Assembly (NCBI RefSeq): GCF_056712565.1
Contig: NZ_CM160072.1
DNA: 64,000 nucleotides
Reading direction: 5' to 3' (one strand)
In this document: positions 1 to 64,000 of the stretch, piece after piece
Layout: each line of letters starts with the position of its first letter
How positions within the stretch are numbered: position 1 is the stretch's first letter
Program-made: the position numbers and the translations under genes
Notes under the pieces: model-generated
Told to the model about the DNA's origin: nothing
The model's database searches: none
The model's input: the letters and a program-made list of their open reading frames with translations, nothing else

Positions 1-261
1 GAAGATTTTTTGCCGTCCGATATGGTCGGAGATCCACCCCAAAACCAGGCTGCCAAGAAACAAACCAAGTAACGCCGAGCCGCCGATCATCCCCGCCATA
101 AACGGCGTCAGTTGCATGGCGGGCGTAAGCTGAATAATGGCGTAACCAATAACGCCGAGGACATAACCGTCGGTCAGGTGTGCGCCGAAAGTGAGCGCAG
201 CAATTCGACAGTGAAAACGGTTAAGCGGTAAATCATCCATTCGCACCGGTGAAGTGTTCAT
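1..261 (-). CDS. ygcS: MFS transporter, N-terminal part only (gene runs off the left edge of the window)
   Basis: Minus-strand reading from ATG at 261 gives MNTSPVRMDDLPLNRFHCRIAALTFGAHL...GWISDHIGRQKIF, with an MFS loop motif (G-x-x-x-D-x-x-G-R). Position upstream of ygcU matches K-12 order. Not in the ORF track because it is truncated. Confidence 0.6.
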   Translation of the reverse strand, partial: MNTSPVRMDDLPLNRFHCRIAALTFGAHLTDGYVLGVIGYAIIQLTPAMQLTPFMAGMIGGSALLGLFLGSLVLGWISDHIGRQKIF

Positions 262-354
262 CTTTACCCCTTCATTGTCCGGTAATAAGAACGGCTTCTC
301 GCCTGAGAAGCCGAAAAGGCAACGCCCCGTCATCGCGGAACGCTGCCTGACACA

Positions 355-1809
355 TTATTTTTCAATCGGATAGATAGTACCCGTGTTCATAATGCCATTA
401 GGATCGAACTGCTTTTTCAGCCCTTCCAGCAACGCCCACGCGCTGCCGTGTTCCAGTTTGCTCCAGTGAACGCGATGTTTACCGATACCGTGGTGGTGCA
501 CCATCGAACCGCCGAGACGAATGGTTTCTTCGCAGATGATTTTGTTGAGCGGATTGTGGTACTTGTCGATTTCCTCTTCCGGCTTACAGTCAACGACGTT
601 GTAGTCGTAGACGAAGTACATGTTGGTGCCGTTCTGATAGCTATGAGAGGAGTGACCGCCCAGCATGGTGATGTCGTCGGCGTGCGGGAACTCGGTACGA
701 ATACGGTTAATAACGCTTTCGTAGATTTCGTGAATGCAGCTCCAGCAGCCGGACACTTCGGTGGTAAAGCCCATGTTGCCGGTTTTGAGGATCTGCACAC
801 GTTCGGCAGCCACTTTATCCGGTCCCCAGTTCAGGTTGTTAAACCAGGTTTCGATCAGCTTGCTGTCCACGCGCTGGCACTGCGGGTAGCGCGCCACGAT
901 TTCAGCAATCCCTTCACCCGTCGCCTTCGCAATGCGAGGGTTACCTTCAGCCATAAAGATCAGCACGCATTTGCCGTCGGCAAAATGGGTGAAGTGTTGG
1001 GTGCCATCTTCAGCATCATACAAACGAGCAATCGACGGACGATACCCTTCCACCATGATTTCACGCAGGATGTTGAAGCCGGTTTTCATGTCTTCCAGCA
1101 CATAGCCATAGAAGAGATTGTTTTCCGGCGTAAATTTGAAGATTTTCACTGTGACTTCAGTGATATAGCACAGTGCACCTTCGTTGCCGATGATGATATG
1201 ACGAATGTCCGGGCCAGCCGCGCGACGTGGCACGTTTTTAATGCGTGTGACGGTGCCATCTGCCAGCACCGCTTCCAGACCAACGACCATATCCTCGATT
1301 GCGCCGTAGAGTGTGGAAAACTGCCCGATACTGCGGGTCGCCACCAGGCCGCCCATCTGCGCCAGCGGCTTTGACTGCGGAGAATGCCCCGTGGTGTAAC
1401 CTTTTTCACGCAACGCGTTTTCCAGCACCTCCAGCGGAACGCCACATTGCGCCGTGGCCTGCATATTCTCAATATCAATATTAATGATTTGATTCATGGC
1501 GGAGCCGTCGAGCACCACCGAGTTTTCCACAACGGTTTCCAGCCCACCTTCGGTAGCGGAAGCACCGGTACGCGGCACACCATTAATTTTGTGCGCATTC
1601 ATAAAATTCAGCACACGGGATACTTGTTCTGTGGAACCGAGTTTTACGACCGCTGCCGGAATCGGCAAAGTATAAATGCCATGAATATCCGGAAATTTAC
1701 GAAAACGGTCAATACTGTTTTTCTTTAATACTGTTTCATCGGTAATTACGCGATCTGCACCAACAATTTCCTTTAGCTGGTCGACAATCGCTGCGCGAGA
1801 TAAAGACAT
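355..1809 (-). CDS. ygcU: FAD-binding oxidoreductase (FAD-linked oxidase family)
   Basis: 484 aa ORF; length and synteny with the K-12 ygc cluster as recalled. Confidence 0.85.
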   Translation of the reverse strand: MSLSRAAIVDQLKEIVGADRVITDETVLKKNSIDRFRKFPDIHGIYTLPIPAAVVKLGSTEQVSRVLNFMNAHKINGVPRTGASATEGGLETVVENSVVLDGSAMNQIINIDIENMQATAQCGVPLEVLENALREKGYTTGHSPQSKPLAQMGGLVATRSIGQFSTLYGAIEDMVVGLEAVLADGTVTRIKNVPRRAAGPDIRHIIIGNEGALCYITEVTVKIFKFTPENNLFYGYVLEDMKTGFNILREIMVEGYRPSIARLYDAEDGTQHFTHFADGKCVLIFMAEGNPRIAKATGEGIAEIVARYPQCQRVDSKLIETWFNNLNWGPDKVAAERVQILKTGNMGFTTEVSGCWSCIHEIYESVINRIRTEFPHADDITMLGGHSSHSYQNGTNMYFVYDYNVVDCKPEEEIDKYHNPLNKIICEETIRLGGSMVHHHGIGKHRVHWSKLEHGSAWALLEGLKKQFDPNGIMNTGTIYPIEK

Positions 1810-1878
1810 AGTAATTCCTTCCTGATAATAAAAATGGAATAATCATTAATAAGAGAAAACAGAAACCACCGTTATGGA

Positions 1879-2664
1879 TTAGCGCACTAAATAACCGCCA
1901 TCAACCACTAATAAATGTCCGTTGACATAATTCGATGCCGGACTTGCGAGGAATACGGCTGCGCCCATTAAATCCTGAGTATCGCCCCAACGGTTTGCCG
2001 GAATATAATCAAGAACGCGCTGGTTAGTTTCTGGATTACTACGGGTCGCCAGAGTGATATCGGTAGCGTAATATCCCGGGGAAATACCATTCACCTGAAT
2101 ATTATATTGACCTAATTCATCGCAATAGGCTTTGGTGAATCCGGCAAGAGCATGTTTAGTGGCAGAATAAGCCGGTGACCATTGACCACCTGAGTAAGAG
2201 AACAATGAACAGATATTAATGATTTTACCGCTTTTCTGCGGGATCATAATTTTTGCAGCTTCATAGCTTAACTCGAATGCGGCGGTAAGGTTCACGTCAA
2301 TCATCGGATCCCAGTCGGCACGCCCGAAGTCCAGCACCTTATTCAGCTTACATATACCGGCATTGTTAACCAGAATATCGACGGTACCGAAACGCTCACA
2401 GCAGGCAGCGATAATCTTCTGCGGTGCGCCTTCTGCGGTGATATCCACCTGCATGAAGTCCACTTCAACACCCTGTTTTTCAATCATTTCCTTTGTTTCG
2501 CCGTTATCTTTGACGAAACTTGGAATAAAGACATTTGCGCCAGCCTTGGCCAGCGCCATGGCAAATGCCTGGCCTAATCCGCTATTCCCGCCGGTAACAA
2601 TTGCTGTTTTACCTTTCAGGGAGAAAAAATCCATTGAGAACGCATTGAGAGATTCGATTGACAT
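1879..2664 (-). CDS. ygcW: short-chain dehydrogenase/reductase (KduD-like)
   Basis: TGxxxGxG Rossmann motif (TAIVTGGNSGLGQ) near the N-terminus. Start placed at ATG 2664 (MSIESLNAF...) with GGAG Shine-Dalgarno; the longer ORF to 2739 reads through an upstream hairpin and U-run and is rejected. Confidence 0.8.
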   Translation of the reverse strand: MSIESLNAFSMDFFSLKGKTAIVTGGNSGLGQAFAMALAKAGANVFIPSFVKDNGETKEMIEKQGVEVDFMQVDITAEGAPQKIIAACCERFGTVDILVNNAGICKLNKVLDFGRADWDPMIDVNLTAAFELSYEAAKIMIPQKSGKIINICSLFSYSGGQWSPAYSATKHALAGFTKAYCDELGQYNIQVNGISPGYYATDITLATRSNPETNQRVLDYIPANRWGDTQDLMGAAVFLASPASNYVNGHLLVVDGGYLVR

Positions 2665-2687
2665 AGTTAGCTCCAATTTCCGTAAGG

Positions 2688-2765
2688 CAAAAAAAAAGAA
2701 AGGTAACTTCCCCCGCGAGAGGGAAGTTACCTTTCTCATTATCTCTGGTAACTGGAGATAATTTT
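2688..2765. promoter_or_regulatory. two adjacent palindromes in the ygcW / yqcE divergent intergenic region (candidate operator or attenuator)
   Basis: Perfect 15-bp inverted repeat gaaaggtaacttccc / gggaagttacctttc (2698-2735) flanked by an A-run (2688-2697). Second 8-bp-arm palindrome attatctc...gagataat at 2740-2764. Confidence 0.4.
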
Positions 2766-2982
2766 TAGCATAAGGGCATAACTGCTAATGTGATCGTAAT
2801 CACAGAGTGATGTTCGTATTATCAAATAGTTTTAAAAAGCAGAAGCGTGATTACTCTCACACAACACCTTTTCTTTCCATGTTATTTCTTATTGCAATTA
2901 CTAGAGACCTGAGAAAAGTAATCCACCTGAAAGGGCGGCTTACTTTTCTCTTTTTTTTGTCTATTACAAATGGGAATACGAT

Positions 2983-4260
2983 ATGCAACACAACTCATAT
3001 CGCCGTTGGATAACCCTCGCGATAATTAGTTTTAGCGGCGGCGTTAGTTTCGACCTGGCTTATTTACGTTATATTTATCAAATTCCCATGGCAAAATTTA
3101 TGGGATTCAGCAATACCGAGATAGGTTTAATAATGAGTACCTTTGGTATTGCGGCCATTATTTTCTATGCCCCTAGCGGCGTTATTGCCGATAAATTTTC
3201 ACACCGCAAAATGATTACTTCCGCGATGATCATTACCGGATTACTGGGCCTGATAATGGCAACATATCCACCACTGTGGGTAATGCTCTGTATTCAGGTC
3301 GCCTTTGCGATAACGACGATTTTAATGCTGTGGTCGGTGTCGATTAAAGCCGCATCGTTGCTGGGCGATCATAGCGAGCAAGGGAAAATTATGGGCTGGA
3401 TGGAAGGGCTGCGCGGCGTCGGTGTAATGTCGCTGGCGGTGTTTACCATGTGGGTCTTTTCTCGCTTTGCACCGGATGACAGCGCCAGCCTGAAAACGGT
3501 CATTATTATCTATAGTGTGGTTTACATTCTGCTGGGCATTTTGTGTTGGTTTTTTGTTAGCGATAACAACAATCTGCGCAGTGCCAATAACGAAGAAAAA
3601 CAGTCATTCCAGCTTAGCGACATCCTGGCCGTTTTGCGCATCAGCACCACCTGGTATTGCAGCATGGTGATTTTTGGTGTCTTCACCATCTACGCCATTC
3701 TGAGTTACTCCACCAACTATCTGACCGAAATGTACGGCATGTCACTGGTGGCAGCGAGCTACATGGGGATTGTGATCAACAAAATCTTCCGCGCGTTATG
3801 CGGCCCACTTGGCGGCATTATCACCACCTACAGCAAAGTGAAATCCCCTACCCGCGTGGTCCAAATCCTTTCCATCATCGGTTTGCTGGCATTGACAGCC
3901 CTGCTCGTTACGAACTCTAACCCGCAATCGGTCGCGATGGGGATTGGCTTGATTTTATTACTGGGATTCACCTGTTACGCCTCACGCGGGCTGTATTGGG
4001 CCTGCCCTGGCGAAGCGAGAACACCGTCTTACATTATGGGCACCACGGTAGGTATTTGTTCGGTGATTGGATTCCTGCCGGATGTCTTCGTTTACCCGAT
4101 TATCGGCTACTGGCAAGACACCCTGCCCGCTGCAGAAGCCTACCGCAACATGTGGCTAATGGGCATGGCGGCGCTTGGCATGGTGATCATCTTTACCTTT
4201 TTGCTGTTCCAAAAAATTCGTACTGCTGATAGCGCCCCCGCAATGGCTAGCAGCAAGTAA
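2983..4260 (+). CDS. yqcE: MFS family transporter
   Basis: 425 aa, multiple hydrophobic helices; synteny with K-12. Confidence 0.85.
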   Translation: MQHNSYRRWITLAIISFSGGVSFDLAYLRYIYQIPMAKFMGFSNTEIGLIMSTFGIAAIIFYAPSGVIADKFSHRKMITSAMIITGLLGLIMATYPPLWVMLCIQVAFAITTILMLWSVSIKAASLLGDHSEQGKIMGWMEGLRGVGVMSLAVFTMWVFSRFAPDDSASLKTVIIIYSVVYILLGILCWFFVSDNNNLRSANNEEKQSFQLSDILAVLRISTTWYCSMVIFGVFTIYAILSYSTNYLTEMYGMSLVAASYMGIVINKIFRALCGPLGGIITTYSKVKSPTRVVQILSIIGLLALTALLVTNSNPQSVAMGIGLILLLGFTCYASRGLYWACPGEARTPSYIMGTTVGICSVIGFLPDVFVYPIIGYWQDTLPAAEAYRNMWLMGMAALGMVIIFTFLLFQKIRTADSAPAMASSK

Positions 4261-4286
4261 GCCAGGAAAATTACAGGAGAAAAATC

Positions 4287-5765
4287 ATGTCGAAAAAATA
4301 CATCATAGGGATTGATGGCGGAAGTCAGAGCACAAAAGTGGTGATGTACGATCTGGAAGGTAATGTGGTTTGCGAAGGCAAAGGCTTATTGCAGCCGATG
4401 CACACGCCAGATGCCGATACCGCAGAACATCCTGACGACGATTTATGGGCATCATTATGCTTTGCCGGCCACGATTTGATGAGCCAGTTTGCCGGGAATA
4501 AAGAAGATATTGTCGGCATTGGCCTGGGATCCATCCGTTGCTGCCGTGCGTTATTGAAAGCCGATGGCACGCCTGCTGCGCCGTTGATTAGCTGGCAGGA
4601 TGCACGCGTAACGCGTCCCTACGAACACACTAATCCTGACGTGGCATATGTCACCTCTTTTTCGGGTTATCTGACGCACCGTTTAACGGGCGAATTTAAA
4701 GATAATATCGCCAACTATTTTGGTCAGTGGCCGGTGGATTATAAGACCTGGGCATGGAGCGAAGATGCCGCGGTAATGGAAAAGTTTAATATCCCCCGCC
4801 AGATGCTTTTTGACGTGCAAATGCCGGGCACCATTCTTGGGCATATCACACCACAAGCTGCGCTGGCGACACATTTCCCGGCTGGGCTGCCGGTTGTTTG
4901 TACCACCAGTGATAAACCGGTAGAAGCTCTGGGAGCCGGGTTACTGGATGATGAAACGGCGGTAATTTCTCTTGGCACCTATATCGCGTTAATGATGAAC
5001 GGCAAAGCACTGCCGAAAGATCCGGTCGCGTACTGGCCGATTATGTCTTCTATTCCGCAAACATTGCTGTATGAAGGTTACGGTATTCGCAAAGGCATGT
5101 GGACGGTGAGCTGGCTGCGCGACATGTTAGGCGAGTCGTTAATTCAGGATGCCAAAGCACAGGATCTTTCACCGGAAGATTTGCTCAACAAAAAAGCGTC
5201 TTGCGTGCCACCTGGTTGTAATGGGCTGATGACGGTGCTGGACTGGCTGACCAATCCGTGGGAACCGTACAAACGCGGAATTATGATCGGCTTTGATTCC
5301 AGTATGGATTACGCATGGATATATCGTTCGATACTGGAAAGCGTGGCGCTGACGCTGAAGAATAATTACGACAATATGTGTCATGAAATGAATCACTTTG
5401 CAAAGCATGTGATCATTACTGGCGGCGGTTCGAACAGCGATCTGTTTATGCAGATTTTTGCCGACGTGTTCAACCTTCCGGCACGCCGTAACGCCATTAA
5501 CGGTTGTGCAAGTCTGGGGGCAGCGATTAATACGGCGGTAGGTCTGGGGCTATACCCGGATTACGCAACGGCTGTCGACAAAATGGTTCGCGTGAAAGAT
5601 ATCTTTATGCCTGTTGAGAACAATGCCAAACGCTACGACGCGATGAATAAAGGCATTTTCAAGGAGTTAACCAAACATACTGATGTAATCCTGAAAAAAT
5701 CGTATGAAGTGATGCATGGGGAATTGGGGAATGCGGATTCGATCCAGAGCTGGTCGAATGCGTAA
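4287..5765 (+). CDS. ygcE: FGGY-family carbohydrate kinase
   Basis: 492 aa; strong Shine-Dalgarno (aggag) upstream; synteny. Confidence 0.85.
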   Translation: MSKKYIIGIDGGSQSTKVVMYDLEGNVVCEGKGLLQPMHTPDADTAEHPDDDLWASLCFAGHDLMSQFAGNKEDIVGIGLGSIRCCRALLKADGTPAAPLISWQDARVTRPYEHTNPDVAYVTSFSGYLTHRLTGEFKDNIANYFGQWPVDYKTWAWSEDAAVMEKFNIPRQMLFDVQMPGTILGHITPQAALATHFPAGLPVVCTTSDKPVEALGAGLLDDETAVISLGTYIALMMNGKALPKDPVAYWPIMSSIPQTLLYEGYGIRKGMWTVSWLRDMLGESLIQDAKAQDLSPEDLLNKKASCVPPGCNGLMTVLDWLTNPWEPYKRGIMIGFDSSMDYAWIYRSILESVALTLKNNYDNMCHEMNHFAKHVIITGGGSNSDLFMQIFADVFNLPARRNAINGCASLGAAINTAVGLGLYPDYATAVDKMVRVKDIFMPVENNAKRYDAMNKGIFKELTKHTDVILKKSYEVMHGELGNADSIQSWSNA

Positions 5766-5810
5766 GTGAGGAAGGCCGGGCGGGAAACTGCCCGGCATGA
5801 ACATACCTGA

Positions 5811-5900
5811 ATGGTTATCCCCGCTGACGCGGGGAACTCATATCCGGTTTTTGCTGGTGGGCCGCGCCGTTCGGTTTATCCCCGCTGGTGCGGGGAACTC
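5811..5900 (-). CRISPR. vestigial type I-E CRISPR array: two repeats and one 32-nt spacer
   Basis: Repeat 5872-5900 cggtttatccccgctggtgcggggaactc has one mismatch to the E. coli I-E repeat (reverse complement of GAGTTCCCCGCGCCAGCGGGGATAAACCG). Degenerate repeat at 5811-5839. Spacer 5840-5871 is 32 nt. Confidence 0.8.
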
Positions 5901-6238
5901 TCTAAACATAACCTATTATTAATTAATTATTTTTTAAGCCAGTCACAATCTACCAACTTTACAGTATCACACAAACAACACATCCATTATGTTAAAGAGC
6001 ACTTAATCCATTGATTAAAAAGATAAATATTTAAAATAACTCTATTCAAACTAAAATCTACCAAACTTTACCGCAATAATTTTCACTCCAGCGAAAAATT
6101 AACGCCACAGAATTTGTAGAGAATGATAATGATTAGTCCAGAATGGGCAAAATGGAGGTTTTTCAGAGGCGACAAAGAATATAAATGAGTAGAAGTCTTT
6201 ACAGATTCCACCCATTTATAACGCTTATAAATGTTTAA
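5901..6238 (-). promoter_or_regulatory. AT-rich CRISPR leader adjacent to the leader-proximal repeat
   Basis: About 340 bp of AT-rich non-coding sequence directly abutting the intact repeat, with the degenerate repeat at the distal end. Confidence 0.55.
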
Positions 6239-6910
6239 TCAGGCAATATTCAAATATTTATGTGTCTGCATCGACAAACGCCAGTTGCGCGCAATGCAGG
6301 TATCGATACATAAACGCGTAGCATCTTCCTTCTGGCTAATTGGCTGAAGTGCAATGACTCGCGGTTTATCATCGGTCAGCGTCGCCAGCAATTCGTCCAG
6401 TGCTTCAATATCACGTACGCGTCCCACTGGATGCTTGATTTCGTTGGCTCGCTCCAGGGCTTGCGACAATACTTCATAGCCGCCGCGCATGTTCAGCTTT
6501 GGCGATACGGTAACCCAGGTATTCGGTGTGCAGCGTACCTCATGAGTACCACTGGTTTCGATCTGGCAGCTAAAACCGTTCTTTTCGAGCAGGTCAGTCA
6601 GTGGCAGCAAATCATGAATGCAAGGCTCACCACCCGTAATCACCACGTGACGCGCGGTGTATCCCTGACGGCCAATGACAGCCAGCAAATCTTCACTGCT
6701 CGCCGCCCCCCACTTATCACTCTCTTTGGTCTTCGCCAGAATGCTGAAAAGGGAGACTTCCCGATCCTCAAGCTTTTCCCAGGTGTGTTTGGTGTCGCAC
6801 CAGGCACAGCCAACCGGACATCCCTGTAAACGAATAAAAATGGCGGGGACGCCGGTAAAGTAACCCTCACCTTGCAGGGTCTGGAACATCTCGTTAATCG
6901 GGTACTGCAT
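6239..6910 (-). CDS. queE: 7-carboxy-7-deazaguanine synthase (radical SAM)
   Basis: 223 aa with CPVGCAWCDT cysteine motif; synteny. Confidence 0.9.
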   Translation of the reverse strand: MQYPINEMFQTLQGEGYFTGVPAIFIRLQGCPVGCAWCDTKHTWEKLEDREVSLFSILAKTKESDKWGAASSEDLLAVIGRQGYTARHVVITGGEPCIHDLLPLTDLLEKNGFSCQIETSGTHEVRCTPNTWVTVSPKLNMRGGYEVLSQALERANEIKHPVGRVRDIEALDELLATLTDDKPRVIALQPISQKEDATRLCIDTCIARNWRLSMQTHKYLNIA

Positions 6911-7082
6911 AGCATTCTCTGTGAAGTGGATAATTGTTAATTATTGCAGATCCTGCCACAACAATCATGTCTTATTAACATTCTGTTACAGGCAGGTTTG
7001 ATGCAAAAATTGGCTCAGATCATTAAGAATAAAATGAAGCGGCGTATTATGTTTTCAAGGATTAAATGAAAGGGATTTAAAC

Positions 7083-7691
7083 ATGTTTAGAATATTCATC
7101 GCGTTTATATTTATTTTCAATTTATCAGGTTGCGGTTATAACGATATTCAAACCTATGATGAACAGGTTAATGCCTCCTGGTCAGAAGTATTAAATCAAT
7201 ATCAACGTCGCACCGATCTTATTCCTAATCTTGTCGCTAGTATTAAAGGTTACTCCAGCCATGAACAAGAGGTACTAGAAGCCGTAACATTGGCACGTAG
7301 TCAGGCTAATCGCGCCAGTAGCGATCTTCAGAAAACTCCGGGAGATGAACAAAAATTACAAGCCTGGCAACAGGCGCAGGCGCAGGCGCAGGTGACTCGC
7401 ACTCTCGGGCAGTTAACGATTATTAGTGAGCGTTACCCTCAGTTAAAGGCTCAAGAGCTCTATCAAAACTTAATGGTACAGCTCGAAGGAAGTGAAAATA
7501 GAATTGCCGTTGCGCGAGGAAGATATATTAAAGCCATTGAACAATATAATGTCACTATCCGCAAATTCCCCGCTGTATTAACCGCAAAGGTCATGGATTA
7601 CACACCAAAGAAAAATTATTTGCCGGATGATGTCACCGCAGTAAGTAAAGCCCCAACAATAGATTTTAGCCAGAATGCTAATGCTCATTAA
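7083..7691 (+). CDS. LemA-family lipoprotein
   Basis: 202 aa; N-terminal lipobox (FNLSGCGY). Sequence resembles LemA-family proteins, which commonly sit upstream of TPM-domain genes. Confidence 0.75.
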   Translation: MFRIFIAFIFIFNLSGCGYNDIQTYDEQVNASWSEVLNQYQRRTDLIPNLVASIKGYSSHEQEVLEAVTLARSQANRASSDLQKTPGDEQKLQAWQQAQAQAQVTRTLGQLTIISERYPQLKAQELYQNLMVQLEGSENRIAVARGRYIKAIEQYNVTIRKFPAVLTAKVMDYTPKKNYLPDDVTAVSKAPTIDFSQNANAH

Positions 7692-7704
7692 GCGGGGACG
7701 TTCT

Positions 7705-8598
7705 ATGCGAAATTTTATCTTCCTTATGGCTTTCTTCTGTTCATCTGTGTTTGCTACACAAATTCCAGTACCTGAATCACCCAGGTATGTGAATGACTTA
7801 ACCGGCACATTAACAAACAGCGAAGTAAACACCCTGACCAACCAGATTAAAGCCCTGACGCAAAAAAACCACGCACAGTTGGTCGTGTTAGTGGTTGATA
7901 CAACAGGCGATGAAACCATTGAGCAGTACGCAACGCGGGTATTCGATAGCTGGAAACCGGGTGATAAAGACCGTGATGATGGCGTTCTACTGTTAGTCGC
8001 CTGGCAGGATCATACCGTGCGTATTGAAATCGGTTACGGGCTGGAAGGTATTATTACGGATGCACAGTCCGGGAAAATTATTCGCAACAGTATTATTCCG
8101 GCATTTAAAAAAGGCGACCTGGCTGGTGGTTTACAAAAGGGGATCAACGATATTGAAAGTCGCCTGACGGGGAATAATTCAGCAACGATAACACCGACCG
8201 ATCACCCTTTGTCCTTTAGCGGTTGGTGGGCTTTATTAGTCTGGGCGATAATACTGACGTTTATTTCTGCCAGAGGATATATCAAAACGTTGGGAGTAAT
8301 TTGCTTCGCAGCCATTGTACTGGCCTTTGTTTTACCTATAGCAGGTTTCAGCGGAAGCTGGGGAGTACTCACAACATTACTCTGCTTCGCCACACCGTTT
8401 CTGGCAGTTGCCATCGCTTTTACCCCCTTCGGCAAAAAGGTTCGGGATTCGATGCGTGATGCCAACCAGCCATCACGCCATACAAGAAGCAATTCTTCCT
8501 CCCACTATTCATCATCGTCATCCTCTTCATTCGACAATGACAATTTTAGCGGTGGTGGCGGTTCATCTGGTGGCGGTGGCGCTTCCGGGCGCTGGTAA
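7705..8598 (+). CDS. TPM-domain (YgcG-family) membrane protein, paralog 1
   Basis: Signal peptide, TPM-like core (AQLVVLVVDTTGDETIEQYATRVFDSWKPGDKDRDDGVLLLVAWQDHTVRIEIGYGLEG), C-terminal TM segments and Gly/Ser tail ending GGGGSSGGGGASGRW. Alternative start at 7675 overlaps lemA. Confidence 0.8.
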   Translation: MRNFIFLMAFFCSSVFATQIPVPESPRYVNDLTGTLTNSEVNTLTNQIKALTQKNHAQLVVLVVDTTGDETIEQYATRVFDSWKPGDKDRDDGVLLLVAWQDHTVRIEIGYGLEGIITDAQSGKIIRNSIIPAFKKGDLAGGLQKGINDIESRLTGNNSATITPTDHPLSFSGWWALLVWAIILTFISARGYIKTLGVICFAAIVLAFVLPIAGFSGSWGVLTTLLCFATPFLAVAIAFTPFGKKVRDSMRDANQPSRHTRSNSSSHYSSSSSSSFDNDNFSGGGGSSGGGGASGRW

Positions 8599-8612
8599 CA
8601 AAAGGAATTGAT

Positions 8613-9761
8613 ATGCGTATTTTTCTCTTACTTCTGATGCTATGCGGTTTTCAGGTATTCGCTGAACGATTGCCTTCAGTGACTGACTTAACCGGGACAT
8701 TAACGACAGAAGAACAAAGTGCTTTAAATCAACAATTACAGACTCTCGAGCAGCAAAACCACTTCCAGGTGGCCGTGTTGGTTACGCCGACAACAGGGGG
8801 CAAAAACATTAAACTTGCAGCCTCGCAGAGATACGGGGTATATCACTGGAAACCCGTTGGAGAGAAGCGATATGGCGAAGGTATTTTAATTCTCGTCGTT
8901 TGGCCGGAAGGGCTGGCGTCAATGAAGATTGGACATGGACTGGAACAGATGTTGCCGCCGGAACAAGCTGCGCAAATTGTTCGTTACCATATGCAGCCAG
9001 AATTCGAAAAAAACAATCTCTTTGCTGGATTAACGGGCGGAATTGAAAGCATCGCACAGTTTACCCATATCAAAGCGAACCTTAGCCCTTTGGATGCTTT
9101 AGCCAATCATCTGTTTGCTAATCCGCAACTTTCGCTGCCATGCCTTGCCTGGACAGTGCTGATGATCGTTGCCATCATTGTCCTCTGGCGATTTACCAGC
9201 CGTCCAGGACCTGGCATATGGATGATATCAATGATTACACCTACGGTCTGGTTTTTCTGCTTTCAGGACGATGTCATCATTCGGCGGGTGTCGGTCGTTT
9301 GTTTTAGTTTATTTTTCGCAGCAATCTGCTGGCAGCGTCTCGCAGTAGTTTTTAATATGTGCCGCGTATTTCCTATGATGCTGGCCCCAAAAAATAAAAA
9401 CGCGAAAGTGAAAAAACAAAAGAAGACTCCGCAAGTTCGTGAATCAGGACGAAATTCATTGTTTGTCGTGATGCTGATAATTATTGTGGGATGGTGCCTG
9501 GTGTTCGCCAGTAATAAAGATATTGCATTCATCTCAACAATTATTGGGTTAATTGATCATTTTATCGGCCCAATAACCATTGCTGGCATCGTTCTGCTGA
9601 TCATTGTGGCCAAATTTACTGGCAATCTTAAGCTGGGGTCAGGAGAAAAAAGCAACAGGAAAACGGGGAATCGTAATGCTCATTCTCGCTCTTCGTCGAG
9701 AAATTCTTTCCGCGGTGGTGGCGGTTCTTCAGGAGGCGGCGGTTCATCCGGCCGTTGGTGA
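8613..9761 (+). CDS. TPM-domain (YgcG-family) membrane protein, divergent paralog 2
   Basis: 382 aa; diverged TPM-like core, extended membrane region, same C-terminal tail (...GGGGSSGGGGSSGRW). Confidence 0.75.
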   Translation: MRIFLLLLMLCGFQVFAERLPSVTDLTGTLTTEEQSALNQQLQTLEQQNHFQVAVLVTPTTGGKNIKLAASQRYGVYHWKPVGEKRYGEGILILVVWPEGLASMKIGHGLEQMLPPEQAAQIVRYHMQPEFEKNNLFAGLTGGIESIAQFTHIKANLSPLDALANHLFANPQLSLPCLAWTVLMIVAIIVLWRFTSRPGPGIWMISMITPTVWFFCFQDDVIIRRVSVVCFSLFFAAICWQRLAVVFNMCRVFPMMLAPKNKNAKVKKQKKTPQVRESGRNSLFVVMLIIIVGWCLVFASNKDIAFISTIIGLIDHFIGPITIAGIVLLIIVAKFTGNLKLGSGEKSNRKTGNRNAHSRSSSRNSFRGGGGSSGGGGSSGRW

Positions 9762-9766
9762 TCGTA

Positions 9767-10660
9767 ATGCGCTTAATCTTTATTCTATTCACTTTGTGGT
9801 GCCTTCCTGGGCTTGCCCAGCAAATTGCTGTGCCGGAACTGCGCCAACAGGTGACCGATATTACTGGTACGTTAAGCACTTCTGAACAACAATCACTGAC
9901 ACAGCAACTGCAGGATATTACACATAAAACACGGGCGCAGGTCGCTGTATTAGTAGTGCCGTCCACCGGAGACGATTCCATTGAACAATATGCTACAAGG
10001 GTTTTTGATAGCTGGAAACTGGGAGATAAGCAGAGAAACGATGGTATTTTACTTCTGGTTGCCTGGGAGGATCATGCTGTTCGTATTGAGGTTGGCTACG
10101 GGCTGGAAGGGGTGGTTACCGACCTGCAAGCGGCGAAGATTATCAGGGATATATTGATCCCTGCCTTCAAAAGTGATGACCTGATGGGTGGATTAACACT
10201 GGCAAGCGAAAATATCGGCGCGCTTCTGTTGAATGGTGAATTACCGGAAGACAGGGGGGATTATTACAGTATCAATCCCCCTATTCCATTATCGCTTGCT
10301 GTAATTATATTGCTGGCGGTACTTTCATATTTTATTGTTTTTACCGATCCGTCGAATTTACCCTGGATCACTCTCACTGGCGCCATTTACGGGATGGTAT
10401 TCCTCTATGTTGCCGAGCCAGGACCATGGACCAATTTAATCGTTGCCTGCGGTATGTTAACGCCTTTTGCGATCGTACCACTGGTTGTTTTTTGGCTTAT
10501 CGTCAATAAAAAGCTACGCGCCAAATACAAAAAACTCAGTAAAGAAAGAGCTTCAAGAAAAGGTTCTTCTTCATCCTCTTCCGGTGGAGGCTCAAGTGGC
10601 GGCGGATTTAGCGGCGGGGGCGGTTCTTCTGGCGGTGGCGGCGCGTCCGGTCGCTGGTAA
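9767..10660 (+). CDS. TPM-domain (YgcG-family) membrane protein, paralog 3
   Basis: Closely parallels paralog 1 (IEQYATRVFDSWK, LLLVAWEDHAVRIEVGYGLEG), ends ...GGGGSSGGGGASGRW. Alternative start at 9755 overlaps the previous stop. Confidence 0.8.
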   Translation: MRLIFILFTLWCLPGLAQQIAVPELRQQVTDITGTLSTSEQQSLTQQLQDITHKTRAQVAVLVVPSTGDDSIEQYATRVFDSWKLGDKQRNDGILLLVAWEDHAVRIEVGYGLEGVVTDLQAAKIIRDILIPAFKSDDLMGGLTLASENIGALLLNGELPEDRGDYYSINPPIPLSLAVIILLAVLSYFIVFTDPSNLPWITLTGAIYGMVFLYVAEPGPWTNLIVACGMLTPFAIVPLVVFWLIVNKKLRAKYKKLSKERASRKGSSSSSSGGGSSGGGFSGGGGSSGGGGASGRW

Positions 10661-10670
10661 CTCAACCATA

Positions 10671-10700
10671 AAAAACGCCAGCCCGAAGGCTGGCATTTTT
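10671..10700. terminator. bidirectional rho-independent terminator between the TPM array and eno
   Basis: Hairpin gccagcc-cgaa-ggctggc (10677-10694) flanked by an A-run and a T-run. Confidence 0.6.
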
Positions 10701-10719
10701 AAATCAGATAAAGTCAGAC

Positions 10720-12033
<1,314 letters not shown>

Positions 12034-12105
12034 TCACTAGTTAAACTGAAACTCCAGACAAACAACGCGTACCCAGGGTACGCGTTGCCGTTCTAACTTT
12101 TTTAC

Positions 12106-13758
<1,653 letters not shown>

Positions 13759-13970
13759 TTAGGTTGAAAAGACGATGGAATAACCAGGACGGGAAAGCAG
13801 TATACCCGAACATGACCTGTGCCACAAACTTTCATTATCCCTCCTCTTCGCCAGCGCACTATTGAAATCAGGAGTGAGAAAATAGCCCCTTTGGGGTAAA
13901 TGTTTTTGACGCAAATCAAGCGCTTGTCATTTAAAAAATGACACAAATCGCGCTTGACCGCGTAATTCCC

Positions 13971-14762
13971 TTAGAGATCAATTTCCTGCCGTTTTACCTG
14001 TTGCCAGACTTCTTCCATTGTTTCGAGGTCAACACCTGTCATTTCCAGTCCACGCGCGGTAACAATACGCTCCACTTCGCGAAAACGACGCTCGAATTTT
14101 TCGTTCGCTTTTTGCAATGCGATTTCCGCTTTTGTCCCTAAATGACGAGCCAGATTGACCGTGGCAAACAGCAGGTCACCCATTTCCTCCTCCAGTTTAG
14201 CCTGGTCGACAACAGCCTGCCGCGCCTCGTACATCACCTCGTCGATCTCTTCGTAGACTTTATCTACTACCGGACCAAGCGTCGTCCAGTCGAAACCAAC
14301 GTTGGCGCAACGTTTCTGGATTTTTTGCGCACGCATTAAAGCCGGTAAACTACGAGGAATATCGTCCAGCGCCGAATGCTGCGCTTTCTGCGCGCGCTCT
14401 TCGGTTTTGATTTGCTCCCAACGGGCAAGCACTTCACTACTATTTTCGGCAGAACTGTCAGCAAAAACATGCGGATGGCGACGCTCTAATTTATCGCTAA
14501 TAGCAGCGCAAATATCATTAAAGTCAAAGCGCCCTTCTTCCTGAGCCATTTGTGCGTAAAACACCACCTGGAACAGCAGATCGCCCAGTTCACCGCGCAG
14601 ATCGTCAAAATCTTCACGGGCGATGGCGTCCAGCACCTCGTAGGTTTCTTCAAGGGTGTAAGGCGCAATGGTGGCAAATGTCTGCTCTTTATCCCACGGG
14701 CAGCCGTTTTCCGGGTCGCGCAGGCGCTGCATGATGGTGAGCAAACGGTCGATTTGATTCAT
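13971..14762 (-). CDS. mazG: nucleoside triphosphate pyrophosphohydrolase MazG
   Basis: 263 aa; downstream of mazF in the same orientation. Confidence 0.9.
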   Translation of the reverse strand: MNQIDRLLTIMQRLRDPENGCPWDKEQTFATIAPYTLEETYEVLDAIAREDFDDLRGELGDLLFQVVFYAQMAQEEGRFDFNDICAAISDKLERRHPHVFADSSAENSSEVLARWEQIKTEERAQKAQHSALDDIPRSLPALMRAQKIQKRCANVGFDWTTLGPVVDKVYEEIDEVMYEARQAVVDQAKLEEEMGDLLFATVNLARHLGTKAEIALQKANEKFERRFREVERIVTARGLEMTGVDLETMEEVWQQVKRQEIDL

Positions 14763-14833
14763 TGAATTGTCCTGAAAATTGCGGGTCCGTCAGGTGTAAA
14801 CCTGTGACCAGAATAGAAGTGAGTTAGTAACAC

Positions 14834-15169
14834 CTACCCAATCAGCACGTTAATTTTGGCTTTAATGAGTTGTAATTCCTCTGGGGCAACTGTTCCTTTC
14901 TTCGTTGCTCCTCTTGCCCGCCAGGCGATACTTTTTACCTGATCAGCTAACGCTACGCCATCACGTTCCTGACCGGATAGAACAACTTCGAACGGATATC
15001 CTTTTGATTGCGTTGTACAAGGAACACACAGACACATACCTGTTTTGTTGTTGTACATGAACGGACTCAGGACAACAGCCGGACGATGTCCGGCTTGCTC
15101 GCTACCTTTTGTCGGGTCAAAATCAACCCAAATCAGATCGCCCGTATCGGGTACGTATCGGCTTACCAT
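14834..15169 (-). CDS. mazF: toxin MazF (mRNA interferase)
   Basis: 111 aa, [35 protein letters not shown]...; start overlaps mazE stop. Confidence 0.93.
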   Translation of the reverse strand: MVSRYVPDTGDLIWVDFDPTKGSEQAGHRPAVVLSPFMYNNKTGMCLCVPCTTQSKGYPFEVVLSGQERDGVALADQVKSIAWRARGATKKGTVAPEELQLIKAKINVLIG

Positions 15170-15417
15170 TACCAGACTTCCTTATCTTTCGGCTCCCCCC
15201 AGTCGATATTCTCGTGGAGGTTTTCCGGCGTGATGTCGTTGACCAGTTCAGCAAGCGTAAATACGGGCTCTTTACGCACTGGCTCAATAATTAATTTGCC
15301 ATCCACCAGGTCAATCTTCACTTCATCATCAATATTCAGATTGAGCGCCTGCATTAACGTAGCCGGGATCCGCACCGCCGGTGAATTTCCCCAACGCTTT
15401 ACGCTACTGTGGATCAT
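15169..15417 (-). CDS. mazE: antitoxin MazE
   Basis: 82 aa, [27 protein letters not shown]... (AbrB/SpoVT fold). Confidence 0.93.
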
Positions 15418-15435
15418 AACCCTTTCCTCAAACCG

Positions 15436-15480
15436 CGATCATATGTAGATACAGTATATATCAATCTACATTGTAGATAC
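15436..15480 (-). promoter_or_regulatory. mazEF promoter/operator region with interleaved repeats
   Basis: gtagatacagtatatatcaatctacattgtagatac directly upstream of mazE, resembling the described alternating-palindrome autoregulation site. Confidence 0.5.
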
Positions 15481-15494
15481 GAGCAAGTTTCGGC

Positions 15495-17729
15495 CTAACT
15501 CCCGTGCAACCGACGCGCGTCGATAACATCCGGTACCTGGTTGAGTTTACCCAGCACGCGCCCCAGCACTTGCAGGTTGTAAATCTCAATGGTCATGTCG
15601 ATGGTCGCCAGTTGCTGTTTGGTGTCGCTACGGCTGGCAACGCCAAGTACGTTCACCTTCTCGTTGGCGAGAATGGTCGTGATATCACGTAACAACCCAC
15701 TACGATCATTAGCCACCACGCGGACCACCAGCGAATATCCGGCGGAGTAGCTCTCGCCCCATACCGCGTCAACAATGCGTTCTGGCGCATGGGAGCGCAG
15801 TTCCGCCAATTGTTCGCAATCGGCGCGGTGTACTGAAATACCGCGCCCCTGGGTAATGAAGCCGACAATCTCATCTCCAGGAATCGGCTGGCAGCAGCGC
15901 GCGATGTGGTGCATCAGGTTACCGACCCCTTCTACCACCACACGACCGTTATCTTTACTGCGGTTTTGCGGCGTGTAGCTTTTTTGCTGAAGCTGTTTCA
16001 GCGCGGCGGCGTCCTGCTCTTCGGCACTCGGCTTATTAAATTGCGATTGCAGGAAGTTCACCATCTGATTGAGACGGATATCCCCGCCACCAATCGCCGC
16101 CAGCAACTCGTCGACATCATTGAAGTTGTAACGCGGCAGCAGATGTTTTTCTGCTTCTTTCAGGCTGATCCCCAGATGTTCCAGCTCGTCGTCAAGAATT
16201 TGCCGCCCAGCCAGAATGTTTTTGTCACGGTCCTGTTTACGGAACCAGGCGTGAATTTTCGAACGCCCACGGCTGGTTGTGACGTAACCGAGGTTTGGGT
16301 TTAACCAGTCACGGCTGGGGTTCGGCTGTTTCTGGGTGATAATTTCAATCTGGTCGCCCATCTGCAGCTGGTAGGTGAACGGCACAATGCGCCCGCCAAT
16401 TTTTGCCCCGATGCAGCGGTGTCCGACATCACTGTGGATGTGGTAAGCGAAGTCCAGCGGCGTTGATCCCGCAGGCAAATCAACGACATCACCTTTCGGC
16501 GTAAAGACGTACACTCGGTCGTCAAAGACCTGACTACGTACTTCGTCGAGCATTTCGCCGGAATCAGCCATCTCTTCCTGCCACGCAATCAGTTTACGCA
16601 GCCAGGCAATCCGGTCTTCATGTCCCGAACGTGCGCCGCCAGCAGCCGCGCCCTCTTTATATTTCCAGTGCGCAGCAACACCCAACTCTGCATCTTCATG
16701 CATCTGTTTGGTGCGGATTTGGATCTCAACGGTTTTGCCACCCGGCCCCAGAACCACGGTATGAATGGACTGATAACCGTTTGGTTTCGGGTTAGCGACG
16801 TAATCGTCAAACTCATCCGGCAGGTGGCGATAGTGAGTGTGCACTATCCCCAGTGCGGCATAACAATCCTGTAAACGCTCGGCGACAATACGTACCGCAC
16901 GCACATCAAACAGCTCATCGAAGGCGAGGTTCTTTTTCTGCATTTTGCGCCAGATACTGTAGATGTGTTTCGGACGGCCATACACTTCAGCTTTAACGCC
17001 TTCAGCTTTCATCTCAGCGCGCAGATGGCCGACAAACTCTTCGATATAGTGTTCGCGGTCGAGACGGCGTTCATGCAGCAGTTTTGCGATGCGTTTGTAT
17101 TCGGTCGGGTGGAGATAACGGAAGCAGTAATCTTCCAGCTCCCATTTCAGTTGCCCAATCCCAAGACGGTTCGCCAACGGCGCGTAGATATTGGTGCACT
17201 CTTTTGCCGCCAGTACGCGTTCATCTTCCGGCGCATCTTTTACTTCGCGCAGGTGAGCAATACGCTCCGCCAGTTTGATGACCACGCAGCGAAAATCATC
17301 GACCATCGCCAATAACATCCGGCGAACGTTATCGACCTGTTCGGAGGAAACAGAATCAGTGTGCGTCGCTTTCAGCTGGCGGATCGCCGCCATATCACGC
17401 ACGCCGTGAATAAGGTTAACGACCGACTTACCGACGCTCTCACGCAGCACATCTTCGCTGACTACGTTGGCATCAGCCAGAGGGAACAGCAGCGCCGCCC
17501 GCAGCGTGTCAATGTCCATACTTAATGTCGAGAGGATCTCCACCATCTCAACACCACGCCACAATAACAGACTGGCATCCGGATGCCCCTGCGTCTGTTG
17601 CAGACAATACGCCCAGGTTTCGGCTAAGCACTCACACGACTTCTGGCTGGTAATACCCAGACTTGCGATCCATTTTTCCGGATCAAATTCACCAGCCTTA
17701 TTGATATGTGCACTTCTTACCGCAACCAT
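15495..17729 (-). CDS. relA: GTP pyrophosphokinase, (p)ppGpp synthetase I
   Basis: 744 aa; RelA/SpoT-family architecture; synteny upstream of mazEF. Confidence 0.95.
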   Translation of the reverse strand: MVAVRSAHINKAGEFDPEKWIASLGITSQKSCECLAETWAYCLQQTQGHPDASLLLWRGVEMVEILSTLSMDIDTLRAALLFPLADANVVSEDVLRESVGKSVVNLIHGVRDMAAIRQLKATHTDSVSSEQVDNVRRMLLAMVDDFRCVVIKLAERIAHLREVKDAPEDERVLAAKECTNIYAPLANRLGIGQLKWELEDYCFRYLHPTEYKRIAKLLHERRLDREHYIEEFVGHLRAEMKAEGVKAEVYGRPKHIYSIWRKMQKKNLAFDELFDVRAVRIVAERLQDCYAALGIVHTHYRHLPDEFDDYVANPKPNGYQSIHTVVLGPGGKTVEIQIRTKQMHEDAELGVAAHWKYKEGAAAGGARSGHEDRIAWLRKLIAWQEEMADSGEMLDEVRSQVFDDRVYVFTPKGDVVDLPAGSTPLDFAYHIHSDVGHRCIGAKIGGRIVPFTYQLQMGDQIEIITQKQPNPSRDWLNPNLGYVTTSRGRSKIHAWFRKQDRDKNILAGRQILDDELEHLGISLKEAEKHLLPRYNFNDVDELLAAIGGGDIRLNQMVNFLQSQFNKPSAEEQDAAALKQLQQKSYTPQNRSKDNGRVVVEGVGNLMHHIARCCQPIPGDEIVGFITQGRGISVHRADCEQLAELRSHAPERIVDAVWGESYSAGYSLVVRVVANDRSGLLRDITTILANEKVNVLGVASRSDTKQQLATIDMTIEIYNLQVLGRVLGKLNQVPDVIDARRLHGS

Positions 17730-17776
17730 CGTCCTCTCCTTTAGGGACCAGACCTGCCGAAATCGGCAAATCGTAA

Positions 17777-19078
17777 CTATTTAACGCGCGAGAAAAGTAC
17801 CATCGATTCCAGATGTCCCGTGTGTGGGAACATATCCAGCATCGCCAGTCGCGCAATGGTATATCCTGCTTTTAATAACGCTTCGCTATCCCGAGCCAGC
17901 GTTGCAGGGTTACAGGATACATAAACTATACGAATAGGTTCCAGTTTTATAATTTGCTGCATAACACCTGCGGCACCTGCTCGCGCCGGGTCCAGCAACA
18001 CTTTATCGAAGCCGTTTTTCGCCCACGGCTGCTTTGTGACATCTTCTTCAAGATTTTCGTGATAAAACGTCACATTCTGTAAGCCATTAAGACGCGCATT
18101 CTGCTGGCCTTTTTCCACCAGCGCCGGAACACCTTCTACACCCACCACACTGGCAGCTTGTGTCGCCAATGGCAGTGTAAAGTTGCCCATACCGCAGAAC
18201 AGATCCAGTACGCAATCTTCAGGTTCCACATCCAGCCATTCCAACGCACGCGCTACCATTTTCTGGTTCACACCCGCATTGACCTGAATAAAATCGCGCG
18301 GGCTAAAAGTTAAGCGCAACCCATTTGAGTCATACCAGGGCATCTCACCAGAGACGGTTTCGAGTATCTCACTATCGGGGGCGAGATACAGATCCAGGCC
18401 TTCAGAATGCGAAAAGCATTCCAGTTTTTCGCGATCTGCCGAACTTAGCGGTGCGGTATGGCGCAAAATCATTAGCGTGCCGCTGGTTGCCTGTACCAGT
18501 TCAACATGACCAAGATGGCGCATAGCTTGTAAGCTGCCCAGGCATGCCCTGACTTTGGGCAGCAATGCTTCAAGTTGGGGCACTAAAATGGGGCATTGTT
18601 TAACGTCGACAATGTCACTGGAGCCCGCTTTGCGAAACCCCATCTGAAGTTGCTGTGTTTTCGGTAAGTAGTTCAGACTTAAACGCGCGCGACGGCGATA
18701 GCCCCAGGGAACATCGGCGATCACTTCAGAGACTTCGTGTTTCATTAATCGGGCGAGTGCCGCACTTTTGCTTCGCTGCTGTAAATCCACACTGGCGTGT
18801 TGTTGCTGACAGCCGCCGCATACGCCAAAATGAGGACAGCGTGGCGTTTCGCGTTCCGGGCTATCGCTTAATCGGCGTACGACTTTAGCGCGGGCATACT
18901 GTTTTTTATCTTCAGTAACAGTAACTTCCGCGTTTTCCTGCGGCAATAATCCGGGGATAAATAATGTTTTGCCGTTATGTCGCGCCACACCCTGACCAAA
19001 AGAGTCGAGGTCGTTGACTGAAACGGTTATGATCTGACGCGTCGTCGTGCGTCGTTTTGCAGAGTAGAATTGCGCCAT
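17777..19078 (-). CDS. rlmD: 23S rRNA (uracil1939-C5)-methyltransferase
   Basis: 433 aa; TRAM domain and Cys cluster; synteny. Confidence 0.9.
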
Positions 19079-19134
19079 TGGCGAGACTTTCTCAATTTAA
19101 CAGTGTGACCTTAATTGTCCCATAACGGAACTCC

Positions 19135-21891
19135 ATGACCAACTACAGCCTGCGCGCACGCATGATGATTCTGATCCTGGCACCGACCGTCCTTATTGGT
19201 TTATTGCTGAGTATCTTTTTCGTCGTGCATCGCTATAACGACTTGCAGCGTCAACTGGAAGATGCCGGTGCCAGCATTATTGAGCCGCTTGCAGTTTCTA
19301 CTGAATATGGCATGAGTCTGCAAAATCGCGAATCTATCGGTCAGTTAATAAGCGTACTGCATCGTCGCCATTCTGATATTGTTCGCGCGATTTCGGTTTA
19401 TGATGAAAATAACCGACTCTTTGTCACCTCCAATTTTCATCTTGATCCCTCATCAATGCAGCTCGGCAGCAACGTGCCGTTTCCTCGCCAGCTCACTGTC
19501 ACTCGTGACGGCGATATAATGATCCTCCGCACGCCGATTATTTCTGAAAGTTACTCCCCCGACGAATCGCCCAGTAGCGATGCCAAAAATAGTCAAAATA
19601 TGCTGGGATATATTGCGCTGGAGCTGGATCTTAAATCGGTTCGCTTGCAGCAATATAAAGAGATCTTTATTTCCAGCGTGATGATGCTGTTTTGTATCGG
19701 TATTGCGCTTATTTTTGGCTGGCGCTTAATGCGCGATGTAACCGGTCCGATTCGCAACATGGTGAATACCGTCGACCGCATCCGTCGCGGGCAACTCGAC
19801 AGCCGGGTGGAAGGTTTTATGCTCGGCGAACTGGATATGCTGAAAAACGGTATCAACTCGATGGCAATGTCGCTGGCGGCTTATCACGAAGAGATGCAAC
19901 ACAATATCGACCAGGCGACGTCCGATCTGCGTGAGACGCTGGAGCAAATGGAGATTCAGAACGTTGAGTTGGATCTGGCGAAAAAGCGCGCCCAGGAAGC
20001 GGCGCGTATTAAATCCGAGTTTCTGGCAAATATGTCACACGAGCTGCGTACACCACTGAATGGTGTTATTGGCTTTACCCGCCTGACGCTGAAAACAGAA
20101 TTAACACCAACGCAGCGCGATCACCTGAATACGATTGAACGTTCGGCAAATAATTTGCTGGCAATTATTAATGATGTTCTCGACTTCTCGAAACTGGAAG
20201 CCGGTAAGCTGATTCTGGAAAGTATTCCATTCCCACTACGCAGCACGCTGGATGAAGTCGTTACCCTGCTGGCACATTCTTCTCACGATAAAGGGCTGGA
20301 ACTGACGCTCAATATTAAAAGCGACGTGCCTGATAACGTGATCGGCGACCCACTACGATTACAGCAAATCATCACTAACCTGGTAGGGAATGCAATTAAA
20401 TTCACCGAGAATGGCAACATTGATATTCTGGTAGAAAAACGTGCGCTGAGTAATACCAAAGTGCAAATTGAAGTGCAGATTCGGGATACCGGCATTGGTA
20501 TTCCTGAACGCGATCAATCGCGCTTATTCCAGGCCTTCAGACAGGCTGATGCCAGTATTTCCCGCCGTCATGGTGGCACCGGGCTGGGGCTGGTGATTAC
20601 ACAAAAACTGGTTAATGAAATGGGCGGCGATATTTCGTTCCATAGCCTGCCGAATCGTGGTTCAACTTTCTGGTTCCACATTAATCTCGATCTGAACCCG
20701 AACATTATTATCGAAGGGCCATCCACCCAGTGCCTCGCTGGTAAGCGCCTGGCCTATGTCGAACCAAACTCCGCAGCAGCACAATGCACGCTGGATATTT
20801 TAAGTGAAACGCCGCTGGAAGTGGTTTATAGCCCAACGTTCTCCGCGCTGCCTCCCGCGCATTACGACATGATGTTATTAGGCATAGCGGTGACCTTCCG
20901 CGAGCCGCTAACAATGCAACATGAGCGATTAGCGAAAGCAGTATCGATGACCGATTTCCTGATGCTGGCACTTCCTTGCCATGCACAAGTCAATGCTGAA
21001 AAACTTAAGCAAGATGGTATCGGCGCGTGTCTGCTGAAACCATTAACACCTACGCGCCTGTTGCCTGCCCTGACGGAATTTTGTCATCACAAACAAAACA
21101 CGCTTTTGCCTGTAACCGATGAAAGTAAGCTGGCAATGACAGTCATGGCGGTTGATGACAACCCCGCTAACCTGAAACTTATCGGCGCATTGCTGGAAGA
21201 TATGGTGCAACATGTGGAACTTTGCGATAGCGGGCATCAGGCGGTTGAACGGGCGAAACAGATGCCGTTCGATTTAATCTTAATGGATATTCAAATGCCG
21301 GACATGGACGGCATTCGGGCATGTGAGCTCATCCACCAGCTCCCGCATCAGCAGCAAACGCCGGTTATCGCGGTAACGGCGCATGCGATGGCCGGGCAAA
21401 AAGAGAAACTGCTTGGCGCGGGGATGAGTGATTATCTGGCCAAACCGATCGAAGAAGAGCGATTGCATAATTTGCTGTTGCGCTACAAGCCTGGCAGCGG
21501 TATTTCCTCTCGCGTCGTGACGCCCGAAGTCAACGAAATTGTGGTCAACCCGAATGCGACCCTCGACTGGCAACTGGCACTACGCCAGGCAGCAGGAAAA
21601 ACCGATTTAGCGCGCGATATGCTGCAAATGTTACTCGATTTCCTGCCTGAAGTTCGCAACAAAGTTGAGGAACAGCTGGTTGGAGAAAACCCGGAAGGCC
21701 TGGTTGATTTGATTCATAAACTGCATGGCAGTTGCGGCTATAGCGGTGTACCGCGTATGAAGAATCTCTGCCAACTGATCGAACAACAGCTACGTAGCGG
21801 TACTAAAGAAGAAGATTTAGAGCCGGAGCTGCTGGAACTGTTGGACGAGATGGATAATGTAGCGCGCGAAGCCAGCAAAATTCTCGGGTAA
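19135..21891 (+). CDS. barA: hybrid sensor histidine kinase BarA
   Basis: 918 aa; N-terminal TM, HAMP, HisKA (SHELRTPLN), HATPase, receiver and Hpt domains. Confidence 0.95.
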
Positions 21892-21962
21892 TGGACGTCT
21901 TGTCGAGTAGCAACCGGATTTTTATGACGCTGGTTTCAGATTGGTGACAAGTGCCTGTGTTT

Positions 21963-21996
21963 ATGCCGGATGCGGCGTTAACGCCTTATCCGGCCT
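21963..21996. repeat. REP-like palindromic element
   Basis: gccggatgcggcgttaacgccttatccggc motif typical of E. coli REP sequences. Confidence 0.55.
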
Positions 21997-22121
21997 GCAA
22001 AACCAATTAAATTCAATGAATTAAAAAATGATGTAGCCCTGATACGTAGCGCAACAGGCAATTTTGCGTTTGGCATCAGTCTCAAACCGGCTCCAGATAG
22101 AGCCGGTTTTGGTTTTCTGTC

Positions 22122-23462
22122 TTAACGCACCATGCACGGACGCTTGTTATCGAACGTCCAGCCGGGGATCAGGTACTGCATTCCCATCGCATCGTCACGC
22201 GCGCCAAGCCCGTGTTTCTGATACAGCTCGTGCGCTTTCATCACTTGATCCATATCGATTTCTACACCCAGCCCCGGTTTTTCTGGCACCTGAACCAGAC
22301 CGCCTTTGATCTCTAACGGTTCTTTGGTCAGGCGCTGATTACCTTCCTGCCAGATCCAGTGCGTATCAATCGCGGTGATTTTACCCGGTGCGGCAGCGGC
22401 AACATGGGTAAACATCGCCAGGGAAATATCGAAGTGGTTGTTGGAGTGTGAACCCCAGGTCAGGCCAAATTCATGACACATTTGCGCCACACGTACCGAA
22501 CCTTGCATCGTCCAGAAATGCGGATCCGCAAGCGGGATATCAACGGATTGCAACGAGAGCGTATGGCCCATCTGCCGCCAGTCGGTGGCGATCATATTGG
22601 TTGCGGTCGGCAGGCCAGTTGCGCGACGGAACTCTGCCATCACTTCACGCCCGGAGAAACCTTGCTCCGCACCACACGGATCTTCTGCATAAGCCAGCGA
22701 ACCTTTCAGGTATGTACCGATTTTAATCGCTTCTTTCAGCGACCAGGCACCGTTAGGATCGAGCGTAATACGCGCCTGCGGGAAACGTTGCGCCAGTGCC
22801 ACAATAGATTCGGCTTCTTCTTCCCCGGCCAGTACACCGCCTTTCAGTTTGAAATCGTTGAAGCCATATTTTTCATACGCCGCTTCCGCCAGGCGCACCA
22901 CCGCATCCGGCGTCATCGCTTCTTCATGACGCAGGCGATACCAGTCGCATGAGTCATCCGGCTGGCTTTGATACGGCAGCGGTGTAGCTTTGCGATTGCC
23001 GACGAAGAACAGATAACCGAGCATTTCGACTTCGCTACGCTGTTGACCATCGCCCAGCAGCGATGCCACGTTTACCCCCAGATGCTGCCCCAGCAGATCC
23101 AGCATTGCCGCTTCTATCCCGGTAACTACATGAATAGTGGTACGCAAATCAAATGTCTGCAAACCGCGCCCACCGGCATCACGATCGGCAAAAGTATTAC
23201 GCACCAGCGTCAGAACGTTTTTGTATTCACCCAGCGTTTTACCCACCACCAGCGGAATCGCATCTTCCAGCGTTTTACGGATTTTCTCGCCGCCGGGAAT
23301 TTCCCCTACGCCAGTGTGACCGGAATTATCTTTGATAATCACAATATTACGCGTGAAGAACGGTGCATGTGCACCACTCAGATTCATCAGCATACTGTCA
23401 TGACCCGCCACCGGGATGACCTGCATTTCAGTAACAACAGGCGTCGTAAATTGAGAACTCAT
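22122..23462 (-). CDS. gudD: glucarate dehydratase
   Basis: 446 aa from [13 protein letters not shown]...; enolase-superfamily; last gene of the gudPXD arrangement. Confidence 0.9.
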
Positions 23463-23482
23463 ATTTATGTCCTTTTTCAGAA

Positions 23483-24823
23483 TCAATGACGGCCGAAAAC
23501 GGGACGTTTACGGTCAAAGGTCCAGCCGGGGATCAGGTACTGCATCGGGCCTGCGTCGTTACGCGCACCGCCAGGCAGACGTTTATAGGCCTCATGTGCC
23601 TTTTGTACCTGTTCCCAGTCCAGTTCCACGCCCAGACCGGGCGCATCAGGAACGGCAATTTTTCCGTTTTTAATCTCCAGCGGATTTTTGGTCAGACGAC
23701 AATCGCCCTCCTGCCAAATCCAGTGGGTATCGATAGCGGTAGGATTACCCGGTGCCGCCGCGCCCACATGGGTAAACATCGCCAGAGAGATATCAAAGTG
23801 GTTATTAGAATGGCAGCCCCAGGTCAGCCCCCAGTCGTCGCAAAGTTGCGCCACGCGGACTGCACCGGAAAGCGTCCAGAAGTGCGGATCGGCAAGTGGA
23901 ATATCTACCGCATTGAGCATCACCGCATGACCCATTTCGCGCCAGTTGGTGGCGATCATGTTGGTCGCGACGGGCAAGCCGGTCGCCCGTCGAAACTCCG
24001 CCATCACTTCACGACCGGAGAAACCCTGCTCAGCGCCGCACGGGTCTTCCGCATAGGTAAGGACATCATTCAGCCCTTTGCACAGAGAAATGGCTTCATC
24101 AAGCAGCCAGGCACCATTGGGATCAACGGTAATCCGCGCATCAGGGAAGCGTTTCTTCAATGCACGAACAGTGTCGATTTCTTGCTCGCCAGGTAACACG
24201 CCACCCTTAAGTTTGAAATCTTTAAAGCCATAGCGATCCTGTGAGGCTTCCGCCAGACGCACAACGGCTTCGCTGTTCATCGCTTTCTGATGCCGCAACT
24301 GATACCACTCATGGTTGCCCGGCGTATTTTCCAGATAAGGAAGATCGGTTTTGGTCCGATCACCGATATAAAACAGATAACCGAGAACGGTAATAGCATC
24401 ACGTTGCTTGCCTGGCCCTAACAGTTCGCAGACCGGAACATTCAGCGCCTGACCTAACAGGTCAAGCAAGGCGGCTTCCAGCGCCGCCACGGCATTAACG
24501 CGCAATTCAAAAGTCCAGGCACCTTTGCCGAAGGTATCAAAATCGGCTGCCTGATTACCTTTATGCACCTGCTGAACCACTTTATTCAGGCGCGCAACTT
24601 CCTGGCCCAGCACCATCGGAATAGCCTTGACCAGTGTTTGATAAATCACCTCTCCGCCCGGCGCTTCACCAATGCCGGTATGCCCGGCATTATCGGTGAG
24701 TACCACAATATTGCGGGTGAAATATGCGTTATGTGCACCACCAATATTAAGCAACATGCTGTCATGTCCGGCGACCGGAATGACTTTCATATCAGTAATA
24801 ACAGGACTGGATTGTGTCGTCAT
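23483..24823 (-). CDS. gudX: glucarate dehydratase-related protein
   Basis: 446 aa paralog of the adjacent dehydratase. Confidence 0.9.
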
Positions 24824-24824
24824 C

Positions 24825-26177
24825 TTATTGCCCCGCGACAGGTTTCAGCTCAATACGCTTGATATCGCCCACCAGCACCAGGTAGCTGAGTACCGCGATT
24901 AAGGCATGAACACCAACATAAATCAGCGCCCCATTAAAGGAGCCAGTCGTGCCAACGATATAACCAATTGCGATTGGCGTGACGATGCCAGAAATGTTAC
25001 CAAACATGTTAAACAGGCCACCGGAAAGACCGCTGATCTCTTTTGGCGCAGTATCAGCCATTACAGCCCAACCCAGCGCACCGATCCCCTTACCGAAGAA
25101 GGCCAGCGCCATAAAGCCGATGATCATCCACTCAACGTTGACGTAGTTGCAGAACACCATCACCATCGACAACAACATGCCCATCACGATCGGTGTTTTA
25201 CGCGCAATGTTCAGTGAACCCGTGCGACGCATCAGCCAGTCGGAAATAATCCCACCCAGCACACCGCCGATAAAACCGCAAACCGCCGGAACGGAAGCCA
25301 CAAAGCCCGCTTTCAGAATCGACATCCCGCGCGCCTGCACCAGATAAACCGGGAACCAGGTAATAAAAAAGTAAGTCAGGGCGTTGATACAGTACTGACC
25401 GATATAAACGCCGATCATCATCCGTGACCCGAGCAGCTGTTTGATCTGCCCCCACTTCACGCTAAACGGCACTTTAACTTTGGTGTTTTGCTGATCCATA
25501 TTGATCAGCGCGCCACCCGCGGCGATGTACTCCAGCTCTTTCTGATTTACGCCCGGATGTTGATTTGGCTCGTGGATGACTTTCAACCAGATAAAGCTGA
25601 TGACAATGCCCAGACCGCCCATAAAGAAAAAGACGTGTGACCAGCCCACTTCATGCGTCAGCCAGCCCATAATCGGCGCGAAGATAACCGTTGCGAAGTA
25701 TTGAGCGGAGTTAAAAATCGACACCGCCGTTCCCCTTTCCTGCGCCGGAAACCAGGCCGCAACAATGCGACTGTTGCCGGGGAAAGAGGGCGCTTCAGCA
25801 AGCCCGACCAGGAAGCGCAGCGTAAACAGGGCAACGATAATGCCGAATCCACTAAAGATATCGACGAAGCCTTGCAGCAAGGTAAACATCGACCAGATAA
25901 AGATCGACCAGAAGTAGACGCGTTTTGAACCAAAACGATCCAGCAACCAGCCACCAGGGATCTGCCCGATAACATACGCCCATGAGAAGGCAGAGAACAC
26001 ATAGCCCATTCCCACGGGATCAAGGCCGATATCTTTGGCCATTTCCGAACCGGCAATAGAAAGCGTAGCGCGGTCGCCGTAGTTGAAGGATGTGACGATA
26101 AACAACATCACCACTATCCAGTAACGAGCATTCGTGCGTTTTTCCACACTGCTCGCAGCCTGACTTAAAGAACTCAT
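24825..26177 (-). CDS. gudP: glucarate/galactarate MFS transporter
   Basis: 450 aa MFS; first gene of the gud operon. Confidence 0.9.
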
Positions 26178-26610
26178 TGTTGCACTCCTGAAAATTCGCG
26201 TTAGCCACGCTCACTCTGGACTGCGACATCGCCAGGAAATCAGAGGTGACGTAGGGTGTTTTTGCCGTTTTTATAGGTCGTTCACCGAATACGGCGCGTG
26301 TTTATATCTGGCAATAGCAGTATAAAAAGCGCGCCATAGCGGCTCACCGTGCAACAACACAACATTAATGCGTTCAATGAGGCCCGATTTTGGCATTAGC
26401 CCTGGACGGTGGAATCCACTTCACGGAAATGAAAACAAGAACAAGAAAGGAAGGGTTAAAACGAAGAAATAAAGAAGAGTATGAAATGGATCGCTTGACT
26501 CCAGGCAAACGCCAGTAAAAATCCGCGCTATGAAGCAGTTTTTACTGGCATTTGCCTGAAAAGATTCGATTCAGCACCGCTAAAACGGCATTTACCGCTC
26601 GCTGAACATA

Positions 26611-27060
26611 TCAGGACAACATCGTGCCCCAATGTTCAACCCACGGATTTGATTCCGTTTCCGGTTCCGGGTTCTCACTGGCGTCAATCAACAGCATTTC
26701 GCCAACCCGCTGAGCGCTCTGTTCCTGCAACAAGGCATCGAACTGTTTGCCGCCATTGCAGAAATTCACATAACTACTGTCGCCGAGCGCAATCACGCCA
26801 TAACGCAGATTCGGCTGGAAGCCCAGACTATCTTTGATTCCCTGAAAGAGTGGCACAATGCTATCAGGAAGGTCGCCCTGCCCGGTCGTGGACGTAACCA
26901 CCAGAACATACTTATCCTGATAGGGCAGCCAGTCGCTTAATTCAGGATCTTCAAATACCGTTGCTTTGTGGCCCTGCGCGGTCAGAATCGCTTCCGCTTC
27001 TTCGGCCACTAACAGTGAATTCCCGTACATGGTGCCGACAAAAATACCAATTTCCGCCAT
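26611..27060 (-). CDS. yqcA: flavodoxin-like protein
   Basis: 149 aa, [15 protein letters not shown]... Confidence 0.85.
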
Positions 27061-27077
27061 ACCGTTTTCTCCCTGGA

Positions 27078-27860
27078 TTAGGAACTTATCTCTCCATCCT
27101 GACCCGATGGCGCACTGAACTCAACCCTTTCATTTTCAGGAAGCAGACCCCGCCAGCCAAATTGTGATAACGCCTGCATCCAGGTGTCGTCCAGGCCCGC
27201 GTGAATAGTCAGCGGCTCGCCAGTAAAAGGATGCGTCAATGACAACTGACTAGCATGCAGCATTAACCGCTGAAGGCCAAAATGTTCAGCACCGCTGCGA
27301 TTCTGGCGTAAATCACCATGTTTGCTGTCGCCAATAATCGGGTGGCGCAAATGGGCAAGATGGCGACGGAGCTGGTGCTTACGTCCGGTTTTCGGCTCCA
27401 GTTCTACCAGGCCGTAGCGCGTGGTCGGGTAACGTCCGGTCGCTACCGGCATTTCTACGGTCGCCAGACCGCGATAATGCGTCACTGCTGGCTGCGGGCC
27501 TTTATCTTCGCGGGCAAATTTATCAGCGATTTTGTCCAGTTCTTCCACCAGTGGATAATCCAGCACCGCTTCTTCCATCAACCAGCCGCGCACAATCGCA
27601 TGGTAACGTTTCTGGATTTGGTGCTGTTCAAACTGTTGTGCCAGCAGCCGTCCGGCCTCGCTGGATAATCCCATCAACAACACACCAGAAGTGGGTCGGT
27701 CCAGACGATGAGCAGTAAACACATGCTGGCCTATCAGGTCACGCACGGTTTGCATGACCACTACTTTCTCGTCGCGATCCAGCCAGCTGCGGTGAACCAG
27801 CCAGCCGGAGGGTTTATTTACCGCAACCAGCCATTCATCCTGATAGAGTATTTCCAGCAT
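27078..27860 (-). CDS. truC: tRNA pseudouridine(65) synthase
   Basis: 260 aa, RluA-family motifs ([12 protein letters not shown]). Confidence 0.9.
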
Positions 27861-28189
27861 TAGCTCGCATCATCCGCAAAAAGAGCATCCAGTTTTTCCA
27901 GCTCAGCCAGAATAAGCGCGCGTTGCGGATGATCAGTCGCCAGCGCCATTTCATAATAGGGCGCAACAGCAAAAGCGCCCGGTAACGGCTGGTTGTTATC
28001 TAACAAATCGTGCATCCGCGGAATCAGTACCCATTGCAACCACTCCAGTGGTTCCATGGTGTCCATAAAGAACGGCTGGGTACTCGCAAATTGATGCGGC
28101 AGGGGTTCATCGTTTCGCCAGTGCTGATGTTCACGCAGTAACGCTTCAAGCGCCTGCAACTGGAGACGAACGCGGTCATGAGTGGTCAT
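27860..28189 (-). CDS. yqcC: DUF446-family protein
   Basis: 109 aa; start codon overlaps truC stop. Confidence 0.8.
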   Translation of the reverse strand: MTTHDRVRLQLQALEALLREHQHWRNDEPLPHQFASTQPFFMDTMEPLEWLQWVLIPRMHDLLDNNQPLPGAFAVAPYYEMALATDHPQRALILAELEKLDALFADDAS

Positions 28190-28232
28190 AAAGCAACCTC
28201 AATAAGAAAAACTGCCGCGAAGAATAGCAGGA

Positions 28233-28600
28233 ATAAAAAAAGGGAGCACTGTATTCACAGTGCTCCCGGTTCGTTTCGCAGCATTCCGGCTACTTTTGTT
28301 GCTCCCTGCTCATCCTTGACAACTTTTCCTCTGGCCTTGCGGCCAATCGTTCATCCTGAACTATTGCTTCCTGCTCACACCACCCCGATGTGATACTTCA
28401 TCCTGAAGTGTTCCTGGCCTTCCTGACCCACCGAATCATCCTGACCGGTTCTCATTCTCCATCCTGGAGGTGTCCTTTAACGCGTCCTGCGTCATCCTCT
28501 TCGCTTCATCCAGAAGCCTTTCCCTGAAACACCATCCTGGTGTGTCCTTCAGAAGTGTCATCATCCTGATGTTCACTTCGTTGTCTGACTCCCTGTCGAC
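28233..28600 (-). ncRNA. csrB: CsrB small RNA (CsrA-sequestering)
   Basis: More than a dozen catcct(g) motifs on the + strand (CAGGAUG/AGGA on the transcript). 5' end reads GUCGACAGGGAGUCAGACAACGAAGUGAACAUCAGGAUGA on the minus strand. Terminator hairpin gggagcactg...cagtgctccc plus U-run at 28233-28266. Confidence 0.9.
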
Positions 28601-28810
28601 GAAGATAGAATCGTCTTTTTCTCGAAGTCTTACAAGGCGCTTACAGACAATGCCTTAAGGATAATTTCATATGAAAGTTAAGAATTAACAAGCAACATTT
28701 TGTTTTTAAATGAAAATAACGATTCTTATCTTTTTAAGTATTCGCTTATTTCCTGGCGATCTCCTACAGAGTCTGTAAGAGATCTCTCACAACCAGATGG
28801 GGTATTTGGA

Positions 28811-29356
28811 TTACAGAAGAGGCTTAAGTTGATTAAGGAATTCCGCAAGATTTGAGGCTAAATGCGTCCGTTTACGTGTTCCCAGCGTCTCTTTGCACAC
28901 TTCACCGGAGAGATTACACACCGAGATGACCTCTAACTCTTCTTCCAGCGTCGCGATAAATAGCGTGGGCGGCAGTTTTAGCCTTTTCTGAGTCACCAGA
29001 TGACCAATCAGATTTTCCTGCACCCGACGGAAGTCGTCTTCACTCCAGGTTTGCAGCAATGTCAGTTTGATATCGCCAAACTGCGCGTGCATATCCCCGG
29101 CAAACTGAGTCGTATAAAAGGTATGAATCGTGGGTTGTATCACAATATCAAAAGCGCGTTCAACCGCGTTTACATTTTGTTCCCCGGTAAACGGCTGGGG
29201 TTGCCAGTATACGGCATCTTCGGTAGTTGAAATAATGCACGGTGAAGGAACGCCGTACAGTTCCTCACTTAACGGCCAGCTTTTATGCTCTTCATGCCAC
29301 GCATCGCAGTAGCGTGCAGTAAAATCTTTCAGGGCTTGTGCGGTCAAATCGTCCAC
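28811..29356 (-). CDS. syd: SecY-interacting protein Syd
   Basis: 181 aa; synteny. Confidence 0.9.
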
Positions 29357-29423
29357 TAATTTCTCTCTTCACTTAAACCAGATACACTTGTCGTTTAGTT
29401 TATCTGGTTTATGACGGTGAAAC

Positions 29424-30272
29424 ATGTCTTCTTATGCAAACCATCAGGCACTTGCGGGCCTGACACTTGGAAAATCAACCGATTACCGGGATACCTATGA
29501 CGCCAGCCTACTGCAAGGCGTTCCACGCAGCCTGAATCGCGACCCGCTGGGTCTGAAAGCGGATAACCTGCCTTTTCACGGTACGGATATCTGGACGCTG
29601 TATGAACTTTCCTGGCTGAATGCGAAAGGTTTGCCGCAGGTCGCTGTCGGTCATGTTGAACTTGATTACACCAGCGTAAATCTGATTGAGTCGAAGAGTT
29701 TTAAGCTCTATCTCAACAGTTTTAACCAGACGCGTTTTAATAACTGGGATGAGGTGCGCCAGACGCTGGAGCGCGACTTAAGCACTTGCGCCCAGGGTAA
29801 GGTTAGCGTGGCGTTATATCGTCTTGATGAACTGGAAGGCCAGCCGATAGGTCATTTCAATGGCACCTGCATTGATGACCAGGATATCACTATCGATAAC
29901 TATGAATTCACTACTGACTATCTGGAGAATGCCACCAGCGGTGAAAAAGTAGTGGAAGAGACGCTTGTCAGCCACCTGCTGAAATCAAATTGCCTGATCA
30001 CCCATCAACCAGATTGGGGATCGATCCAAATTCAGTATCGTGGACGCCAAATTGACAGAGAAAAACTGCTGCGTTACCTGGTTTCTTTCCGTCATCACAA
30101 CGAGTTCCACGAACAGTGCGTGGAACGCATCTTTAATGACCTGTTACGCTTCTGCCAGCCAGAGAAATTGAGCGTTTACGCACGTTATACCCGTCGTGGC
30201 GGTCTGGACATTAACCCGTGGCGCAGTAATAGCGATTTTGTCCCATCGACCACAAGACTGGTTCGGCAATAA
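29424..30272 (+). CDS. queF: NADPH-dependent 7-cyano-7-deazaguanine reductase
   Basis: 282 aa; synteny. Confidence 0.9.
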
Positions 30273-30383
30273 ATTTTTTCTCAATTTTGCGTGCTGGATT
30301 CACGCAGAAGGTTGTGAAAGGTCAGCAGGCAGGGCTATTGTAATCAAAGGGAATGACGATATTCGTCCCATAAGGAGTTTTTC

Positions 30384-31748
30384 TTGATTACACATATTAG
30401 CCCGCTTGGCTCCATGGATATGTTGTCGCAGCTGGAAGTGGATATGCTTAAACGCACCGCCAGCAGCGACCTCTATCAACTGTTTCGCAACTGTTCACTT
30501 GCCGTACTGAACTCCGGTAGTTTGACCGATAACAGCAAAGAATTGCTGTCTCGTTTTGAAAATTTCGATATTAACGTCCTGCGCCGTGAACGCGGCGTAA
30601 AGCTGGAACTGATAAATCCCCCGGAAGAGGCTTTTGTCGATGGGCGAATTATTCGCGCTTTGCAGGCCAACTTGTTCGCGGTTCTGCGTGACATTCTCTT
30701 CGTTTATGGGCAAATTCATAACACCGTTCGTTTTCCCAACCTGAATCTCGACAACTCCGTCCACATCACTAACCTGGTCTTTTCCATCTTGCGTAACGCT
30801 CGCGCGCTGCATGTCGGTGAAGCGCCAAATATGGTGGTCTGCTGGGGCGGTCACTCAATTAACGAAAACGAGTATTTGTATGCCCGTCGCGTCGGGAATC
30901 AGCTGGGCCTGCGTGAGCTGAATATCTGCACCGGCTGTGGTCCGGGAGCGATGGAAGCGCCGATGAAAGGTGCTGCGGTCGGACACGCGCAGCAGCGTTA
31001 CAAAGACAGTCGCTTTATTGGTATGACAGAGCCGTCGATTATCGCCGCTGAACCGCCTAACCCGCTGGTCAACGAATTGATCATCATGCCAGATATCGAA
31101 AAACGTCTGGAAGCGTTTGTCCGTATCGCTCACGGTATCATTATCTTCCCTGGCGGTGTGGGTACAGCAGAAGAGTTGCTGTATTTGCTGGGAATTTTAA
31201 TGAACCCGGCCAACAAAGATCAGGTTTTACCATTGATCCTCACCGGCCCGAAAGAGAGCGCCGACTACTTCCGCGTACTGGACGAGTTTGTCGTGCATAC
31301 GCTGGGTGAAAACGCGCGCCGCCATTACCGCATCATCATTGATGACGCCGCTGAAGTCGCTCGTCAGATGAAAAAATCGATGCCGCTGGTGAAAGAAAAT
31401 CGCCGCGACACTGGTGACGCTTACAGCTTTAACTGGTCAATGCGCATTGCGCCAGATTTGCAAATGCCGTTTGAGCCGTCTCACGAGAATATGGCTAATC
31501 TGAAGCTTTACCCGGATCAACCCGTTGAAGTGCTGGCTGCCGACCTGCGCCGTGCGTTCTCCGGTATTGTGGCGGGTAATGTAAAAGAAGTCGGTATTCG
31601 CGCCATTGAAGAGTTTGGTCCTTACAAAATCAACGGCGATAAAGAGATTATGCGTCGTATGGACGACCTGCTACAGGGTTTTGTTGCCCAGCATCGTATG
31701 AAGTTGCCAGGCTCAGCCTACATCCCTTGCTACGAAATCTGCACATAA
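30384..31748 (+). CDS. ppnN: pyrimidine/purine nucleotide 5'-monophosphate nucleosidase (LOG-like)
   Basis: 454 aa; TTG start with taaggag Shine-Dalgarno 6 nt upstream; synteny. Confidence 0.85.
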
Positions 31749-32304
31749 TCTCCCCTCCCCCGGTGACGTTTGTTGCCGGGTTTTCTCGTTTTTGGTCACT
31801 TACTCATCAACTCATTTCATTTGTTATATGAATGTTTCTTACCACCCTCACGCGACAAATATCACCACAGTTAATATGTCATACAATTTATGTTGGAACG
31901 CAAACGTTTCCCTATTTTCATAAACCACATTTTATCGCCATGAAAAAGAAATTATCGCCATGATTAACTAAAAGTATTGATTTTTTCAGTTCAACCTACA
32001 TATATTGCGCGCCCCGTAAGAAGTCAGATGTCGTTTAATGGGTAAATATTGCCCTTAAATTCTCTTTTACTTTTGATTTACAGAGTAAAGCGTTGTGATT
32101 ATCTATCTTCCAAGTAGATTATTGTATTTGGGATCAAGATCACTGATAGATACATAACTTGTGTGTATCTTTCCGCCCTCAAATTATTACGGTGGAAAAT
32201 GATTAAGCCATCGCCGATAGACAGATTTCATTTTTACGGTCAGGCACCTTCCCGGGCTGAACTGGCTAAAAGCTGAATTATTTGCATTCCTCCAGGAGAA
32301 ATAG

Positions 32305-33594
32305 ATGGAAACGACTCAAACCAGCACGATTGCGTCGAAAGACTCTCGTAGTGCCTGGCGCAAGACAGACACCATGTGGATGCTGGGCCTTTACGGCACG
32401 GCAATCGGCGCGGGCGTGCTGTTCCTGCCAATCAACGCTGGTGTTGGCGGTATGATCCCGCTGATCATCATGGCTATCCTTGCGTTCCCGATGACGTTTT
32501 TTGCTCACCGCGGCCTGACTCGCTTCGTACTGTCTGGTAAAAACCCGGGCGAAGACATCACCGAGGTTGTAGAAGAACACTTTGGTATTGGCGCAGGTAA
32601 ACTGATTACTCTGCTCTACTTCTTCGCTATCTACCCGATCCTGCTGGTTTATAGCGTGGCAATCACCAATACAGTTGAAAGCTTCATGTCTCACCAGCTG
32701 GGTATGACGCCACCGCCGCGTGCGATTCTGTCGCTGATCCTGATCGTGGGTATGATGACCATCGTTCGCTTCGGTGAGCAGATGATCGTTAAAGCGATGA
32801 GTATTCTGGTATTCCCGTTTGTTGGCGTACTGATGCTGCTGGCTCTGTACCTGATCCCGCAGTGGAACGGCGCAGCACTGGAAACGCTGTCTCTGGACAC
32901 TGCATCTGCAACCGGAAACGGTCTGTGGATGACACTGTGGCTGGCAATTCCGGTAATGGTGTTCTCGTTCAACCACTCTCCGATCATCTCTTCTTTCGCC
33001 GTTGCGAAGCGTGAAGAGTACGGCGATATGGCAGAACAGAAATGCTCGAAGATCCTGGCATTCGCACACATCATGATGGTGCTGACCGTAATGTTCTTCG
33101 TCTTCAGCTGCGTACTGAGCCTGACTCCGGCAGACCTGGCTGCGGCTAAAGAGCAGAACATCTCGATTCTGTCTTACCTGGCTAACCACTTTAACGCGCC
33201 GATCATCGCGTGGATGGCTCCGATTATCGCGATTATCGCTATCACCAAATCCTTCCTCGGCCACTACCTGGGCGCACGTGAAGGCTTCAACGGTATGGTG
33301 ATTAAATCTCTGCGTGGTAAAGGTAAGTCTATCGAAATCAACAAGCTGAACCGTATCACTGCGCTGTTCATGCTGGTAACGACCTGGATTGTTGCCACCC
33401 TGAACCCGAGCATCCTGGGTATGATTGAAACCCTGGGCGGCCCAATCATCGCGATGATCCTGTTCCTGATGCCGATGTACGCAATTCAGAAAGTACCGGC
33501 AATGCGTAAATACAGCGGTCACATCAGCAACGTATTCGTTGTCGTGATGGGTCTGATTGCAATCTCCGCAATCTTCTACTCTCTGTTCAGCTAA
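32305..33594 (+). CDS. sdaC: serine:H+ symporter
   Basis: 429 aa polytopic membrane protein; long AT-rich leader upstream. Confidence 0.93.
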
Positions 33595-33651
33595 GTCCTT
33601 TCGCGCCGCTTTCGGGCGGCGCTTCCTCCGTTTTAACGCGATGTATTTCCT

Positions 33652-35019
33652 ATGATTAGCGTATTCGATATTTTCAAAATCGGCATTGGCCCTTCCAGTT
33701 CTCATACCGTTGGACCAATGAAAGCGGGTAAACAATTTACCGACGATCTGATTGCCCGTAACCTGCTTAAAGACGTGACCCGCGTGGTGGTTGACGTGTA
33801 CGGCTCGCTCTCTCTGACCGGTAAAGGCCACCACACAGATATCGCCATAATTATGGGTCTGGCGGGTAACCTGCCGGATACCGTGGATATCGATTCCATC
33901 CCTGGTTTTATTCAGGATGTGAATACTCATGGTCGCCTGATGCTGGCAAACGGTCAGCATGAAGTGGAGTTCCCGGTTGATCAGTGCATGAACTTCCATG
34001 CCGACAACCTTTCTCTGCATGAAAACGGTATGCGCATTACCGCGCTGGCGGGCGATAAAGTCGTTTACAGCCAGACTTATTACTCTATCGGCGGTGGCTT
34101 TATTGTTGATGAAGAACATTTTGGTCAGCAGGATAGCGCACCGGTTGAAGTTCCTTATCCGTACAGTTCAGCAGCCGATCTGCAAAAACATTGTCAGGAA
34201 ACCGGGCTGTCACTCTCTGGCCTGATGATGAAAAACGAGCTGGCGCTGCACAGCAAAGAAGAGCTGGAACAGCACCTGGCGAACGTCTGGGAAGTCATGC
34301 GTGGCGGTATTGAGCGCGGTATTTCTACCGAAGGCGTGTTACCTGGCAAACTGCGCGTTCCACGCCGTGCTGCGGCACTACGCCGGATGCTGGTCAGCCA
34401 GGATAAAACCACCACTGACCCGATGGCGGTTGTTGACTGGATCAACATGTTTGCACTGGCAGTGAACGAAGAGAATGCTGCTGGCGGTCGCGTGGTGACT
34501 GCGCCGACTAACGGTGCGTGCGGGATTATTCCGGCCGTGCTGGCGTACTACGACAAGTTTATCCGCGAAGTGAACGCTAACTCACTGGCTCGTTACCTGC
34601 TGGTAGCCAGCGCCATTGGTTCTCTTTATAAGATGAACGCCTCGATTTCTGGTGCCGAAGTCGGCTGCCAGGGTGAAGTCGGCGTGGCGTGCTCAATGGC
34701 GGCAGCTGGTCTGGCAGAACTGTTAGGCGCAAGCCCAGCGCAGGTATGCATCGCGGCGGAAATCGCCATGGAGCACAACCTCGGTCTGACGTGTGACCCG
34801 GTCGCCGGGCAGGTACAGGTGCCGTGCATCGAGCGTAACGCCATTGCGGCAGTGAAAGCAGTAAACGCTGCACGTATGGCGCTGCGCCGTACCAGCGAGC
34901 CACGCGTCTGCCTCGACAAAGTTATCGAAACCATGTACGAAACAGGTAAAGATATGAACGCCAAGTACCGTGAAACGTCTCGCGGCGGCCTGGCAATGAA
35001 AATCGTTGCCTGCGATTAA
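33652..35019 (+). CDS. sdaB: L-serine dehydratase 2
   Basis: 455 aa, [23 protein letters not shown]... Confidence 0.95.
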
Positions 35020-35886
<867 letters not shown>

Positions 35887-35937
35887 CGGCGTGCCGGATG
35901 CAAACGATTATCAACACATTGAATTTCATGCACTTAT

Positions 35938-35974
35938 ATGCCGGATAAGACGCGGCTAGCGTCGCATCCGGCAT
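35938..35974. repeat. REP element
   Basis: gccggataagacgcggctagcgtcgcatccggc palindromic unit between xni and fucO. Confidence 0.6.
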
Positions 35975-35990
35975 TATCACATCAGCGTAT

Positions 35991-37139
35991 TTACCAGGCG
36001 GTATGGTAAAGCTCTACAATATCCTCAAGCGTTGCTTCACGCGGGTTGCCACCGGTACAAACATCATCCAGTGCCGCCTGCGCCAGTGCCGGAATGTCTT
36101 CCTTGCGTACACCAACATCACGTAAATGTGGCGGAATACCGACATCACGGTTGAGAGCAAACACCGCTTCAACAGCGGCATTACGCGCCTCTTCCAGGCT
36201 CATACCTTCCACTTTCACGCCCATAACGCGCGCGATATCGCGGTACTTCTCACCGGTAAAGTCAGCGTTATAGCGCATGACATGCGGTAACAGGATGGCA
36301 TTTGCAACACCGTGTGGCGTGTTGTAAAACGCGCCCAGTGGATGCGCCATACCATGCACCAACCCTAACCCAACATTCGAGAATCCCATACCCGCAACAT
36401 ACTGCCCGAGCGCCATTTCTTCTCCGGCATCCTTATCACCAGCAACCGTTCCTCGCAGCGCCCCAGCAATGATTTCAATCGCTTTAATGTGCAGCGCATC
36501 GGTTAGCGCCCACGCGCCACGGGTAATATACCCCTCAATAGCATGAGTGAGCGCATCGACACCCGTCGCGGCTTTCAGCGCTGGAGGCATACCATCCATC
36601 ATGTCAGCGTCAATAAACGCCACCTGCGGGATATCATGCGGATCAACGCAAACAAACTTGCGCCGTTTCTCTTCGTCAGTGATCACGTAGTTAATGGTCA
36701 CTTCTGCCGCAGTGCCTGCTGTGGTGGGGATTGCCAGAATCGGTACACTGGGTTTATTGGTCGGGGAAAGCCCTTCCAGGCTACGCACATCGGCAAACTC
36801 CGGGTTGTTGCTGATAATGCCAATCGCTTTACACGTATCCTGTGGAGAACCACCACCAATAGCGATCAGGTAATCCGCGCCGCTATTCTGGAATACATCG
36901 AGCCCTTCTTTGACGACAGTAATTGTTGGGTTAGGTACTACGCCGTCGTAAATCGCCCATGCCAGTCCTGCCGCATCCATCTTATCGATCACTTTCGCCA
37001 CCACGCCGCATTGCACCAGCGTTTTATCGGTGACGATCAGCGCCTTCTGATAACCACGGCGTTTCACTTCATCGGTTAAAGCTCCAACAGCACCTCGACC
37101 AAACCATGCCGTTTCGTTCAGAATCATTCTGTTAGCCAT
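35991..37139 (-). CDS. fucO: L-1,2-propanediol oxidoreductase (lactaldehyde reductase)
   Basis: 382 aa iron-type alcohol dehydrogenase; synteny. Confidence 0.93.
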   Translation of the reverse strand: MANRMILNETAWFGRGAVGALTDEVKRRGYQKALIVTDKTLVQCGVVAKVIDKMDAAGLAWAIYDGVVPNPTITVVKEGLDVFQNSGADYLIAIGGGSPQDTCKAIGIISNNPEFADVRSLEGLSPTNKPSVPILAIPTTAGTAAEVTINYVITDEEKRRKFVCVDPHDIPQVAFIDADMMDGMPPALKAATGVDALTHAIEGYITRGAWALTDALHIKAIEIIAGALRGTVAGDKDAGEEMALGQYVAGMGFSNVGLGLVHGMAHPLGAFYNTPHGVANAILLPHVMRYNADFTGEKYRDIARVMGVKVEGMSLEEARNAAVEAVFALNRDVGIPPHLRDVGVRKEDIPALAQAALDDVCTGGNPREATLEDIVELYHTAW

Positions 37140-37166
37140 CATCCTTCTCCTTGTTGCTTTACGAAA

Positions 37167-37814
37167 TTACTCTTCAATCCGTAACCCGTAGGTTTTGAAT
37201 TTCTCCAGCACTACGGCAATCTCTTCATCGCTCAGCACTGGCACCGGGTCCGTAATCGCCAGGGTCGTCAGGTAAAGTTGTGCCAGCACTTCAACTTCAT
37301 GCGCCAGCCATAACGCTTTCTCCAGATTCGCCTCACAAGCGATAAGCCCATGATGTTGTAACAAAGTTGCCTTACGATTTTTGAGAGCCAGCGCAACATG
37401 TTCAGAAAGTTCGCGTGTTCCAAAGGTCGCATAAGGCGCGCAAGGAATAGAATTACCGCCAGCCGCCGCAATCATGTAGTGAATCGCGGGGATCGGTCGG
37501 TTAAGAATGGAAACTGCCGTACAATGAACGGCATGATTGTGAACAACCGCGTTGGCATCCGGTCTGCTTTGATAGGCCGCCATATGGAAACGCCACTCGC
37601 TTGAGGGGAGCTTTCCTTCCTCATGTTTGCCGTTGCCATCAATAAAGACAATATGCGACTCCGTCAGTTTTTCATATGGAATACCTGTAGGCGTAATCAG
37701 CATCCCATCCTGATAACGTACACTGACGTTACCCGCTGTCCCCTGGTTCAGCCCCAGGCGAGTCATTTCCAGGCAAGTGTCAATAATCTGACGAGCAAGT
37801 TTATTTCGTTCCAT
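37167..37814 (-). CDS. fucA: L-fuculose-phosphate aldolase
   Basis: 215 aa; class II aldolase. Confidence 0.93.
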   Translation of the reverse strand: MERNKLARQIIDTCLEMTRLGLNQGTAGNVSVRYQDGMLITPTGIPYEKLTESHIVFIDGNGKHEEGKLPSSEWRFHMAAYQSRPDANAVVHNHAVHCTAVSILNRPIPAIHYMIAAAGGNSIPCAPYATFGTRELSEHVALALKNRKATLLQHHGLIACEANLEKALWLAHEVEVLAQLYLTTLAITDPVPVLSDEEIAVVLEKFKTYGLRIEE

Positions 37815-38360
37815 TAGCTACCTCTCTCTGATTCAAAACAGGGCAATAATGTTGTTCCTTTCACACTATTGAATTAGCCGTTTAATTACTCACCATATTC
37901 TTCCTGATTAACCAGAAAGAAATTCACAAGCTTATATTTTGTGACCTGGTTCAACTAATCACAGTAAATAACTGCAATTTCTCTTTTTATAACCACATTA
38001 AAAATGACCGCTCTTAAGAATATTTATCAAAACGGTCATTTTTCTACTCCTCCCTGCCAGGAATGCCCGTTTTCGGCACAAACAATTAATACGGTCATCT
38101 GGTTTGTGTTTTTTATGATTTATTTTCTGAAACGGGCATGAAATTTCGATTATTAAAGTGATGGTAGTCACATAAAGTCACCTTCCAGCTAATAAGTGTG
38201 ACCGCCGTCATATTACAGACCGTTTTTTATTTGAAAATGAATCCATGAGTTCATTTCAGACAGGCAAATATTCACTGATATGAAGCCCGAACTCGCTGGT
38301 TTTGCACTTTTGAAAACATAACCGATTACGTGCTTAAGCTTCTGAACCTAAGAGGATGCT
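37815..38360. promoter_or_regulatory. divergent fucAO / fucPIK control region
   Basis: About 545 bp AT-rich intergenic between divergently oriented operons; known FucR/CRP-controlled region in K-12 (not verified site by site here). Confidence 0.5.
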
Positions 38361-50043: not shown

Positions 50044-51141
50044 TCAGCCGCTAAAGACGTTACCTGCGCCCGGGGCGGTTTTCAGCACCCAGACACGTCC
50101 ATAGTGGTTGTACCAACCTGCGCGGTGTCCGGCTTCCGGCCCGATCCCTTGATAGATATCGAAGTGTTGGCCTTTGATTGCGCCACCGACATCCAGCGCC
50201 ACCATCAGACGCAATTCGTACTGACCGTTAAATTTGCCGTTATTATCCAGCAGCGGCACTTCTGCCAGCAAGGTAGTACCTGGCGGAATAATTGAACGAT
50301 CGGAGGCAACAGAAGCACGGCCAACCAGCGGCACCGCACTTGCCCCTTTCACCGGTGCAAAAGATTGCGGTTTAAAGAAGACGAAAGACGGGTTCTGTTC
50401 CAGCAGCTCGCGAACCTCAGCTTCACTGTGTGTTTCGCCCCAGTGACGAATCGCCTGCATCGACATATCTTCTTTTTTCACTTCGCCACGGTCGATCAAC
50501 ACCTTACCAATGCTGCGATAGGCATGACCGTTTTTCCCTGCATAGCTGAAAAAGTTAAGCGGACTGCCATCACCAAAGTCGATATACCCGCTACCCTGCA
50601 CATCCATAATGAAGTTATCCATCAGGGAGTTACTGTAAGCGAGAATATATTTATCACTCAGCGCTCCTGCGTAGATCTCCGCACGAGACGGCAGACGACC
50701 ACGTTTTGGCGGCATACGGTAAATCGGATACTGGAACTCGCCCTGACGGGTATGGCGCGCCTGAATTACCGGCGTGTAATAGCCTGTAAACTGCACGTTA
50801 CCATAGTTGTCGACACCTTCCATCTGCCAGGCATCAATGCCGAACTGGCGCATATTGCGGGTATCACCGCCTGCGCGCAGCCACTCTTGCACCGCGTTAT
50901 AAACATTACTCTGGTTGCCATACAGACGCGGTGACGAATTACGGATATGGTTAATTTGCTCGGCAAAATCACCGGCATTAATCGGCGCGCCAACGGCATC
51001 TGGCTGGTTCACCAGAGAGAAAGGCTGGGTAAATTTCCCGTCTTTATATTGCTGTCCGCGATCGGTTGGTTTGGAAGAGCAGGCGGCAAGCATTGCCACA
51101 ACCGTGCCCATAAGAAGGTACTTTACCCAACGTCCTTTCAT
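50044..51141 (-). CDS. mltA: membrane-bound lytic murein transglycosylase A
   Basis: 365 aa from MKGRWVKYLLMGTVVAMLAACSS (lipoprotein signal). The 459-aa ORF in the track reads back into the tRNA genes and is rejected. Confidence 0.92.
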   Translation of the reverse strand: MKGRWVKYLLMGTVVAMLAACSSKPTDRGQQYKDGKFTQPFSLVNQPDAVGAPINAGDFAEQINHIRNSSPRLYGNQSNVYNAVQEWLRAGGDTRNMRQFGIDAWQMEGVDNYGNVQFTGYYTPVIQARHTRQGEFQYPIYRMPPKRGRLPSRAEIYAGALSDKYILAYSNSLMDNFIMDVQGSGYIDFGDGSPLNFFSYAGKNGHAYRSIGKVLIDRGEVKKEDMSMQAIRHWGETHSEAEVRELLEQNPSFVFFKPQSFAPVKGASAVPLVGRASVASDRSIIPPGTTLLAEVPLLDNNGKFNGQYELRLMVALDVGGAIKGQHFDIYQGIGPEAGHRAGWYNHYGRVWVLKTAPGAGNVFSG

Positions 51142-51349
51142 TGTTCTCTTCTTCAGGTTAAAAAATAAGGCGCAACGAAGATAACAAACCACCGCGTTTA
51201 ATGAAATGAGCAGCCTCTCCCTGACGCAAATTTTGCACAAAAAATAGGCTTTAGTGATTTGTTTTTGTTCAAAATCATGCCGAATCCGTGATCGGGGTAA
51301 AAAAAAGGTTGCATGAAAACGCGAGCAGAGTATAGTGCGCATCCACGGA

Positions 51350-51426
<77 letters not shown>

Positions 51427-51459
51427 ATTAAAATTTGATGAAGTAAAGCAGTACGGTGA

Positions 51460-51536
<77 letters not shown>

Positions 51537-51569
51537 ATCAAAATTTGATGAAATAAAGCAGTACGGTGA

Positions 51570-51646
<77 letters not shown>

Positions 51647-51665
51647 ATTTATTAGAATGCTGACA

Positions 51666-51700
51666 AACCGCAAAGCTGCTATTGGCTTGCGGTTTTTTCG
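51666..51700 (+). terminator. terminator of the tRNA-fMet operon
   Basis: Imperfect hairpin accgcaaagc...gcttgcggt followed by a T-run. Confidence 0.6.
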
Positions 51701-52281
51701 TTTTTACGCTTCCTTACCCGTTTCAGTGAAGCCTGAGACAATGAGTAAACCGTTAATATCCCTCCATCAAAGCCATCCATCTTATTTATATATTAAACAT
51801 ATACCCCATTAATGAATTTCATTTATATATTCTATAAATCAATTTATTTTGGTTATGTTAACATTTCAATATCACAACAGGGCGCTACGCTTATATAATC
51901 ATTGTACAAAAAGCACACAACTTTTTAATTAGTAGAAAAATTAATAATTTTTTGTGAAAGCCCGGACAATAAGTTTAATGAATATCTTAATAGACTCTCA
52001 TACTACCCAATTTCTTAAAAGTGCAAATTTGTGAAGCTTATCCTGTTATTATTTTAAGTTTCATGCCAAATTCTCTCACCAGATAATGCCGCCCTCTTCC
52101 GAAAAATAATCAAGAGGCCAAACAATATCTAAAATGATACAACTGTATCTATTCCCCTGAAAAATACATTATTCATTTGTATATTTTCCTCATCATTGCT
52201 TTTTATTTAAATCATCCGATAATCCCCTGAATATAATTATGTCAATAACCATCAGAAAAAGTGGATGATGAGGAAAAGGAT
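51701..52281 (+). promoter_or_regulatory. AT-rich island junction and T6SS promoter region
   Basis: About 580 bp of strongly AT-rich non-coding DNA between the tRNA terminator and tssB; contains a Fur-box-like gataat...attat stretch at about 52218-52250. Confidence 0.4.
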
Positions 52282-52782
52282 ATGGCTGACAGTTTCCAGA
52301 ATGAAGTTCCCACCGCTCGTGTAAATATCAAGCTTGATCTGCATACAGGCAATGCTAAAAAGAAAGTTGAACTCCCCCTCAAGCTTCTTGCCGTAGGCGA
52401 TTACAGTAACGGAAAAGAGCAACGTCCGCTGTCCGAACGGGACAAGGTTGATATCAATAAAAACAACTTCAACAGCGTCATGGCTGAGTTTTCGCCTGCG
52501 GTTAATTTAACAGTAGAAGATACGCTAAACGGAAACGGTAATGAACAAAATATCGCGCTTGAATTTAAAAGCCTGAAGGATTTTGAACCCGAACAGGTAG
52601 CAAAAAATATTCCGCAACTTCGTGTATTACTCGCTATGCGCAATTTACTACGTGACCTGAAATCCAATCTGCTGGATAACGCAACGTTTCGCCGTGAACT
52701 GGAAAATATTCTGAAAGACCCGACGCTCAGTTCAGAACTGCGTGATGAACTGGCGAAAATTGCGCCGCAGGAGAACGTTTAA
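52282..52782 (+). CDS. tssB: T6SS contractile sheath small subunit TssB (VipA)
   Basis: 166 aa from MADSFQNEVPTARVNIKLDLHTG... with gaggaaaagga Shine-Dalgarno; ORF-track start at 52261 is an alternative. Confidence 0.85.
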   Translation: MADSFQNEVPTARVNIKLDLHTGNAKKKVELPLKLLAVGDYSNGKEQRPLSERDKVDINKNNFNSVMAEFSPAVNLTVEDTLNGNGNEQNIALEFKSLKDFEPEQVAKNIPQLRVLLAMRNLLRDLKSNLLDNATFRRELENILKDPTLSSELRDELAKIAPQENV

Positions 52783-52834
52783 CCCGAACACGTATTCAGG
52801 TTAAACCGGAGAAGAAAGGATCACTGAAAAGGAA

Positions 52835-54379
52835 ATGCTGATGTCTGTACAACAAGAACATTCCACCTCTGAAACTGCAACACTCACCACCACTGAGTCC
52901 GGCGGCGTTTATCAGTCCCTGTTCGATAAAATTAATTTAACCCCGGTCTCTTCCATTCAGGAAATAGATTTATGGCAAAACAGCGAAACGCTGGCTGATG
53001 CCTCACCCGATGAGCGCGTGACAGCAGCGATTCACGTTCTGCTTTCCTGTCTGGCGAAATCAGGCGAGGACGTGGTTAAGCTCGACAAGAGCCTGCTGGA
53101 TTTTCATATCGACGATCTGGATCAGAAAATCAGTAAACAGCTTGATGCGGTCATGCACCACCCTGAATTCCAGAAAGTCGAGTCGCTGTGGCGTGGTACA
53201 TGGTTCGTCGTACAGCGCACTGATTTTCGCAAAAATGTCAGAATTGAATTGCTGGATATCAGCAAAGAGCATCTGCGTCAGGATTTCGACGACTCCCCGG
53301 AAATCATTCAGAGCGGTTTATATCGTCATACATACATTCAGGAGTACGATACGCCGGGTGGCGAACCTGTTGCCTCATTAATTTCCAGCTATGAATTTGA
53401 TAACAGCCCGCAGGATATTGCCCTGCTGCGCAATATTTCCAGAGTGTCTGCCGCTTCCCATATGCCTTTTATCGGTTCCGTCGGACCGAAATTCTTCCTT
53501 AAAAATTCGATGGAAGAAGTCGCCGCGATTAAAGATATCGGCAACTACTTTGACCGCGCAGAATATATTAAATGGAAGTCGTTCCGCGATACGGATGACA
53601 GCCGCTATGTGGGATTAGTGATGCCGCGAGTGCTGGGCCGTCTGCCCTATGGGCCGGACACGGTGCCGGTACGCAGCTTTAACTATGTGGAAGAAGTCAA
53701 AGGCCCGGATCACGAAAAGTACCTGTGGACAAACGCCTCGTTCGCCTTTGCCGCCAATATGGTGAAGAGCTTTGTGAATAATGGCTGGTGTGTGCAGATC
53801 CGTGGTCCACAGGCAGGTGGCGCAGTAGCCGATCTGCCCATCCATCTTTACGATCTCGGCACCGGCAATCAGGTCAAAATTCCGTCCGAAGTGATGATCC
53901 CGGAAACCCGCGAATTTGAATTTGCCAACCTTGGCTTTATTCCGCTCTCTTATTATAAGAATCGCGATTACGCCTGCTTCTTCTCGGCAAACTCCGCCCA
54001 GAAACCGGCGTTGTATGATACCGCTGACGCCACCGCCAACAGCCGTATTAACGCCCGTCTGCCTTACATCTTCCTGCTGTCCCGCATTGCGCATTACCTG
54101 AAAATCATTCAGCGCGAGAATATCGGTACCACCAAAGACCGCCGCGTACTGGAACTGGAACTGAACACCTGGATCCGCACACTGGTGACGGAGATGACCG
54201 ATCCGGGTGATGAACTGCAGGCGTCTCACCCGCTGCGCGACGGCAAGGTTATCGTGGAAGATATTGAGGACAATCCGGGCTTCTTCCGCGTCAGACTCTT
54301 TGCCGTGCCGCATTTCCAGATTGAAGGGATGGATATCAACCTTTCTCTGGTTTCCCAGATGCCGAAAGCGAAAGCCTGA
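52835..54379 (+). CDS. tssC: T6SS contractile sheath large subunit TssC (VipB)
   Basis: About 512 aa; position and size fit TssC; start may be the second ATG at 52841. Confidence 0.85.
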   Translation: MLMSVQQEHSTSETATLTTTESGGVYQSLFDKINLTPVSSIQEIDLWQNSETLADASPDERVTAAIHVLLSCLAKSGEDVVKLDKSLLDFHIDDLDQKISKQLDAVMHHPEFQKVESLWRGTWFVVQRTDFRKNVRIELLDISKEHLRQDFDDSPEIIQSGLYRHTYIQEYDTPGGEPVASLISSYEFDNSPQDIALLRNISRVSAASHMPFIGSVGPKFFLKNSMEEVAAIKDIGNYFDRAEYIKWKSFRDTDDSRYVGLVMPRVLGRLPYGPDTVPVRSFNYVEEVKGPDHEKYLWTNASFAFAANMVKSFVNNGWCVQIRGPQAGGAVADLPIHLYDLGTGNQVKIPSEVMIPETREFEFANLGFIPLSYYKNRDYACFFSANSAQKPALYDTADATANSRINARLPYIFLLSRIAHYLKIIQRENIGTTKDRRVLELELNTWIRTLVTEMTDPGDELQASHPLRDGKVIVEDIEDNPGFFRVRLFAVPHFQIEGMDINLSLVSQMPKAKA

Positions 54380-54396
54380 CCGGGCCGTGGTGTGAT

Positions 54397-55734
54397 ATGA
54401 AAATTCATCGACCACTGTGGGCTGAGGGGACATTCCTGTCCTCTCAGCAGTTTCAGCAGCAGGCCCGCTGGGAAGCGTTCAGCAATGACTGTATTGCGCA
54501 GCTTTGTATTCGCCATCCGTGGGGGATCGCAAACGTGCTCTTTGACCGGGATGCCCTGACGCCCGGAAAGCTGAAAACGCAGGCAGTACGCCTGCGTTTT
54601 GCTGATGGCACGCTGATCGATTCAGACGTGAGTGACGTTCTGCCGCTCGCCTGCGATCTGCGCGCGCTGAAGAACGACAGCGCGATTGTTTTGCTGGCGC
54701 TGCCGCTTGCACATGGTAACGGCGGTAATCTCGGTCAGGGTGAGCAGACTGAAAGACCGCTGCGCTATCGTCAGGAATGGCAAAAGGTGCAGGATATCTA
54801 CGGCAGTGACAGTGAAGATATGGCCGTTGAGCGTCATGCGCTGTCCCTGCGCTTTGCTCATGATAACAATCAGGATTACATCACCTGCCCACTGGCGCGT
54901 CTGGTGCGGGATGTTCAGGGCAACTGGACACAGGATGAGAGCTATATTCCGCCGTTACTGGCGTTTAACGCCCATGACGGGCTGGTACAGCGTCTGGACA
55001 CATTGCTGTTGCAGCTACGGGCGAAGTGCCAGCGTCTGATGGCGATGCGCCGGGAAAGCAACCAGCGTATGGCGGACTTTGCCGTCGCCGATGTCTCCCT
55101 GTTCTGGCTGCTTAACGCGCTGAATTCCGCCGAGCCGGTGCTGAGCGATTTCCTGCGCTACCCGGCTGTCCACCCCGAACTGGTCTGGCGGGAGCTGGCG
55201 AGGCTTGCCGGTGCGCTGCTGACGTTTTCCCTTGAGCATAACGTCAGCGCCGTTCCGCCCTATGTCCACGAATCGCCGTCCACCGTCTTTCCGCCCCTGT
55301 TCTCCCTGCTCAGCGAGCTGCTGGAAGCCAGCCTGCCGTCGCGGGTGATCGCGCTGGATCTGGCGTCCCTGCCGGGCAACCGCTGGAAAGCCGACCTGCA
55401 CGATCCGCGACTGCGGGAAGAGGCCGATTTTTATCTGTCCGTTCGTTCCTCACTGCCTGCGCATCAGGTACTGCATCAGCTACCGCTGGTCTGCAAAATC
55501 GGTGCGCCCGATGATGTCACGCTGCTTATCAACGTGGCGCTGAACGGTGTTCAACTGGTGCCGCTTACCTCGGTTCCGGCGGCGCTGCCGCTGCGGCTGG
55601 AGAACCAGTATTTTGCGCTGGATATGCACAGTGACGCGGCTAAATCGATGCTGGAGTCCGGGAGCTGCATGATTTATGCGCCGGGAACCATGGGCGACCT
55701 GAAACCTGAACTGTTTGCGGTGCTGCGCACATGA
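54397..55734 (+). CDS. tssK: T6SS baseplate subunit TssK
   Basis: 445 aa, MKIHRPLWAEGTFLSSQQFQQQ... typical TssK N-terminus. Confidence 0.85.
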   Translation: MKIHRPLWAEGTFLSSQQFQQQARWEAFSNDCIAQLCIRHPWGIANVLFDRDALTPGKLKTQAVRLRFADGTLIDSDVSDVLPLACDLRALKNDSAIVLLALPLAHGNGGNLGQGEQTERPLRYRQEWQKVQDIYGSDSEDMAVERHALSLRFAHDNNQDYITCPLARLVRDVQGNWTQDESYIPPLLAFNAHDGLVQRLDTLLLQLRAKCQRLMAMRRESNQRMADFAVADVSLFWLLNALNSAEPVLSDFLRYPAVHPELVWRELARLAGALLTFSLEHNVSAVPPYVHESPSTVFPPLFSLLSELLEASLPSRVIALDLASLPGNRWKADLHDPRLREEADFYLSVRSSLPAHQVLHQLPLVCKIGAPDDVTLLINVALNGVQLVPLTSVPAALPLRLENQYFALDMHSDAAKSMLESGSCMIYAPGTMGDLKPELFAVLRT

Positions 55735-56396
55735 AAAAAGATATGGATATCAATATCGATGCGCTGCTGCGCGACACGTTTCTGACGGTGGTGGAACTGC
55801 GTCAGGGAACCACCGTGCGTCACGGTATCGAGCTGTATCGCCACTGTCAGCGGCAGGTGGAACTGGTCCGCGAACGTCTGAAAGATGCCGGATTCAGTCG
55901 GGAGAACGTGGAGCACATAACTTACGCGCAGTGCGCCCTGCTGGACGAAACGGTGCTCAGCCGTAGTGGCATGGACGACGGTCAGGCCATCTGGATGAAA
56001 AACCCACTCCAGTCGCATTTCTTCAACACCCTGCAGGCCGGTGAGCTGCTGTACGAGCGGATGAAGCAGGTGCTACAGGAACCCGCCCCCGCGCAGGCCG
56101 TGCTGACCTGCTTTCACCGTGTCCTGCTGCTGGGATTTCGCGGGCGTTATCAGGATCCGGCAGCCCCGGAGCGCGACCAGCTTATTTCGACGCTCAACGG
56201 GCAGGTCGCGCCATTTGGTGTGCTGCCGGAAACGGCGGTACTGAACGTGCCGTTATCCACCCGTCAGCACCCTTTGCTGCATTCGCCATTTTTCTGGCTG
56301 GTAACACTGGCGCTGCTACTGGCGGGCGTCTGGTGGGGGCTACACCACTGGCTGAATGTACTGGTGGATGAACTGCTGCCGCAAAGCCTGCGTTAA
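55731..56396 (+). CDS. tssL: T6SS membrane-complex protein TssL (DotU/IcmH family)
   Basis: 221 aa; cytoplasmic DotU-like domain then a single C-terminal TM (WLVTLALLLAGVWWGL); start overlaps tssK stop. Confidence 0.85.
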   Translation: MKKDMDINIDALLRDTFLTVVELRQGTTVRHGIELYRHCQRQVELVRERLKDAGFSRENVEHITYAQCALLDETVLSRSGMDDGQAIWMKNPLQSHFFNTLQAGELLYERMKQVLQEPAPAQAVLTCFHRVLLLGFRGRYQDPAAPERDQLISTLNGQVAPFGVLPETAVLNVPLSTRQHPLLHSPFFWLVTLALLLAGVWWGLHHWLNVLVDELLPQSLR

Positions 56397-56408
56397 AGGG
56401 AGTCGTGA

Positions 56409-58061
56409 GTGAGGAACACGCTGAAACAGGCCATCGTGCTGTGGGGAATGGTGTTACTGCTGGTGCTGTGGTCAGTGTTTATCAGTCCGTCTGGCGTGCT
56501 GAGATGGGCCGGTGCGGCGGCTATCGTTCTGGCGGTTGCTGCGTTGTTGATTTATCGGCGCAGGCAGGCGTGGACGGAGATGACCGGCGATGCCGGGTTG
56601 TCATCGCTGCCGCCGGAAACCTACCGACAGCCGGTAGTGCTGGTCTGTGGCGGTCTGTCGGCGCACCTGTTCACTGACAGCCCGGTCCGCCAGGTTTCAG
56701 AAGGGCTGTATCTGCATGTTCCTGATGAAGAACAGCTTGTGGCGCAGGTGGAGCGATTGCTGACCCTTCGCCCGGCGTGGGCATCGCAGCTTGCCGTGGC
56801 GTATACCATCATGCCCGGCATACACCGGGATGTGGCGGTTCTGGCCGGACGGCTGCGACGGTTCGCCCACAGTATGGCGACGGTGCGTCGTCGGGCAGGC
56901 GTAAACGTCCCCTGGCTTCTCTGGAGCGGGCTGTCCGGCTCGCCGTTGCCGGAAAGAGCGAGTTCACCGTGGTTTATCTGTACCGGCGGCGAAGTTCAGG
57001 TAGCAACATCCACAGAGAACGCGATGCCCGCGCAGTGGATTGCACAATCCGGCGTACAGGAACGCAGTCAGCGACTCTCTTATCTGCTGAAAGCCGAAAG
57101 CCTGATGCAGTGGCTGGATCTTAATGTGCTGGCGGAACTGAACGGCCCGGAGGCGAAATGTCCACCACTGGCGATGGCCGTGGGGCTGGTCCCCTCGTTG
57201 CCTGCGGTGGATAACAACCTGTGGCAGTTGTGGATCACCGCCAGAACCGGCCTGACGCCGGATATCGCGGACACCGGCACAGACGATGCGCTGCCATTCC
57301 CGGATGCCCTGTTACGGCGGTTGCCGCGTCAGTCGGGCTTTACCCCGCTGCGACGGGCCTGCGTGACCATGCTGGGCGTCACCACCGTGGCGGGTATCGC
57401 CGCGCTGTGCCTGTCAGCCACGGCAAATCGCCAGTTATTACGGCAGGTCGGTGACGATCTGCACCGGTTTTATGCCGTCCCGGTGGAGGAATTTATCACC
57501 AAAGCCCGTCACCTGTCGGTGCTGAAAGACGATGCGACCATGCTCGATGGGTATTACCGGGAAGGAGAACCACTGCGCCTCGGTCTGGGGTTATACCCCG
57601 GCGAACGCATCCGCCAGCCGGTATTACGCGCCATTCGCGACTGGCGTCCGCCTGAACAAAAAATGGAGGTGACGGCTTCGCTTCAGGTTCAGACCGTGCG
57701 TCTTGACAGTATGTCGCTGTTTGACGTCGGACAGGCCCGCCTGAAAGACGGCTCGACAAAAGTGCTGGTGGACGCACTGGTGAACATCCGGGCAAAACCG
57801 GGCTGGCTGATCCTCGTGGCCGGATATACCGATGCCACCGGCGATGAAAAAAGCAATCAGCAGTTATCGCTGCGGCGTGCCGAAGCGGTGCGCAACTGGA
57901 TGCTGCAGACCAGCGACATCCCGGCCACCTGTTTTGCCGTACAGGGACTGGGCGAGAGCCAGCCTGCGGCGACCAACGACACGCCACAGGGCCGGGCAGT
58001 CAACCGGCGTGTCGAAATCAGTCTTGTTCCGCGTTCTGACGCCTGTCAGGACGTGAAATAA
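56409..58061 (+). CDS. tagL: T6SS-associated peptidoglycan-binding membrane protein (TagL/SciZ-like)
   Basis: 550 aa; GTG start; N-terminal TM segments and a C-terminal OmpA/MotB-like domain (LILVAGYTDATGDEKSNQQLSLRRAEAVRNWM...GRAVNRRVEISLV). Confidence 0.8.
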   Translation: MRNTLKQAIVLWGMVLLLVLWSVFISPSGVLRWAGAAAIVLAVAALLIYRRRQAWTEMTGDAGLSSLPPETYRQPVVLVCGGLSAHLFTDSPVRQVSEGLYLHVPDEEQLVAQVERLLTLRPAWASQLAVAYTIMPGIHRDVAVLAGRLRRFAHSMATVRRRAGVNVPWLLWSGLSGSPLPERASSPWFICTGGEVQVATSTENAMPAQWIAQSGVQERSQRLSYLLKAESLMQWLDLNVLAELNGPEAKCPPLAMAVGLVPSLPAVDNNLWQLWITARTGLTPDIADTGTDDALPFPDALLRRLPRQSGFTPLRRACVTMLGVTTVAGIAALCLSATANRQLLRQVGDDLHRFYAVPVEEFITKARHLSVLKDDATMLDGYYREGEPLRLGLGLYPGERIRQPVLRAIRDWRPPEQKMEVTASLQVQTVRLDSMSLFDVGQARLKDGSTKVLVDALVNIRAKPGWLILVAGYTDATGDEKSNQQLSLRRAEAVRNWMLQTSDIPATCFAVQGLGESQPAATNDTPQGRAVNRRVEISLVPRSDACQDVK

Positions 58062-58118
58062 AACATACCGCCGGAAGAAGGCGGTGCTTCAATCACACTA
58101 ACAAGGAGAGTAATTCTC

Positions 58119-58610
58119 ATGGCTATTCCTGCTTATCTCTGGCTGAAAGATGACGGCGGCGCGGATATCAAAGGTTCCGTGGACGTTCAGGGGCGCGAAG
58201 GTAGCATCGAAGTGGTGGCGCTGGATCACGATGTGTACATCCCGACCGACAATAACACCGGCAAACTGACCGGTACCCGTACTCACAAGCCTTTTACGTT
58301 TACCAAAGAAATCGATGCCTCCAGCCCGTATCTCTACAAAGCTGTGACCACCGGACAGCCCCTGAAAACGGCGGAGTTTAAATTCTACCGCATCAACGAT
58401 GCCGGTCAGGAAGTGGAGTATTTCAATACCACGCTGGATAACGTCAAGCTGGTCAGAGTAGCTCCGCTGATGCACGACATCAAAGATCCGGGTAAAGAGA
58501 AGCATAACCACCTGGAACGCATTGAGTTCCGCTACGAGAAAATCACCTGGACTTACAAAGACGGCAACATCATTCATTCCGACTCGTGGAATGAGCGTCC
58601 TTCCGCCTGA
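58119..58610 (+). CDS. hcp: T6SS tube protein Hcp
   Basis: 163 aa, MAIPAYLWLKDDGGADIKGSVDVQGREGSIEV...; strong Shine-Dalgarno (aaggaga). Confidence 0.92.
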   Translation: MAIPAYLWLKDDGGADIKGSVDVQGREGSIEVVALDHDVYIPTDNNTGKLTGTRTHKPFTFTKEIDASSPYLYKAVTTGQPLKTAEFKFYRINDAGQEVEYFNTTLDNVKLVRVAPLMHDIKDPGKEKHNHLERIEFRYEKITWTYKDGNIIHSDSWNERPSA

Positions 58611-58617
58611 TAACTGC

Positions 58618-58645
58618 GGCAGACAGGAAACTGTCTGCCTTTTTG
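58618..58645 (+). terminator. rho-independent terminator downstream of hcp
   Basis: ggcagacag-gaaa-ctgtctgcc stem-loop followed by ttttt. Confidence 0.75.
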
Positions 58646-58801
58646 TTGTGTGCTTTGTCCAGTGCCGCAGGCACCGGTACTGAGCAAAGCATACCCACAA
58701 TCTGGTGAAACCTGATGGGCCTGAGTGAGGTAACGGCTATGGGCGGTAGCGTGCCTGAACGCGGATCGCAGGAATACAGAACACGATAAGGAAACCCTTC
58801 T

Positions 58802-64000: not shown

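Follow-up and report, generated by a model that had tools for sequence, protein, structure and literature searches.

Protein-dependent antitermination is known in E. coli from the bgl operon, where, as in other BglG/SacY/LicT systems, a RAT hairpin overlaps a terminator. In the GlpP system of Bacillus subtilis (glpD, glpFK and glpTQ), conditional terminators within 5′ UTRs are controlled by GlpP and glycerol-3-phosphate. The glpD leader requires GlpP in vivo, and deleting glpP abolishes expression (PMC9604022).

Here we analyse a window of 64,000 nucleotides (64 kb; contig NZ_CM160072.1, assembly GCF_056712565.1) that contains the 318-nt spacer between the divergent genes ygcW and yqcE. In E. 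coli K-12 these genes belong to a ten-gene island, ygcNOPQRSUW-yqcE-ygcE, for which we offer a concrete regulatory model. The locus resembles the GlpP system in its regulator family (PF04309 in both), in a strong intrinsic 5′ UTR terminator a short way ahead of the first catabolic gene, in an FGGY kinase within the regulon that could make a phosphorylated inducer (GlpK in B. subtilis, YgcE here) and in a global catabolite regulator acting on top (CcpA in B. subtilis, CRP in E. coli). The 5′ UTR of B. subtilis glpD reads GGUCC-UGAGA-UGAG-GAGAGACC, followed by its terminator; compared by eye with this one reference leader, the ygcW leader appears to have the same order of parts (box, GAG..GAG, anti-box in the terminator arm) and an analogous fold, whereas primary sequence differs, with box/arm GUUAC/GUAAC in ygc and GGUC/GACC in glpD. 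The two systems also differ in the genes controlled, which at ygc encode an SDR, an FAD-linked oxidase, ETF proteins, an MFS transporter and an FGGY kinase rather than glpFK, glpD or glpTQ, and in the Gram-negative host, the class II CRP promoters and the arrangement of two leaders as a mirror-image divergent pair. With the BglG/SacY/LicT systems the locus shares a weak 5′ hairpin that overlaps the 5′ arm of the leader terminator, stabilised there by a sugar-responsive RNA-binding protein; that protein is of the CAT-PRD type, whereas YgcP is of the TIM-barrel-like GlpP family. No CAT-PRD gene is annotated in the island, and no RAT consensus, RAT-like Rfam match or PTS-controlled PRD domain was found at ygc.

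We propose that the ygcW feature is probably a protein-dependent transcription attenuator, combining a CRP-activated promoter with a YgcP-dependent antitermination switch. If true, a GlpP-type antitermination system would thereby be described for the first time in a Gram-negative model organism.

Terminators in two mirror-image leaders

Upstream of ygcW, a repeat search identified a perfect inverted repeat with 16-nt arms at 2697-2712 and 2721-2736, separated by 8 nt. The original prediction of a perfect 15-bp palindrome was correct as to the palindrome itself, but the arms measure 16 nt, and on the minus strand, from which ygcW is transcribed, terminator scanning and folding gave a stem of 19 pairs closed by a 4-nt loop (2696..2737; perfect arms 2736-2721 / 2712-2697). 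The sequence right after this stem (2737..2696) is TTTTTTTGCC, and the predicted 9-nt U-run was found as a U9 tract at 2688..2696 (T9 at 2696-2688), so that on the transcribed strand a G+C-containing stem-loop stands directly 5′ of a U tract, as in intrinsic terminators. The tract ends 23 nt before the ygcW ATG (2664), in agreement with the roughly 25 nt claimed for the distance between hairpin and start codon, and a Shine-Dalgarno sequence, GGAG, occupies 2671..2674 (minus strand), 6 nt ahead of the ATG. The gene itself (1879..2664, minus strand; annotated, 261 aa) encodes an SDR-family oxidoreductase and is the first gene past the leader, followed by ygcU. A perfect 16-nt inverted repeat arose in none of 2000 dinucleotide shuffles of the spacer, and the repeat is the longest within the 64-kb window. 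The 70-nt leader, folded in silico, had an energy of −34.2 kcal/mol (z = −6.35). A covariance scan of positions 2300-3300 against Rfam 15 (E ≤ 10) returned best matches of E ≥ 0.064, far under the gathering scores and all from implausible families. The longest open reading frame begins at an ATG at 2739 and passes in frame through the hairpin to join ygcW, annotated from 2664; we rejected an N-terminally extended YgcW or a leader peptide from ATG 2739, which is unconserved (many leaders have AAG, CTG or CAG there) and has no counterpart in the yqcE leader, whereas ATG 2664 follows a good Shine-Dalgarno sequence.

Published start sites place this hairpin within the ygcW transcript. The dRNA-seq data of Romero et al. 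(2014) give a cluster of class I TSSs on the minus strand at RVS_(I) 2898384-2898388 (U00096.2), equivalent to 2753..2757 in the window (conversion: +1978, then −2897609), so that the hairpin (2737-2696) spans approximately +17 to +66 and, as in an attenuator, separates the TSS from the first start codon (ATG 2664). The TSS table of that study reports no other start site between the hairpin and the ygcW ATG. A probable extended −10 element, TGcTAAAAA, can be read on the minus strand at 2762..2770 (TG 2770-2769, hexamer 2767-2762); its spacing agrees with the mapped start sites, and TGnTAxxxx is kept at an equal distance from the 5′ box among other Enterobacterales. Further upstream, a near-perfect CRP site, TGTGATCGTAATCACA (2789..2804), is centred at 2796.5, that is, at −41.5 relative to start 2755, the geometry of a class II promoter. 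This site is bound by CRP in vitro with a Kd of 1.7 nM (Footprint-seq; PMC12871828), coincides with a CRP ChIP peak in ETEC (PMC4287617) and is also a predicted CRP target in PhyloScan; with its centre at 2796.5, start sites at 2753-2757 and CRP bound, the ygcW promoter is arranged as a class II CRP promoter. Published data also show binding of RpoD holoenzyme and of H-NS over the ygcW-yqcE spacer.

Short transcripts ending at the hairpin have been catalogued in two studies. Romero et al. (2014) listed ecr2774, a 73-nt candidate sRNA at the ygcW leader with its 3′ boundary at window position 2684, and Adams et al. (2021) reported a dominant Term-seq 3′ end at K-12 position 2900311 on the minus strand (window 2702..2702), inside the 3′ arm of the ygcW terminator, with 40,640 reads in LB, a Rho score of 0.50 ('No') and an intrinsic terminator score of 15.8 (supplementary files 1 and 3). 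In LB-grown K-12, intrinsic, Rho-independent termination at the ygcW hairpin yields an RNA of ~50-73 nt. Start sites, the 73-nt RNA, the Rho-independent 3′ end and compensatory changes in the stem across species all support the original prediction of an attenuator-like intrinsic terminator in a 5′ leader, and we conclude that the hairpin and U-run are a real intrinsic terminator within the 5′ leader of ygcW.

What the original prediction overlooked was a mirror-image twin of this element ahead of yqcE, together with an alternative (antiterminator) helix and a likely trans factor, YgcP. The paralogous leader, on the plus strand at 2894..2958 (covariance model score 70.9 bits, compared with 79.8 bits for the ygcW leader), is likewise a promoter-leader-terminator module. 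Sequence comparison placed its box AUUACU at 2897-2902, AGAGA at 2903-2907 and its anti-box AGUAAU at 2917-2922, and a repeat search placed its terminator arms at 2911-2927 and 2934-2950, followed by U8 at 2951-2958. The two leaders can be aligned, and a G-to-A exchange in the 5′ arm is matched by C-to-T exchanges both in the 3′ arm and in the box. Transcription on this side begins at 2896..2897 (plus strand, class I TSS; FWD_(I) 2898527-2898528, Romero et al. 2014), and a putative second CRP-like site, CGTGATTACTCTCACA (2846..2861), recognised by sequence and TSS geometry, is centred at 2853.5, 42.5 bp from that start. Past the leader lies an operon of yqcE and ygcE (2983..5765, plus strand), which encode an MFS transporter and an FGGY-family kinase. 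Here, too, short RNAs are on record: ecr2775, of 63 nt (Romero et al. 2014), and a 3′ end at 2900556 on the plus strand with a Rho score of 0.61 and an intrinsic terminator score of 11.4 (Adams et al. 2021). An ERIC-like element is inserted beside the yqcE leader in two species.

We conclude that ecr2774 and ecr2775 and the ends 2900311(−) and 2900556(+) of Adams et al. (2021) represent the same molecules, the terminated leaders of ygcW and yqcE. The dominant Term-seq ends fall inside the 3′ arms (window 2702 and 2947) and outside the U tracts, and probably represent 3′-trimmed products of termination. Both ends were catalogued as 'orphan' 5′-UTR ends, with the column for characterised regulatory elements blank for each (Adams et al. 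2021); the treatment in Romero et al. (2014) and Adams et al. (2021) is that of a catalogue, without mechanism, conservation, paralogy or a link to YgcP. The ecr2775 northern probe, as extracted from the text of the supplement, matched neither the ygcW-yqcE locus nor the window, and the northern blot was left aside as evidence.

A second palindrome beside the hairpin, ATTATCTC(9)GAGATAAT (2738..2762; repeat search), is present as predicted, with 8-nt arms at 2738-2745 and 2755-2762, but it stands at chance level (inverted repeats of at least 8 nt occurred in 6.7% of spacer shuffles), is unconserved as a palindrome and gave no support to an operator role. Its 3′ half consists of the conserved leader AGAGA and spacer, and its 5′ half of the unconserved stretch from the −10 element to the start site; the 5′ arm varies without compensation even among Escherichia (ATTATTCC, ATTATCCC). 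Placed between the −10 element and the mapped transcription start, which it straddles, the palindrome is therefore not an RNA hairpin, and with a 5′ arm that is unconserved and lies at or upstream of the start site it was rejected as an anti-antiterminator or operator as well. Its plus strand contains a −10-like GATAAT (TTCTCA-18-GATAAT), for which the published TSS table lists no plus-strand start site (Romero et al. 2014).

A conserved alternative helix and its distribution

The extreme 5′ end of the ygcW transcript carries a box, AGUUACC (2747..2753, minus strand), whose sequence complements the terminator's 5′ arm and which is a candidate antiterminator strand. Its partner is an anti-box, GGUAACU (2725..2731, minus strand), which lies within that arm and has two alternative partners, the box and the 3′ arm. 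Between them stands a purine-rich loop, AGAGA-UAAU-GAGAAA (2732..2746, minus strand), a candidate protein contact in which GAG...GAGAAA is nearly invariant across the leader alignments. The nascent ygcW RNA folds as a box:anti-box hairpin of −6.7 kcal/mol; the corresponding yqcE helix alone is weak (−1.4 kcal/mol, no better than shuffles).

Pairs between box and arm are intact in 81-85 of 85 leaders (93.8% of cells paired), whereas in control comparisons slid registers paired in only 15-54%. Exchanges between GC and AU (22 rows) and between UA and CG (20 rows) were observed, and three pairs have changed on both sides, although these double changes come from a handful of lineages and amount to only ~4-6 independent events. 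Arm position C34 pairs with the box in 84/85 rows; in that alignment, its pairing with the 3′ arm holds in just ~29/85. The leaders thus contain a conserved alternative helix that shares the 5′ arm of the terminator, as expected of an attenuator, with few independent events behind it. Other versions of box and arm are again complementary: GUUGC/GCGAC (Listeria, L030), GUUUC/GAAAC (Faecalibacterium) and AUUACU/AGUAAU (Sporomusa).

The resulting motif has three parts, namely a GUUAC box, a GAG...GAGAAA loop and a terminator with a box-complementary 5′ arm, and precedes ygcW/yqcE homologues at ~60 loci, distributed over Enterobacterales, Vibrio, Listeria, Bacillus, Clostridia and Sporomusa. Sigma-A-type promoters lie ahead of it in Thalassobacillus, Listeria, Bacillus, Clostridium, Sporomusa and a gut Firmicute, and the motif is also found in Vibrio; in all taxa the end of the element lies 20-60 nt from the start codon of the first operon gene. 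In every Enterobacterales locus reaching ygcW/yqcE, the covariance model finds exactly the leaders ahead of both genes, and it had no other match in 1.26 Mb, including the 64-kb window. Neither motif nor covariance searches found extra copies ahead of ygcN, ygcS or ygcP. Rfam lacks this compact RNA motif, whose conservation reaches from Enterobacterales and Vibrio to Listeria, Clostridia and Sporomusa. It would flag the genes that YgcP-like proteins control and would supply a sequence and structure consensus for the GlpP family, of which the RNA target has hardly been studied comparatively.

YgcP as the candidate antiterminator

YgcP matches PF04309 (GlpP family) over its full length (E = 1.4e-62), and among solved structures it comes closest to the GlpP-type proteins 3KTS and 1VKF. 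In K-12, ygcP lies 5.5 kb from the leaders, and in the RefSeq annotation YgcP is the only regulator of the ygcN-ygcE island, with no DNA-binding regulator annotated there. A PF04309 gene (ygcP in E. coli) lies in the analysed stretch at nearly all of the ~60 motif loci, and, as in GlpP-type systems, a family protein is encoded in linkage with the genes regulated in Enterobacterales, Vibrio and Firmicutes. Across 64 genome loci found through YgcP, ygcP stays linked to ygcU/ygcW/yqcE/ygcE despite rearrangements; as these loci were gathered via YgcP, co-occurrence of motif and ygcP there is partly by construction. A small metagenome scan proceeding from the motif instead gave ten genuine matches, all adjoining ygc homologues, with ygcP present in 7/10 stretches and the other three too short to judge ygcP; the remaining two of 12 pattern matches were chance, lying within an open reading frame without a hairpin or T-run. 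A literature search on ygcP, ecr2774/ecr2775, PF04309 and ygcE/ygcU/ygcS/ygcQ found nothing on mechanism or substrate, and neither experiments on YgcP nor a link between YgcP and the ygcW/yqcE leaders; the 'YgcW' of the PdhR paper is a slip for YbcW.

Most likely, YgcP switches off both leader terminators on demand, and we infer its binding, its ligand and the resulting readthrough as follows. By default the terminator (approximately −34 kcal/mol) would win, and the operons would stay off even when CRP-cAMP fires their promoters. As glycerol-3-phosphate, GlpK and GlpP suggest by analogy, the inducer is probably the compound that the FGGY kinase YgcE makes by phosphorylation; in its presence YgcP would bind the box:anti-box hairpin at the 5′ end and the GAG-rich loop of that hairpin. 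Binding would keep the terminator's 5′ arm engaged in the alternative helix, permitting readthrough into ygcW-ygcU(-ygcSRQ) and yqcE-ygcE. Control would then require two keys, with CRP exerting catabolite control over initiation and antitermination conferring induction by the substrate. Two catalogued 'orphan' RNAs are thereby placed in a testable model, with CRP acting at initiation and YgcP at two mirror-image leader terminators, and leader readthrough would serve as a reporter to screen for the pathway's inducer and substrate.

Competing explanations

Both RNAs were catalogued as candidate sRNAs, Term-seq in LB gives an abundant 3′ end on the ygcW side (40,640 reads), and sRNAs usually finish in a hairpin with a U-run; ecr2774 and ecr2775 could therefore be independent trans-acting sRNA genes, with the downstream genes served by separate promoters or leaky readthrough and without regulated antitermination. 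We consider this unlikely, as the element always stands 20-60 nt ahead of the first operon gene's start codon, no further start site is reported between element and ATG, the same cluster of genes, together with a GlpP-family gene, accompanies the element in different phyla, and a conserved alternative helix overlapping a terminator arm is a hallmark of a cis switch. The terminated leaders may nonetheless have a trans role on top of their cis role. The same mutually exclusive helices, with the strongly conserved unpaired GAG...GAGAAA, would also suit an RNA-only sensor (a riboswitch or ligand-responsive leader) whose 5′ hairpin binds the inducer and flips between terminator and antiterminator without YgcP, and a new class is formally possible given that no Rfam family matched. 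Its sensing part would, however, be only ~30 nt long with a stem of 5-7 bp, an RNA-binding antiterminator family is encoded alongside in all informative loci, and the homologous glpD arrangement of B. subtilis needs GlpP in vivo (PMC9604022), which makes this reading quite improbable. Equally slight are the chances of a composite in which a very small new riboswitch-like class controls the widespread ETF-linked catabolic cluster, YgcP is dispensable or accessory and the terminated leaders are also trans-acting RNAs.

Explanations at the level of DNA fare worse than a YgcP-dependent leader switch. The original prediction had offered, as its alternative, that both palindromes are operators bound by a dimeric transcription factor for the divergent ygcW and yqcE promoters, and there is indeed perfect dyad symmetry within a divergent promoter region to which H-NS and CRP do bind. 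This is very improbable and largely refuted: transcription starts upstream of the large palindrome; its stem keeps pairing via G·U (47 UG at one position, 20-22 GU at another), which would be mismatched in DNA or on the other strand; upper-stem sequence is free to vary provided that pairing is kept; and the U-run and 5′ box are strand-specific. In addition, the 8-bp palindrome is unconserved, the real CRP sites are elsewhere (2789-2804 and 2846-2861) and the island, as annotated, lacks a DNA-binding regulator. E. coli has many palindromic extragenic sequences, and the ERIC-like insertion beside the yqcE leader in two species might recall a dispersed repeat of the REP, BIME or ERIC type, but such a repeat, or a functionless chance palindrome, is the least credible reading of all. 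A motif search of E. coli genomes, proposed with the original prediction, excluded a dispersed REP-type repeat by finding one locus per genome in 5,061/5,426 genomes, the second 'place' per genome probably being a self-match of the palindrome on the opposite strand. Window and island together hold only two copies of the motif, and the perfect 16-nt inverted repeat was matched in 0/2000 shuffles.

Leader terminators of ygcW and yqcE

The window is E. coli sequence, with 100% identity to ATCC 11775 (NC_000913.3 position = window position + 2,897,609), in which a 318-nt spacer separates ygcW (2664 to 1879, minus strand; SDR family, 261 aa) from yqcE (MFS), which starts at 2983 on the plus strand and is followed by ygcE (FGGY kinase). 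A repeat search of the spacer recovered perfect 16-nt inverted-repeat arms (2697-2712 and 2721-2736), the longest perfect inverted repeat within the 64-kb window and of a length reached in 0 of 2000 dinucleotide shuffles of the spacer. The perfect palindrome of the original prediction is real, and longer than the 15-bp stem claimed: on the minus strand, a terminator scan lengthened the arms to a stem of 19 bp closed by a 4-nt loop; a T9 run (2696-2688) comes next and lies 23 nt from the ygcW ATG, itself preceded by a GGAG Shine-Dalgarno. Folding of the leader, as had been proposed, gave -34.2 kcal/mol (z = -6.35).

The proposed start-site mapping came from published dRNA-seq tables (Romero et al. 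2014, PMC4681348), in which the spacer has two class I start sites: a ygcW cluster at 2898384-2898388 on the reverse strand of U00096.2 (window 2753-2757, minus) and a yqcE start at 2898527-2898528 on the forward strand (window 2896-2897, plus; the +1978 offset from U00096.2 to U00096.3 was taken from the yqcE gene start). The same study reports two short RNAs, ecr2774 (73 nt, 2757 to 2684, minus) and ecr2775 (63 nt, 2896 to 2959, plus). In the Term-seq data of Adams et al. 2021 (PMC7815308; LB, OD 0.4), 3' ends fall at 2900311(-), 38 nt upstream of ygcW (40,640 reads; Rho score 0.50, 'No'; intrinsic-terminator score 15.8), and at 2900556(+), 36 nt upstream of yqcE (1,557 reads; Rho score 0.61, 'No'; intrinsic-terminator score 11.4). 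No mechanism for these RNAs or 3' ends was put forward in either study. The prediction that the U-run-backed hairpin is an intrinsic terminator in the ygcW 5' leader is borne out by the Term-seq end at 2900311(-) and by the start at 2753-2757, which places the hairpin inside the transcript. The supplement, as extracted to text, gives a northern probe for ecr2775 that fails to match the ygcW-yqcE locus, so the transcript evidence rests on sequencing data. The dominant Term-seq ends correspond to 2702 (-) and 2947 (+), within the hairpin 3' arms, outside the U tracts and 6-10 nt short of their ends; each falls in the lower, A/U-rich part of the stem. We read these ends as 3'-trimmed products; exonucleolytic trimming or a specific processing step could be responsible.

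The yqcE leader is a mirror-image twin of the ygcW leader, with plus-strand arms at 2911-2927 and 2934-2950 and a U8 run (2951-2958) 24 nt from the yqcE ATG. RNA alignment of the two revealed a common 5' end (CA[G/A]UUAC[C/U]AGAGA), 5'-arm start (UGAGAAA[G/A]GUAA) and 3' arm (UUAC[C/U]UUUCU plus the U run). Between them, a G-to-A change in the 5' arm is mirrored by C-to-U changes in both the 3' arm and a short 5' segment (the box), indicating that the box complements the terminator 5' arm, at whose start lies its complement, the anti-box (AGUUACC/GGUAACU in ygcW, AUUACU/AGUAAU in yqcE). Nascent ygcW RNA from +1 to +34 folds to a 7-bp box:anti-box hairpin at -6.7 kcal/mol, its purine-rich loop spanning 15 nt; at -1.4 kcal/mol, the yqcE counterpart is weak.

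Upstream of ygcW, a near-perfect CRP site, TGTGATCGTAATCACA (2789-2804), is bound by CRP in vitro (Kd 1.7 nM; PMC12871828) and in vivo (ChIP in ETEC; PMC4287617), and its centre (2796.5) lies 41.5 bp from 2755, a class II geometry; the promoter also has an extended -10-like TGcTAAAAA (2770-2762). Another CRP-like site, at 2846-2861, has its centre (2853.5) 42.5 bp away from where yqcE transcription starts. In genomic SELEX, the spacer was bound by RpoD holoenzyme and by H-NS. The repeat search also found the small palindrome beside the hairpin (2738-2745 and 2755-2762), which lacks conservation across relatives; inverted repeats of at least 8 nt arise in 6.7% of spacer shuffles. As transcription begins at 2753-2757, its 5' arm (2755-2762) lies at or upstream of +1, ruling it out as an RNA hairpin. 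It is overlapped by a plus-strand sigma-70-like TTCTCA-18-GATAAT (2733-2762), which Shimada et al. also give as the promoter predicted for yqcE. The reported plus-strand starts include none at this place; that of yqcE maps to 2896-2897.

Distribution of the motif and support for two helices

The leaders belong to the island ygcNOP / ygcQRSUW / yqcE-ygcE, between queD and queE, whose sole annotated regulator is ygcP ('putative anti-terminator regulatory protein'). Along its full length YgcP matches PF04309 (G3P_antiterm; E = 1.4e-62), and its nearest solved structures are the GlpP-type proteins 3KTS and 1VKF. A genome scan with YgcP as query gave 64 loci, in all of which ygcP is linked to ygcU, ygcW, yqcE and ygcE homologues in shuffled order (an Escherichia type, a Serratia/Pantoea type and, in Listeria, a single co-directional operon). 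The motif precedes both ygcW and yqcE in nearly every Enterobacterales locus. A covariance model (R1) built on 76 copies from the MAFFT leader alignment (A2) was searched over 1.26 Mb; strong full-length matches (56-80 bits) occurred only ahead of ygcW and yqcE in each locus, and within the 64-kb window only at 2688-2755(-) and 2894-2958(+). Weaker true matches came from Thalassobacillus, Bacillus sp. DNRA2, Listeria and two Clostridia MAGs. Each of three distant YgcP homologues examined (Vibrio hannami, Clostridium sediminicola and Sporomusa) lies within the same SDR / FAD-oxidase / ETF / FGGY / transporter cluster, with two motif copies. In Firmicutes the box begins 6-8 nt past a TTGACA-17-TATACT promoter, which puts it right at the transcript's 5' end, the place it also has in E. 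coli. A motif-first metagenome scan returned 12 matches: two were chance matches inside an ORF and ten were genuine (hairpin and T-run) and adjoined ygc homologues, with ygcP in seven of these stretches and the other three too short to judge. The motif is absent from Rfam 15.

On a model-based alignment of 87 leaders (A4), 87.7% of terminator-helix cells are paired and 10 of 19 pairs show both-sided changes, with similar results on A2. The upper stem is free to vary (UUCCC/GGGAA, CCACC/GGCGG, UUCUCUGC/GCAGGGGAG and others), and G.U pairs are frequent (e.g. 47 UG at one position, 20 GU at another), which argues for strand-specific pairing at the RNA level, not a DNA operator. The box:anti-box helix was scored over 85 distinct rows, and on the MAFFT alignment as well. 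Its six core pairs are held in 81-85 of the 85 rows, with GC<->AU exchanges in 22 and UA<->CG exchanges in 20, and slid registers pair just 15-54%; the exchanges are inherited by clades and thus represent only an estimated ~4-6 independent events. Distant taxa have further complementary versions: GUUGC/GCGAC (Listeria and one enterobacterial MAG), GUUUC/GAAAC (Faecalibacterium) and AUUACU/AGUAAU (Sporomusa). In the same alignment, position C34 of the arm is paired to the box in 84/85 rows and to the 3' arm in only ~29/85. The alternative helix, or contact with a protein, thus accounts better than the terminator for GUAAC being invariant.

Proposed YgcP-dependent conditional termination and its rivals

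In B. subtilis, GlpP with glycerol-3-phosphate suppresses 5' UTR terminators of glpD, glpFK and glpTQ, and glpP deletion abolishes expression from the glpD promoter and leader (PMC9604022, PMC10573289). The glpD 5' UTR (Table S4, PMC9604022) has the sequence ...ACGGUCC-UGAGA-UGAG-GAGAGACCACAGC..., after which come a 27-bp terminator and a U-rich tract. Judged by eye on this one sequence, it resembles the ygcW leader in the order of its elements: short box (GGUC), GAG..GAG purine stretch, then complementary GACC opening the 5' arm. Its 5' part folds to a small hairpin of the analogous kind at -6.1 kcal/mol; folded entire, the leader forms the terminator (-40 kcal/mol).

A CRP-bound class II-type promoter, an intrinsically terminating leader, an inverted duplicate of the module, a conserved alternative helix and a linked GlpP-family gene are established, and we consider it probable that the paired leaders combine such a promoter with a YgcP-dependent conditional terminator. 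Inducer-loaded YgcP would bind the emerging 5' hairpin and its GAG-rich loop, holding the 5' arm away from the terminator and allowing polymerase to read into ygcW-ygcU(-SRQ) and yqcE-ygcE. That inducer would probably be what the FGGY kinase YgcE makes, in parallel with GlpK, glycerol-3-phosphate and GlpP of Bacillus. Without inducer, the far more stable terminator would form and only short leader RNAs would build up, a pattern that matches the LB data.

That ecr2774 and ecr2775 are stand-alone trans-acting sRNAs is unlikely, given that in every taxon they keep a fixed place ahead of an operon's start codon and have switch-like overlapping helices, although a secondary trans role may exist beside the cis role. 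An RNA-only sensor seems somewhat less likely again: its sensing domain would be very small, a family of dedicated RNA-binding proteins is invariably encoded nearby, and GlpP is required by the homologous leader in Bacillus. Copy number, the G.U pairs, strand specificity, location downstream of +1 and the small palindrome's lack of conservation speak against both the original alternative, that the two palindromes are operators, and a REP-type repeat. We regard DNA operators as very improbable and give a REP-type repeat practically no credence.

Earlier catalogues already held the RNAs and 3' ends, and antitermination of the GlpP type is itself a mechanism of a known kind. Apparently new are the identification of the two 'orphan' RNAs as a pair of conditional terminators in leaders, the conserved motif and its antiterminator helix, and the tight link of that motif with YgcP-like proteins in Proteobacteria and Firmicutes alike.

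Variation in the leaders and the surrounding island

In Citrobacter youngae and Klebsiella spallanzanii (L011:16320-16470 and L012, loci gathered through YgcP), an ERIC-like ~130-nt repeat (...AAGTGATTCGGGTGAGTGAACGCAGCCAACGCATCAGCAACTTGAAGTATGAAGGGTATA...) is inserted between the yqcE terminator and start codon, with the leader motif intact. In Limnobaculum eriocheiris (L033:13889-13948), the ygcW-yqcE spacer is only ~130 nt long, lacks both boxes and both promoters, and carries a single hairpin between an A9 and a T9 run, which looks like a fusion of the mirror-image leader terminators into a bidirectional one.

The whole ygcN-ygcE cluster sits at NC_000913 2892657-2903374, between the queuosine genes queD and queE. 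Vibrio, Listeria, Clostridium and Sporomusa share its core set (GlpP-like, SDR, FAD-oxidase, ETF, FGGY, transporter), which suggests a horizontally mobile catabolic module. The spacer is missing from ~6% of complete E. coli genomes; in strain PK8277 (H12, NZ_CP080133.1), only a 40-nt fragment remains (query 231-270, window 2830-2869) with no annotated gene beneath, suggesting deletion of the island. Between ygcE and queE, window 5813-5900 holds a remnant CRISPR array of two type I-E-like repeats around one spacer: the one at 5872-5900 differs from GAGTTCCCCGCACCAGCGGGGATAAACCG at 2 positions, and the copy at 5813-5840 is degenerate. An AT-rich leader-like stretch extends beyond them to ~6230. 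K-12 carries a longer CRISPR array at the same site, with abundant Term-seq 3' ends.

Follow-up and report, generated by a model that had tools for sequence, protein, structure and literature searches.

What does a CRISPR locus of two repeats and one spacer record, and is it what remains of a system whose cas genes decayed? The question arises from a 64-kb stretch of Escherichia coli DNA (hereafter the window), in which an earlier note, made from the letters alone, had described an orphan type I-E remnant with a leader between ygcE and queE. We are highly confident in the following answer. [quoted passage not shown]

The single-array CRISPR-II locus

The locus contains two repeats of 29 nt enclosing one spacer of 32 nt (Table 1), with the coordinates and sequences that had been reported for them. 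In a repeat search the two copies are 61 nt apart from start to start, and both this period and the spacer length fit a type I-E array. The leader is on the right side of the array, so the crRNA sense is the minus strand. Aligned with the published E. coli species consensus for CRISPR2 repeats, CGGTTTATCCCCGCTGACGCGGGGAACWC (PMC3737337), the leader-distal repeat has three mismatches and the leader-proximal repeat two, and the consensus repeat found no match in 100 shuffles of the window, in agreement with the original assignment to type I-E. The extent of the array is also as first described, since a scan of all 64 kb with the K-12 consensus, allowing up to 8 substitutions, found no further repeat copies.

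Relative to the K-12 consensus repeat, the proximal copy has a single mismatch, which lies in the loop, and the distal copy has four, in the loop and in the last 8 nt (crRNA sense), which read ATAACCAT where ATAAACCG is expected. Folding retains a 7-bp stem and tetraloop in both repeats, at −15.1 kcal/mol for the distal copy, −14.3 kcal/mol for the proximal copy and −15.1 kcal/mol for the consensus. Differences in sequence are confined to the loop or to the 3′ tail of the terminal repeat, and a Cas6e-type hairpin is present in each. The distal repeat had been called degenerate; its final 8 nt do deviate, but it is a conserved terminal repeat common to the CRISPR2.2 arrays of K-12 and O157 rather than a decayed one.

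Table 1. Features of the ygcE-queE region, in window positions; sequences are given for both strands where available.
Feature	Position	Strand	Details
ygcE, FGGY-family carbohydrate kinase	4287..5765	+	left boundary gene, 3′ end at locus
ygcE stop-to-array interval	5766..5810	.	GC-rich hairpin, stem 5775-5781 / 5790-5796
Leader-distal (terminal) type I-E repeat	5811..5839	-	plus-strand ATGGTTATCCCCGCTGACGCGGGGAACTC; crRNA sense GAGTTCCCCGCGTCAGCGGGGATAACCAT
Predicted mature crRNA, 61 nt, if Cas6e is supplied	5819..5879	-	5′ handle AUAAACCG (8 nt) + 32-nt spacer + 3′ hairpin GAGUUCCCCGCGUCAGCGGGG (21 nt)
Single spacer, 32 nt	5840..5871	-	plus-strand ATATCCGGTTTTTGCTGGTGGGCCGCGCCGTT; crRNA sense AACGGCGCGGCCCACCAGCAAAAACCGGATAT
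Leader-proximal type I-E repeat	5872..5900	-	plus-strand CGGTTTATCCCCGCTGGTGCGGGGAACTC; crRNA sense GAGTTCCCCGCACCAGCGGGGATAAACCG
CRISPR2.3-type leader, full length	5901..6238	-	338 bp, AT-rich, abuts queE 3′ end
Interval matching the IHF-binding site (leader −9 to −35)	5909..5935	-	positions by PMC10011333
queE (formerly ygcF), 7-carboxy-7-deazaguanine synthase	6239..6910	-	right boundary gene, 3′ end at leader

The leader has a GC content of 29%, against 51% for the window, and in full-length alignments it is 95.9% identical to the CRISPR2.3 leader of K-12 and 96.2% identical to that of O157, which bears out the description of an intact, AT-rich leader of about 340 bp. Leader 2.3 is reported to be much the same across E. 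coli strains, those that lack cas-E among them (PMC3903273). The placement of the array between ygcE and queE is likewise as had been proposed, with the open reading frames and the RefSeq annotation of the type strain ATCC 11775 in agreement. The interval that separates the array from the stop codon of ygcE has the same position as the CRISPR2.2 flank of K-12 and O157. Its hairpin, at 5775-5796, was not called as a terminator in a consensus scan because it is not followed by a T run, and predicted promoters and terminators across 5700-6300 were no more numerous than in shuffled sequence. Two open reading frames that overlap the array and leader (5797-5922 and 5811-6014) were rejected as spurious, as they lie inside the repeats and the AT-rich leader and are unannotated in the RefSeq records seen. 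In none of the carriers of the array that we looked at does RefSeq annotate a CRISPR feature at the ygcE-queE site, and an Rfam search of 5500-6500 returned no CRISPR-DR match at E≤1, the models for such short (29-nt) repeats being low in power.

We identify the feature as the E. coli CRISPR-II locus, of type I-E, in the single-array form CRISPR2.2-3, a kind that has already been published. Arrays of CRISPR-II between ygcE and ygcF, now queE, were reportedly described by Diez-Villasenor et al. in 2010 and by Almendros et al. in 2014. The locus takes the form either of a pair of arrays, CRISPR2.2 and CRISPR2.3, separated by about 0.5 kb, or of a single CRISPR2.2-3 array (PMC3903273; PMC4489801). 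In alignments with K-12 and O157:H7, CRISPR2.3 is the counterpart of the proximal repeat and the leader, and the CRISPR2.2 terminal end that of the distal repeat and the ygcE-side flank. The site, the repeat family, the leader (~96%), the terminal repeat and the ygcE-side flank are all shared with the CRISPR-II loci of K-12 and O157. The window differs from them in having one spacer only, without the CRISPR2.2 spacer and the segment of about 0.5 kb between the two arrays, and in a single SNP within the leader's IHF interval. With the K-12 CRISPR-I and CRISPR-II arrays (cas-EK) it has in common the I-E architecture, the repeat hairpin and the 32-nt spacer length. We met no evidence against the identification of the locus as CRISPR-II.

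Cas genes in the type strain and in a sister clone

The earlier note had recorded that the window holds no cas genes. This is true, but the window reaches only ~4.3 kb to the left of ygcE, and the cas site, between iap and cysH, is ~15 kb past its left edge; the statement is therefore uninformative as to whether the array is orphaned. We read the orphan status instead from the type strain ATCC 11775 (= DSM 30083), from which the window differs over 26.3 kb by 3 SNPs and one 6-bp indel (99.97% identity) and at the locus itself not at all (100%). In this genome the interval is iap-hok-cysH and lacks both cas-E genes and a CRISPR2.1 array. The spacer carriers CFT073, IHE3034, Nissle (EcN), E5 and B20123 have the same iap-hok-cysH arrangement without cas-E, so that the suggested likeness to the minimal CRISPR2 state of lineages without type I-E cas genes is well founded. 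Such strains have been described as having a “similarly reduced repeat number”, the median number of CRISPR2 repeats being 2 where UPEC genes are plentiful (PMC4489801), and E. coli with I-F systems or without CRISPR-Cas belong mostly to phylogroup B2 (PMC12736100). Set beside the orphan CRISPR2 arrays of E. coli without cas-E, which are mostly B2/ExPEC, the locus has the same features, a cas-free iap-cysH interval as in ATCC 11775 and two CRISPR2 repeats in the genome. Nothing substantive sets it apart from them; our additions are the origin of the spacer in a phage and the finding that some carriers of the array are cas-positive.

A check of the rest of the genome for cas3 and cse genes had been advised. 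ATCC 11775 has no I-E cas genes at iap-cysH, and it has a type I-F cluster between clpA and a tRNA-Ser gene. This comprises cas1f, cas3f, csy1, csy2, csy3 and cas6f with an array of its own, csy2 being a pseudogene with an internal stop. Judged by this matching genome, the array can be called an orphan with respect to I-E cas genes, a status not readable from the window, but cas genes of another type are present. With cas1f, cas3f, csy1, csy3, cas6f and an I-F array at hand, one could suppose that the I-F system services the I-E array by cross-talk, in which case the array would not be functionally orphaned. We consider this extremely improbable. Cas6f and the Csy proteins are specific for I-F repeats, and the csy2 gene is interrupted. 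The I-F repeat is, moreover, a different sequence of 28 nt (PMC12736100). The I-F system is accordingly non-cognate, and it is not expected to service I-E repeats.

A different picture of the same array is offered by R12, a rat strain that carries the spacer together with a complete cas3-cse1-cse2-cas7-cas5-cas6e-cas1-cas2 operon and a CRISPR2.1 array of 19 repeats and 18 spacers. Its ygcE-queE interval has the same length as that of the window, and the array is identical at 90 of 90 positions. Using as a query the contiguous 22 kb of R12 from CRISPR-II to cse2, we found six genomes (R12, MP1, LI60C3, SCU-111, FDAARGOS_1373 and 2A) that match at 100%, in a single piece and at the same length; the matches that follow do not exceed 96.7% identity and extend over a longer stretch of DNA. 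By this query, cas-E is therefore present in at least 6 of the 230 spacer-bearing genomes, and all six have only this one CRISPR-II spacer, against 18 spacers in CRISPR2.1. The presence of an identical one-spacer array in cas-positive genomes argues that the minimal state is not simply the result of decay after cas loss. The word remnant was for this reason too strong: cas-E is indeed absent from the genome that matches the window, but the same array is found in six genomes that have it.

The cas operon of R12 is the O157 (cas-EO) variant, with a Cas1 that is 98.7% identical to that of O157 and 84% identical to that of K-12, and a Cas6e for which the corresponding values are 99.1% and 27%. The repeats of R12 are of the “CRISPR-A” type, and its CRISPR2.1 leader is close to that of O157.

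A lambdoid phage as the probable source of the spacer

Comparison of the spacer with phage, plasmid and E. coli sequences, the check originally proposed for it, was only partly productive. BLASTN searches of the INPHARED phages and PLSDB plasmids gave partial, non-significant matches only (best E 0.9 and 0.2). Of the 5,426 complete E. coli genomes searched, 230 have the spacer, in each case as one copy that is 100% identical and sits at CRISPR-II, and there is no second match in the set; a self-target or a target in cas genes is ruled out by this absence of any match beyond the array. A scan of species-representative genomes also gave 0 matches, a weak result in that the array itself was not returned either. 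One of the plasmid matches, from Klebsiella (H38, 25/30), lies in a RusA gene and can be recognized in hindsight as a distant homologue of the target described below.

We then scanned IMG/VR with patterns of the spacer in which every third base was left free, in each of the three reading frames, which allows for synonymous divergence. One frame gave a single match and the other two gave 0. The matching protospacer, aacggTgcggcccaccagcaaaaaccggatat, is at 2113-2144 of a prophage contig and is identical to the spacer at 31 of 32 positions, including 9 of the 10 positions that the pattern left unconstrained. The sole mismatch is at spacer position 6, a position that is left unpaired in Cascade and is without effect on interference (PMC4678831). 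The 5′ flank of the protospacer is ATG, which, like AAG, is a consensus interference-proficient PAM (PMC6568314), and the G of this flank is equivalent to the final base of the repeat, in keeping with type I-E integration (PMC10011333; PMC3737337). Both the match (31/32) and the ATG flank are present in all eight copies of the prophage that were fetched; the strains of assemblies GCA_001606755.1 and GCA_002460535.1 are examples of its lysogens.

The protospacer lies in a gene for a 119-aa RusA-like Holliday-junction resolvase (PHROG 140, E=1e-24; Pfam RusA). On the 3′ side of rusA are genes for a DNA methyltransferase of 635 aa, for antiterminator Q and for a terminase, with a portal gene beyond the terminase, and upstream are a CI-like repressor and KilR. 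This gene order is that of a typical lambdoid prophage. Identical copies of the RusA protein are found on ~103 NCBI contigs labelled E. coli, and one member of its cluster is from Salmonella; when the prophage segment was compared by megablast with the complete E. coli genomes, no close relative was returned, despite the presence of this RusA on about 100 draft contigs. On the strength of the protospacer and its PAM, the spacer can be read as the record of an acquisition from a lambdoid phage, at a rusA gene in the late-regulatory region, and the notion that the lone spacer documents a past acquisition has thus gained a concrete source. Orphan CRISPR4 arrays of type I-F likewise persist in E. 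coli without their cognate cas genes. Their spacers target cas-F genes (PMC12736100), unlike the spacer studied here, which targets a phage rusA gene and has no cas match in the 5,426 genomes.

The PAM also bears on the module that made the capture. CAT, the equivalent of ATG, is the commonest PAM of leader-A/cas-EO arrays and was never sampled by the Cas1-2 of K-12 (PMC3737337). The adaptation module of K-12 uses AAG and was not seen to sample ATG, so that the flank of the protospacer, like the cas operon of the sister clone, points to acquisition by a cas-EO module. In R12, spacer 5 of CRISPR2.1 matches the same prophage at 29 of 32 positions, the three mismatches all falling at third positions of codons. 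The target of spacer 5 is ~420 bp upstream of the rusA protospacer and on the same strand, with ACG as its flank in the prophage of today. That two spacers were independently directed at one 0.5-kb region of one phage family is strong support for a real immune history. Their arrangement is compatible with primed adaptation, except that the spacer 5 target is at present flanked by ACG.

These observations suggest a sequence of events for the lineage of the window. A locus laid out as terminal repeat next to ygcE, one spacer, leader-proximal repeat and full CRISPR2.3 leader would have received its spacer from the rusA gene of a lambdoid phage, beside an ATG PAM, most likely through an O157-type (cas-EO) Cas1-Cas2 such as is still present in the sister clone. 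The operon from cas3 to cas2 and the CRISPR2.1 array would then have been lost from iap-cysH. In such a lineage the array is at most transcribed: with no Cas6e, Cascade, Cas3 or I-E Cas1-Cas2, it should be neither used nor extended, and we infer that it persists as an inert memory.

The array nevertheless appears to be usable in principle. The position of Cas6e cleavage follows an established type I-E rule, from which the ends of the mature crRNA in Table 1 are predicted. Were cas-EO supplied, the proximal repeat would give an intact 5′ handle and the distal repeat an intact 3′ hairpin. Because the degenerate tail of the distal repeat falls outside the mature crRNA, leaving handle and hairpin whole, the unit should be processable, with rusA next to ATG as its target.

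Possible reasons for the short array and its persistence

If the array was short while cas genes were still present, something other than cas loss may have stopped its growth, and the leader offers a candidate. The IHF site of the leader extends from −9 to −35 (PMC10011333), and mutation or deletion of this site, for which the IHF consensus is WATCAANNNNTTR, abolishes acquisition (PMC5224486). In the corresponding interval of the window, position 5928 (leader −28) is T where K-12 and O157 have G, the sole difference from these two in the first 60 bp of the leader. The change converts the best IHF core, in the crRNA sense, from AATCATTAATTAA to AATAATTAATTAA, so that the C of the ATCA core is gone. 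T at −28 is shared by all five further carriers that we looked at (ATCC 11775, IHE3034, CFT073, ATCC 25922 and R12). The SNP could explain why CRISPR-II ceased to grow while CRISPR2.1 reached 18 spacers, and the coincidence is suggestive. One might go further and propose that the SNP weakened the putative IHF site, that CRISPR-II stopped taking spacers with cas still present, and that it was orphaned only later by cas loss, an order of events that would agree with the six cas-EO-positive genomes and their 18 CRISPR2.1 spacers beside one in CRISPR-II. We consider this unlikely, for the AT-rich leader has several other matches to the IHF consensus at 7 of 9 positions, and the correlation comes from a single clade and so from one evolutionary event. 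Deletion, too, can keep arrays short. The single-array form is either ancestral or the product of recombination between repeats, and in the latter case a crossover between the CRISPR2.2 terminal repeat and a CRISPR2.3 repeat would have fused the two into a hybrid distal repeat and cut out the CRISPR2.2 spacer, the ~0.5-kb segment and whichever older spacers CRISPR2.3 had. The distal repeat is identical to the K-12 CRISPR2.2 terminal repeat at 27 of 29 positions, but the two positions on the spacer side are the TC of CRISPR2.3 type in place of the AT of the K-12 CRISPR2.2 terminal repeat, a weak hint that it may be such a hybrid. The ygcE-side flank, the same as in K-12 and O157, and the complete absence of the inter-array segment from the window would also be expected of this collapse, which we regard as possible and propose only tentatively: two nucleotides are weak evidence of a hybrid, and the reverse course, in which an insertion divided an originally single array in the K-12 and O157 lineages, fits equally well. 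As to the inter-array segment of K-12 and O157, we rejected the idea that it is a decayed copy of leader 2.3, as it has no significant similarity to leader 2.3 or to the rest of the window.

A separate matter is whether the locus has been kept by selection. Compared with R12, the window has 0 differences in the 90 positions of the array and 4 in the 338 of the leader, against 7.4-8.0% of third-codon positions in ygcE and queE (Fisher p=2e-7); relative to K-12 and O157, the leader is ~4% divergent and third-codon positions are 9-14% divergent. Array and leader are thus conserved well above the synonymous sites that flank them, a suggestive pattern that would be unexpected for purely neutral junk. 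Because ygcE and queE both end at the interval, the leader is not their promoter, and strains have been shown to exchange cas-E modules (PMC3903273). One could therefore imagine that the orphan array and leader are held by selection, either as a stand-by memory for a re-acquired cas-E module or for a role independent of cas. The part of the leader covered by a 60-nt search is, however, missing from ~1,350 of the 5,426 genomes, among them SCU-204, which has a sugar-kinase/porin island after ygcE, and the locus is consequently dispensable. The low divergence of the leader could reflect constraint, but a recombination tract or a local mutation bias could also produce it, and the spacer has neither a cas target nor a second match in complete E. 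coli genomes. We judge maintenance by selection to be decidedly improbable. A version that joins the two proposals, in which the −28 SNP shut off integration in the ancestor of ST73, ST95 and R12/MP1 and the array was then retained, frozen and conserved, as a ready anti-lambdoid guide for a cas-EO module present or re-acquired, also seems to us improbable. Our preferred reading is still that of an inherited memory that has become inert in the lineage of the window.

The locus and its minimal state without cas genes are textbook E. coli CRISPR biology, and our analysis leaves that picture unchanged. What it adds is incremental, namely the protospacer, the cas-positive carriers, another spacer directed at this phage, the leader SNP within the IHF interval and the I-F system elsewhere in the genome. 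The protospacer gives a concrete source for the frozen spacer of ExPEC and probiotic strains, including CFT073, IHE3034, Nissle, ATCC 25922 and the type strain. Since two-repeat arrays such as this one go unannotated in RefSeq, surveys undercount them. The R12/MP1 clone, finally, provides a natural cas-positive control with an identical array, in which both the usability of orphan memories and the effect of the leader SNP may be addressed.

Conservation and distribution of the leader

Across comparisons with R12, K-12 and O157, we find that the non-coding leader and array are 2–6 times more conserved than the third-codon positions of the flanking genes ygcE and queE, and the start of neither gene falls at this interval. 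Selection, a recombination tract or mutation bias may each account for this conservation. The leader-proximal 60 bp are without a match in 1,351 of 5,426 complete E. coli genomes, about a quarter. In SCU-204, one such genome, an island encoding an aminoimidazole-riboside kinase and a carbohydrate porin lies directly after ygcE, and repeats are absent from the ~1.5 kb examined downstream of that gene.

A second spacer against the same prophage

The CRISPR2.1 array of R12, a cas-positive strain with an identical one-spacer array, contains a further spacer (spacer 5) with a 29/32 match in the lambdoid prophage that holds the protospacer of the window's single spacer in rusA. Its target lies in a DUF968/RecA-dependent-nuclease gene, on the same strand as the rusA protospacer and ~420 bp upstream of it; the flank there is ACG, which is not a consensus PAM. 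Within CRISPR2.1, spacers 2 and 6 share one sequence, which indicates an internal duplication. Neighbouring rusA in the prophage is a gene for a 635-aa protein with matches to both the cytosine-methyltransferase (PF00145) and Dam (PF05869) families; the protein seems to be a fusion of two DNA methyltransferases.

Neighbouring and related loci

At the cas site, strains with the O157-type operon (O157, R12) carry a hok/gef toxin gene between cysH and cas3, and cas-less strains keep it at the deletion junction in the order cysH-hok-iap; in K-12, which has the cas-EK variant, no hok/gef gene is annotated at the cysH-cas3 site. The interval between clpA and tRNA-Ser in the type strain ATCC 11775, whose genome matches the window, is occupied by a type I-F CRISPR-Cas locus. 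Because its csy2 has an internal stop and is annotated as a pseudogene, this system, too, may be defective.

In the window, the genes to the right of queE are one of the LemA family and then three with TPM domains; in K-12 and R12, yqcG-ygcG stands at this place instead. Relative to ATCC 11775, the window has a 6-bp insertion in the LemA gene (7371-7376) and a SNP at 7678; the first TPM gene is an incomplete pseudogene in the RefSeq annotation of ATCC 11775 but an uninterrupted 307-aa ORF in the window.

Coordinates of the features discussed and of other features in the window
Feature	Location	Strand	Remark
Leader	window 5901-6238		
LemA-family and TPM-domain genes	window 7083-10660		
First TPM gene	window 7675-8598		
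mazEF toxin-antitoxin pair	window about 14828-15411	-	upstream of relA; ordinary known feature
CsrB sRNA	window 28232-28591	-	ordinary known feature
GcvB sRNA	window 46821-47026	+	ordinary known feature
Three tandem tRNA-Met(CAT) genes	window 51350-51646	+	ordinary known feature
Methyltransferase-family gene	L004 (prophage segment) 2265-4172		
CRISPR2.1	L019 (R12 region) 9465-10591		
Spacer 5 target	L005 (same prophage) 9787-9818		
hok/gef, sequences compared	L001 3854-4006; L019 460-612; L025 1962-2114; L026		
Type I-F locus, ATCC 11775	L028, NZ_CP033092.2 3126000-3138000		cas1f, cas3f, csy1, csy3, cas6f and 328-bp array
SCU-204 region with the island	L020, NZ_CP053251.2 3669769-3672839		

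Annotation of one-spacer arrays

Larger arrays at the ygcE-queE site do carry RefSeq annotation. None of the RefSeq records examined for spacer carriers has a 'CRISPR' feature at the two-repeat array, and the smallest number of spacers that a recent survey lists for this region is 2 (PMC12736100). Arrays with a single spacer thus systematically escape notice.

Follow-up and report, generated by a model that had tools for sequence, protein, structure and literature searches.

Between relA and mazG, the 64,000-nt stretch of DNA analysed here (the window) carries what is, to judge from its sequence, almost certainly the chromosomal type II toxin-antitoxin (TA) operon mazEF of Escherichia coli, intact, very probably functional and present as a UTI89-like allele. 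The gene pair and its operator at this place are already known and ordinary: the original prediction had called it a classic, well-known TA pair, and we find it undamaged and placed between relA and mazG just as in K-12.

All genes of the interval lie on the minus strand. In the direction of transcription, rlmD (17777-19078, from the ORF list) is followed by relA (15495-17729), which encodes a full-length RelA by Pfam and lies directly upstream of mazE; by an intergenic region of 77 nt (15418-15494); by the antitoxin gene mazE (15169-15417, 82 aa) and the toxin gene mazF (14834-15169, 111 aa; the T9 allele, RefSeq WP_000254750.1); by a spacer of 71 nt (14763-14833), one base longer than in K-12; and by mazG (13971-14762; Pfam MazG), directly downstream of mazF. 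Next come pyrG (12106-13743) and eno (10720-12018), both from the ORF list. The coordinates predicted for the two ORFs of the pair are thus borne out, as is the relA-mazEFG arrangement in which they had been placed. The small antitoxin gene stands directly 5' of the toxin gene on the same strand, with overlapping codons, which is the layout of a type II TA system; the overlap of start and stop, also predicted, amounts to a single base, 15169, common to the mazE stop and the mazF start (TAATG; mRNA ...TGGTAATGGTA... / ...GTCTGGTAATGGTAAGC...). The ribosome-binding site of mazE, GAGGA, is found within the relA-mazE spacer.

Domain models, equivalog models, a structural match and the RefSeq annotation all agree on the predicted identity of the pair. 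MazF scores 85 bits (5e-24, cut-off 23.1) against Pfam PF02452 PemK_toxin and, over its full length (residues 1-111), 226.4 bits against the NCBIfam equivalog NF007386 'endoribonuclease MazF', for which the cut-off is 120. MazE reaches 52.9 bits (3.5e-14, cut-off 24.7, residues 6-51) against Pfam PF04014 MazE_antitoxin (AbrB/MazE/SpoVT) and 196.2 bits (cut-off 113, residues 1-82) against the equivalog NF007312; it consists of an N-terminal AbrB-type DNA-binding domain and a C-terminal MazF-binding tail. The crystallised E. coli MazF (PDB 3NFC; also 5CK9 and 1UB4) shares 110 of 111 residues with the protein of the window. The protein has E24, R29 and T52, none of which varies when it is aligned with plasmid homologues; R29 and T52 are, as we assume, the catalytic residues of MazF. 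An E24A mutant of MazF is inactive (PMC5888573). With 99% identity to the characterised protein, the MazF encoded here would be expected to cleave single-stranded RNA specifically at ACA and to arrest growth when left unneutralised.

Two related systems, ChpS/ChpB (chpBIK) and Kis/Kid (PemI/PemK), share with this pair a toxin of the PemK/MazF-fold superfamily and an AbrB-type antitoxin. However, the ChpB and ChpS models give 55 and 35 bits on the window pair, far under their cut-offs of 129 and 101, and Kid matches the window MazF with an E-value of only 7.8e-9, which makes the pair MazEF proper and not ChpB or Kid. None of the anti-phage defence models of PADLOC-DB 2.0.0 matches MazE or MazF, so that this library lends a defence role no support.

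Across positions 14700-15600 the DNA is 100% identical to that of UTI89, S88, APEC O1, IHE3034 and the type strain ATCC 11775, and the labels that RefSeq attaches to DNA identical to the window are mazG, mazF, mazE and relA. The annotation coordinates of UTI89 agree with the ORFs of the window over its first 50 kb. Elsewhere in the window, an Rfam scan places the CsrB sRNA at 28232-28591 on the minus strand (382 bits) and the GcvB sRNA at 46821-47026 on the plus strand (199 bits). Three tandem tRNA-Met(CAT) genes occupy 51350-51646 on the plus strand; we take them to be, probably, the metZWV initiator tRNA cluster of K-12. Within a LemA/TPM-domain cluster in the queE to eno interval lies a TPM-domain gene (7705-8376, plus strand), annotated in UTI89 as an incomplete pseudogene with its C-terminus missing.

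The original prediction had proposed an alignment to K-12 mazEF, with frameshifts or divergence as the signs of a non-functional pair. From mazG to relA, that alignment contains 80 differences in 3759 aligned positions and zero frameshifts. K-12 mazEF (chpA; b2783/b2782), with its P2/P3 promoter and alternating palindrome, corresponds to the window pair in locus, gene order and 1-nt overlap; MazE is 100% and MazF 99% identical, and the operator sites c, a and b are the same. The same holds for the positions of the ACA sites, nine in mazF and two in mazE, counts that match those reported (PMC5888573). At the protein level MazE and RelA do not differ from K-12, MazG carries A235T, and M9T is the sole change in MazF. 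It is one of six SNPs in mazF, the other five being synonymous, next to one synonymous SNP in mazE. Outside the genes, the mazF-mazG spacer is longer by a C, at 14833, and the relA-mazE spacer has two SNPs, at 15437 and 15487. Both fall outside the operator sites c, a and b; the one at 15437 is promoter-proximal and adjoins the operator.

A decayed or non-functional remnant in the window strain might be suspected from the non-synonymous M9T, from the SNPs close to the promoter, and from the fact that loss of the locus is tolerated, with 1007 genomes lacking mazEF and E. albertii retaining scars only. Position 9, however, is occupied by Ser in three MazFs from plasmids (71-73% identity). Since these proteins carry Ser there while E24, R29 and T52 are invariant, M9T falls at a position that varies (M, T or S) among functional-looking homologues in which the catalytic residues are retained. 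The 91-nt segment with the T9 codon recurs identically in 490 of the 4418 genomes carrying mazF, and the T9 protein WP_000254750.1 is also encoded by strain LR-60 on a different flank haplotype; T9 is therefore best seen as a standing allele, not a private lesion. With both ORFs at full length, free of frameshifts and premature stops, an antitoxin unchanged from K-12, and operator and ACA sites unaltered, we consider decay very improbable and retain the reading of an intact pair.

Sequence variation is not evenly spread over the locus. Among seven E. coli alleles compared over 14700-15600, variable sites number about 2.4-2.7 per 100 nt in mazE and mazF and 6-9 per 100 nt in the adjoining ends of relA and mazG and in the spacers; between the window and K-12, mazEF diverges by 1.2% and relA plus mazG by 2.2%. 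These counts are small, and they hint that the mazEF cassette may be younger or more constrained than its flanks.

The spacer between relA and mazE had been described as a repeat-rich promoter with an interleaved-repeat operator, and this description stands: it contains the published alternating palindrome. A 9-nt direct repeat, TGTAGATAC, occurs at 15444-15452 and again at 15472-15480, and a central arm at 15464-15471 can pair either with 15443-15450 (8 nt, 13-nt gap) or with 15472-15478 (7 nt, 1-nt gap). In the published account, the middle part 'a' of the palindrome can pair with 'b' or 'c' (PMC4803016). MazE binding to operator fragments was established by ITC, EMSA and NMR, with 'cab' occupied by three MazE dimers and the affinity raised by MazF (PMC4333400). 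The MazE-binding oligonucleotides of that study occur in the window with zero mismatches, all on the minus strand: site c at 15462-15480, site a, with ATATAT, at 15451-15464, and site b at 15441-15459. Mapped in this way, the mazEF operator 'cab' extends over 15438-15483. The end coordinate of the original prediction, 15480, coincides with the outer edge of site c, and the spacer itself extends to 15494.

The repeats are short (7-9 nt) and lie in an AT-rich region, and in the original study many mutations of the palindrome left MazEF binding intact (PMC4803016), so that one could regard them as a chance feature of AT-rich intergenic DNA with no operator. Against this, when the 77-nt spacer was shuffled 5000 times, 43 shuffles gave a direct repeat of 9 nt or longer and 163 an inverted repeat of 8 nt or longer, but only 2 gave both. 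Chance would also leave unexplained the exact identity to DNA fragments that bind MazE by three methods, and the distribution of variation among the seven E. coli alleles: there are 0 variable sites in 15438-15482 and 7 in the remaining 32 nt of the spacer, an invariance with a hypergeometric chance of about 0.0014. Moreover, a plasmid homologue has the same half-site, GTATCTACAA. A chance origin is in our view practically out of the question; the data support the repeats as a functional operator and, at the level of the letters, an autoregulated pair.

Transcription of K-12 mazEF starts from two promoters, P2 and P3, 13 nt apart, which MazE represses and MazE-MazF represses still more, and a Fis site further upstream acts in transcription activation (PMC4803016). 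A generic sigma-70 scan of 14700-15600 recovered no consensus promoter within the relA-mazE spacer; its lone promoter-like match lies inside mazE and is about as frequent in shuffles. As the scan missed the promoter, P2 and P3 are taken here from the literature.

A molecular mechanism can, with high confidence, be carried over to the window from the near-identical K-12 pair (PMC4333400, PMC4803016, PMC5888573; for the antisense RNA aMEF, PMC8749433). Under this scheme the promoters in the 77-nt relA-mazE spacer would drive mazE and mazF as one transcript, and translation of the two would be coupled via the TAATG overlap. MazE dimers would bind, through their AbrB-type N-terminal domains, to the three overlapping sites c, a and b; because MazF increases this binding, the complex would repress its own promoter. 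The C-terminal tail of MazE is expected to block the MazF dimer, giving a MazF2-MazE2-MazF2 complex. The antitoxin is unstable, being a substrate of ClpAP and Lon (PMC5888573; PMC8749433), and the mazEF transcript is itself cleaved by MazF (PMC5888573). Finally, mazEF expression would be raised by aMEF, whose plus-strand transcription begins within mazF. At the distal end, a terminator in the mazF-mazG spacer was considered and rejected: the hairpin predicted there folds about as well as shuffled sequence does (z = -0.31), and a terminator scan of 14700-15600 found no terminator-like site on the minus strand between mazF and mazG. This is consistent with the read-through from mazF into mazG that has been described (PMC4803016).

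The plus-strand aMEF was absent from the original prediction and is already published. In the K-12 annotation it appears as the ncRNA ameF (b4844), at 2911051-2911450 on the plus strand, which by homology transfer gives an expected position of about 15129-15528 on the plus strand of the window; an Rfam scan of the whole window reports no RNA family in the mazEF region, aMEF included. It stimulates mazEF expression, RNase III not being needed, from a promoter that is weak, non-canonical and poorly conserved (PMC8749433). Compared with K-12, the window differs in the 75-bp promoter fragment at positions -67, -49 and -37.

Two of these positions, -49 and -37, are the synonymous mazF SNPs 15080 (C/T) and 15092 (G/A), and they are pairing partners in an 8-bp hairpin, AGCCGGAC-GAT-GTCCGGCT, at 15077-15095 inside mazF codons 26-31 (the R29 region). 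Relative to K-12 a T-A pair has become C-G, so that the stem is preserved, and the seven E. coli alleles contain only the two paired states. As RNA the hairpin folds with -17.1 kcal/mol (z = -2.6 versus shuffles). Lying 12 nt apart and fully linked with SNP 15062, the two changes are best counted as a single event, and haplotype counts across all genomes would not tell selection from linkage.

The locus is polymorphic in its presence. Of 5426 complete E. coli genomes, 4415 have it as in the window, and in 1007 (about 19%) just 95 nt separate relA from mazG. Alignment with this empty allele delimits the mazEF cassette (minus strand) as an insertion/deletion polymorphism of about 690 bp: positions ~14806-15494 of the window are swapped for some 59 bp of unrelated, hairpin-forming sequence. 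On the relA side the break falls within the relA stop codon, which is TAG where the cassette is present and TAA where it is absent; on the mazG side it is blurred over about 14800 to 14813. The spacer of the empty allele forms a strong 12-bp hairpin (spacer -33.3 kcal/mol, z = -5.5); as its reference we used the 95-nt spacer of E. coli 1410D004 (L002, 1564-1658; also L036, L012, L065 and L067). Around 1000 low-coverage matches were considered as divergent mazEF alleles, and this was rejected, as they are clean replacements by the empty spacer.

SE15 has the empty allele, and UTI89, S88 and ATCC 11775 have the cassette. We take S88, ATCC 11775 and SE15 to belong to phylogroup B2; on these assignments, presence and absence would segregate within one phylogroup. 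UTI89 is a B2 strain (PMC7167474). The same review lists it as a strain without mazEF (PMC7167474), which is contradicted by its RefSeq record: in NC_007946.1, positions 3065213-3065796 are annotated as mazE and mazF and are 100% identical to 14834-15417 of the window.

Beyond E. coli, we scanned one genome per species with a degenerate pattern for the RelA C-terminus, which located 107 Enterobacteriaceae loci; this set of outgroups is broad and incomplete, with a mazEF-carrying E. coli representative, E. fergusonii, E. marmotae, S. enterica subsp. enterica and S. bongori standing outside it. In 0 of the 107 species loci is there a MazE or MazF homologue between relA and mazG. Where both gene ends are visible (97 loci), the relA-mazG distance has a median of 84 nt and is at most 150 nt in 92. 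The empty allele's hairpin spacer also occurs in E. whittamii, in Escherichia sp. MOD1-EC7003 and in two more records titled E. coli; this sharing with other Escherichia species marks it as the older state.

The type strain of E. albertii, NBRC 107761, has a relA-mazG spacer of 265 nt (L006, 10003-10266). At its start, the relA TAG leads into operator sequence that can still be recognised, the promoter-distal part as far as site c; a REP-like middle comes next, and the end is formed by the 3' tail found after mazF; the spacer holds no mazE or mazF coding remnant. From this composition we infer that it is the scar of a lost mazEF cassette. As a separate observation, Superficieibacter electus (L007, 5215-5553) and Klebsiella oxytoca (L031, 972-1304) have in their relA-mazG spacer, in place of mazEF, a conserved hydrophobic ORF of about 110 aa, MDLSLSFFILYLLSSL..., which matches no Pfam family; its occurrence in two species suggests that the spacer accepts other small insertions.

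Close homologues of the pair occur on plasmids. In Pantoea, Rahnella, Brenneria, Citrobacter and Providencia, plasmids that are conjugative or mobilizable encode MazF proteins of 71-73% identity, and the genes there are flanked by tra genes or have par and hok as neighbours. Citrobacter freundii pF1917-3, Rahnella aceris pPlas1 and Providencia rettgeri p06-1619-1 show the two-gene architecture of the window, whereas their MazE is only 40-46% identical next to a MazF of 71-73%, and their location is a plasmid and not relA-mazG. In Rahnella and Providencia the antitoxin stop and the toxin start share one base, as in the window; in the record of pF1917-3 the annotated mazE ends one base before the mazF start. 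Like the chromosomal pair, the plasmid homologues have inverted-repeat operators upstream. The Citrobacter plasmid (MazF 71%, MazE 40%) has interleaved inverted repeats built on the E. coli half-site TTGTAGATAC/GTATCTACAA, namely a 15-nt perfect inverted repeat TTGTAGATACATTGT/ACAATGTATCTACAA with a nested second right arm (L111, 393-431), and the Rahnella homologue has related GTATCANCA palindromes.

Since 1007 of 5426 genomes are empty, 0 of 107 species loci hold the pair, E. albertii has scars and homologues reside on plasmids, mazEF fits the behaviour of an Escherichia-restricted, inserted and dispensable cassette, as reviews already argue; one of them treats it as an insertion into a relA-mazG bicistron (PMC7167474). 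A different account would make mazEF an integral, co-evolved part of a stringent-response operon, relA-mazEFG, in which (p)ppGpp synthesis by RelA and its control through hydrolysis by MazG tune MazF-mediated death or dormancy. The genes are indeed adjacent and, by published accounts, co-transcribed (PMC7167474; PMC4803016), and the minus strand has no terminator-like site between mazF and mazG. Yet mazEF is missing between adjacent relA and mazG in each of the 97 non-E. coli-type species loci whose gene ends are both visible, and in the 1007 empty E. coli genomes; the cassette brings its own promoter and operator, with a boundary inside the relA stop codon; its close relatives live amid tra or beside par/hok genes; and a review sees no established functional tie to the neighbouring cistrons (PMC7167474). 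We therefore regard an integral operon as unlikely and favour the inserted cassette.

How the cassette came to be so distributed can be proposed only tentatively. It may have entered the space between relA and mazG in an Escherichia ancestor and since then have disappeared repeatedly, with homologous recombination removing it or swapping the ancestral hairpin spacer in for it, a course of events that we hold to be possible and somewhat doubtful. Close relatives would then differ only by presence or absence of the cassette, and if so, such natural allele pairs, together with structure-preserving synonymous changes of the hairpin, could test selection on chromosomal mazEF.

As to its role, programmed death, stress-induced growth arrest, specialised ribosomes and persisters have all been claimed and then questioned (PMC7167474). 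More recently (2025), native mazEF was reported to give modest protection against RNA phages, so that it may act in defence (PMC12151602). Addiction or selfish maintenance, modest phage defence and stress-induced growth arrest are the candidate roles; selfish maintenance with an occasional benefit in phage defence is the most economical reading of the persistence of the cassette. The original prediction held the pair to be relevant wherever this region is interpreted in terms of stress or persistence; this overstates current opinion, in which these roles are disputed (PMC7167474).

For annotation, the value of the result is that the window strain carries an intact mazEF. Because the cassette is often absent and its roles are disputed, the stress genes relA and mazG should be read through mazEF with caution. 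The boundaries of the empty allele, the scars in E. albertii and an invariant operator within a variable spacer, small observations in themselves, provide concrete material for testing, through population genetics or allele swaps, why chromosomal TA cassettes persist.

Follow-up and report, generated by a model that had tools for sequence, protein, structure and literature searches.

Rho-dependent transcripts have been shown to end precisely at stable stem-loops that carry no U-rich tail, with the rut site lying directly downstream of the stem-loop and the tail being trimmed by PNPase and RNase II (Dar and Sorek 2018, PMC6061677). The long hairpin described here, which lies between yqcA and gudP of E. 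coli, resembles these transcripts in that a stable stem-loop follows soon after the last gene, no U-rich tail is present, C exceeds G directly downstream and read-through is sensitive to bicyclomycin. It differs from them in its far longer stem (27 bp) and in internal A5 and U5 runs that betray a likely terminator ancestry, and for this locus both the steady-state 3′ end and the dependence on exonucleases are predicted features. Bidirectional intrinsic terminators, built from an A run, a GC hairpin and a U run, offer a second comparison, as our locus has an A5-hairpin-U5 core and its Citrobacter homologues score as terminators on both strands. Here, however, the GC hairpin has shrunk to 4 bp, pairing runs 15–18 bp past A5 and U5, the genes on either side are co-directional rather than convergent, and termination is Rho-dependent according to published data. 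REP and BIME elements are likewise intergenic 3′-UTR palindromes able to block exonucleases, whereas the hairpin studied here is single-copy, has an AT-rich middle and shows no match to the GC-rich REP sequence in the window (e.g. 21965-21994), the window being the whole 64,000-nt stretch of DNA that we analysed, numbered from its first letter. Finally, the lambda sib/tI retroregulation site, reportedly described by Guarneros et al. in 1982 and Schmeissner et al. in 1984, shares with our locus a terminator-like core inside a longer stem that needs read-through for its 3′ half to be transcribed, as well as a duplex of a size suited to RNase III. It differs in that RNase III cleavage at our locus is only putative and the inner terminator is very weak.

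The window is from E. coli, and the 501-base stretch 26150-26650 is 100% identical to strain ATCC 11775. The hairpin sits in the 433-bp spacer between yqcA and gudP, within the yqcA 3′ UTR, and is the first strong structure past the yqcC-truC-yqcA operon; in K-12 MG1655 the same hairpin occupies 2922426-2922482. Its coordinates bear out the placement given in the preliminary description, 3′ of yqcA and upstream of the gudP promoter, as it starts 52 nt past the yqcA stop codon, and the inferred gudP −10 and the gudP ATG follow 178 bp and 325 nt downstream of it, respectively. RefSeq annotates no feature at the hairpin, and a literature search found no paper that treats yqcA and gudP together and nothing relevant for yqcA alone. 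The features of the locus, in the direction of transcription, are as follows.

26611 to 27060, minus strand: yqcA (flavodoxin), with its stop codon at 26611-26613; the final gene of the yqcC-truC-yqcA unit.

26499 to 26561, minus strand: the full stem-loop as obtained by RNA folding, 27 bp (3 + 20 + 4) with one bulged A and an 8-nt loop.

26539 to 26558, minus strand: the 5′ arm, CAGGCAAAUGCCAGUAAAAA, which holds an A5 run (26539-26543) and the decamer GGCAAATGCC.

26522 to 26538, minus strand: the apical part, a 4-bp stem CUGC/GCGG (26535-26538 with 26523-26526), an 8-nt loop (26527-26534) and the bulged A (26522).

26502 to 26521, minus strand: the 3′ arm, UUUUUACUGGCGUUUGCCUG, with a U5 run (26517-26521) at its start and 15 nt of arm beyond the U run.

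26441 to 26490, minus strand: a pyrimidine-rich, G-poor tract (C 28%, G 4%, U 56%; 84% pyrimidine; C/G = 7), predicted to be unpaired; a candidate rut site.

26319 to 26324, minus strand: the inferred gudP −10, TATACT, which has TTGCAC-N24-TATACT and CGCGCT in common with the garP promoter region and a fixed spacing to the conserved blocks upstream.

About 26195, minus strand: the Rho termination coordinate (K-12 2922118), 18 nt upstream of the gudP ATG and about 300 nt past the hairpin (PMC7815308).

26177, minus strand: the ATG of gudP, which is co-directional with yqcA.

The arms of about 20 bp reported in the preliminary description were recovered exactly as written: CAGGCAAACGCCAGTAAAAA at 26502-26521 and TTTTTACTGGCATTTGCCTG at 26539-26558 are separated by a spacer of 17 nt and are complementary at 19 of 20 positions. 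At the one position that does not match, 26510/26550, the plus strand has C opposite A, and the minus strand, the sense strand of yqcA, has a G.U wobble. RNA folding of 101 nt gave −46.3 kcal/mol for the minus strand (z = −6.6) and −38.3 kcal/mol for the plus strand (z = −5.3), with 0 of 200 shuffles as stable in either case, and the plus-strand RNA forms a duplex of about 22 bp with a 1x1 mismatch. As minus-strand RNA the 57-nt hairpin alone folds at −36.8 kcal/mol, and the minus-strand stem persists when it is folded in a 216-nt context. A search of the window for the arm pattern with at most three mismatches returned two matches, which are the two arms themselves, against 0.02 expected from shuffles. 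Across the 64-kb window the hairpin is also the top-ranked local inverted repeat, the others being mostly REP elements or short stem-loops with arms of 16–22 nt. The hairpin is thus real, and chance is excluded as its source. A scan against Rfam 15 with E-values up to 10 found no family reaching its gathering score; what it returned were chance-level matches to eukaryotic miRNA and snoRNA models, at 13–26 bits against thresholds of 41–150.

Within the species the hairpin is nearly universal, being present in 5425 of 5426 complete E. coli genomes. Megablast places it once per genome, and the window likewise holds one locus; blastn returned two places per genome, most likely because the palindrome also aligns with its own opposite strand. 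Membership in a dispersed repeat or REP family was ruled out by this single copy number in E. coli. Among six sampled E. coli variants all SNPs fall in the loop (one at 26527) or in the flanks, and the arms are invariant. One rearrangement was seen nearby: in E. coli 2014C-4135 an inserted ISEc23 element (IS66 family; tnpA, tnpB, transposase) separates the hairpin from the gudP control region, its breakpoint being equivalent to window 26494/26495, a few bases from the stem base. In another genome, EC6563, the match begins only at about window 26454.

Beyond E. coli, we compared yqcA neighbourhoods from 80 other Enterobacteriaceae species. Stems of at least 20 pairs occur in only six Escherichia lineages (23–26 pairs) and two Citrobacter genomes (20–22 pairs), and other genera have shorter hairpins or unrelated structures at the same place. 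When 19 hairpin-carrying sequences were aligned, 75.7% of cells were standard pairs, compared with 29–49% when the partners were slid by 1–3 columns. One pair beyond the U run, at columns 25-57, covaries (AU in 7 sequences, CG in 5 and UA in 3), and the outermost five pairs are specific to Escherichia. RNAalifold applied to 21 module-bearing sequences (20 genomes plus the window) found no shared long hairpin; the long stem is specific to certain lineages. Fold energies in the six Escherichia lineages range from −25.7 to −40.3 kcal/mol. In all six the yqcA-sense fold is more stable than the antisense fold, by 3–11 kcal/mol, and the mismatches are mostly G.U on the sense strand, although the latter tendency amounts to about 4 versus 2 substitution events and is not significant. 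This strand asymmetry favours, but does not establish, the sense RNA as the form in use.

Position and ancestry agree with the proposal, made in the preliminary description, that the hairpin is probably a terminator or insulator separating the two transcription units. The E. coli version nevertheless fails the features of an intrinsic terminator, and it is not an efficient insulator by itself. A terminator-consensus scan of 26000-27200 on both strands called no terminator-like site. The stem ahead of the U5 run has 4 bp, a stability of −2.8 kcal/mol and a 1-nt spacer, whereas an intrinsic terminator calls for a GC-rich stem of about 5 bp or more that stops 0–2 nt ahead of its U run, and on the antisense strand the E. 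coli apical stem reaches −1.9 kcal/mol. In two other Escherichia lineages the apical stem has fallen to 0.0 kcal/mol while the long stem is intact. For comparison, the neighbouring csrB terminator, taken as a control, scores −19.5 kcal/mol. The U5 run is internal to the stem, and the RNA that follows the full stem, UCAAGCGA, has one U in 8; read as UCAAGCGAUCC, it is not U-rich either. We conclude that the E. coli hairpin is not a canonical intrinsic terminator. As regards the control, the K-12 annotation places csrB between yqcC and syd (window about 28230-28600, minus strand); the ATCC 11775 RefSeq record carries no csrB annotation.

Homologues in other genera look more like terminators. When the same scan is applied to the homologous hairpin of Citrobacter sp. 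MGH106, in which CCTTTC-ATTT-GAAAGG stands between an A run and a T run, it calls both strands terminator-like. The apical stem has −4.5 to −8.8 kcal/mol in the other genera tested, and several of them keep a T run after it: in Raoultella sp., Enterobacter sp. 10-1 and Salmonella the apical stem is followed by a T6 run, while in Phytobacter a T run is found on the antisense strand only. The simplest history suggested by these comparisons is that the ancestor was a bidirectional intrinsic terminator whose GC-rich top decayed in Escherichia while its lower stem was kept and lengthened. These homologues, together with the symmetry of the A5-hairpin-U5 core, would also fit the view that the E. coli element is still mainly an intrinsic terminator, possibly on both strands, with yqcA transcripts stopping at the U5 run on the minus strand and stray transcripts from the gudP control region stopping before they become antisense to yqcA on the plus strand. 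Against it stand the weakness of the 4-bp apical stem on either strand, its absence from two Escherichia lineages that have the long stem, the lack of any site called in E. coli, and the published transcription data considered next.

Adams et al. 2021 mapped Rho regions by DirectRNA-seq with and without bicyclomycin and calculated a Rho score over 800-nt windows (PMC7815308). An entry in their Supplementary file 2, "2922118, minus strand, orphan", has a Rho score of 3.98 and p = 9e-8 (PMC7815308). Upstream/downstream reads for this entry were 114/23 in untreated cells and 112/90 with bicyclomycin, so that the downstream/upstream ratio rose from 0.20 to 0.80. Because coverage running into gudP reaches 80% of the upstream level when Rho is inhibited, the hairpin is not an efficient Rho-independent stop. 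On these published data, most of the stopping that occurs before gudP is done by Rho and not by the hairpin; polymerase passes the hairpin, which alone is no efficient insulator. Since the score is taken over 800-nt windows and the counts are low, neither the termination point nor the source promoter of the reads can be told from them. Polymerases that read through probably cross the gudP promoter before Rho releases them. The Term-seq tables from the same study, which cover three growth conditions, list no 3′ end at the hairpin (29224xx), nor for yqcA, truC or gudP, while the end of the csrB control was found. No end is listed at the U run either. The missing end carries little weight, as the operon is weakly expressed. 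With the read-through seen under Rho inhibition set beside the poor apical stem, we regard it as rather improbable that the hairpin still acts mainly as an intrinsic terminator.

The locus fits the layout described by Dar and Sorek 2018 in having a stable stem-loop without a U-rich tail and a tract with more C than G next to it, and Rho-dependent read-through is published for it (PMC7815308). The pyrimidine-rich tract spans about 50 nt, from 26490 to 26441, directly 3′ of the stem. We give about even chances to the reading that the yqcC-truC-yqcA transcript, terminated by Rho further downstream, is protected at its 3′ end by the hairpin. RNA polymerase would read through the hairpin, in which a U5 run buried in the stem and an apical stem of only 4 bp allow at most weak intrinsic termination. 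Rho would then load on the unstructured, G-poor tract just past the stem and free the transcript within the next 300 nt or so, over the gudP promoter and leader. The 3′-to-5′ exonucleases PNPase and RNase II would trim the tail to the base of the 27-bp stem, and the trimmed stem would stabilise the end of the yqcA mRNA. Rho dependence in this intergenic region is taken from the published data and the composition of the tract is directly observed; that the tract is a rut site, that trimming halts at the stem and that the stem stabilises the yqcA mRNA are what we infer from them. A protective stem-loop at a Rho-dependent 3′ end is an ordinary arrangement that has already been described, and it is the most likely account of this locus. 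Besides the missing Term-seq end, the coarseness of the Rho score and the non-significant strand asymmetry, two features run against it. The stem is far longer than protection needs, and the hairpin module keeps its length within 1 bp across genera even though its centre cannot be aligned, which points to an additional constraint at the DNA level that protection does not explain.

Two further inverted repeats were seen on the minus strand downstream of the hairpin. Just 3′ of it, GAUCCAUUUCA forms a 10–11-nt inverted repeat with UGAAGUGGAUU, about 60 nt away (26409-26498); in the fold, their pairing closes the unpaired pyrimidine tract as a large loop, and the two halves overlap conserved blocks that contain TTTCAC and GTGAA. 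In the gudP leader (26200-26250), a conserved inverted repeat, CTCTGATT...CAGAG, lies just before the ribosome-binding site, and the Rho coordinate at about 26195 lies just after it.

The length of the stem invites comparison with lambda sib/tI. On this account the hairpin would be an RNase III site: a transcript stopping at the inner U run would carry only the short hairpin, whereas read-through would produce the 27-bp duplex, which would be cleaved, cutting the yqcA message from its tail and changing its stability. The near-perfect 27-bp duplex does exceed the minimum substrate of about 22 bp quoted by Gordon et al. 2017 (PMC5371410), and the 15 nt of 3′ arm beyond the U run, among which one pair covaries, form pairing that termination does not need. 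Among the putative RNase III sites in Table S1 of Gordon et al. 2017 (PMC5371410) is K-12 2922422, labelled as gudP-yqcA intergenic, for which the rnc mutant gave 48 reads and the wild type 0 and 1. It corresponds to window 26498, the nucleotide that directly follows the 27-bp stem on its 3′ side, 1 nt from the base and upstream of the inferred gudP promoter. The entry belongs, however, to the low-coverage tail of the table, where hundreds of silent genes show 0–2 wild-type reads against about 50–65 in the mutant, a pattern that resembles background or pervasive transcription. The reads carry no strand information, the site is putative, and gudP, garP and cdaR appear in the same list, so that the regulon may simply be more active in the rnc strain. 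In addition, stems of at least 20 bp are confined to Escherichia and two Citrobacter genomes. The 2922422 entry may mark RNase III dependence, or it may mark only the point where wild-type yqcA coverage reaches zero; in the latter case the fall to zero would agree with a transcript that ends at the base of the stem. Weighing these points, we consider a sib-like RNase III site unlikely; cleavage by RNase III and termination by Rho further on could in any case go together. Rules for RNase III substrates, in the form of base-pair preferences near the cleavage sites (proximal, middle and distal boxes), are given by Altuvia et al. 2018. With regard to Table S1 as a whole (PMC5371410), entries with fewer than about 100 reads are mostly silent genes with 0–2 wild-type reads and near-uniform rnc counts of 50–65, and an entry of such low rank needs independent support before it is read as a cleavage site.

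The protective reading, which we continue to prefer, leaves the fixed dimensions of the spacer to be considered at the level of DNA. The hairpin lies inside a scaffold (26319-26574, minus strand) that extends about 270 bp upstream of the gudP −10 and consists of conserved blocks with nearly invariant spacing, between which the sequence cannot be aligned across genera. From CTGAATCG to GTCAAGCGA the distance is 83–85 bp in 18 genomes and 75 bp in two Salmonella genomes; between the GTCAAGCGA block and TTTCCGTGA, 29 genomes have 61–62 bp and one Leclercia has 51 bp. All 36 of 36 genomes have 76 bp in the interval after TTTCCGTGA, and a final 29–30 bp lead to the TATACT −10. Length changes of about 10 bp suggest helically phased protein sites upstream of gudP. 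At the promoter itself, the gudP (26319-26366, minus strand) and garP regions both have TTGCAC-N24-TATACT with CGCGCT just before the −10, which is probably a common layout of CdaR-dependent promoters. A palindromic decamer, GGC-W4-GCC, recurs in the spacer as GGCAAACGCC, GGCATTTGCC, GGCATTAGCC and GGCATTTACC (26504-26513, 26547-26556, 26392-26401 and 26587-26596), and at the base of the sense 5′ arm it stays palindromic in the aligned genera (GGCAATTGCC, GGCATATGCC, GGCGTTTGCC); it may be a binding site.

These patterns allow the hairpin to be read as a feature of the DNA rather than of the RNA, either because it contains protein-binding palindromes (GGC-N4-GCC), or because it is spacer DNA in the phased gudP scaffold, or because its symmetry is kept by quasipalindrome correction through template switching in replication. 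What speaks for this is that GGCAWWTGCC at the sense 5′-arm base is palindromic in all aligned genera, including those that have no long hairpin, and that the blocks keep their spacing around unalignable sequence, with changes of about 10 bp as helical phasing would produce. The decamer is not clearly enriched, however: GGCRWWYRCC has 16 matches in the window against 6.9 ± 3.4 expected, and four of the 16 are the two arms counted on both strands, so that it was not convincing as an enriched binding motif. The garP-garD control region has no close match to the decamer, and the lean of the mismatches toward G.U on the sense strand also argues for RNA. We know of no regulator that binds the GGC-W4-GCC decamer, and a 17-nt spacer makes cruciform extrusion unlikely. 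A purely DNA-level feature thus seems a poor prospect to us, and a role of the DNA would not exclude one of the RNA. The elements can also be combined, with the hairpin as a chromosomal counterpart of lambda sib, in which a weak terminator lies in a longer stem, the RNase III site is made by read-through only, and the fate of the yqcA mRNA is set by an early stop versus a run on toward the Rho zone, and which at the same time serves as a fixed-length spacer in the helically phased gudP scaffold of about 270 bp. To our knowledge no antitermination system acts on the yqcC-truC-yqcA operon, and we hold this compound arrangement to be very improbable.

Several other features in and around the arms were considered. 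A sigma-54 promoter in the arms was rejected, as by eye the GG/GC spacing does not fit. Plus-strand small ORFs that end in the left arm (stop at 26516-26518), one of 42 aa from a TTG at 26390 and one of 29 aa from an ATG at 26432, as well as a 9-aa ORF that starts in the loop, were rejected as conserved genes, since sequences from different genera do not align upstream of the hairpin. The ORF at 26390-26518 encodes a highly basic product, has its TAA inside the left arm and, lying opposite the pyrimidine tract, is purine-rich; beyond Escherichia it is not conserved. A half-conserved CRP-like site occupies 26480-26496, reading AAGCGA-N6-TCATA on the minus strand, with TCACA in other genera. Abutting it on the plus strand are the promoter-like elements TTGACT (26495-26500) and, after 16 nt, AAAAAT (26517-26522). 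Speculatively, a transcript from these elements would start within the hairpin loop and enter yqcA in the antisense direction.

What the locus offers is of modest weight. It cautions that a long intergenic hairpin between co-directional genes is, on sequence alone, no basis for annotating a terminator or insulator. For gudP, the traffic of polymerases over its promoter could affect basal expression. Were the RNase III reading true, the hairpin would be a rare cellular example of sib-type retroregulation. The locus also provides a clear single-locus example in which an intrinsic terminator appears to have decayed in one lineage while its hairpin was kept and even lengthened. The hairpin would have been retained despite the decay because, with Rho taking over termination, the mRNA still depends on the structure for a defined and protected end.

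Follow-up and report, generated by a model that had tools for sequence, protein, structure and literature searches.

The 621-bp gap between yqcC and syd in the window, by which we mean the whole 64-kb stretch of DNA that was analyzed, contains the gene for a non-coding RNA on the same strand as both neighbors. The order of the genes is that of Escherichia coli K-12 MG1655, with syd upstream and yqcC downstream, and 42 nt separate the 3′ end of the RNA gene from the yqcC start codon. The three genes are as follows.

27860..28189, minus strand: yqcC, the downstream neighbor (Pfam DUF446, E value of 4.8e-34).
28232..28600, minus strand: csrB, with its 5′ end at 28600 and its 3′ end at 28232 within the U-tract, as placed by Rfam and by mapping of K-12 b4408.
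28811..29356, minus strand: syd, the upstream neighbor (Pfam Syd, E value of 3.4e-73).

The Rfam model for CsrB (RF00018) matched positions 28232-28591 of the minus strand over its entire length (model positions 1-356 of 356), with a score of 381.7 bits and an E value of 4.9e-111, compared with a gathering score of 71 bits. The ncRNA csrB of the curated MG1655 record (b4408, 369 nt) aligned to exactly 28232-28600 and was identical at 365 of 369 positions (98.9%). The four substitutions relative to K-12 are A for C at 28549, A for G at 28412, C for U at 28288, and A for G at 28261. The only one located in a stem converts a terminator G-U pair to A-U, and all four leave the number of GGA motifs (22) and of CAGGAWG motifs (8) unaltered. 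The 801 bp around csrB were 100% identical to the sequence of E. coli ATCC 11775 / DSM 30083 and to those of many extraintestinal pathogenic isolates. We are about 97% confident that 28232-28600 on the minus strand represents E. coli csrB, which specifies the 369-nt non-coding RNA CsrB. This is an already known and ordinary gene, and nothing about it is biologically new; CsrB has been characterized since 1997. The gene for its protein partner, csrA, is not within the 64-kb window.

The RNA strand is dense in the motifs expected of CsrB. Exact copies of CAGGA(A/T)G number eight between 28352 and 28568, all on the minus strand; the motif averages 0.15 per 369-nt window and reaches its maximum of 8 at the csrB locus only. 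Across the whole 64-kb window there are 45 copies, versus 13.8 ± 3.3 expected from shuffles. For GGA itself, the counts within 28232-28600 were 22 on the minus strand and 2 on the plus strand, against a window-wide mean of 4.7 (standard deviation, 2.4) per 369 nt. When GGA was counted in sliding windows, the minus-strand peak of 22 fell exactly on 28232-28600, and the highest plus-strand count was 14. A total of 22 GGA sequences has also been published for E. coli CsrB (PMC7652899), in agreement with the count at the locus. Four features of the RNA are referred to below.

28352..28568, minus strand: cluster of eight CAGGA(U/A)G repeats, the predicted core of a CsrA-binding body whose GGA motifs span 28264-28592.
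28450..28477, minus strand: the most conserved block, AGGACACCUCCAGGAUGGAGAAUGAGA, a hairpin with GGA in its loop; its columns are invariant or nearly so in 17 species.
28268..28276, minus strand: segment AAACGAACC, directly 5′ of the terminator and unpaired in both the minimum free energy (MFE) and the consensus folds.
28232..28267, minus strand: intrinsic terminator, composed of a stem-loop (28242-28267) and a U-tract (28232-28241).

The MFE of CsrB was -117.7 kcal/mol, whereas dinucleotide shuffles gave -97.3 ± 5.8 kcal/mol (z = -3.5). The MFE fold is a chain of 16 small hairpins, 13 of which carry GGA in or at the loop. Sorted by motif, 13 of the 22 GGAs lie in hairpin loops, 6 lie in single-stranded linkers, and 3 are partly or fully paired. 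The 4-bp stem of the hairpin at 28450-28477 reads CG/UA/CG/CG in 17 of 17 species. Segment AAACGAACC is identical to that of K-12 and nearly invariant in the 17 species, with ACGAA invariant in all of them, and these bases (28268-28276) may be the segment in which RNase E cleaves before the terminator. The terminator stem (28267-28242) has 11 pairs, of which 7 are G-C, and a loop of 4, and it is followed by the tail TTTTTTTATT (U7); compensatory changes are found in this stem in other species. Every feature of membership in the RF00018 family that could be tested was found at the locus, namely, the score, exposure of the GGA motifs, a terminator, and no conserved reading frame.

These data bear out the initial annotation, which had assigned the yqcC-syd intergenic region to the CsrB sRNA, had described a minus strand dense in CAGGA(U/A)G-type motifs and closing in a clean terminator, and had named two checks: a covariance-model search, in which the lack of a match would have spoken against the assignment, and an alignment to K-12 csrB. 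The search returned the full-length match, more than 300 bits above the gathering score, and the alignment returned near identity between the same neighbors. The boundaries given there, 28233-28600, agree with ours on the 5′ side but stop 1 nt short at the 3′ end, which both the K-12 annotation and Rfam place at 28232.

Upstream of the RNA, the minus strand carries the elements of a UvrY-responsive promoter. Positions with a sign are relative to a +1 at 28600.

28774..28791, minus strand: candidate binding site for phosphorylated UvrY, the 18-nt inverted repeat TGTGAGAGATCTCTTACA at -191 to -174, matching the footprinted K-12 site.
28760..28768, minus strand: accessory partial repeat TGTAGGAGA, 5 bp downstream of the UvrY box.
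28693..28705, minus strand: IHF-consensus-like site AAACAAAATGTTG at -105 to -93, with one mismatch to the consensus.
28640..28645, minus strand: TGTAAG half-site at -45 to -40, matching one arm of the UvrY inverted repeat.
28605..28635, minus strand: core promoter region, with TTGTAAGA at -35 to -28 (28628-28635) and ATTCTAT at -11 to -5 (28605-28611).

The repeat TGTGAGAGATCTCTTACA has a single exact match in the 64-kb window, versus 0.02 expected, and is identical in K-12. Its center lies at -183/-182, and Zere et al. found that phosphorylated UvrY protects the csrB inverted repeat in DNase I footprints with the same center (PMC4682653). An 18-nt inverted repeat far upstream is the arrangement of a BarA-UvrY-type promoter, and with the exact repeat present, UvrY would be expected from the sequence to bind the window allele as well. 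The accessory partial repeat has been described for the csrB genes of E. coli and Salmonella (PMC4682653). Nearer the gene, a second TGTAAG copy occurs at 28629-28634 (-34 to -29), within the -35 block, and both half-sites fall inside the promoter-proximal zone of UvrY crosslinking in ChIP-exo, published as -56 to +25 (PMC4682653). The TTGTAAGA and ATTCTAT blocks, which lie outside the bases used to retrieve the cross-species loci, were invariant in nine species, and we infer that they are the promoter hexamers. A scan of 28100-28900 for consensus sigma-70 promoters returned no sites; the absence of a consensus fits a weak, activator-dependent promoter and is not evidence against a gene. Two minor features were seen at this end of the locus. 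An inverted repeat, GACGA-N8-TCGTC, at 28598-28615 spans -15 to +3 and overlaps ATTCTAT, and it may be due to chance. Terminator-like hairpins on the plus strand at 28242-28267, 28456-28470, and 28598-28615 are mirror images of CsrB hairpins or of this small promoter repeat, and they were set aside because there is no plus-strand gene upstream for them to terminate.

The IHF-like site is one of the places where the upstream region departs from K-12. In the work of Zere et al., UvrY crosslinks in two zones, and a putative IHF site was assigned to the interval separating them (PMC4682653); AAACAAAATGTTG is located in the same interval, suggesting that it is the site that they described. The IHF consensus is not enriched in the window (62 matches versus 54 expected), and because the motif alone is uninformative, the assignment of 28693-28705 draws on position, conservation, and the published description. 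K-12 has the perfect consensus, AATCAAAATGTTG, at this site. The 210 bp upstream of the gene contain four substitutions relative to K-12, one of which (T to A, giving A at 28703) breaks the core of the IHF consensus. The TCAA of this core was kept in 6 of the 9 sequences compared, and the A of the window looks derived because E. albertii and most of the other genera keep TCAA. A second change relative to K-12, C at 28692, was observed 1 nt downstream of the IHF-like site (28692-28705, minus strand, -105 to -92, when both changes are included). The exact 121-bp upstream allele (28640-28760) was present in 191 of 5425 complete E. coli genomes, and this minority promoter allele could alter IHF-dependent csrB expression and hence the Csr set-points in this lineage. 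The window csrB thus has in common with K-12 csrB its 369-nt length, its neighbors, its 22 GGA motifs, its terminator, and a UvrY inverted repeat at an equal distance from +1, and it differs by four substitutions in the RNA and four upstream, including the T-to-A change in the IHF-like core.

A csrB match of at least 95% identity was found in 5425 of 5426 complete E. coli genomes. The remaining genome had no match, and one match lay on a record labeled as a plasmid. About 70 E. coli genomes had two csrB places, with at least one copy partial or split (for example, H40, at 75% coverage). These odd copy numbers and placements could be insertions or problems of assembly and labeling.

When one genome per species was searched, the 18-nt UvrY box turned up in at least 120 stretches, among them sequences of Enterobacterales, Vibrionaceae, and Shewanellaceae. 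Because an exact copy of this box was the criterion for choosing the cross-species loci, its invariance among them is built in and was not counted as evidence. Full-length RF00018 matches were present at 16 of the 16 Enterobacterales loci examined, with scores of 164 to 380 bits and at about 180 nt downstream of the box. These 16 homologues carry 20 to 28 GGAs on the RNA strand and 1 to 3 on the other strand. Three elements were invariant across the species compared: the CCUCCAGGAUGGAG hairpin, the 3′ domain, and the ACGAA that precedes the terminator. Compensatory double changes occurred in 23 of the 50 pairs of the consensus structure. The CsrB/RsmB RNAs of Enterobacterales (Citrobacter, Klebsiella, Enterobacter, Serratia, Erwinia, Pantoea, Dickeya, and others) thus have the CCUCCAGGAUGGAG hairpin, the 3′ domain, the terminator, and the 18-nt box in common with the window gene. 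They differ from it in the central part, where whole GGA hairpin units have been gained or lost, giving overall lengths of 311 to 391 nt, and in stem sequences, which differ through compensatory changes. The CsrB of Pseudescherichia vulneris (L058:3729-4119) is 391 nt long and contains an extra tandem GGUUUAUGGAUGAACA hairpin unit (alignment columns 260 to 276), illustrating how the family grows by duplication of GGA modules. The exact E. coli box TGTGAGAGATCTCTTACA also recurs in Vibrio (loci L005-L007, L053-L055, and L060-L062), with up to three separate loci per genome, and in Shewanella (L029, L030, L050, and L075). Multiple boxes per Vibrio genome would be consistent with several Csr sRNA genes that each carry the box.

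Four open reading frames (ORFs) overlap csrB.

28178..28393, plus strand: spurious antisense ORF of 71 aa, with no Pfam match and with stops in 7 of 16 other species.
28390..28527, plus strand: spurious antisense ORF of 45 aa, with no Pfam match and absent from the protein collection.
28470..28658, plus strand: spurious antisense ORF of 62 aa, with no Pfam match and with a stop already in E. albertii.
28436..28576, minus strand: spurious sense-strand ORF of 46 aa with a GTG start and no Pfam match.

The most serious alternative is that one or more of these frames (the 71-aa or 62-aa antisense ORF or the 46-aa sense ORF) is a genuine small-protein gene, either replacing the RNA or alongside it. 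The frames do exist, and gene finders have called two of them, which now stand in public databases as hypothetical proteins. The 71-aa sequence has NCBI entries under that name (e.g., KEJ09146.1) and belongs to a 636-member cluster; in E. coli 536 the 46-aa sequence is listed as ECP_2774 (ABG70763.1), and it also has a UniRef entry. The exact 62-aa and 45-aa sequences were not found in the protein collection. Conservation was assessed from the longest tblastn HSP per species, in which a stop-free partial alignment is no proof of an intact frame. By this measure, none of the overlapping ORFs was open throughout the 16 other species, whereas the RNA features persisted, with the nucleotide-level features conserved in all 17 species. 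In addition to the stops in the two longer antisense frames, the 46-aa frame was open over its full length in E. albertii and Citrobacter alone; elsewhere it was interrupted or undetectable. Long open frames are also what composition alone would produce. The CsrB RNA strand is 64% purine and 18% T, and stop-free runs of 52 to 127 codons occur at the csrB locus in every species, with the frames differing. Because purine-rich, low-T composition depletes stop codons on both strands, it is a sufficient explanation for these phantom ORFs. Finally, neither RefSeq (PGAP) nor the curated K-12 record has a CDS at csrB. These data support the conclusion that the ORFs overlapping csrB are artefacts and not proteins, and we regard a genuine small-protein gene as highly improbable. 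The same low probability attaches to a dual-function CsrB in the Escherichia/Citrobacter lineage, in which the 46-aa ORF (28436-28576), open in E. coli, E. albertii, and Citrobacter, would be translated.

The initial annotation had already advised against annotating the 71-aa and 62-aa ORFs as proteins, and the lack of Pfam matches and of frames open across the 16 species upholds that advice. It had also placed both ORFs inside csrB. Both exist and overlap the gene, but neither is contained in it: they are antisense frames on the plus strand that overrun its ends, the 71-aa ORF by 54 nt beyond the csrB 3′ end, where it overlaps the first yqcC codons, and the 62-aa ORF by 58 nt into the csrB promoter. 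Its statement that the locus is misread by ORF finders is true of the 71-aa ORF, which was deposited as KEJ09146.1, and not of the 62-aa ORF, whose exact sequence is missing from the collection. The publicly deposited sense-strand ORF of 46 aa was not mentioned in the initial annotation. At 90% clustering, this phantom ORF of 46 aa is grouped with a 637-aa JGI "hypothetical protein" (P0018, from a 2276-bp contig), which is probably an artefact of gene calling on so short a contig.

A second alternative is that the window carries a decayed or nonfunctional csrB that has lost its expression or its ability to bind CsrA. Such a copy would be in keeping with the differences from K-12 (four within the RNA and four within the 210 bp that precede it), with the broken core of the IHF consensus, and with the rarity of the exact 121-bp upstream allele. 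However, the gene retains its full set of 22 GGA motifs together with an intact terminator, UvrY box, and invariant -35 and -10 blocks, and it is present as a single copy at the orthologous site. Many independent isolates, the species type strain among them, share the 801-bp sequence exactly, and the Rfam score is equal to or above those of the other species. We consider decay extremely unlikely.

The chance that the locus encodes a different Csr/Rsm clan member, such as CsrC, is negligible: the GGA-hairpin design and UvrY-type boxes are common to clan members, but position and sequence match K-12 csrB itself, and CsrB was the best full-length match (381.7 bits) in the competition within Rfam clan CL00106, in which overlapping matches compete and the best one alone is reported. 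E. coli CsrC acts by the same mechanism and under the same BarA-UvrY control as CsrB, with an imperfect upstream inverted repeat (PMC4682653, PMC7652899); it differs in lying at another locus, in the weaker inverted repeat, and in having no apparent IHF site (PMC4682653). The protein-coding, pseudogene, and CsrC alternatives were all rejected.

The locus is read as an intact csrB, and its mode of action can be proposed from the literature and from its near identity to K-12. In K-12, CsrB binds and sequesters multiple CsrA dimers (PMC7652899), and with 98.9% identity and all motifs retained, the window allele is likely to sequester CsrA as well. The hairpins and linkers of CsrB would display about 22 GGA motifs, mimicking the GGA sites that the CsrA dimer recognizes in mRNA leaders. 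Simultaneous binding of many CsrA dimers by the RNA would titrate CsrA off its mRNA targets, and this titration would relieve CsrA-dependent control of translation and mRNA stability. Transcription from the weak csrB promoter would be activated by phosphorylated UvrY at the inverted repeat at -191 to -174, with IHF presumably assisting UvrY by bending the intervening A/T-rich DNA, and would end at the intrinsic terminator. In K-12, carboxylate end products are the signal to which BarA responds by activating UvrY (PMC4682653, PMC7652899). Decay of the RNA would be initiated by RNase E, cutting in the unpaired stretch that immediately precedes the terminator, with CsrD as the gate. In K-12, CsrA bound near the CsrB 3′ end blocks this cleavage, and CsrD together with unphosphorylated EIIA-Glc overrides the block when a preferred carbon source is available (PMC4682653, PMC7652899).

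The practical value of the finding lies in annotation hygiene, since csrB is missing from the records sampled and phantom proteins have been deposited. Among 25 E. coli genomes sampled in RefSeq, the 24 non-K-12 genomes had no feature annotated under csrB, nor did the type-strain record, whereas the K-12 MG1655 record carries a curated ncRNA csrB. Hundreds of "hypothetical proteins" translated from csrB are present in GenBank, in UniRef, and among metagenome gene calls. The cause is a general one. Stop codons become scarce on both strands of a gene for a purine-rich, GGA-repeat RNA, so protein-sponge sRNAs are systematic sources of phantom ORFs.

Other RNA genes were seen elsewhere in the window. 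A full-length GcvB sRNA lies on the plus strand at 46821-47026, 18.2 kb from csrB (Rfam RF00022, 199 bits versus a cutoff of 42). Three identical tRNA-Met (CAT) genes are arranged in tandem on the plus strand at 51350-51646 with a 110-bp period. The first acceptor pair of these tRNAs (C1-A72) was flagged as noncanonical in the Rfam alignment, and a noncanonical pair at this position is a hallmark of bacterial initiator tRNA. The trio is presumably the metZWV cluster.

Follow-up and report, generated by a model that had tools for sequence, protein, structure and literature searches.

The 64-kb stretch of DNA analysed here (hereafter, the window) is 100% identical to the chromosome of Escherichia coli ATCC 11775 and carries a T6SS-1 region next to the metZWV tRNA genes, with tssB as the first gene of the cluster (Table 1). 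The order tssB-tssC-tssK-tssL-tagL-hcp-clpV identifies it as the E. coli T6SS-1 (sci1-like) cluster and its first gene as an annotated tssB, whose ATG is placed at 52282 by the RefSeq annotation of homologous loci. This gene order is common to the window, the sci1 cluster of EAEC 042 and CFT073, and the same arrangement occupies the same tRNA-Met site in 1336 of 5426 complete E. coli genomes (about one quarter); carriers include the ExPEC/APEC strains CFT073, 536 and APEC O2-211 as well as the adherent-invasive strain LF82.

Table 1. Features of the tssB upstream region and its surroundings (window coordinates)
Feature	Position	Strand	Details
mltA		-	flank of the T6SS-1 region
metZWV, three tRNA-Met genes	51350-51646	+	T6SS island insertion point
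Intergenic region before tssB			635 bp, 31% G+C
Strongest Fur-like match in the intergenic region	51808-51826		ATTAATGAATTTCATTTAT; 14.6 bits
Equivalent of the 260-bp gel-shift probe of Ma et al.	52022-52281	+	T6SS1-F exact at 52022-52042; T6SS1-R exact at 52261-52281
Second-best Fur-matrix match inside the probe	52044-52062		TGTTATTATTTTAAGTTTC; 6.6 bits
Best-scoring proximal sigma-70-like promoter	52157-52185	+	-35 CTGAAA, 17-nt spacer, -10 TATATT (52180)
Weak Fur-matrix matches over the 52157-52185 promoter	52162, 52168		3.2 and 3.8 bits
Proximal block under purifying selection (promoter, 5' leader, RBS)	52189-52281	+	0/93 differences vs strain D6
Alternative promoter	52196-52223	+	-35 TTGCTT (52196-52201), 16-nt spacer, -10 GATAAT (52218-52223); 6.8 bits
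Perfect sigma-70 -10 TATAAT	52232-52237	+	no good -35 (best 2/6); source of the entire Fur score
Top Fur-matrix match in the flagged region, candidate low-affinity operator	52232-52250		TATAATTATGTCAATAACC; 7.0 bits, 11/19
tssB (vipA), T6SS-1 gene no. 1	52282-52782	+	order tssB-tssC-tssK-tssL...

Promoter elements and conservation of the tssB-proximal block

A sequence-only reading of this region had flagged 33 bases, GATAATCCCCTGAATATAATTATGTCAATAACC, as AT-rich hexamer repeats resembling a Fur box just upstream of the tssB ribosome-binding site. The string is found verbatim at 52218-52250, its end lying 20 nt ahead of the Shine-Dalgarno region (~52270-52280) and 32 nt ahead of the ATG. Approximate sigma-70 scoring yields three overlapping candidate promoters in the proximal region, and the flagged site overlaps both the perfect TATAAT and the alternative -10 GATAAT. 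The GATAAT at 52218, i.e. the first of the supposed Fur hexamers, may be simply a -10 element. With any of the three candidates, a Fur dimer at 52232-52250 would be placed either on the -10 and the start or somewhere inside the transcript's first 60 nt.

The comparison of the proximal block with strain D6 revealed no difference in its 93 positions, against 45 differences in 489 distal intergenic positions and 14 in 163 third codon positions of tssB, these neutral proxies thus diverging by about 9%. Among the 1336 cluster-carrying genomes the 77 bp at 52205-52281 fall in the identity band of at least 99% in 1126 cases and below 95% in none, whereas a distal intergenic segment of the same length is far more variable in E. 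coli genomes; the flagged 33 bases themselves differ at 0 or 1 position between divergent lineages of the species. Such invariance shows the block to be functionally constrained, as a promoter, leader and ribosome-binding site should be. It demonstrates function, not Fur binding in particular. In none of 80 tssB-ortholog loci could similarity to the promoter be detected upstream of ~52258, and for that reason only the conservation within E. coli can be used. One of these loci is that of Entomohabitans teleogrylli, whose TssB shares 98% identity with the E. coli protein. Its DNA similarity begins only 24 nt before the ATG (~52258 in the window, ~2477 in its own locus), and no tRNA lies nearby; judging from the alignment, either the whole promoter would have been exchanged or the cluster would have been transferred without it.

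Fur-box likeness and its calibration

Fur-box likeness was measured with a symmetric 19-bp weight matrix (14.9 bits) obtained by iterative alignment of the K-12 MG1655 sequences of 12 DNase-footprinted Fur regions (Table 3 of Chen et al. 2007, PMC2189734), which recovers the consensus GATAATGATAATCATTATC. The 12 training sites score 11.5-23.5 bits (7.7-22.2 bits when each is left out in turn), and the cut-off used for Fur sites by Chen et al. is at least 10 bits (PMC2189734). The classical, high-affinity operators of iron-uptake genes in this collection (fepA-fes, entC, fhuF, cirA, sodA and others; PMC2189734) resemble the flagged site in being AT-rich and in carrying GATAAT-type hexamers over promoter elements. 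Their scores, however, which are those of the training set itself, come with shuffle probabilities of at most 0.04, whereas the flagged region reaches 7.0 bits, a maximum equalled or exceeded with P = 0.72 when the surrounding 260 bp are shuffled with their dinucleotides preserved. Other descriptions of a Fur operator fare no better, the best three-hexamer array of the flagged region matching 12 of 18 positions and the best 7-1-7 element 10 of 14, both at the level of chance in the same 260-bp shuffles (P = 0.48 and 0.51, respectively).

The hexamer-repeat appearance is only weakly true. The 33 bases contain a single perfect GATAAT (52218-52223) and a single ATTATG matching at five of six positions (52236-52241), and the best 19-mers agree with the consensus at 12 (52235) or 11 positions (52232, 52229 and 52223); the flagged site has neither a good 19-bp consensus or matrix match nor at least three contiguous GATAAT-like hexamers. 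In the top-scoring 19-mer at 52232-52250 the TATAAT contributes 7.1 bits and the remaining 13 positions sum to about zero. The matrix, hexamer-array and 7-1-7 models were accordingly discarded as support, none of them raising the flagged site over composition-matched chance, and taken on sequence alone the Fur-box likeness amounts to a perfect -10 hexamer set in an AT-rich stretch and no more.

The sequence-only reading had itself proposed weight-matrix scoring as a check and a poor score as grounds for giving up the idea, and 7.0 bits is formally such a score. The calibration with EAEC sci1 nonetheless shows how little weight that verdict can bear. Its fur1 box is identifiable in EAEC 042 as TATAATGATCAAAATTAAA and scores 8.7 bits, of which TATAAT accounts for 7.1. 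With the same matrix the likely fur2 box reaches ~6.8 bits, both boxes fall short of a good consensus or matrix match, and the proximal 260 bp of sci1 are also non-significant by shuffling (P = 0.29). As these validated boxes score as poorly as the flagged site, a weak matrix score does not exclude function and is a weak criterion of refutation.

These figures bear on an alternative explanation that we regard as a serious possibility, if a doubtful one: the likeness would have arisen by chance, as a property of promoter DNA rich in A and T, the flagged bases would be just -10 elements and leader, and Fur would act elsewhere in the 260 bp (e.g. 52044-52062 or 52157-52216), or the published effects would be indirect or reflect an in-vitro affinity for AT-rich DNA. 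The shuffle probabilities of 0.5-0.7, a score deriving wholly from TATAAT and the further weak matches within the probe, at 52044, 52162 and 52168 (Table 1), all speak in its favour. Against it, 52232-52250 is the highest-scoring Fur-matrix site of the whole 52022-52281 interval, and the experimentally validated boxes of sci1 are equally weak.

Stronger Fur-like matches do occur in the intergenic region, and they were rejected as operators. Both the site at 51808-51826 and the pair at 51968/51974 (9.1/9.5 bits) lie outside the published probe, are polymorphic and coincide with no CFT073 ChIP-seq peak. The former carries a 4-bp deletion or substitutions in other lineages and is, because of this polymorphism and its position outside the probe, probably non-functional.

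Further matches lie elsewhere in the window. The strongest of the entire 64 kb is GAGAATGATAATGATTAGT at 6119-6137 (18.1 bits, 15/19), which falls in the unannotated 473 bp separating the convergent genes ygcE and queE and is flanked by weaker matches at 6026 and 6217. At 5806-5890, there are two repeat copies, CGGTTTATCCCCGCTGGTGCGGGGAACTC and a more degenerate one, with 61 bp from start to start and an AT-rich, leader-like tract next to them; we take them to be the E. coli type I-E CRISPR repeat, and the segment looks like a remnant CRISPR array between ygcE and queE. Another match of 12.3 bits, AGATATGGATATCAATATC, is found at 55739-55757 in the tssK/tssL overlap, just inside the tssL start.

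Beyond E. coli, strong Fur boxes lie ~144-198 nt upstream of some tssB orthologs sharing 72-78% amino-acid identity. They score 16-18 bits in six Citrobacter loci and in Phytobacter ursingii and 12 bits in two Klebsiella michiganensis loci, with shuffle probabilities of at most 0.01 except in one of the latter (0.06). Overall, 9 of 79 ortholog loci reach P ≤ 0.05 and most other genera have no such box. Judging from this distribution of matches, Fur control appears to be specific to certain lineages of this T6SS family and to have been gained repeatedly.

Published Fur experiments in APEC and in-vivo data from CFT073

In APEC TW-XM, deletion of fur or iron limitation raises the hcp1 and clpV1 transcripts of T6SS1, and the proximal promoter of tssB/vipA is predicted to hold two Fur boxes (Ma et al. 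2018, Emerg Microbes Infect 7:49, PMC5874247). In the same study purified Fur gave a gel shift with a T6SS1 promoter probe and none with a probe from the tssB coding region, and point mutations in the predicted boxes both abolished the shift and derepressed vipA (tssB) in LB (PMC5874247). The primers of the promoter probe match the window exactly (Table 1), from which it follows that the published probe corresponds to 52022-52281 and includes the flagged 33 bases; those of the negative control map to 52387-52665, and the hcp1 and vgrG1 primers match exactly further downstream. The APEC promoter is therefore the same locus, in which the same Fur/iron reading was tested experimentally (PMC5874247), and although the window derives from an ATCC 11775-like strain and not from TW-XM, the proximal promoter hardly varies within the species. 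A 2023 review likewise enters APEC T6SS-1 as Fur-repressed. The serum/Fur paper of Huja et al. 2014 makes no mention of T6SS, and T6SS identifiers were not found in the Fur pan-regulon supplements (PMC10164565), a negative that depends on the identifier scheme used there and is uninformative.

One detail of the primer set deserves a comment. The oligonucleotide named 'Del-ClpV1-F' (Ma et al., Table S2) maps inside tssB (52292-52341) and not in clpV, and 'Del-ClpV1-R' is without a match in the window (best 27/50), which suggests either a labelling slip or a deletion larger than its name implies.

The chance explanation introduced above also has against it the loss of both the shift and the repression upon point mutation of the predicted boxes (PMC5874247). 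On its side stands the choice of the gel-shift negative control, which is coding DNA (52387-52665) less AT-rich than the promoter probe, together with the in-vivo data available for CFT073. The 260-bp promoter of this strain is 100% identical to that of the window, with 3 differences in the 655 bp made up of the intergenic region and the first 20 nt of tssB. Fur ChIP-seq under anaerobic conditions with sufficient iron defined 349 peaks in CFT073 (Banerjee et al. 2020, PMC7157518), none of which lies within 3,222,400-3,222,999, an interval covering most of the tssB intergenic region (3,222,388-3,223,022) and all of the probe but its last 22 bp. The genes c3385-c3389 (tssB to tagL) are also absent from all seven supplementary tables of that study, those of the fur mutant among them (PMC7157518).

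The sole T6SS-1 entry in the same tables is a weak peak assigned to c3390 (hcp) at 3,228,862, with a summit of 16.55 that lies below the 19.5 cut-off applied by the authors for promoter assignment (PMC7157518). This position corresponds to ~58118 in the window, the base before the hcp ATG at the tagL-hcp junction, where a 7.9-bit matrix match, AACAAGGAGAGTAATTCTC (~58100-58118), overlaps the hcp ribosome-binding site. Brunet is said to have described, in 2020, an internal Fur-controlled promoter in sci1, to which the match and the peak at the hcp junction may be related.

Taken together, the gel-shift and ChIP-seq studies fit a low-affinity operator with condition-dependent occupancy, and they equally leave room for an in-vitro artefact. 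Thus, of what had been proposed from the sequence, Fur and iron control of the tssB promoter is borne out by the published APEC experiments (PMC5874247), but the designation of the flagged bases as the operator is not, given their chance-level score and the lack of a CFT073 ChIP-seq peak. Control by Fur at the level of the promoter has been known since 2018; as to the bases contacted by the protein, our analysis leaves the flagged site as a plausible candidate only, by analogy with fur1 of sci1.

It could also be argued that the AT-rich tract is mainly the target of another regulator, with Fur playing a secondary role, H-NS silencing of horizontally acquired DNA and RcsB being examples. The low G+C content of an intergenic region (31%) lying beside a tRNA insertion site, the repression by H-NS of the other APEC system, T6SS2 (PMC5874247), and the RcsB control of ExPEC T6SS-1 cited in a review are all in line with such a view, which we nevertheless judge improbable; inactivation of hns is stated not to have activated the hcp1-clpV1-vgrG1 cluster (PMC5874247, Fig. 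S6).

Relationship to the EAEC sci1 promoter and interpretation

Iron/Fur control of the EAEC Sci-1 promoter had been mentioned by the sequence-only reading, and the fur1 and fur2 boxes of that promoter are published (PMC3145626). The fur1 box, validated by experiment, overlaps both the -10 element and GATC-I and agrees with the consensus at 13 of 19 positions (Brunet et al. 2011, PMC3145626), and the interplay of Fur and Dam constitutes an epigenetic switch that yields ON and OFF subpopulations (PMC3145626; Taillefer et al. 2026, PMC13262931). Each of the two promoters has a weak Fur-like 19-mer that opens with a perfect TATAAT followed by 13 nt (8.7 bits in sci1 fur1 vs 7.0 bits here). Upstream of the coding region there is, however, no alignable similarity between the two, and homology to the sci1 promoter was consequently rejected. 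They differ as well in their methylation sites, sci1 having three GATC in a stretch of 53 nt, of which one falls in fur1, whereas the 635-bp region preceding tssB has no GATC anywhere and hence none within a Fur-like box. The absence of GATC is not significant in itself (shuffles average 1.7, P(0) = 0.15), but a switch of the sci1 type was rejected on this basis and no Dam-methylation-dependent ON/OFF behaviour is expected at this promoter. Expression of the cluster should then be uniform, free of methylation-dependent heterogeneity, as far as can be judged from the missing motif.

Considering all the evidence, we find it somewhat probable that the flagged bases belong to a conserved core promoter and leader of tssB whose Fur-like appearance stems from -10 hexamers, and over which Fur exerts a low-affinity repression. 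According to this proposal, the 33 bases are a piece of the conserved promoter core and 5' leader that precede the tssB operon in the T6SS-1 located at metZWV, and their Fur-box look would derive mainly from the -10-like hexamers GATAAT (52218) and TATAAT (52232), which are nearly identical to a Fur half-site. When iron is plentiful Fur represses the promoter, as published for APEC (PMC5874247), presumably through dimers binding with low affinity over the -10-like elements, 52232-52250 being the best candidate, and bound Fur would block RNA polymerase as at fur1 of EAEC sci1.

It is tempting to go one step further and to speculate that the metZWV T6SS-1 promoter and the non-homologous sci1 promoter have independently set a low-affinity Fur site on a TATAAT -10 element, here weakly occupied and, without GATC, giving a graded, unimodal response to iron, although we hold this extension to be rather unlikely as it stands. 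Were it correct, weak occupancy would account for a shift being obtained in vitro with the APEC promoter yet no ChIP-seq peak being called in CFT073, and the missing GATC would make the response to iron graded and unimodal instead of one of heritable ON and OFF subpopulations.

As the Fur link had already been published for this promoter, our finding adds no new biology. What Fur control of this promoter means for E. coli is that the use of an antibacterial, virulence-associated T6SS is tied to iron starvation, such as that encountered in host serum.

Follow-up and report, generated by a model that had tools for sequence, protein, structure and literature searches.

The gene at 56409-58061 of the analysed DNA (the window, a single stretch of 64,000 nt) very probably encodes TagL (SciZ), an inner-membrane accessory subunit of a type VI secretion system (T6SS) of the T6SS-1 type. 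Homology, domain content, binding residues, predicted topology and synteny were all computed here. By analogy with the EAEC orthologue, which is 36% identical overall, the protein would bind peptidoglycan, contact TssL and be required for secretion; for EAEC TagL, peptidoglycan binding is documented both in vitro and in vivo, as are its contact with TssL and its necessity for T6SS function (PMC8253398, PMC3426401).

The gene and its T6SS-1 cluster

The gene and the surrounding features of the island are as follows.

51350-51646, + strand: three tandem tRNA-Met (CAU) genes metZWV, the island insertion site beside mltA (ARAGORN; RefSeq)
52261-55734, + strand: tssB, tssC and tssK, the same-strand gene run upstream (Pfam VipA, VipB/VipB_2 and VasE, E=6e-51 to 4e-125)
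55731-56396, + strand: tssL, short form, 221 aa, DotU domain plus C-terminal transmembrane (TM) anchor (NCBIfam NF038239, 285 bits against a cutoff of 180; Pfam DotU at residues 9-207)
56396-56402, + strand: Shine-Dalgarno-like AAGGGAG, read directly, ending 6 nt 5' of the GTG and overlapping the tssL stop codon
56409-58061, + strand: tagL orthologue, 550 aa (ORF list, Pfam, RefSeq and EAEC alignment), annotated merely as 'OmpA family protein' (WP_001246521.1)
58119-58610, + strand: hcp (Pfam T6SS_HCP, E=6e-36; 82% identical to Sci-1 Hcp)
58618-58639, + strand: terminator-like hairpin directly after hcp, with a 9-bp stem, 6 G-C pairs and then a T-run (consensus scan)

The first-pass annotation had placed a 550-aa protein between tssL and hcp, and this was borne out by the ORF list, where the intact frame opens with GTG on the + strand, and by RefSeq, whose CDS WP_001246521.1 of E. 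coli ATCC 11775 is identical to it. The ATCC 11775 sequence is 100% identical to the window over 55700-58150. The tssL stop codon is followed by tagL after 12 nt, and the end of tagL by hcp after 57 nt. A wrong start codon for tagL was considered and rejected, since the Shine-Dalgarno sequence is good, RefSeq uses the same start and EAEC TagL aligns to within two N-terminal residues. The terminator-like hairpin is a pattern match only, and sites of this kind are no more numerous in the region than expected from shuffling.

The tssL-tagL segment was kept in 1304 of 5426 complete E. coli genomes, indicating that the arrangement is not due to chance. TagL as a kind of protein and its pairing with a short TssL are already known, having been characterised in EAEC since 2010, and the gene in the window is an orthologue within a common metV-island T6SS-1 cluster present in about a quarter of complete E. 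coli genomes. The practical value of the assignment is one of annotation: the RefSeq name goes no further than 'OmpA family protein', and in some sources the gene is wrongly labelled as YiaD or as an outer-membrane lipoprotein.

The order of genes in the cluster, tssB-tssC-tssK-tssL-tagL-hcp-tssH-vgrG ... PAAR-hyp-tssM-tssA ... tssF, matches that of EAEC Sci-1; for 12 cluster genes in that shared order, BLASTP matched the Sci-1 counterpart significantly, at 20-82% identity. The products of tssB, tssC and tssK are 66%, 79% and 57% identical to theirs, while no significant BLASTP match was found in EAEC Sci-1 for the lipase-like effector gene after vgrG. The least conserved products relative to Sci-1 are TagL (36%), TssL (39%) and TssM (45%), as against 82% for Hcp and 79% for TssC, a pattern that fits interacting membrane partners diverging together.

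Sci-1 has been classed in the T6SS-1 subfamily (PMC5048182). The earlier assignment of the island to the Sci-1 architectural subtype thus holds for gene order and content, with the qualification that this is a diverged sub-lineage, the metV-island cluster familiar from UPEC CFT073, and not the Sci-1 locus itself, which lies in a pheU island. The metZWV site beside mltA is shared with the PAI-metV T6SS of UPEC CFT073 and with the related Salmonella SPI-20/SPI-21, and the overall gene architecture is also that of the CFT073 system, compared here by its published description (PMC2907695). A Salmonella enterica TagL homologue at 73% identity was present among the protein matches (P0116).

The TssL encoded next to tagL had been said to lack a peptidoglycan-binding domain of its own, and this is correct: it scores as 'TssL short form' with NF038239, and no OmpA domain was found in it. 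In the long-form TssL proteins (Agrobacterium ImpK, P. aeruginosa TssL1, Salmonella SPI-6) an OmpA-type domain does the anchoring of the membrane complex to peptidoglycan that is expected of TagL, but there it is fused to the TssL C-terminus, whereas here it belongs to a separate protein with three TM segments that accompanies a short TssL.

Homology to EAEC TagL, topology and the OmpA-type domain

Within the 550-aa product the following segments were recognised.

56430-56552, + strand: hairpin of TM1 (aa 8-26) and TM2 (aa 30-48) with a 3-residue periplasmic turn (hydropathy 2.5 and 2.3; K/R-rich cytoplasmic flanks; AlphaFold helices 3-24 and 29-58)
56592-57320, + strand: cytoplasmic alpha/beta domain, aa ~62-304, with a Ras-like GTPase fold in the model, no Walker A and no Pfam match; predicted pseudo-GTPase
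57357-57413, + strand: TM3, aa 317-335 (hydropathy 2.09; five K/R in the 15 residues before it; AlphaFold helix 313-356)
57420-57668, + strand: periplasmic helical linker, aa 338-420, homologous to the TssM segment after TM3 (hhalign)
57690-58031, + strand: OmpA/Pal/MotB-type peptidoglycan-binding domain, aa 428-541 (Pfam OmpA; 68% identical to the EAEC TagL domain solved as 7BBA)
57855-57881, + strand: peptidoglycan-binding motif NQQLSLRRA (N483, L486, S487, R490, A491), mapped from EAEC TagL, with D475 just upstream

An alignment to EAEC TagL had been suggested as a check, and it revealed full-length homology. BLASTP against TagL/SciZ of EAEC 042 (EC042_4528, L002:26945-28675) aligned residues 14-547 with 12-558 at 36% identity (E=4e-90). 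Identity by region was 68% in the peptidoglycan-binding domain and 21-31% outside it. Both proteins sit between a short tssL and hcp, measure about 550-576 aa, carry three hydrophobic segments at matching positions and keep the N-x-x-L-S-x-x-R-A motif together with the DAP-binding Asp in the OmpA-type domain. Relative to its EAEC counterpart, the protein studied here is 26 residues shorter, with no acidic tail at the C-terminus and with small deletions in its cytoplasmic domain.

The C-terminal OmpA-like domain expected from the first reading was confirmed by Pfam OmpA (PF00691), which matched residues 437-533 with 64.4 bits against a cutoff of 27.2 (E=1.3e-17). The best PDB sequence matches of the protein were 7rjj, 5m38 and 7bba (E=1.5e-50 to 3e-44). 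The entry 7bba, at E=3e-44, is the EAEC TagL peptidoglycan-binding domain, and the two entries counted as TagL peptidoglycan-binding domain, 5m38 and 7bba, match at E=3e-44 to 7e-47. The 'TssL long form' model TIGR03350 also aligned with residues 416-538, with E=2.9e-22 but a score under its cutoff. In the alignment, N483, L486, S487, R490, A491 and D475 correspond to EAEC N494, L497, S498, R501, A502 and D486. In EAEC TagL the first five are needed for cell-wall binding, and D486 contacts DAP (PMC8253398). All six implicated residues are invariant in 63 homologues that are 24-70% identical to the protein in the window. The domain would bind peptidoglycan diaminopimelate through D475, N483, L486 and R490, and a complex anchored in this way would remain in position and resist sheath contraction.

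Three Kyte-Doolittle peaks (residues 8-26, 30-48 and 317-335) reached 2.1-2.5; all other peaks in the protein stayed at 1.4 or below. The AlphaFold model, with a pLDDT of 90.9, places helices at 3-24, 29-58 and 313-356. The earlier description as a polytopic protein with a periplasmic C-terminus is consistent with these three TM segments, whose flanking charges, by the positive-inside rule, predict an N-in, C-out orientation. The predicted layout is thus a cytoplasmic N-terminus, the TM1-TM2 hairpin, a cytoplasmic domain of ~270 aa, TM3 and a periplasmic portion formed by the last ~215 residues. This prediction agrees with the experimentally determined topology of EAEC TagL as quoted in PMC8253398.

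A generic envelope protein of the OmpA/MotB type (for instance a stator, or a housekeeping cell-wall tether) that is located in a T6SS island without working with it would agree with the RefSeq name and with the NCBIfam matches to the YiaD, PA1041, YfiB and MotB models. These matches are all below their cutoffs and cover only the C-terminal ~120 residues, whereas the similarity to EAEC TagL spans the whole protein, beyond the OmpA domain. Homologues at 40% and at 25% identity also have the gene directly behind a short tssL, the layout of three TM segments plus OmpA is common to all full-length relatives, and the linker shares homology with TssM, itself a T6SS subunit. A generic protein is exceedingly improbable and was rejected on the full-length TagL homology and the conserved pairing with tssL. 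The TagL/SciZ arrangement put forward in the first-pass annotation is supported by homology, topology, binding residues and synteny, in what is here a diverged sub-lineage.

Probable relation of the N-terminal body to TssM

The TagL layout of a TM hairpin, a cytoplasmic GTPase-like domain, TM3 and periplasmic helices resembles the N-terminal part of TssM/IcmF, and Walker A is missing both in TagL and in the TssM proteins of the same subtype. In contrast to TssM, the IcmF-related, helical and C2-like periplasmic domains are gone, and the OmpA domain stands in their place. With hhalign, the linker alone matched the TssM N-terminal profile at 85% probability (E=6e-6; reversed control E=0.27), and linker plus TM3 matched the TssM of the cluster itself at E=7.5e-6 and EAEC TssM at E=4.7e-8. 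The cytoplasmic domain alone gave E=0.13, 0.074 and 0.044 against TssM in profile-sequence and profile-profile comparisons, with 0.25 for the reversed control, and this was treated as not significant. The segment 'VVLVCGD' of TagL aligns with 'LLLVTGE' or 'RILLITG' of TssM, an observation that serves as a lead only.

The Pfam IcmF models PF06761, PF21070 and PF06744 gave no match at E<=1 on the window TagL, and sub-threshold PF06761 matches occurred in only 5 of the 63 TagL family members; the TssM of the cluster carries all three. No PDB entry for the TssM cytoplasmic domain was present among the Foldseek hits from the PDB libraries searched. The diversity of homologues was taken from a 50%-representative search, the first homologue search having given almost only E. 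coli sequences. No TagP-like intermediates were found among the longer OmpA-containing hits of the 50%-representative search. Those hits were rejected as TagP-like, being multi-OmpA, beta-barrel or DUF748 proteins, or TagL variants with divergent N-termini.

The shared layout raises the alternative that the protein is of the TagP class and not a TagL, or that TagL and TagP form one family, with a cytoplasmic domain that keeps a TssM-like function (baseplate/TssK contact, nucleotide-dependent regulation). The topology common to TagL and TssM, the homology of the linker after TM3 to TssM and the GTPase-like fold of the cytoplasmic domain are in line with this, as are the motifs LP..., PVVLVCGD, NLWQxW and LPFPD conserved in that domain across the TagL family. 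TagP is a TssM derivative with a peptidoglycan-binding domain (PMC10433429), set beside TagL here by its description, and 'TssM-like proteins ... (TagL/TagP)' are grouped together in one review (PMC5813230). A nucleotide-dependent function is unlikely, because the Walker A motif is absent from all 63 members of the TagL family. The peptidoglycan-binding domain is reportedly the only functionally required domain of EAEC TagL, in work by Santin et al. in 2019, which would also count against a retained cytoplasmic function. Judged by sequence, TagL is the correct name, since the homology to the experimentally defined TagL is direct and full-length, and the alternative as a whole, though it keeps some weight, is considered unlikely.

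For the TagL so named, the N-terminal body (hairpin, GTPase-like domain, TM3 and juxtamembrane helices) probably arose as a degenerate copy of the TssM N-terminus, and it would act mainly as a membrane scaffold. A fuller proposal seems reasonably probable, in which TagL, rather than being an unrelated membrane protein with an OmpA domain, has in its first ~420 residues a degenerate paralogue of the TssM N-terminal part whose Ras-like G-domain lost its P-loop, the large TssM periplasmic domain having been swapped for a peptidoglycan-binding domain. TagL and TagP would then be two outcomes of one route, and the proposal includes the two hairpin cassettes of E. coli described below. If true, a TssM-derived pseudo-GTPase body would explain both the source of TagL and the reported dispensability of the cytoplasmic domain.

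Allelic variation in E. coli

The TM hairpin is dimorphic in E. coli, with two cassettes of ~35% amino-acid identity in otherwise near-identical genes. The cassette covers ~56430-56600, where DNA identity between alleles falls to 43-60%, as against 93-100% in the flanks. When both hairpin peptides were compared with all collected homologues, nothing above about 43% identity was found as a donor of the alternative hairpin. The hairpin region is reported to contact the TssL TM helix, again in the 2019 work of Santin et al. In that light, two such cassettes would point either to exchange by recombination or to a TssL contact that makes very loose demands on sequence.

In other E. coli, a frameshift allele (P0110, 34 contigs) destroys the peptidoglycan-binding motif. 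Together with the degenerate GTPase fold of the cytoplasmic domain, this allele could be taken to mean that the gene is decaying, as the remnant of a cluster that is inactive, and no longer works in ATCC 11775. The allele in the window, however, has an unbroken frame of 550 codons that encodes every binding residue, the gene is conserved in the 1304 complete genomes, and the neighbouring core genes are intact, so that decay is very unlikely. Both kinds of natural variant, the two hairpins and the frameshift, would lend themselves to studies of how TagL meets TssL and of whether anchoring to the cell wall is needed.

The tagL gene and its cluster

The gene lies between tssL and hcp, and the three genes are arranged in the window as follows:
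55731-56396, tssL, with Pfam DotU at residues 9-207 of 221 and a match to NCBIfam 'TssL, short form' (285 bits, cutoff 180)
56409-58061, + strand, tagL, GTG-started ORF of 550 aa
58119-58610, hcp, downstream of tagL

The 550-aa ORF reported in the first-pass annotation was recovered in the ORF listing of the window, and a RefSeq CDS with exactly the same bounds is annotated in E. coli ATCC 11775 (WP_001246521.1, 'OmpA family protein'). A Shine-Dalgarno-like AAGGGAG, which shares bases with the tssL stop codon, ends 6 nt 5' of the GTG. Window 55700-58150 was 100% identical to the ATCC 11775 / DSM 30083 chromosome, and the final 28.3 kb of the window was 99.989% identical to that record. Of 5426 complete E. 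coli genomes, 1304 carried the tssL-tagL segment, so tagL is conserved rather than an ORF that arose by chance. It belongs to an already known protein family, and the E. coli island that carries it is well known. In a consensus scan, the intervals separating tssL, tagL and hcp held no + strand terminator-like site. A strong terminator-like hairpin lies directly 3' of hcp (58618-58639), with 6 G-C pairs in its 9-bp stem and a T-run after it. This arrangement, a pattern match only, is compatible with tssL-tagL-hcp co-transcription.

The sole Pfam domain of the protein was OmpA (PF00691, residues 437-533, E=1.3e-17), which at 64.4 bits against a cutoff of 27.2 bits agrees with the C-terminal domain proposed earlier. 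No OmpA domain was found in the window TssL with Pfam or NCBIfam, so the order previously described, a tssL without a peptidoglycan-binding domain followed by tagL and hcp, holds.

The surroundings of tagL include tssB, tssC and tssK upstream and tssH/clpV and vgrG downstream, and the T6SS island adjoins mltA and three tandem tRNA-Met genes (metZWV), the same site as PAI-metV, where the CFT073 T6SS is located (PMC2907695). The order tssB-tssC-tssK-tssL-tagL-hcp-tssH-vgrG-(effector/immunity)-PAAR-hyp-tssM-tssA-...-tssF is common to the window cluster and Sci-1 of EAEC 042 (NC_017626, locus L002), a member of the T6SS-1 subfamily of E. coli (PMC5048182; see PMC10562709 for the classification). 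This shared order supports the Sci-1 architectural subtype assigned in the first-pass annotation. Together with protein identities of 36-82%, it marks the cluster, at the sequence level, as Sci-1-like in architecture but a diverged sub-lineage, in which the inner-membrane proteins TssM, TssL and TagL and the VgrG spike are the most diverged structural components.

Table. Identity of window cluster proteins to Sci-1
Hcp, 82%
TssC, 79%
TssH, 70%
TssB, 66%
PAAR, 61%
TssK, 57%
TssA, 55%
TssM, 45%
VgrG, 42%
TssL, 39%
TagL, 36%

A gene encoding a 388-aa esterase/lipase-family protein follows vgrG (window 63959 onward, seen at L001:28260-29426). Downstream of it are small genes for hypothetical proteins and an immunity gene of the Tli4 family. 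BLASTP of this protein against Tle1, which occupies the equivalent Sci-1 position, gave no similarity, indicating that the effector cargo differs from that of Sci-1 despite the shared core architecture.

The short tssL-tagL pair is kept far outside E. coli. A 40%-identical TagL homologue was found in the same order tssB-tssC-tssK-tssL-tagL-hcp-clpV-vgrG, the gene of a 25%-identical homologue directly follows, and overlaps by 4 nt, the gene for a DotU protein of 243 aa, and the arrangement has also been described in Neisseria (PMC10210955). On the JGI metagenome contig Ga0153988_1000006 (L003:5273-13659), a chaperone-usher fimbrial operon precedes a short tssL-tagL pair (TagL 25% identical to that of the window), and tssB-tssC-hcp-tssJ-tssK and a long-form TssL (DotU+OmpA) are encoded directly downstream of the pair, so that both anchoring solutions occur in one locus.

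Comparison with EAEC TagL

The EAEC 042 TagL (EC042_4528, PMC8253398) is a 576-aa 'OmpA family protein' encoded between tssL and hcp (L002:26945-28675). In BLASTP, residues 14-547 of the window protein aligned with EAEC TagL 12-558 at 36% identity (E=4e-90), and the identity was highest in the peptidoglycan-binding domain.

Table. Identity of window TagL to EAEC TagL by part
TM1-TM2, 24%
Cytoplasmic domain, 28%
TM3, 21%
Periplasmic linker, 31%
Peptidoglycan-binding domain, 68%

The top solved-structure matches were 7rjj, 5m38 and 7bba (E=1.5e-50 to 3e-44), of which 7BBA is the peptidoglycan-binding domain of EAEC TagL, where D486 is a DAP contact and mutation of any of N494, L497, S498, R501 and A502 abolished cell-wall binding (PMC8253398). 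These residues correspond to D475, N483, L486, S487, R490 and A491 in the window protein, all invariant in 63/63 members of the TagL family alignment (full-length, 24-70% identical to the window protein). In the same domain, Cys508 (57930-57932) and Cys546 (58044-58046) were both present in 43 of the 63 members and both missing in the other 20, never singly, and this strict co-occurrence suggests a periplasmic disulfide. In 7BBA, the crystallised construct (residues 440-552) stops short of the second cysteine.

A Kyte-Doolittle scan (19-residue) gave hydropathy peaks at residues 8-26 (2.50), 30-48 (2.29) and 317-335 (2.09), with no other above 1.4, and EAEC TagL peaked at matching positions. 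The N-terminal stub carries 2 K/R residues, the 3-residue TM1-TM2 turn none, RRR follows TM2 immediately and 5 K/R fall within the 15 residues preceding TM3, a charge pattern that fits an N-in, C-out orientation; the OmpA domain is therefore predicted to be periplasmic. PMC8253398 quotes the same topology for EAEC TagL, where it was established by experiment. The AlphaFold2 model, with the 63-sequence alignment as input, had a mean pLDDT of 90.9 and helices at 3-24, 29-58 and 313-356.

Every TagL feature that can be tested in sequence is present in the window protein, and the earlier TagL/SciZ reading is supported by full-length homology, domain content, conserved binding residues, predicted topology and synteny. 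Compared with an 'evolved' TssL, TagL would work likewise but with the anchoring domain on a separate polypeptide. By analogy with EAEC work (PMC8253398, PMC3426401), TagL would enter the TssJLM membrane complex via TssL, and its periplasmic OmpA-type domain would bind the peptidoglycan DAP residue. Such anchoring may immobilise the complex and resist the force of sheath contraction; peptidoglycan binding, TssL contact and a requirement for secretion would then be expected of window TagL as well.

Probable relationship of the N-terminal body to TssM

Residues 1-415 of TagL matched no Pfam or NCBIfam model, and three lines of evidence suggest that the N-terminal 420 residues derive from TssM. 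The TagL family profile matched the TssM of its own cluster (TagL 329-403 with TssM 364-437, 84% probability, E=7.5e-6) and EAEC TssM (311-406 with 355-449, 94.9% probability, E=4.7e-8), and it was collinear with a TssM N-terminal profile built from 22 sequences (5-426 with 10-467, 93% probability, E=3e-7). Since TM segments can give spurious similarity, the soluble linker (TagL 338-420) was compared alone; the 68-column alignment had E=6e-6, and its reversed control E=0.27. The two proteins share a motif here ('R-x-G-x-P-L-R-L-G-L-G-L-Y' in TagL, 'qhGaPWY-r-GL' in TssM). For the cytoplasmic domain alone, similarity to TssM sequences was not significant (E=0.04-0.13). Weak Pfam links were also seen: sub-threshold PF06761 (IcmF-related) matches occurred in 5/63 family members (best E=0.0026), and 1/63 matched PF14331.

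Modelled alone (TagL 52-314; pLDDT 91.2, pTM 0.89), the cytoplasmic domain (residues ~62-304, window 56592-57320) is predicted to follow the order of strands and helices seen in Ras-like G domains, although its helix 1 is very short: β1 76-81, short helix 84-87, β2-β3 hairpin 93-103, α 107-120, β4 128-134, α 142-163, β5 169-176, an inserted hairpin, α 216-244, β6 255-261 and α 271-280. Among PDB structures, SR-beta was the only Foldseek match at E<1e-3. In the model, the family motif 'PVVLVCGD' occupies the β1/P-loop position, and Walker A (GxxxxGK[ST]) was found in 0/63 TagL proteins and 0/22 TssM N-termini of the same subtype. With this fold, the missing Walker A and the linker similarity, TagL (residues 62-420, window 56592-57668) appears to be a degenerate paralogue of the TssM N-terminus, joined to an OmpA domain. 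It probably descends from a TssM family member, but it lacks the periplasmic domains that define that family in the Pfam sense and is not a member.

The idea has been hinted at, since PMC10433429 describes TagP as derived from TssM and carrying a peptidoglycan-binding domain, and a review refers loosely to 'TssM-like proteins ... (TagL/TagP)' (PMC5813230). No explicit demonstration for TagL was found in the literature. Santin et al. in 2019 reportedly found that EAEC TagL needs only its peptidoglycan-binding domain to function, and its N-terminal TM region is said to contact the TssL TM helix; such results would fit a vestigial pseudo-GTPase scaffold. At odds with the TssL contact, PMC10781749 cites the same study for a contact of the TagL N-terminal domain with TssM.

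tagL alleles in E. coli

Between the window and strain AR_0104, tssL-tagL-hcp DNA was 93-100% identical outside ~56430-56600 (TagL residues ~8-64), where ungapped identity fell to 43-60% with no indel (alternative hairpin, L006:1026-1206). The window-type cassette was found in 731 complete genomes (90-100% identity) and the alternative in 563, all at least 99% identical and including ST131, with no cross-match between the two even at blastn word size 11 and ~35% peptide identity. The two TM1-TM2 hairpin alleles are mutually exclusive, and no better donor turned up among the collected TagL homologues. A reading of TagL as a pseudo-GTPase scaffold descended from TssM, in which the hairpin that contacts TssL is dimorphic, has moderate probability. 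TssL differs between the alleles at 10 positions, of which 194, 196 and 206 lie in or beside its TM helix.

In a natural frameshift allele of E. coli tagL (P0110), whose 548-aa product gave no OmpA match, the frame breaks after residue 482, immediately 5' of the N483 codon (~57852 onward in the window), and this allele was present in 34 contigs, including a 5.2-Mb chromosome.

Follow-up and report, generated by a model that had tools for sequence, protein, structure and literature searches.

A terminator-like hairpin and an RfaH-loading ops element lie in series between hcp and clpV of an Escherichia coli T6SS-1 cluster: a possible two-stage transcriptional valve

The gap between hcp and clpV in an E. 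coli T6SS-1 cluster was found to carry an intrinsic-terminator-like hairpin (T1) directly after hcp and, downstream of it, an exact ops element, and the two occur together in most of the related clusters that were compared. The most probable reading of this arrangement, which we put at roughly 0.6, is a two-stage valve in which T1 limits read-through after hcp and RfaH is then loaded at ops on the polymerases that pass. The elements themselves are of well-known kinds, namely what looks like an ordinary intrinsic terminator beside an already published ops. New here are the finding that T1 and ops go together across Enterobacterales, two additional hairpins that are conserved (H2 and P3) and the presence of hairpins on both sides of hcp. 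The anatomy of the gap, its conservation, the covariation of its hairpins and the absence of a recognisable sigma-70 promoter are direct observations.

The last 12 kb of the window (the whole 64-kb stretch of DNA that was analysed) carry an E. coli T6SS-1 (Sci-1-type) cluster in the gene order tssB, tssC, tssK, tssL, a tagL-like OmpA-family gene, hcp, clpV (tssH) and vgrG. The stretch between 58000 and 58900 is 100% identical to E. coli 19AR1321, and according to the annotation of the identical strain about 20 kb of co-oriented genes lie 3' of ops. The hcp–clpV gap spans 58611–58801 (191 nt) and is present at ≥90% identity in 1289 of 5426 complete E. coli genomes, as one copy per genome. The gene that follows clpV is named in the RefSeq annotation of the identical strain only as a "DUF2345 domain-containing protein", and its Pfam domains identify it as a full VgrG. 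Three tandem tRNA-Met genes (51350–51646) lie directly upstream of the T6SS cluster, an arrangement consistent with its insertion as an island at a tRNA locus. The features of the region are as follows.

54397–55734: tssK.
55731–56396: tssL.
56409–58061: tagL-like OmpA-family gene.
58067–58085, plus strand: hairpin H0 (ACCGCC-GGAAGAA-GGCGGT) without a U-tract, between tagL and hcp; from the sequence and the folds of relatives.
58119–58610, plus strand: hcp (tssD), T6SS tube protein; ORF, Pfam T6SS_HCP (E = 6e-36) and RefSeq annotation in the identical strain.
58618–58639, plus strand: stem-loop of the putative terminator T1, 9 bp (6 G-C) with a GAAA loop; from fold, energy and covariation.
58640–58649, plus strand: U-tract of T1, TTTTTGTTGT; from the sequence, with U-rich tails kept in relatives.
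58648–58694, plus strand: long hairpin H2, 19 pairs with one mismatch and a 7-nt loop, no U-tract behind it; from fold and covariation.
58695–58717, plus strand: conserved, mostly unpaired block CCCACAATCTGG...AACCTGATG; from alignments.
58718–58738, plus strand: short hairpin P3, GGCC...GGCT; from covariation, in a JUMPstart-like position.
58742–58753, plus strand: ops element, with GGCGGTAGCGTG in the non-template strand, at which polymerase pauses and RfaH is loaded; exact consensus match.
58788–58804, plus strand: clpV ribosome-binding region (AAGGA) and ATG start codon; from the sequence and the ORF.
58802–61447, plus strand: clpV (tssH), first gene 3' of ops; ORF, Pfam AAA_2/ClpB_D2-small/Clp_N and RefSeq annotation in the identical strain.
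61459–63939, plus strand: vgrG, next gene of the RfaH-dependent distal part; ORF, Pfam Phage_GPD, Phage_base_V, T6SS_Vgr and DUF2345.

The T1 hairpin starts 7 nt past the hcp TGA, and its arms GGCAGACAG and CTGTCTGCC enclose the GAAA loop. The U-tract abuts the stem directly and its run is broken after 5 U, and because of this interruption a partial efficiency of T1 is plausible. The original prediction of a GC-rich 9-bp stem with a T-run right after hcp, followed by about 150 bp of non-coding DNA before clpV, was borne out at 58618–58649, with 152 nt of non-coding DNA between the U-tract and clpV. This post-terminator stretch had been treated as featureless, and it proved to contain the exact ops as well as the conserved hairpins H2 and P3. 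Folded alone, T1 reaches −18.0 kcal/mol, as compared with −7.5 ± 2.4 kcal/mol in shuffled sequences (z = −4.4), none of the 200 shuffles folding as well; the stem-loop by itself gives −16.6 kcal/mol, and both values are in keeping with those of classic terminators. A G+C-rich stem-loop with ≥5 bp in the stem and 3–8 nt in the loop, a U-tract no more than 2 nt from the stem and the sense orientation just past a stop codon, by which intrinsic terminators are recognised, were all found at T1. A generic terminator scan returned 13 sites against 8.0 ± 2.6 in shuffles and is not discriminating alone. Of the terminator-like sites near the end of the window T1 ranked first, and it did so again when the complete 27-kb cluster was scanned in the identical strain; the other sites were weak or located inside ORFs or annotated genes. 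A bidirectional role of T1 or H2 was also considered and rejected, as a reading of the minus strand found no T-run after either hairpin.

The conservation of these elements was assessed in relatives collected by an Hcp protein scan with one genome per species, which yielded 80 loci with Hcp identities of 82–98% from about 35 genera, mostly Enterobacterales. An OmpA-family gene lies upstream of hcp in 77 of the 80 loci, and clpV follows 150–330 nt after hcp in most of them. A hairpin with a U-tail was found 3' of hcp in 70 loci, either immediately past the stop codon or behind a repeat that is inserted there, and the ops core GGCGGTAG in 71. Both elements are present in 66 loci, T1 only in four, ops only in five and neither in five. 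When the 59 distinct spacers were aligned, 97.9% of the cells of the T1 helix were paired, with compensatory changes in eight of its nine pairs; the corresponding values were 83.7% and 9 of 14 pairs for H2, and 98.3% and three of four pairs for P3. The three hairpins together had 90.6% of cells paired, as compared with 36–53% when the partners were slid, and the observed value was reached in none of 500 shuffles. The T1 stems vary among relatives (GGCAGACAG, GCGGACAG, CAGCAGACGG, GCGGGCAG and others) and retain pairing. As the stems differ and are kept paired by compensatory changes, the T1 hairpin is under selection as a structure. Furthermore, G.U cells outnumbered A.C cells in T1 (34:5), H2 (106:22) and P3 (19:0), and this excess indicates that the three hairpins belong to the sense-strand RNA and not to DNA or an antisense transcript. 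These results together confirm, at the level of sequence, that T1 is a real and widely conserved intrinsic-terminator-like hairpin.

Several relatives showed further variation around this gap. Those with a gap of about 290 nt carry an element of ~125 nt between the hcp stop codon and the terminator (L009, L024, L030, L036, L037, L042, L050, L058, L064, L065, L075 and L078–L081; about 2993–3120 of the loci), which by this placement would be hcp 3' UTR. The copy in L024 recurs at a median of nine places per E. coli genome, in unannotated intergenic DNA, and the element presumably resembles ERIC/IRU. A different post-hcp insertion, with short palindromes CCCCTCTCCCTGTGGGAGAGGG...GGGGTGAGGGG, occupies the T1 position in L006 and L040 (Serratia oryzae), about 2993–3160, and no good terminator was detected there. 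In three loci (L025, L035 and L049) vgrG and not clpV comes after hcp, and the ops core GGCGGTAG is still in the gap, which indicates that ops is associated with the region 3' of hcp rather than with clpV itself; the terminator is present in L025 and L035 and absent from L049. Five loci come from assemblies labelled as non-Enterobacterales, L009 and L013 as "Chryseobacterium sp. 18061" and L041, L044 and L066 as "Pseudomonas", and their Hcp is 84–87% identical to the E. coli protein. Because L013 shares its exact spacer with Citrobacter sp. 18056 (L014) from the same study, contamination or mislabelling is suggested, at least for the Chryseobacterium record.

The H2 hairpin is extended at its base by pairing of the T1 U-tract with an A-rich run 3' of H2, and the distal bases of the U-tract are shared between the two structures. 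It is retained in the Serratia loci L007 and L008, in which ops has decayed (GGACAGTAG and GGCCATAG), and in L056, in which ops is absent; the "Pseudomonas"-labelled L066, also without ops, has an H2-like hairpin (TTGAGCG...CGCTCAGCCAA) 3' of hcp. Because it is kept in loci with a decayed or absent ops, H2 is not simply a part of the RfaH site. In L007 and L008 the decayed sites at about 3110–3125 read GGACAGTAGCGTG and GGCCATAGCGTG, T1 and P3 being kept as well as H2, and these loci could be natural variants that have lost RfaH control. Candidate roles for H2 are to deny Rho an unstructured loading site, to serve as an RNase III-type processing helix, or to protect the U-tract from RNase E. 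Its being a dispersed repeat of the REP/ERIC type was rejected, as the 191-nt gap matches one place per genome in the 1289 E. coli genomes, and so was membership of an Rfam family, the only matches being sub-threshold hits to eukaryotic miRNA models that are far below the gathering scores and meaningless.

The short hairpin P3 ends 3 nt before ops in every aligned sequence. The Rfam JUMPstart model (RF01707) matched 58723–58753 with 17.8 bits, below its gathering score of 35, and gave no match at E ≤ 1 in 12 relatives; no Rfam family was found at threshold in the gap. A 24-codon leader ORF at 58715–58789, which contains ops and begins with a conserved ATG, was dismissed: in relatives the corresponding ORF can be as short as 2 codons or reach at least 100, the upper limit of the scan, and ops is met in every one of the three frames, so the ATG at 58715 starts no conserved ORF. 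On the other side of hcp, H0 lies ~30 nt ahead of the hcp start. RNAalifold gave no structure for the tagL–hcp spacer, as differing loop lengths bring the arms out of register, and fold z-scores of individual sequences were used instead. Most relatives have equivalents of H0 with other stem sequences (the median z over 69 distinct sequences was −2.5, and 68% of them were below −2), and as these recur at the same place, hcp is bracketed by the conserved hairpins H0 and T1.

The ops element at 58742–58753 is the sole exact match in the window to the 12-nt consensus GGCGGTAGnnTG (bioRxiv 10.1101/2025.02.08.637259; Zuber et al. 2018). It lies 132 nt past the hcp stop codon and 60 nt upstream of the clpV ATG, in DNA with no conserved ORF across it and ahead of a long run of co-oriented genes. 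Of the known promoters, the one closest to it precedes tssB at a distance of about 6.5 kb, and no ops was found in the tssB leader with up to one mismatch allowed. This kind of element is known as a backtracking pause at C9 and U11, and RfaH loaded there excludes NusG and, through its CTD, brings the 30S subunit to the leader of the mRNA (Zuber et al. 2018). In EAEC 17-2, mutation of ops1 or an rfaH frameshift abolished sheath assembly, and a reporter inserted downstream of clpV was lowered by both mutations, unlike a reporter in the tssC–tssK interval (Taillefer, Desjardins & Cascales, bioRxiv 10.1101/2025.02.08.637259). The spacer of CFT073 differs from that of the window at 1 nt (210/211 identical), and at its tssH ops, also at −60 from the ATG, RfaH was detected by ChIP when hns and stpA were both deleted (Hustmyer et al. 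2022, PMC9765446). In the same study, all eight RfaH-bound ops sites of CFT073 were classed as 5' leader sites, and ops-like sites within translated regions showed no RfaH binding (PMC9765446). With binding and dependence shown by others in CFT073 and EAEC, ops is an experimentally established control point of the hcp–clpV junction. A second site of the EAEC paper, ops2, would fall outside the window; when the gaps between the distal genes were searched in the identical strain, they contained no plus-strand GGTAGNNT. The E. amylovora T6SS-1 was described as having no ops, and the RfaH effect on it was called indirect (PMC9562583). In that study ops had been sought only upstream of the cluster; the Erwinia loci L028, L029, L050 and L075 have an exact ops in the hcp–clpV gap, and E. 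amylovora is among the ops-bearing clusters of the EAEC preprint (bioRxiv 10.1101/2025.02.08.637259).

In the valve that we propose, T1 would act as a Rho-independent terminator and end most of the transcripts begun at the tssB promoter. The product of this first stage would be an abundant tssB-tssC-tssK-tssL-tagL-hcp mRNA, which carries the sheath and tube genes, with its 3' end shielded by the T1 hairpin, and hcp transcripts would be enriched. Hcp is required in far larger amounts than ClpV or VgrG. In the second stage, polymerases past T1 would cross the structured untranslated spacer with H2 and pause at ops, with P3 just behind, where RfaH would be loaded. The RfaH-loaded polymerases would resist Rho- and H-NS-dependent termination and couple to ribosomes, and could in this way transcribe clpV, vgrG and the ~20 kb of distal genes. 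As the tssB leader is without ops, polymerases would reach T1 without RfaH, and as ops sits downstream of T1, RfaH cannot relieve T1 and the two elements would act in series. The brake would be independent of RfaH for the same reason, only the long-distance licence being RfaH-dependent, and the placement of ops after the terminator would make the hcp:clpV ratio independent of RfaH. We infer that T1 terminates in vivo and does so only partially, that the polymerases reaching ops originate at the tssB promoter, and that H2 and P3 have the parts given to them here.

A different account of the gap would take T1 as the complete end of an operon and place clpV, vgrG and the distal genes in a separate one, driven by a promoter between T1 and ops or overlapping the 3' end of hcp. 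Such a promoter would have to be weak, activator-dependent or not of the sigma-70 type; ops would then belong to a 5' leader of the usual kind, and H2 could stabilise the 5' terminus of the transcript. We consider this unlikely. The promoter search covered sigma-70 and used a position-weight matrix of our own beside a consensus scan. The consensus scan of the gap returned no plus-strand sigma-70 promoter, no −35/−10 pair spaced by 16–18 nt was found, and the best position-weight score (4.75 bits) was below the mean of the shuffled bests (7.3 ± 2.0). Among the relatives, no promoter-like site occupied a conserved position, the best sites being non-homologous or located on TAGCGT within ops, and no sigma-54-like motif was seen by eye in the gap, the candidate bases falling in the variable part of H2. 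The original prediction had offered a separate clpV promoter as an alternative and promoter prediction in the gap as a check on it; this part finds no support in the sequence, whereas its strong terminator-like hairpin was upheld as a conserved one. A conserved CACAAT block about 45–60 nt upstream of ops is weakly −10-like and would suit a separate operon, but what is conserved between T1 and ops is compensatory pairing with an excess of G.U, which points to an RNA helix and not to promoter hexamers. Hustmyer et al. regard tssH as the beginning of an operon whose leader contains the ops, which speaks for a separate operon, as do the leader position of all eight bound ops sites and the lack of RfaH at translated ones, but the TSS of tssH is listed as "NA" and sigma-70 ChIP peaks are reported for other cryptic RfaH loci and not for tssH (PMC9765446). 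In K. pneumoniae a sigma-70 promoter was predicted upstream of tssB and none before tssH (PMC6580597). In strain NTUH-K2044 of this species, whose genes stand in the same order, the junctions from tssB to hcp were positive by RT-PCR and those at hcp|clpV and clpV|vgrG negative, from which its authors deduced independent transcription of clpV and vgrG (PMC6350951). Since clpV and vgrG are only 11 nt apart in E. coli, the negative junction between them suggests that the distal message is scarce, not that there are additional promoters. The sci1 promoter paper (Brunet 2011) contains nothing on operon structure or terminators, and a S. sonnei T6SS paper was set aside as a comparison, as it deals with another (EHEC-type) cluster. 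The boundary at hcp|clpV in K. pneumoniae supports the valve, as does the precedent of an hcp3 terminator in EHEC, and it lends indirect support to the originally predicted high hcp levels with attenuated read-through, which stay the most likely reading. The same RT-PCR counts against the valve in one respect, as it detected no read-through whatever.

The hairpins might also act mainly after transcription, with T1, and H0 on the 5' side, shielding a processed hcp mRNA from exonucleases, H2 being processed in the manner of an RNase III site, so that hcp and clpV mRNA decay independently of each other, and termination being minor. The rplL-rpoB spacer, in which an RNase III site accompanies a partial terminator, is an example of such an arrangement. 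Conserved hairpins do flank hcp on both sides, and the 19-bp helix of H2, lengthened by U:A pairs with the T1 U-tract, covaries and is kept in L007, L008 and L056. In EHEC, deletion of the hairpin after hcp3 lowers hcp3 mRNA (PMC13141884). A pure stability element needs no U-tract, but a canonical one lies right behind the T1 stem in most relatives, and protection of the mRNA is compatible with the valve and not exclusive of it; as the main explanation we give it a small chance. That T1 is a functionless chance inverted repeat might be argued from the terminator scan, in which such sites were only modestly above the shuffled expectation, but the folding z-score, the presence of the hairpin in 70 of 80 loci of many genera and the compensatory changes speak against it, and because of the covariation this reading is effectively refuted. 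The two-stage valve is thus favoured here, and two further points count against it. Since the other RfaH-bound ops of CFT073 are leader sites, loading in mid-operon after 6 kb of coupled transcription would not be a textbook case (PMC9765446). Furthermore, deletion of rfaH in E. amylovora lowers the whole T6SS-1 cluster without added polarity, which a simple valve does not predict (PMC9562583).

A broader reading, which we regard as doubtful, is that T1, H2, P3 and ops, together with H0 across hcp, form one composite module, a mid-operon RfaH switch directly after a terminator, with H2 needed for the hand-over. In such a module H2, paired with the U-tract of T1, may be an RNA element of a kind not described before that, for example, denies Rho a loading site or provides a processing site at which the stable hcp mRNA is parted from the distal message.

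Many Enterobacterales, pathogens and commensals alike, carry T6SS-1 clusters, which as a rule are not expressed under laboratory conditions. If a constitutive brake stands ahead of an RfaH-dependent licence, as proposed, this can explain the expression of hcp without the rest of the machine. Exchange of the upstream promoter alone may leave the distal genes inactive, a failure that the valve could explain. A search for ops only upstream of the cluster may likewise explain an "indirect" label for RfaH, as in the E. amylovora study (PMC9562583). The conserved H2 offers a concrete, testable element.

The hcp–clpV gap resembles several known systems in part. In rplL-rpoB and the pilin genes papA and fimA, a terminator or stabilising hairpin follows the most-needed gene and the genes for low-copy components come after it. 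The likeness of these systems to the gap is functional only, and we know of no RfaH hand-over in any of them. In the EHEC h3R region between hcp3 and vgrG3, a terminator hairpin lies ~8 nt past the hcp stop codon, as T1 does at a similar place, and it stabilises hcp3 mRNA and blocks vgrG3 expression from the upstream promoter (PMC13141884). The h3R region belongs to another T6SS cluster with vgrG3 as the downstream gene, ops and RfaH are never mentioned for it, and a promoter is predicted in its spacer (PMC13141884), whereas none was seen in the hcp–clpV gap of the window. The closest counterparts are the ops1 of EAEC sci1 and the tssH ops of CFT073, which share with the window the cluster type, the location in the hcp–clpV gap and the 12-nt consensus. 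Unlike the present account, the EAEC preprint does not use the word "terminator" (bioRxiv 10.1101/2025.02.08.637259), and the available part of the CFT073 paper takes tssH as the operon start and mentions neither a terminator nor the hairpins T1, H2 and P3 (PMC9765446). The JUMPstart/ops leaders (rfa, rfb, kps, hly and tra; RF01707) have in common with the gap an exact ops, an untranslated stretch, a long horizontally acquired operon and a short hairpin immediately 5' of ops, as P3 is here. The gap differs from these leaders in its sub-threshold RF01707 score and in its place, as its ops is probably not promoter-proximal and instead stands in the middle of the cluster, ~100 nt past the putative intrinsic terminator T1.
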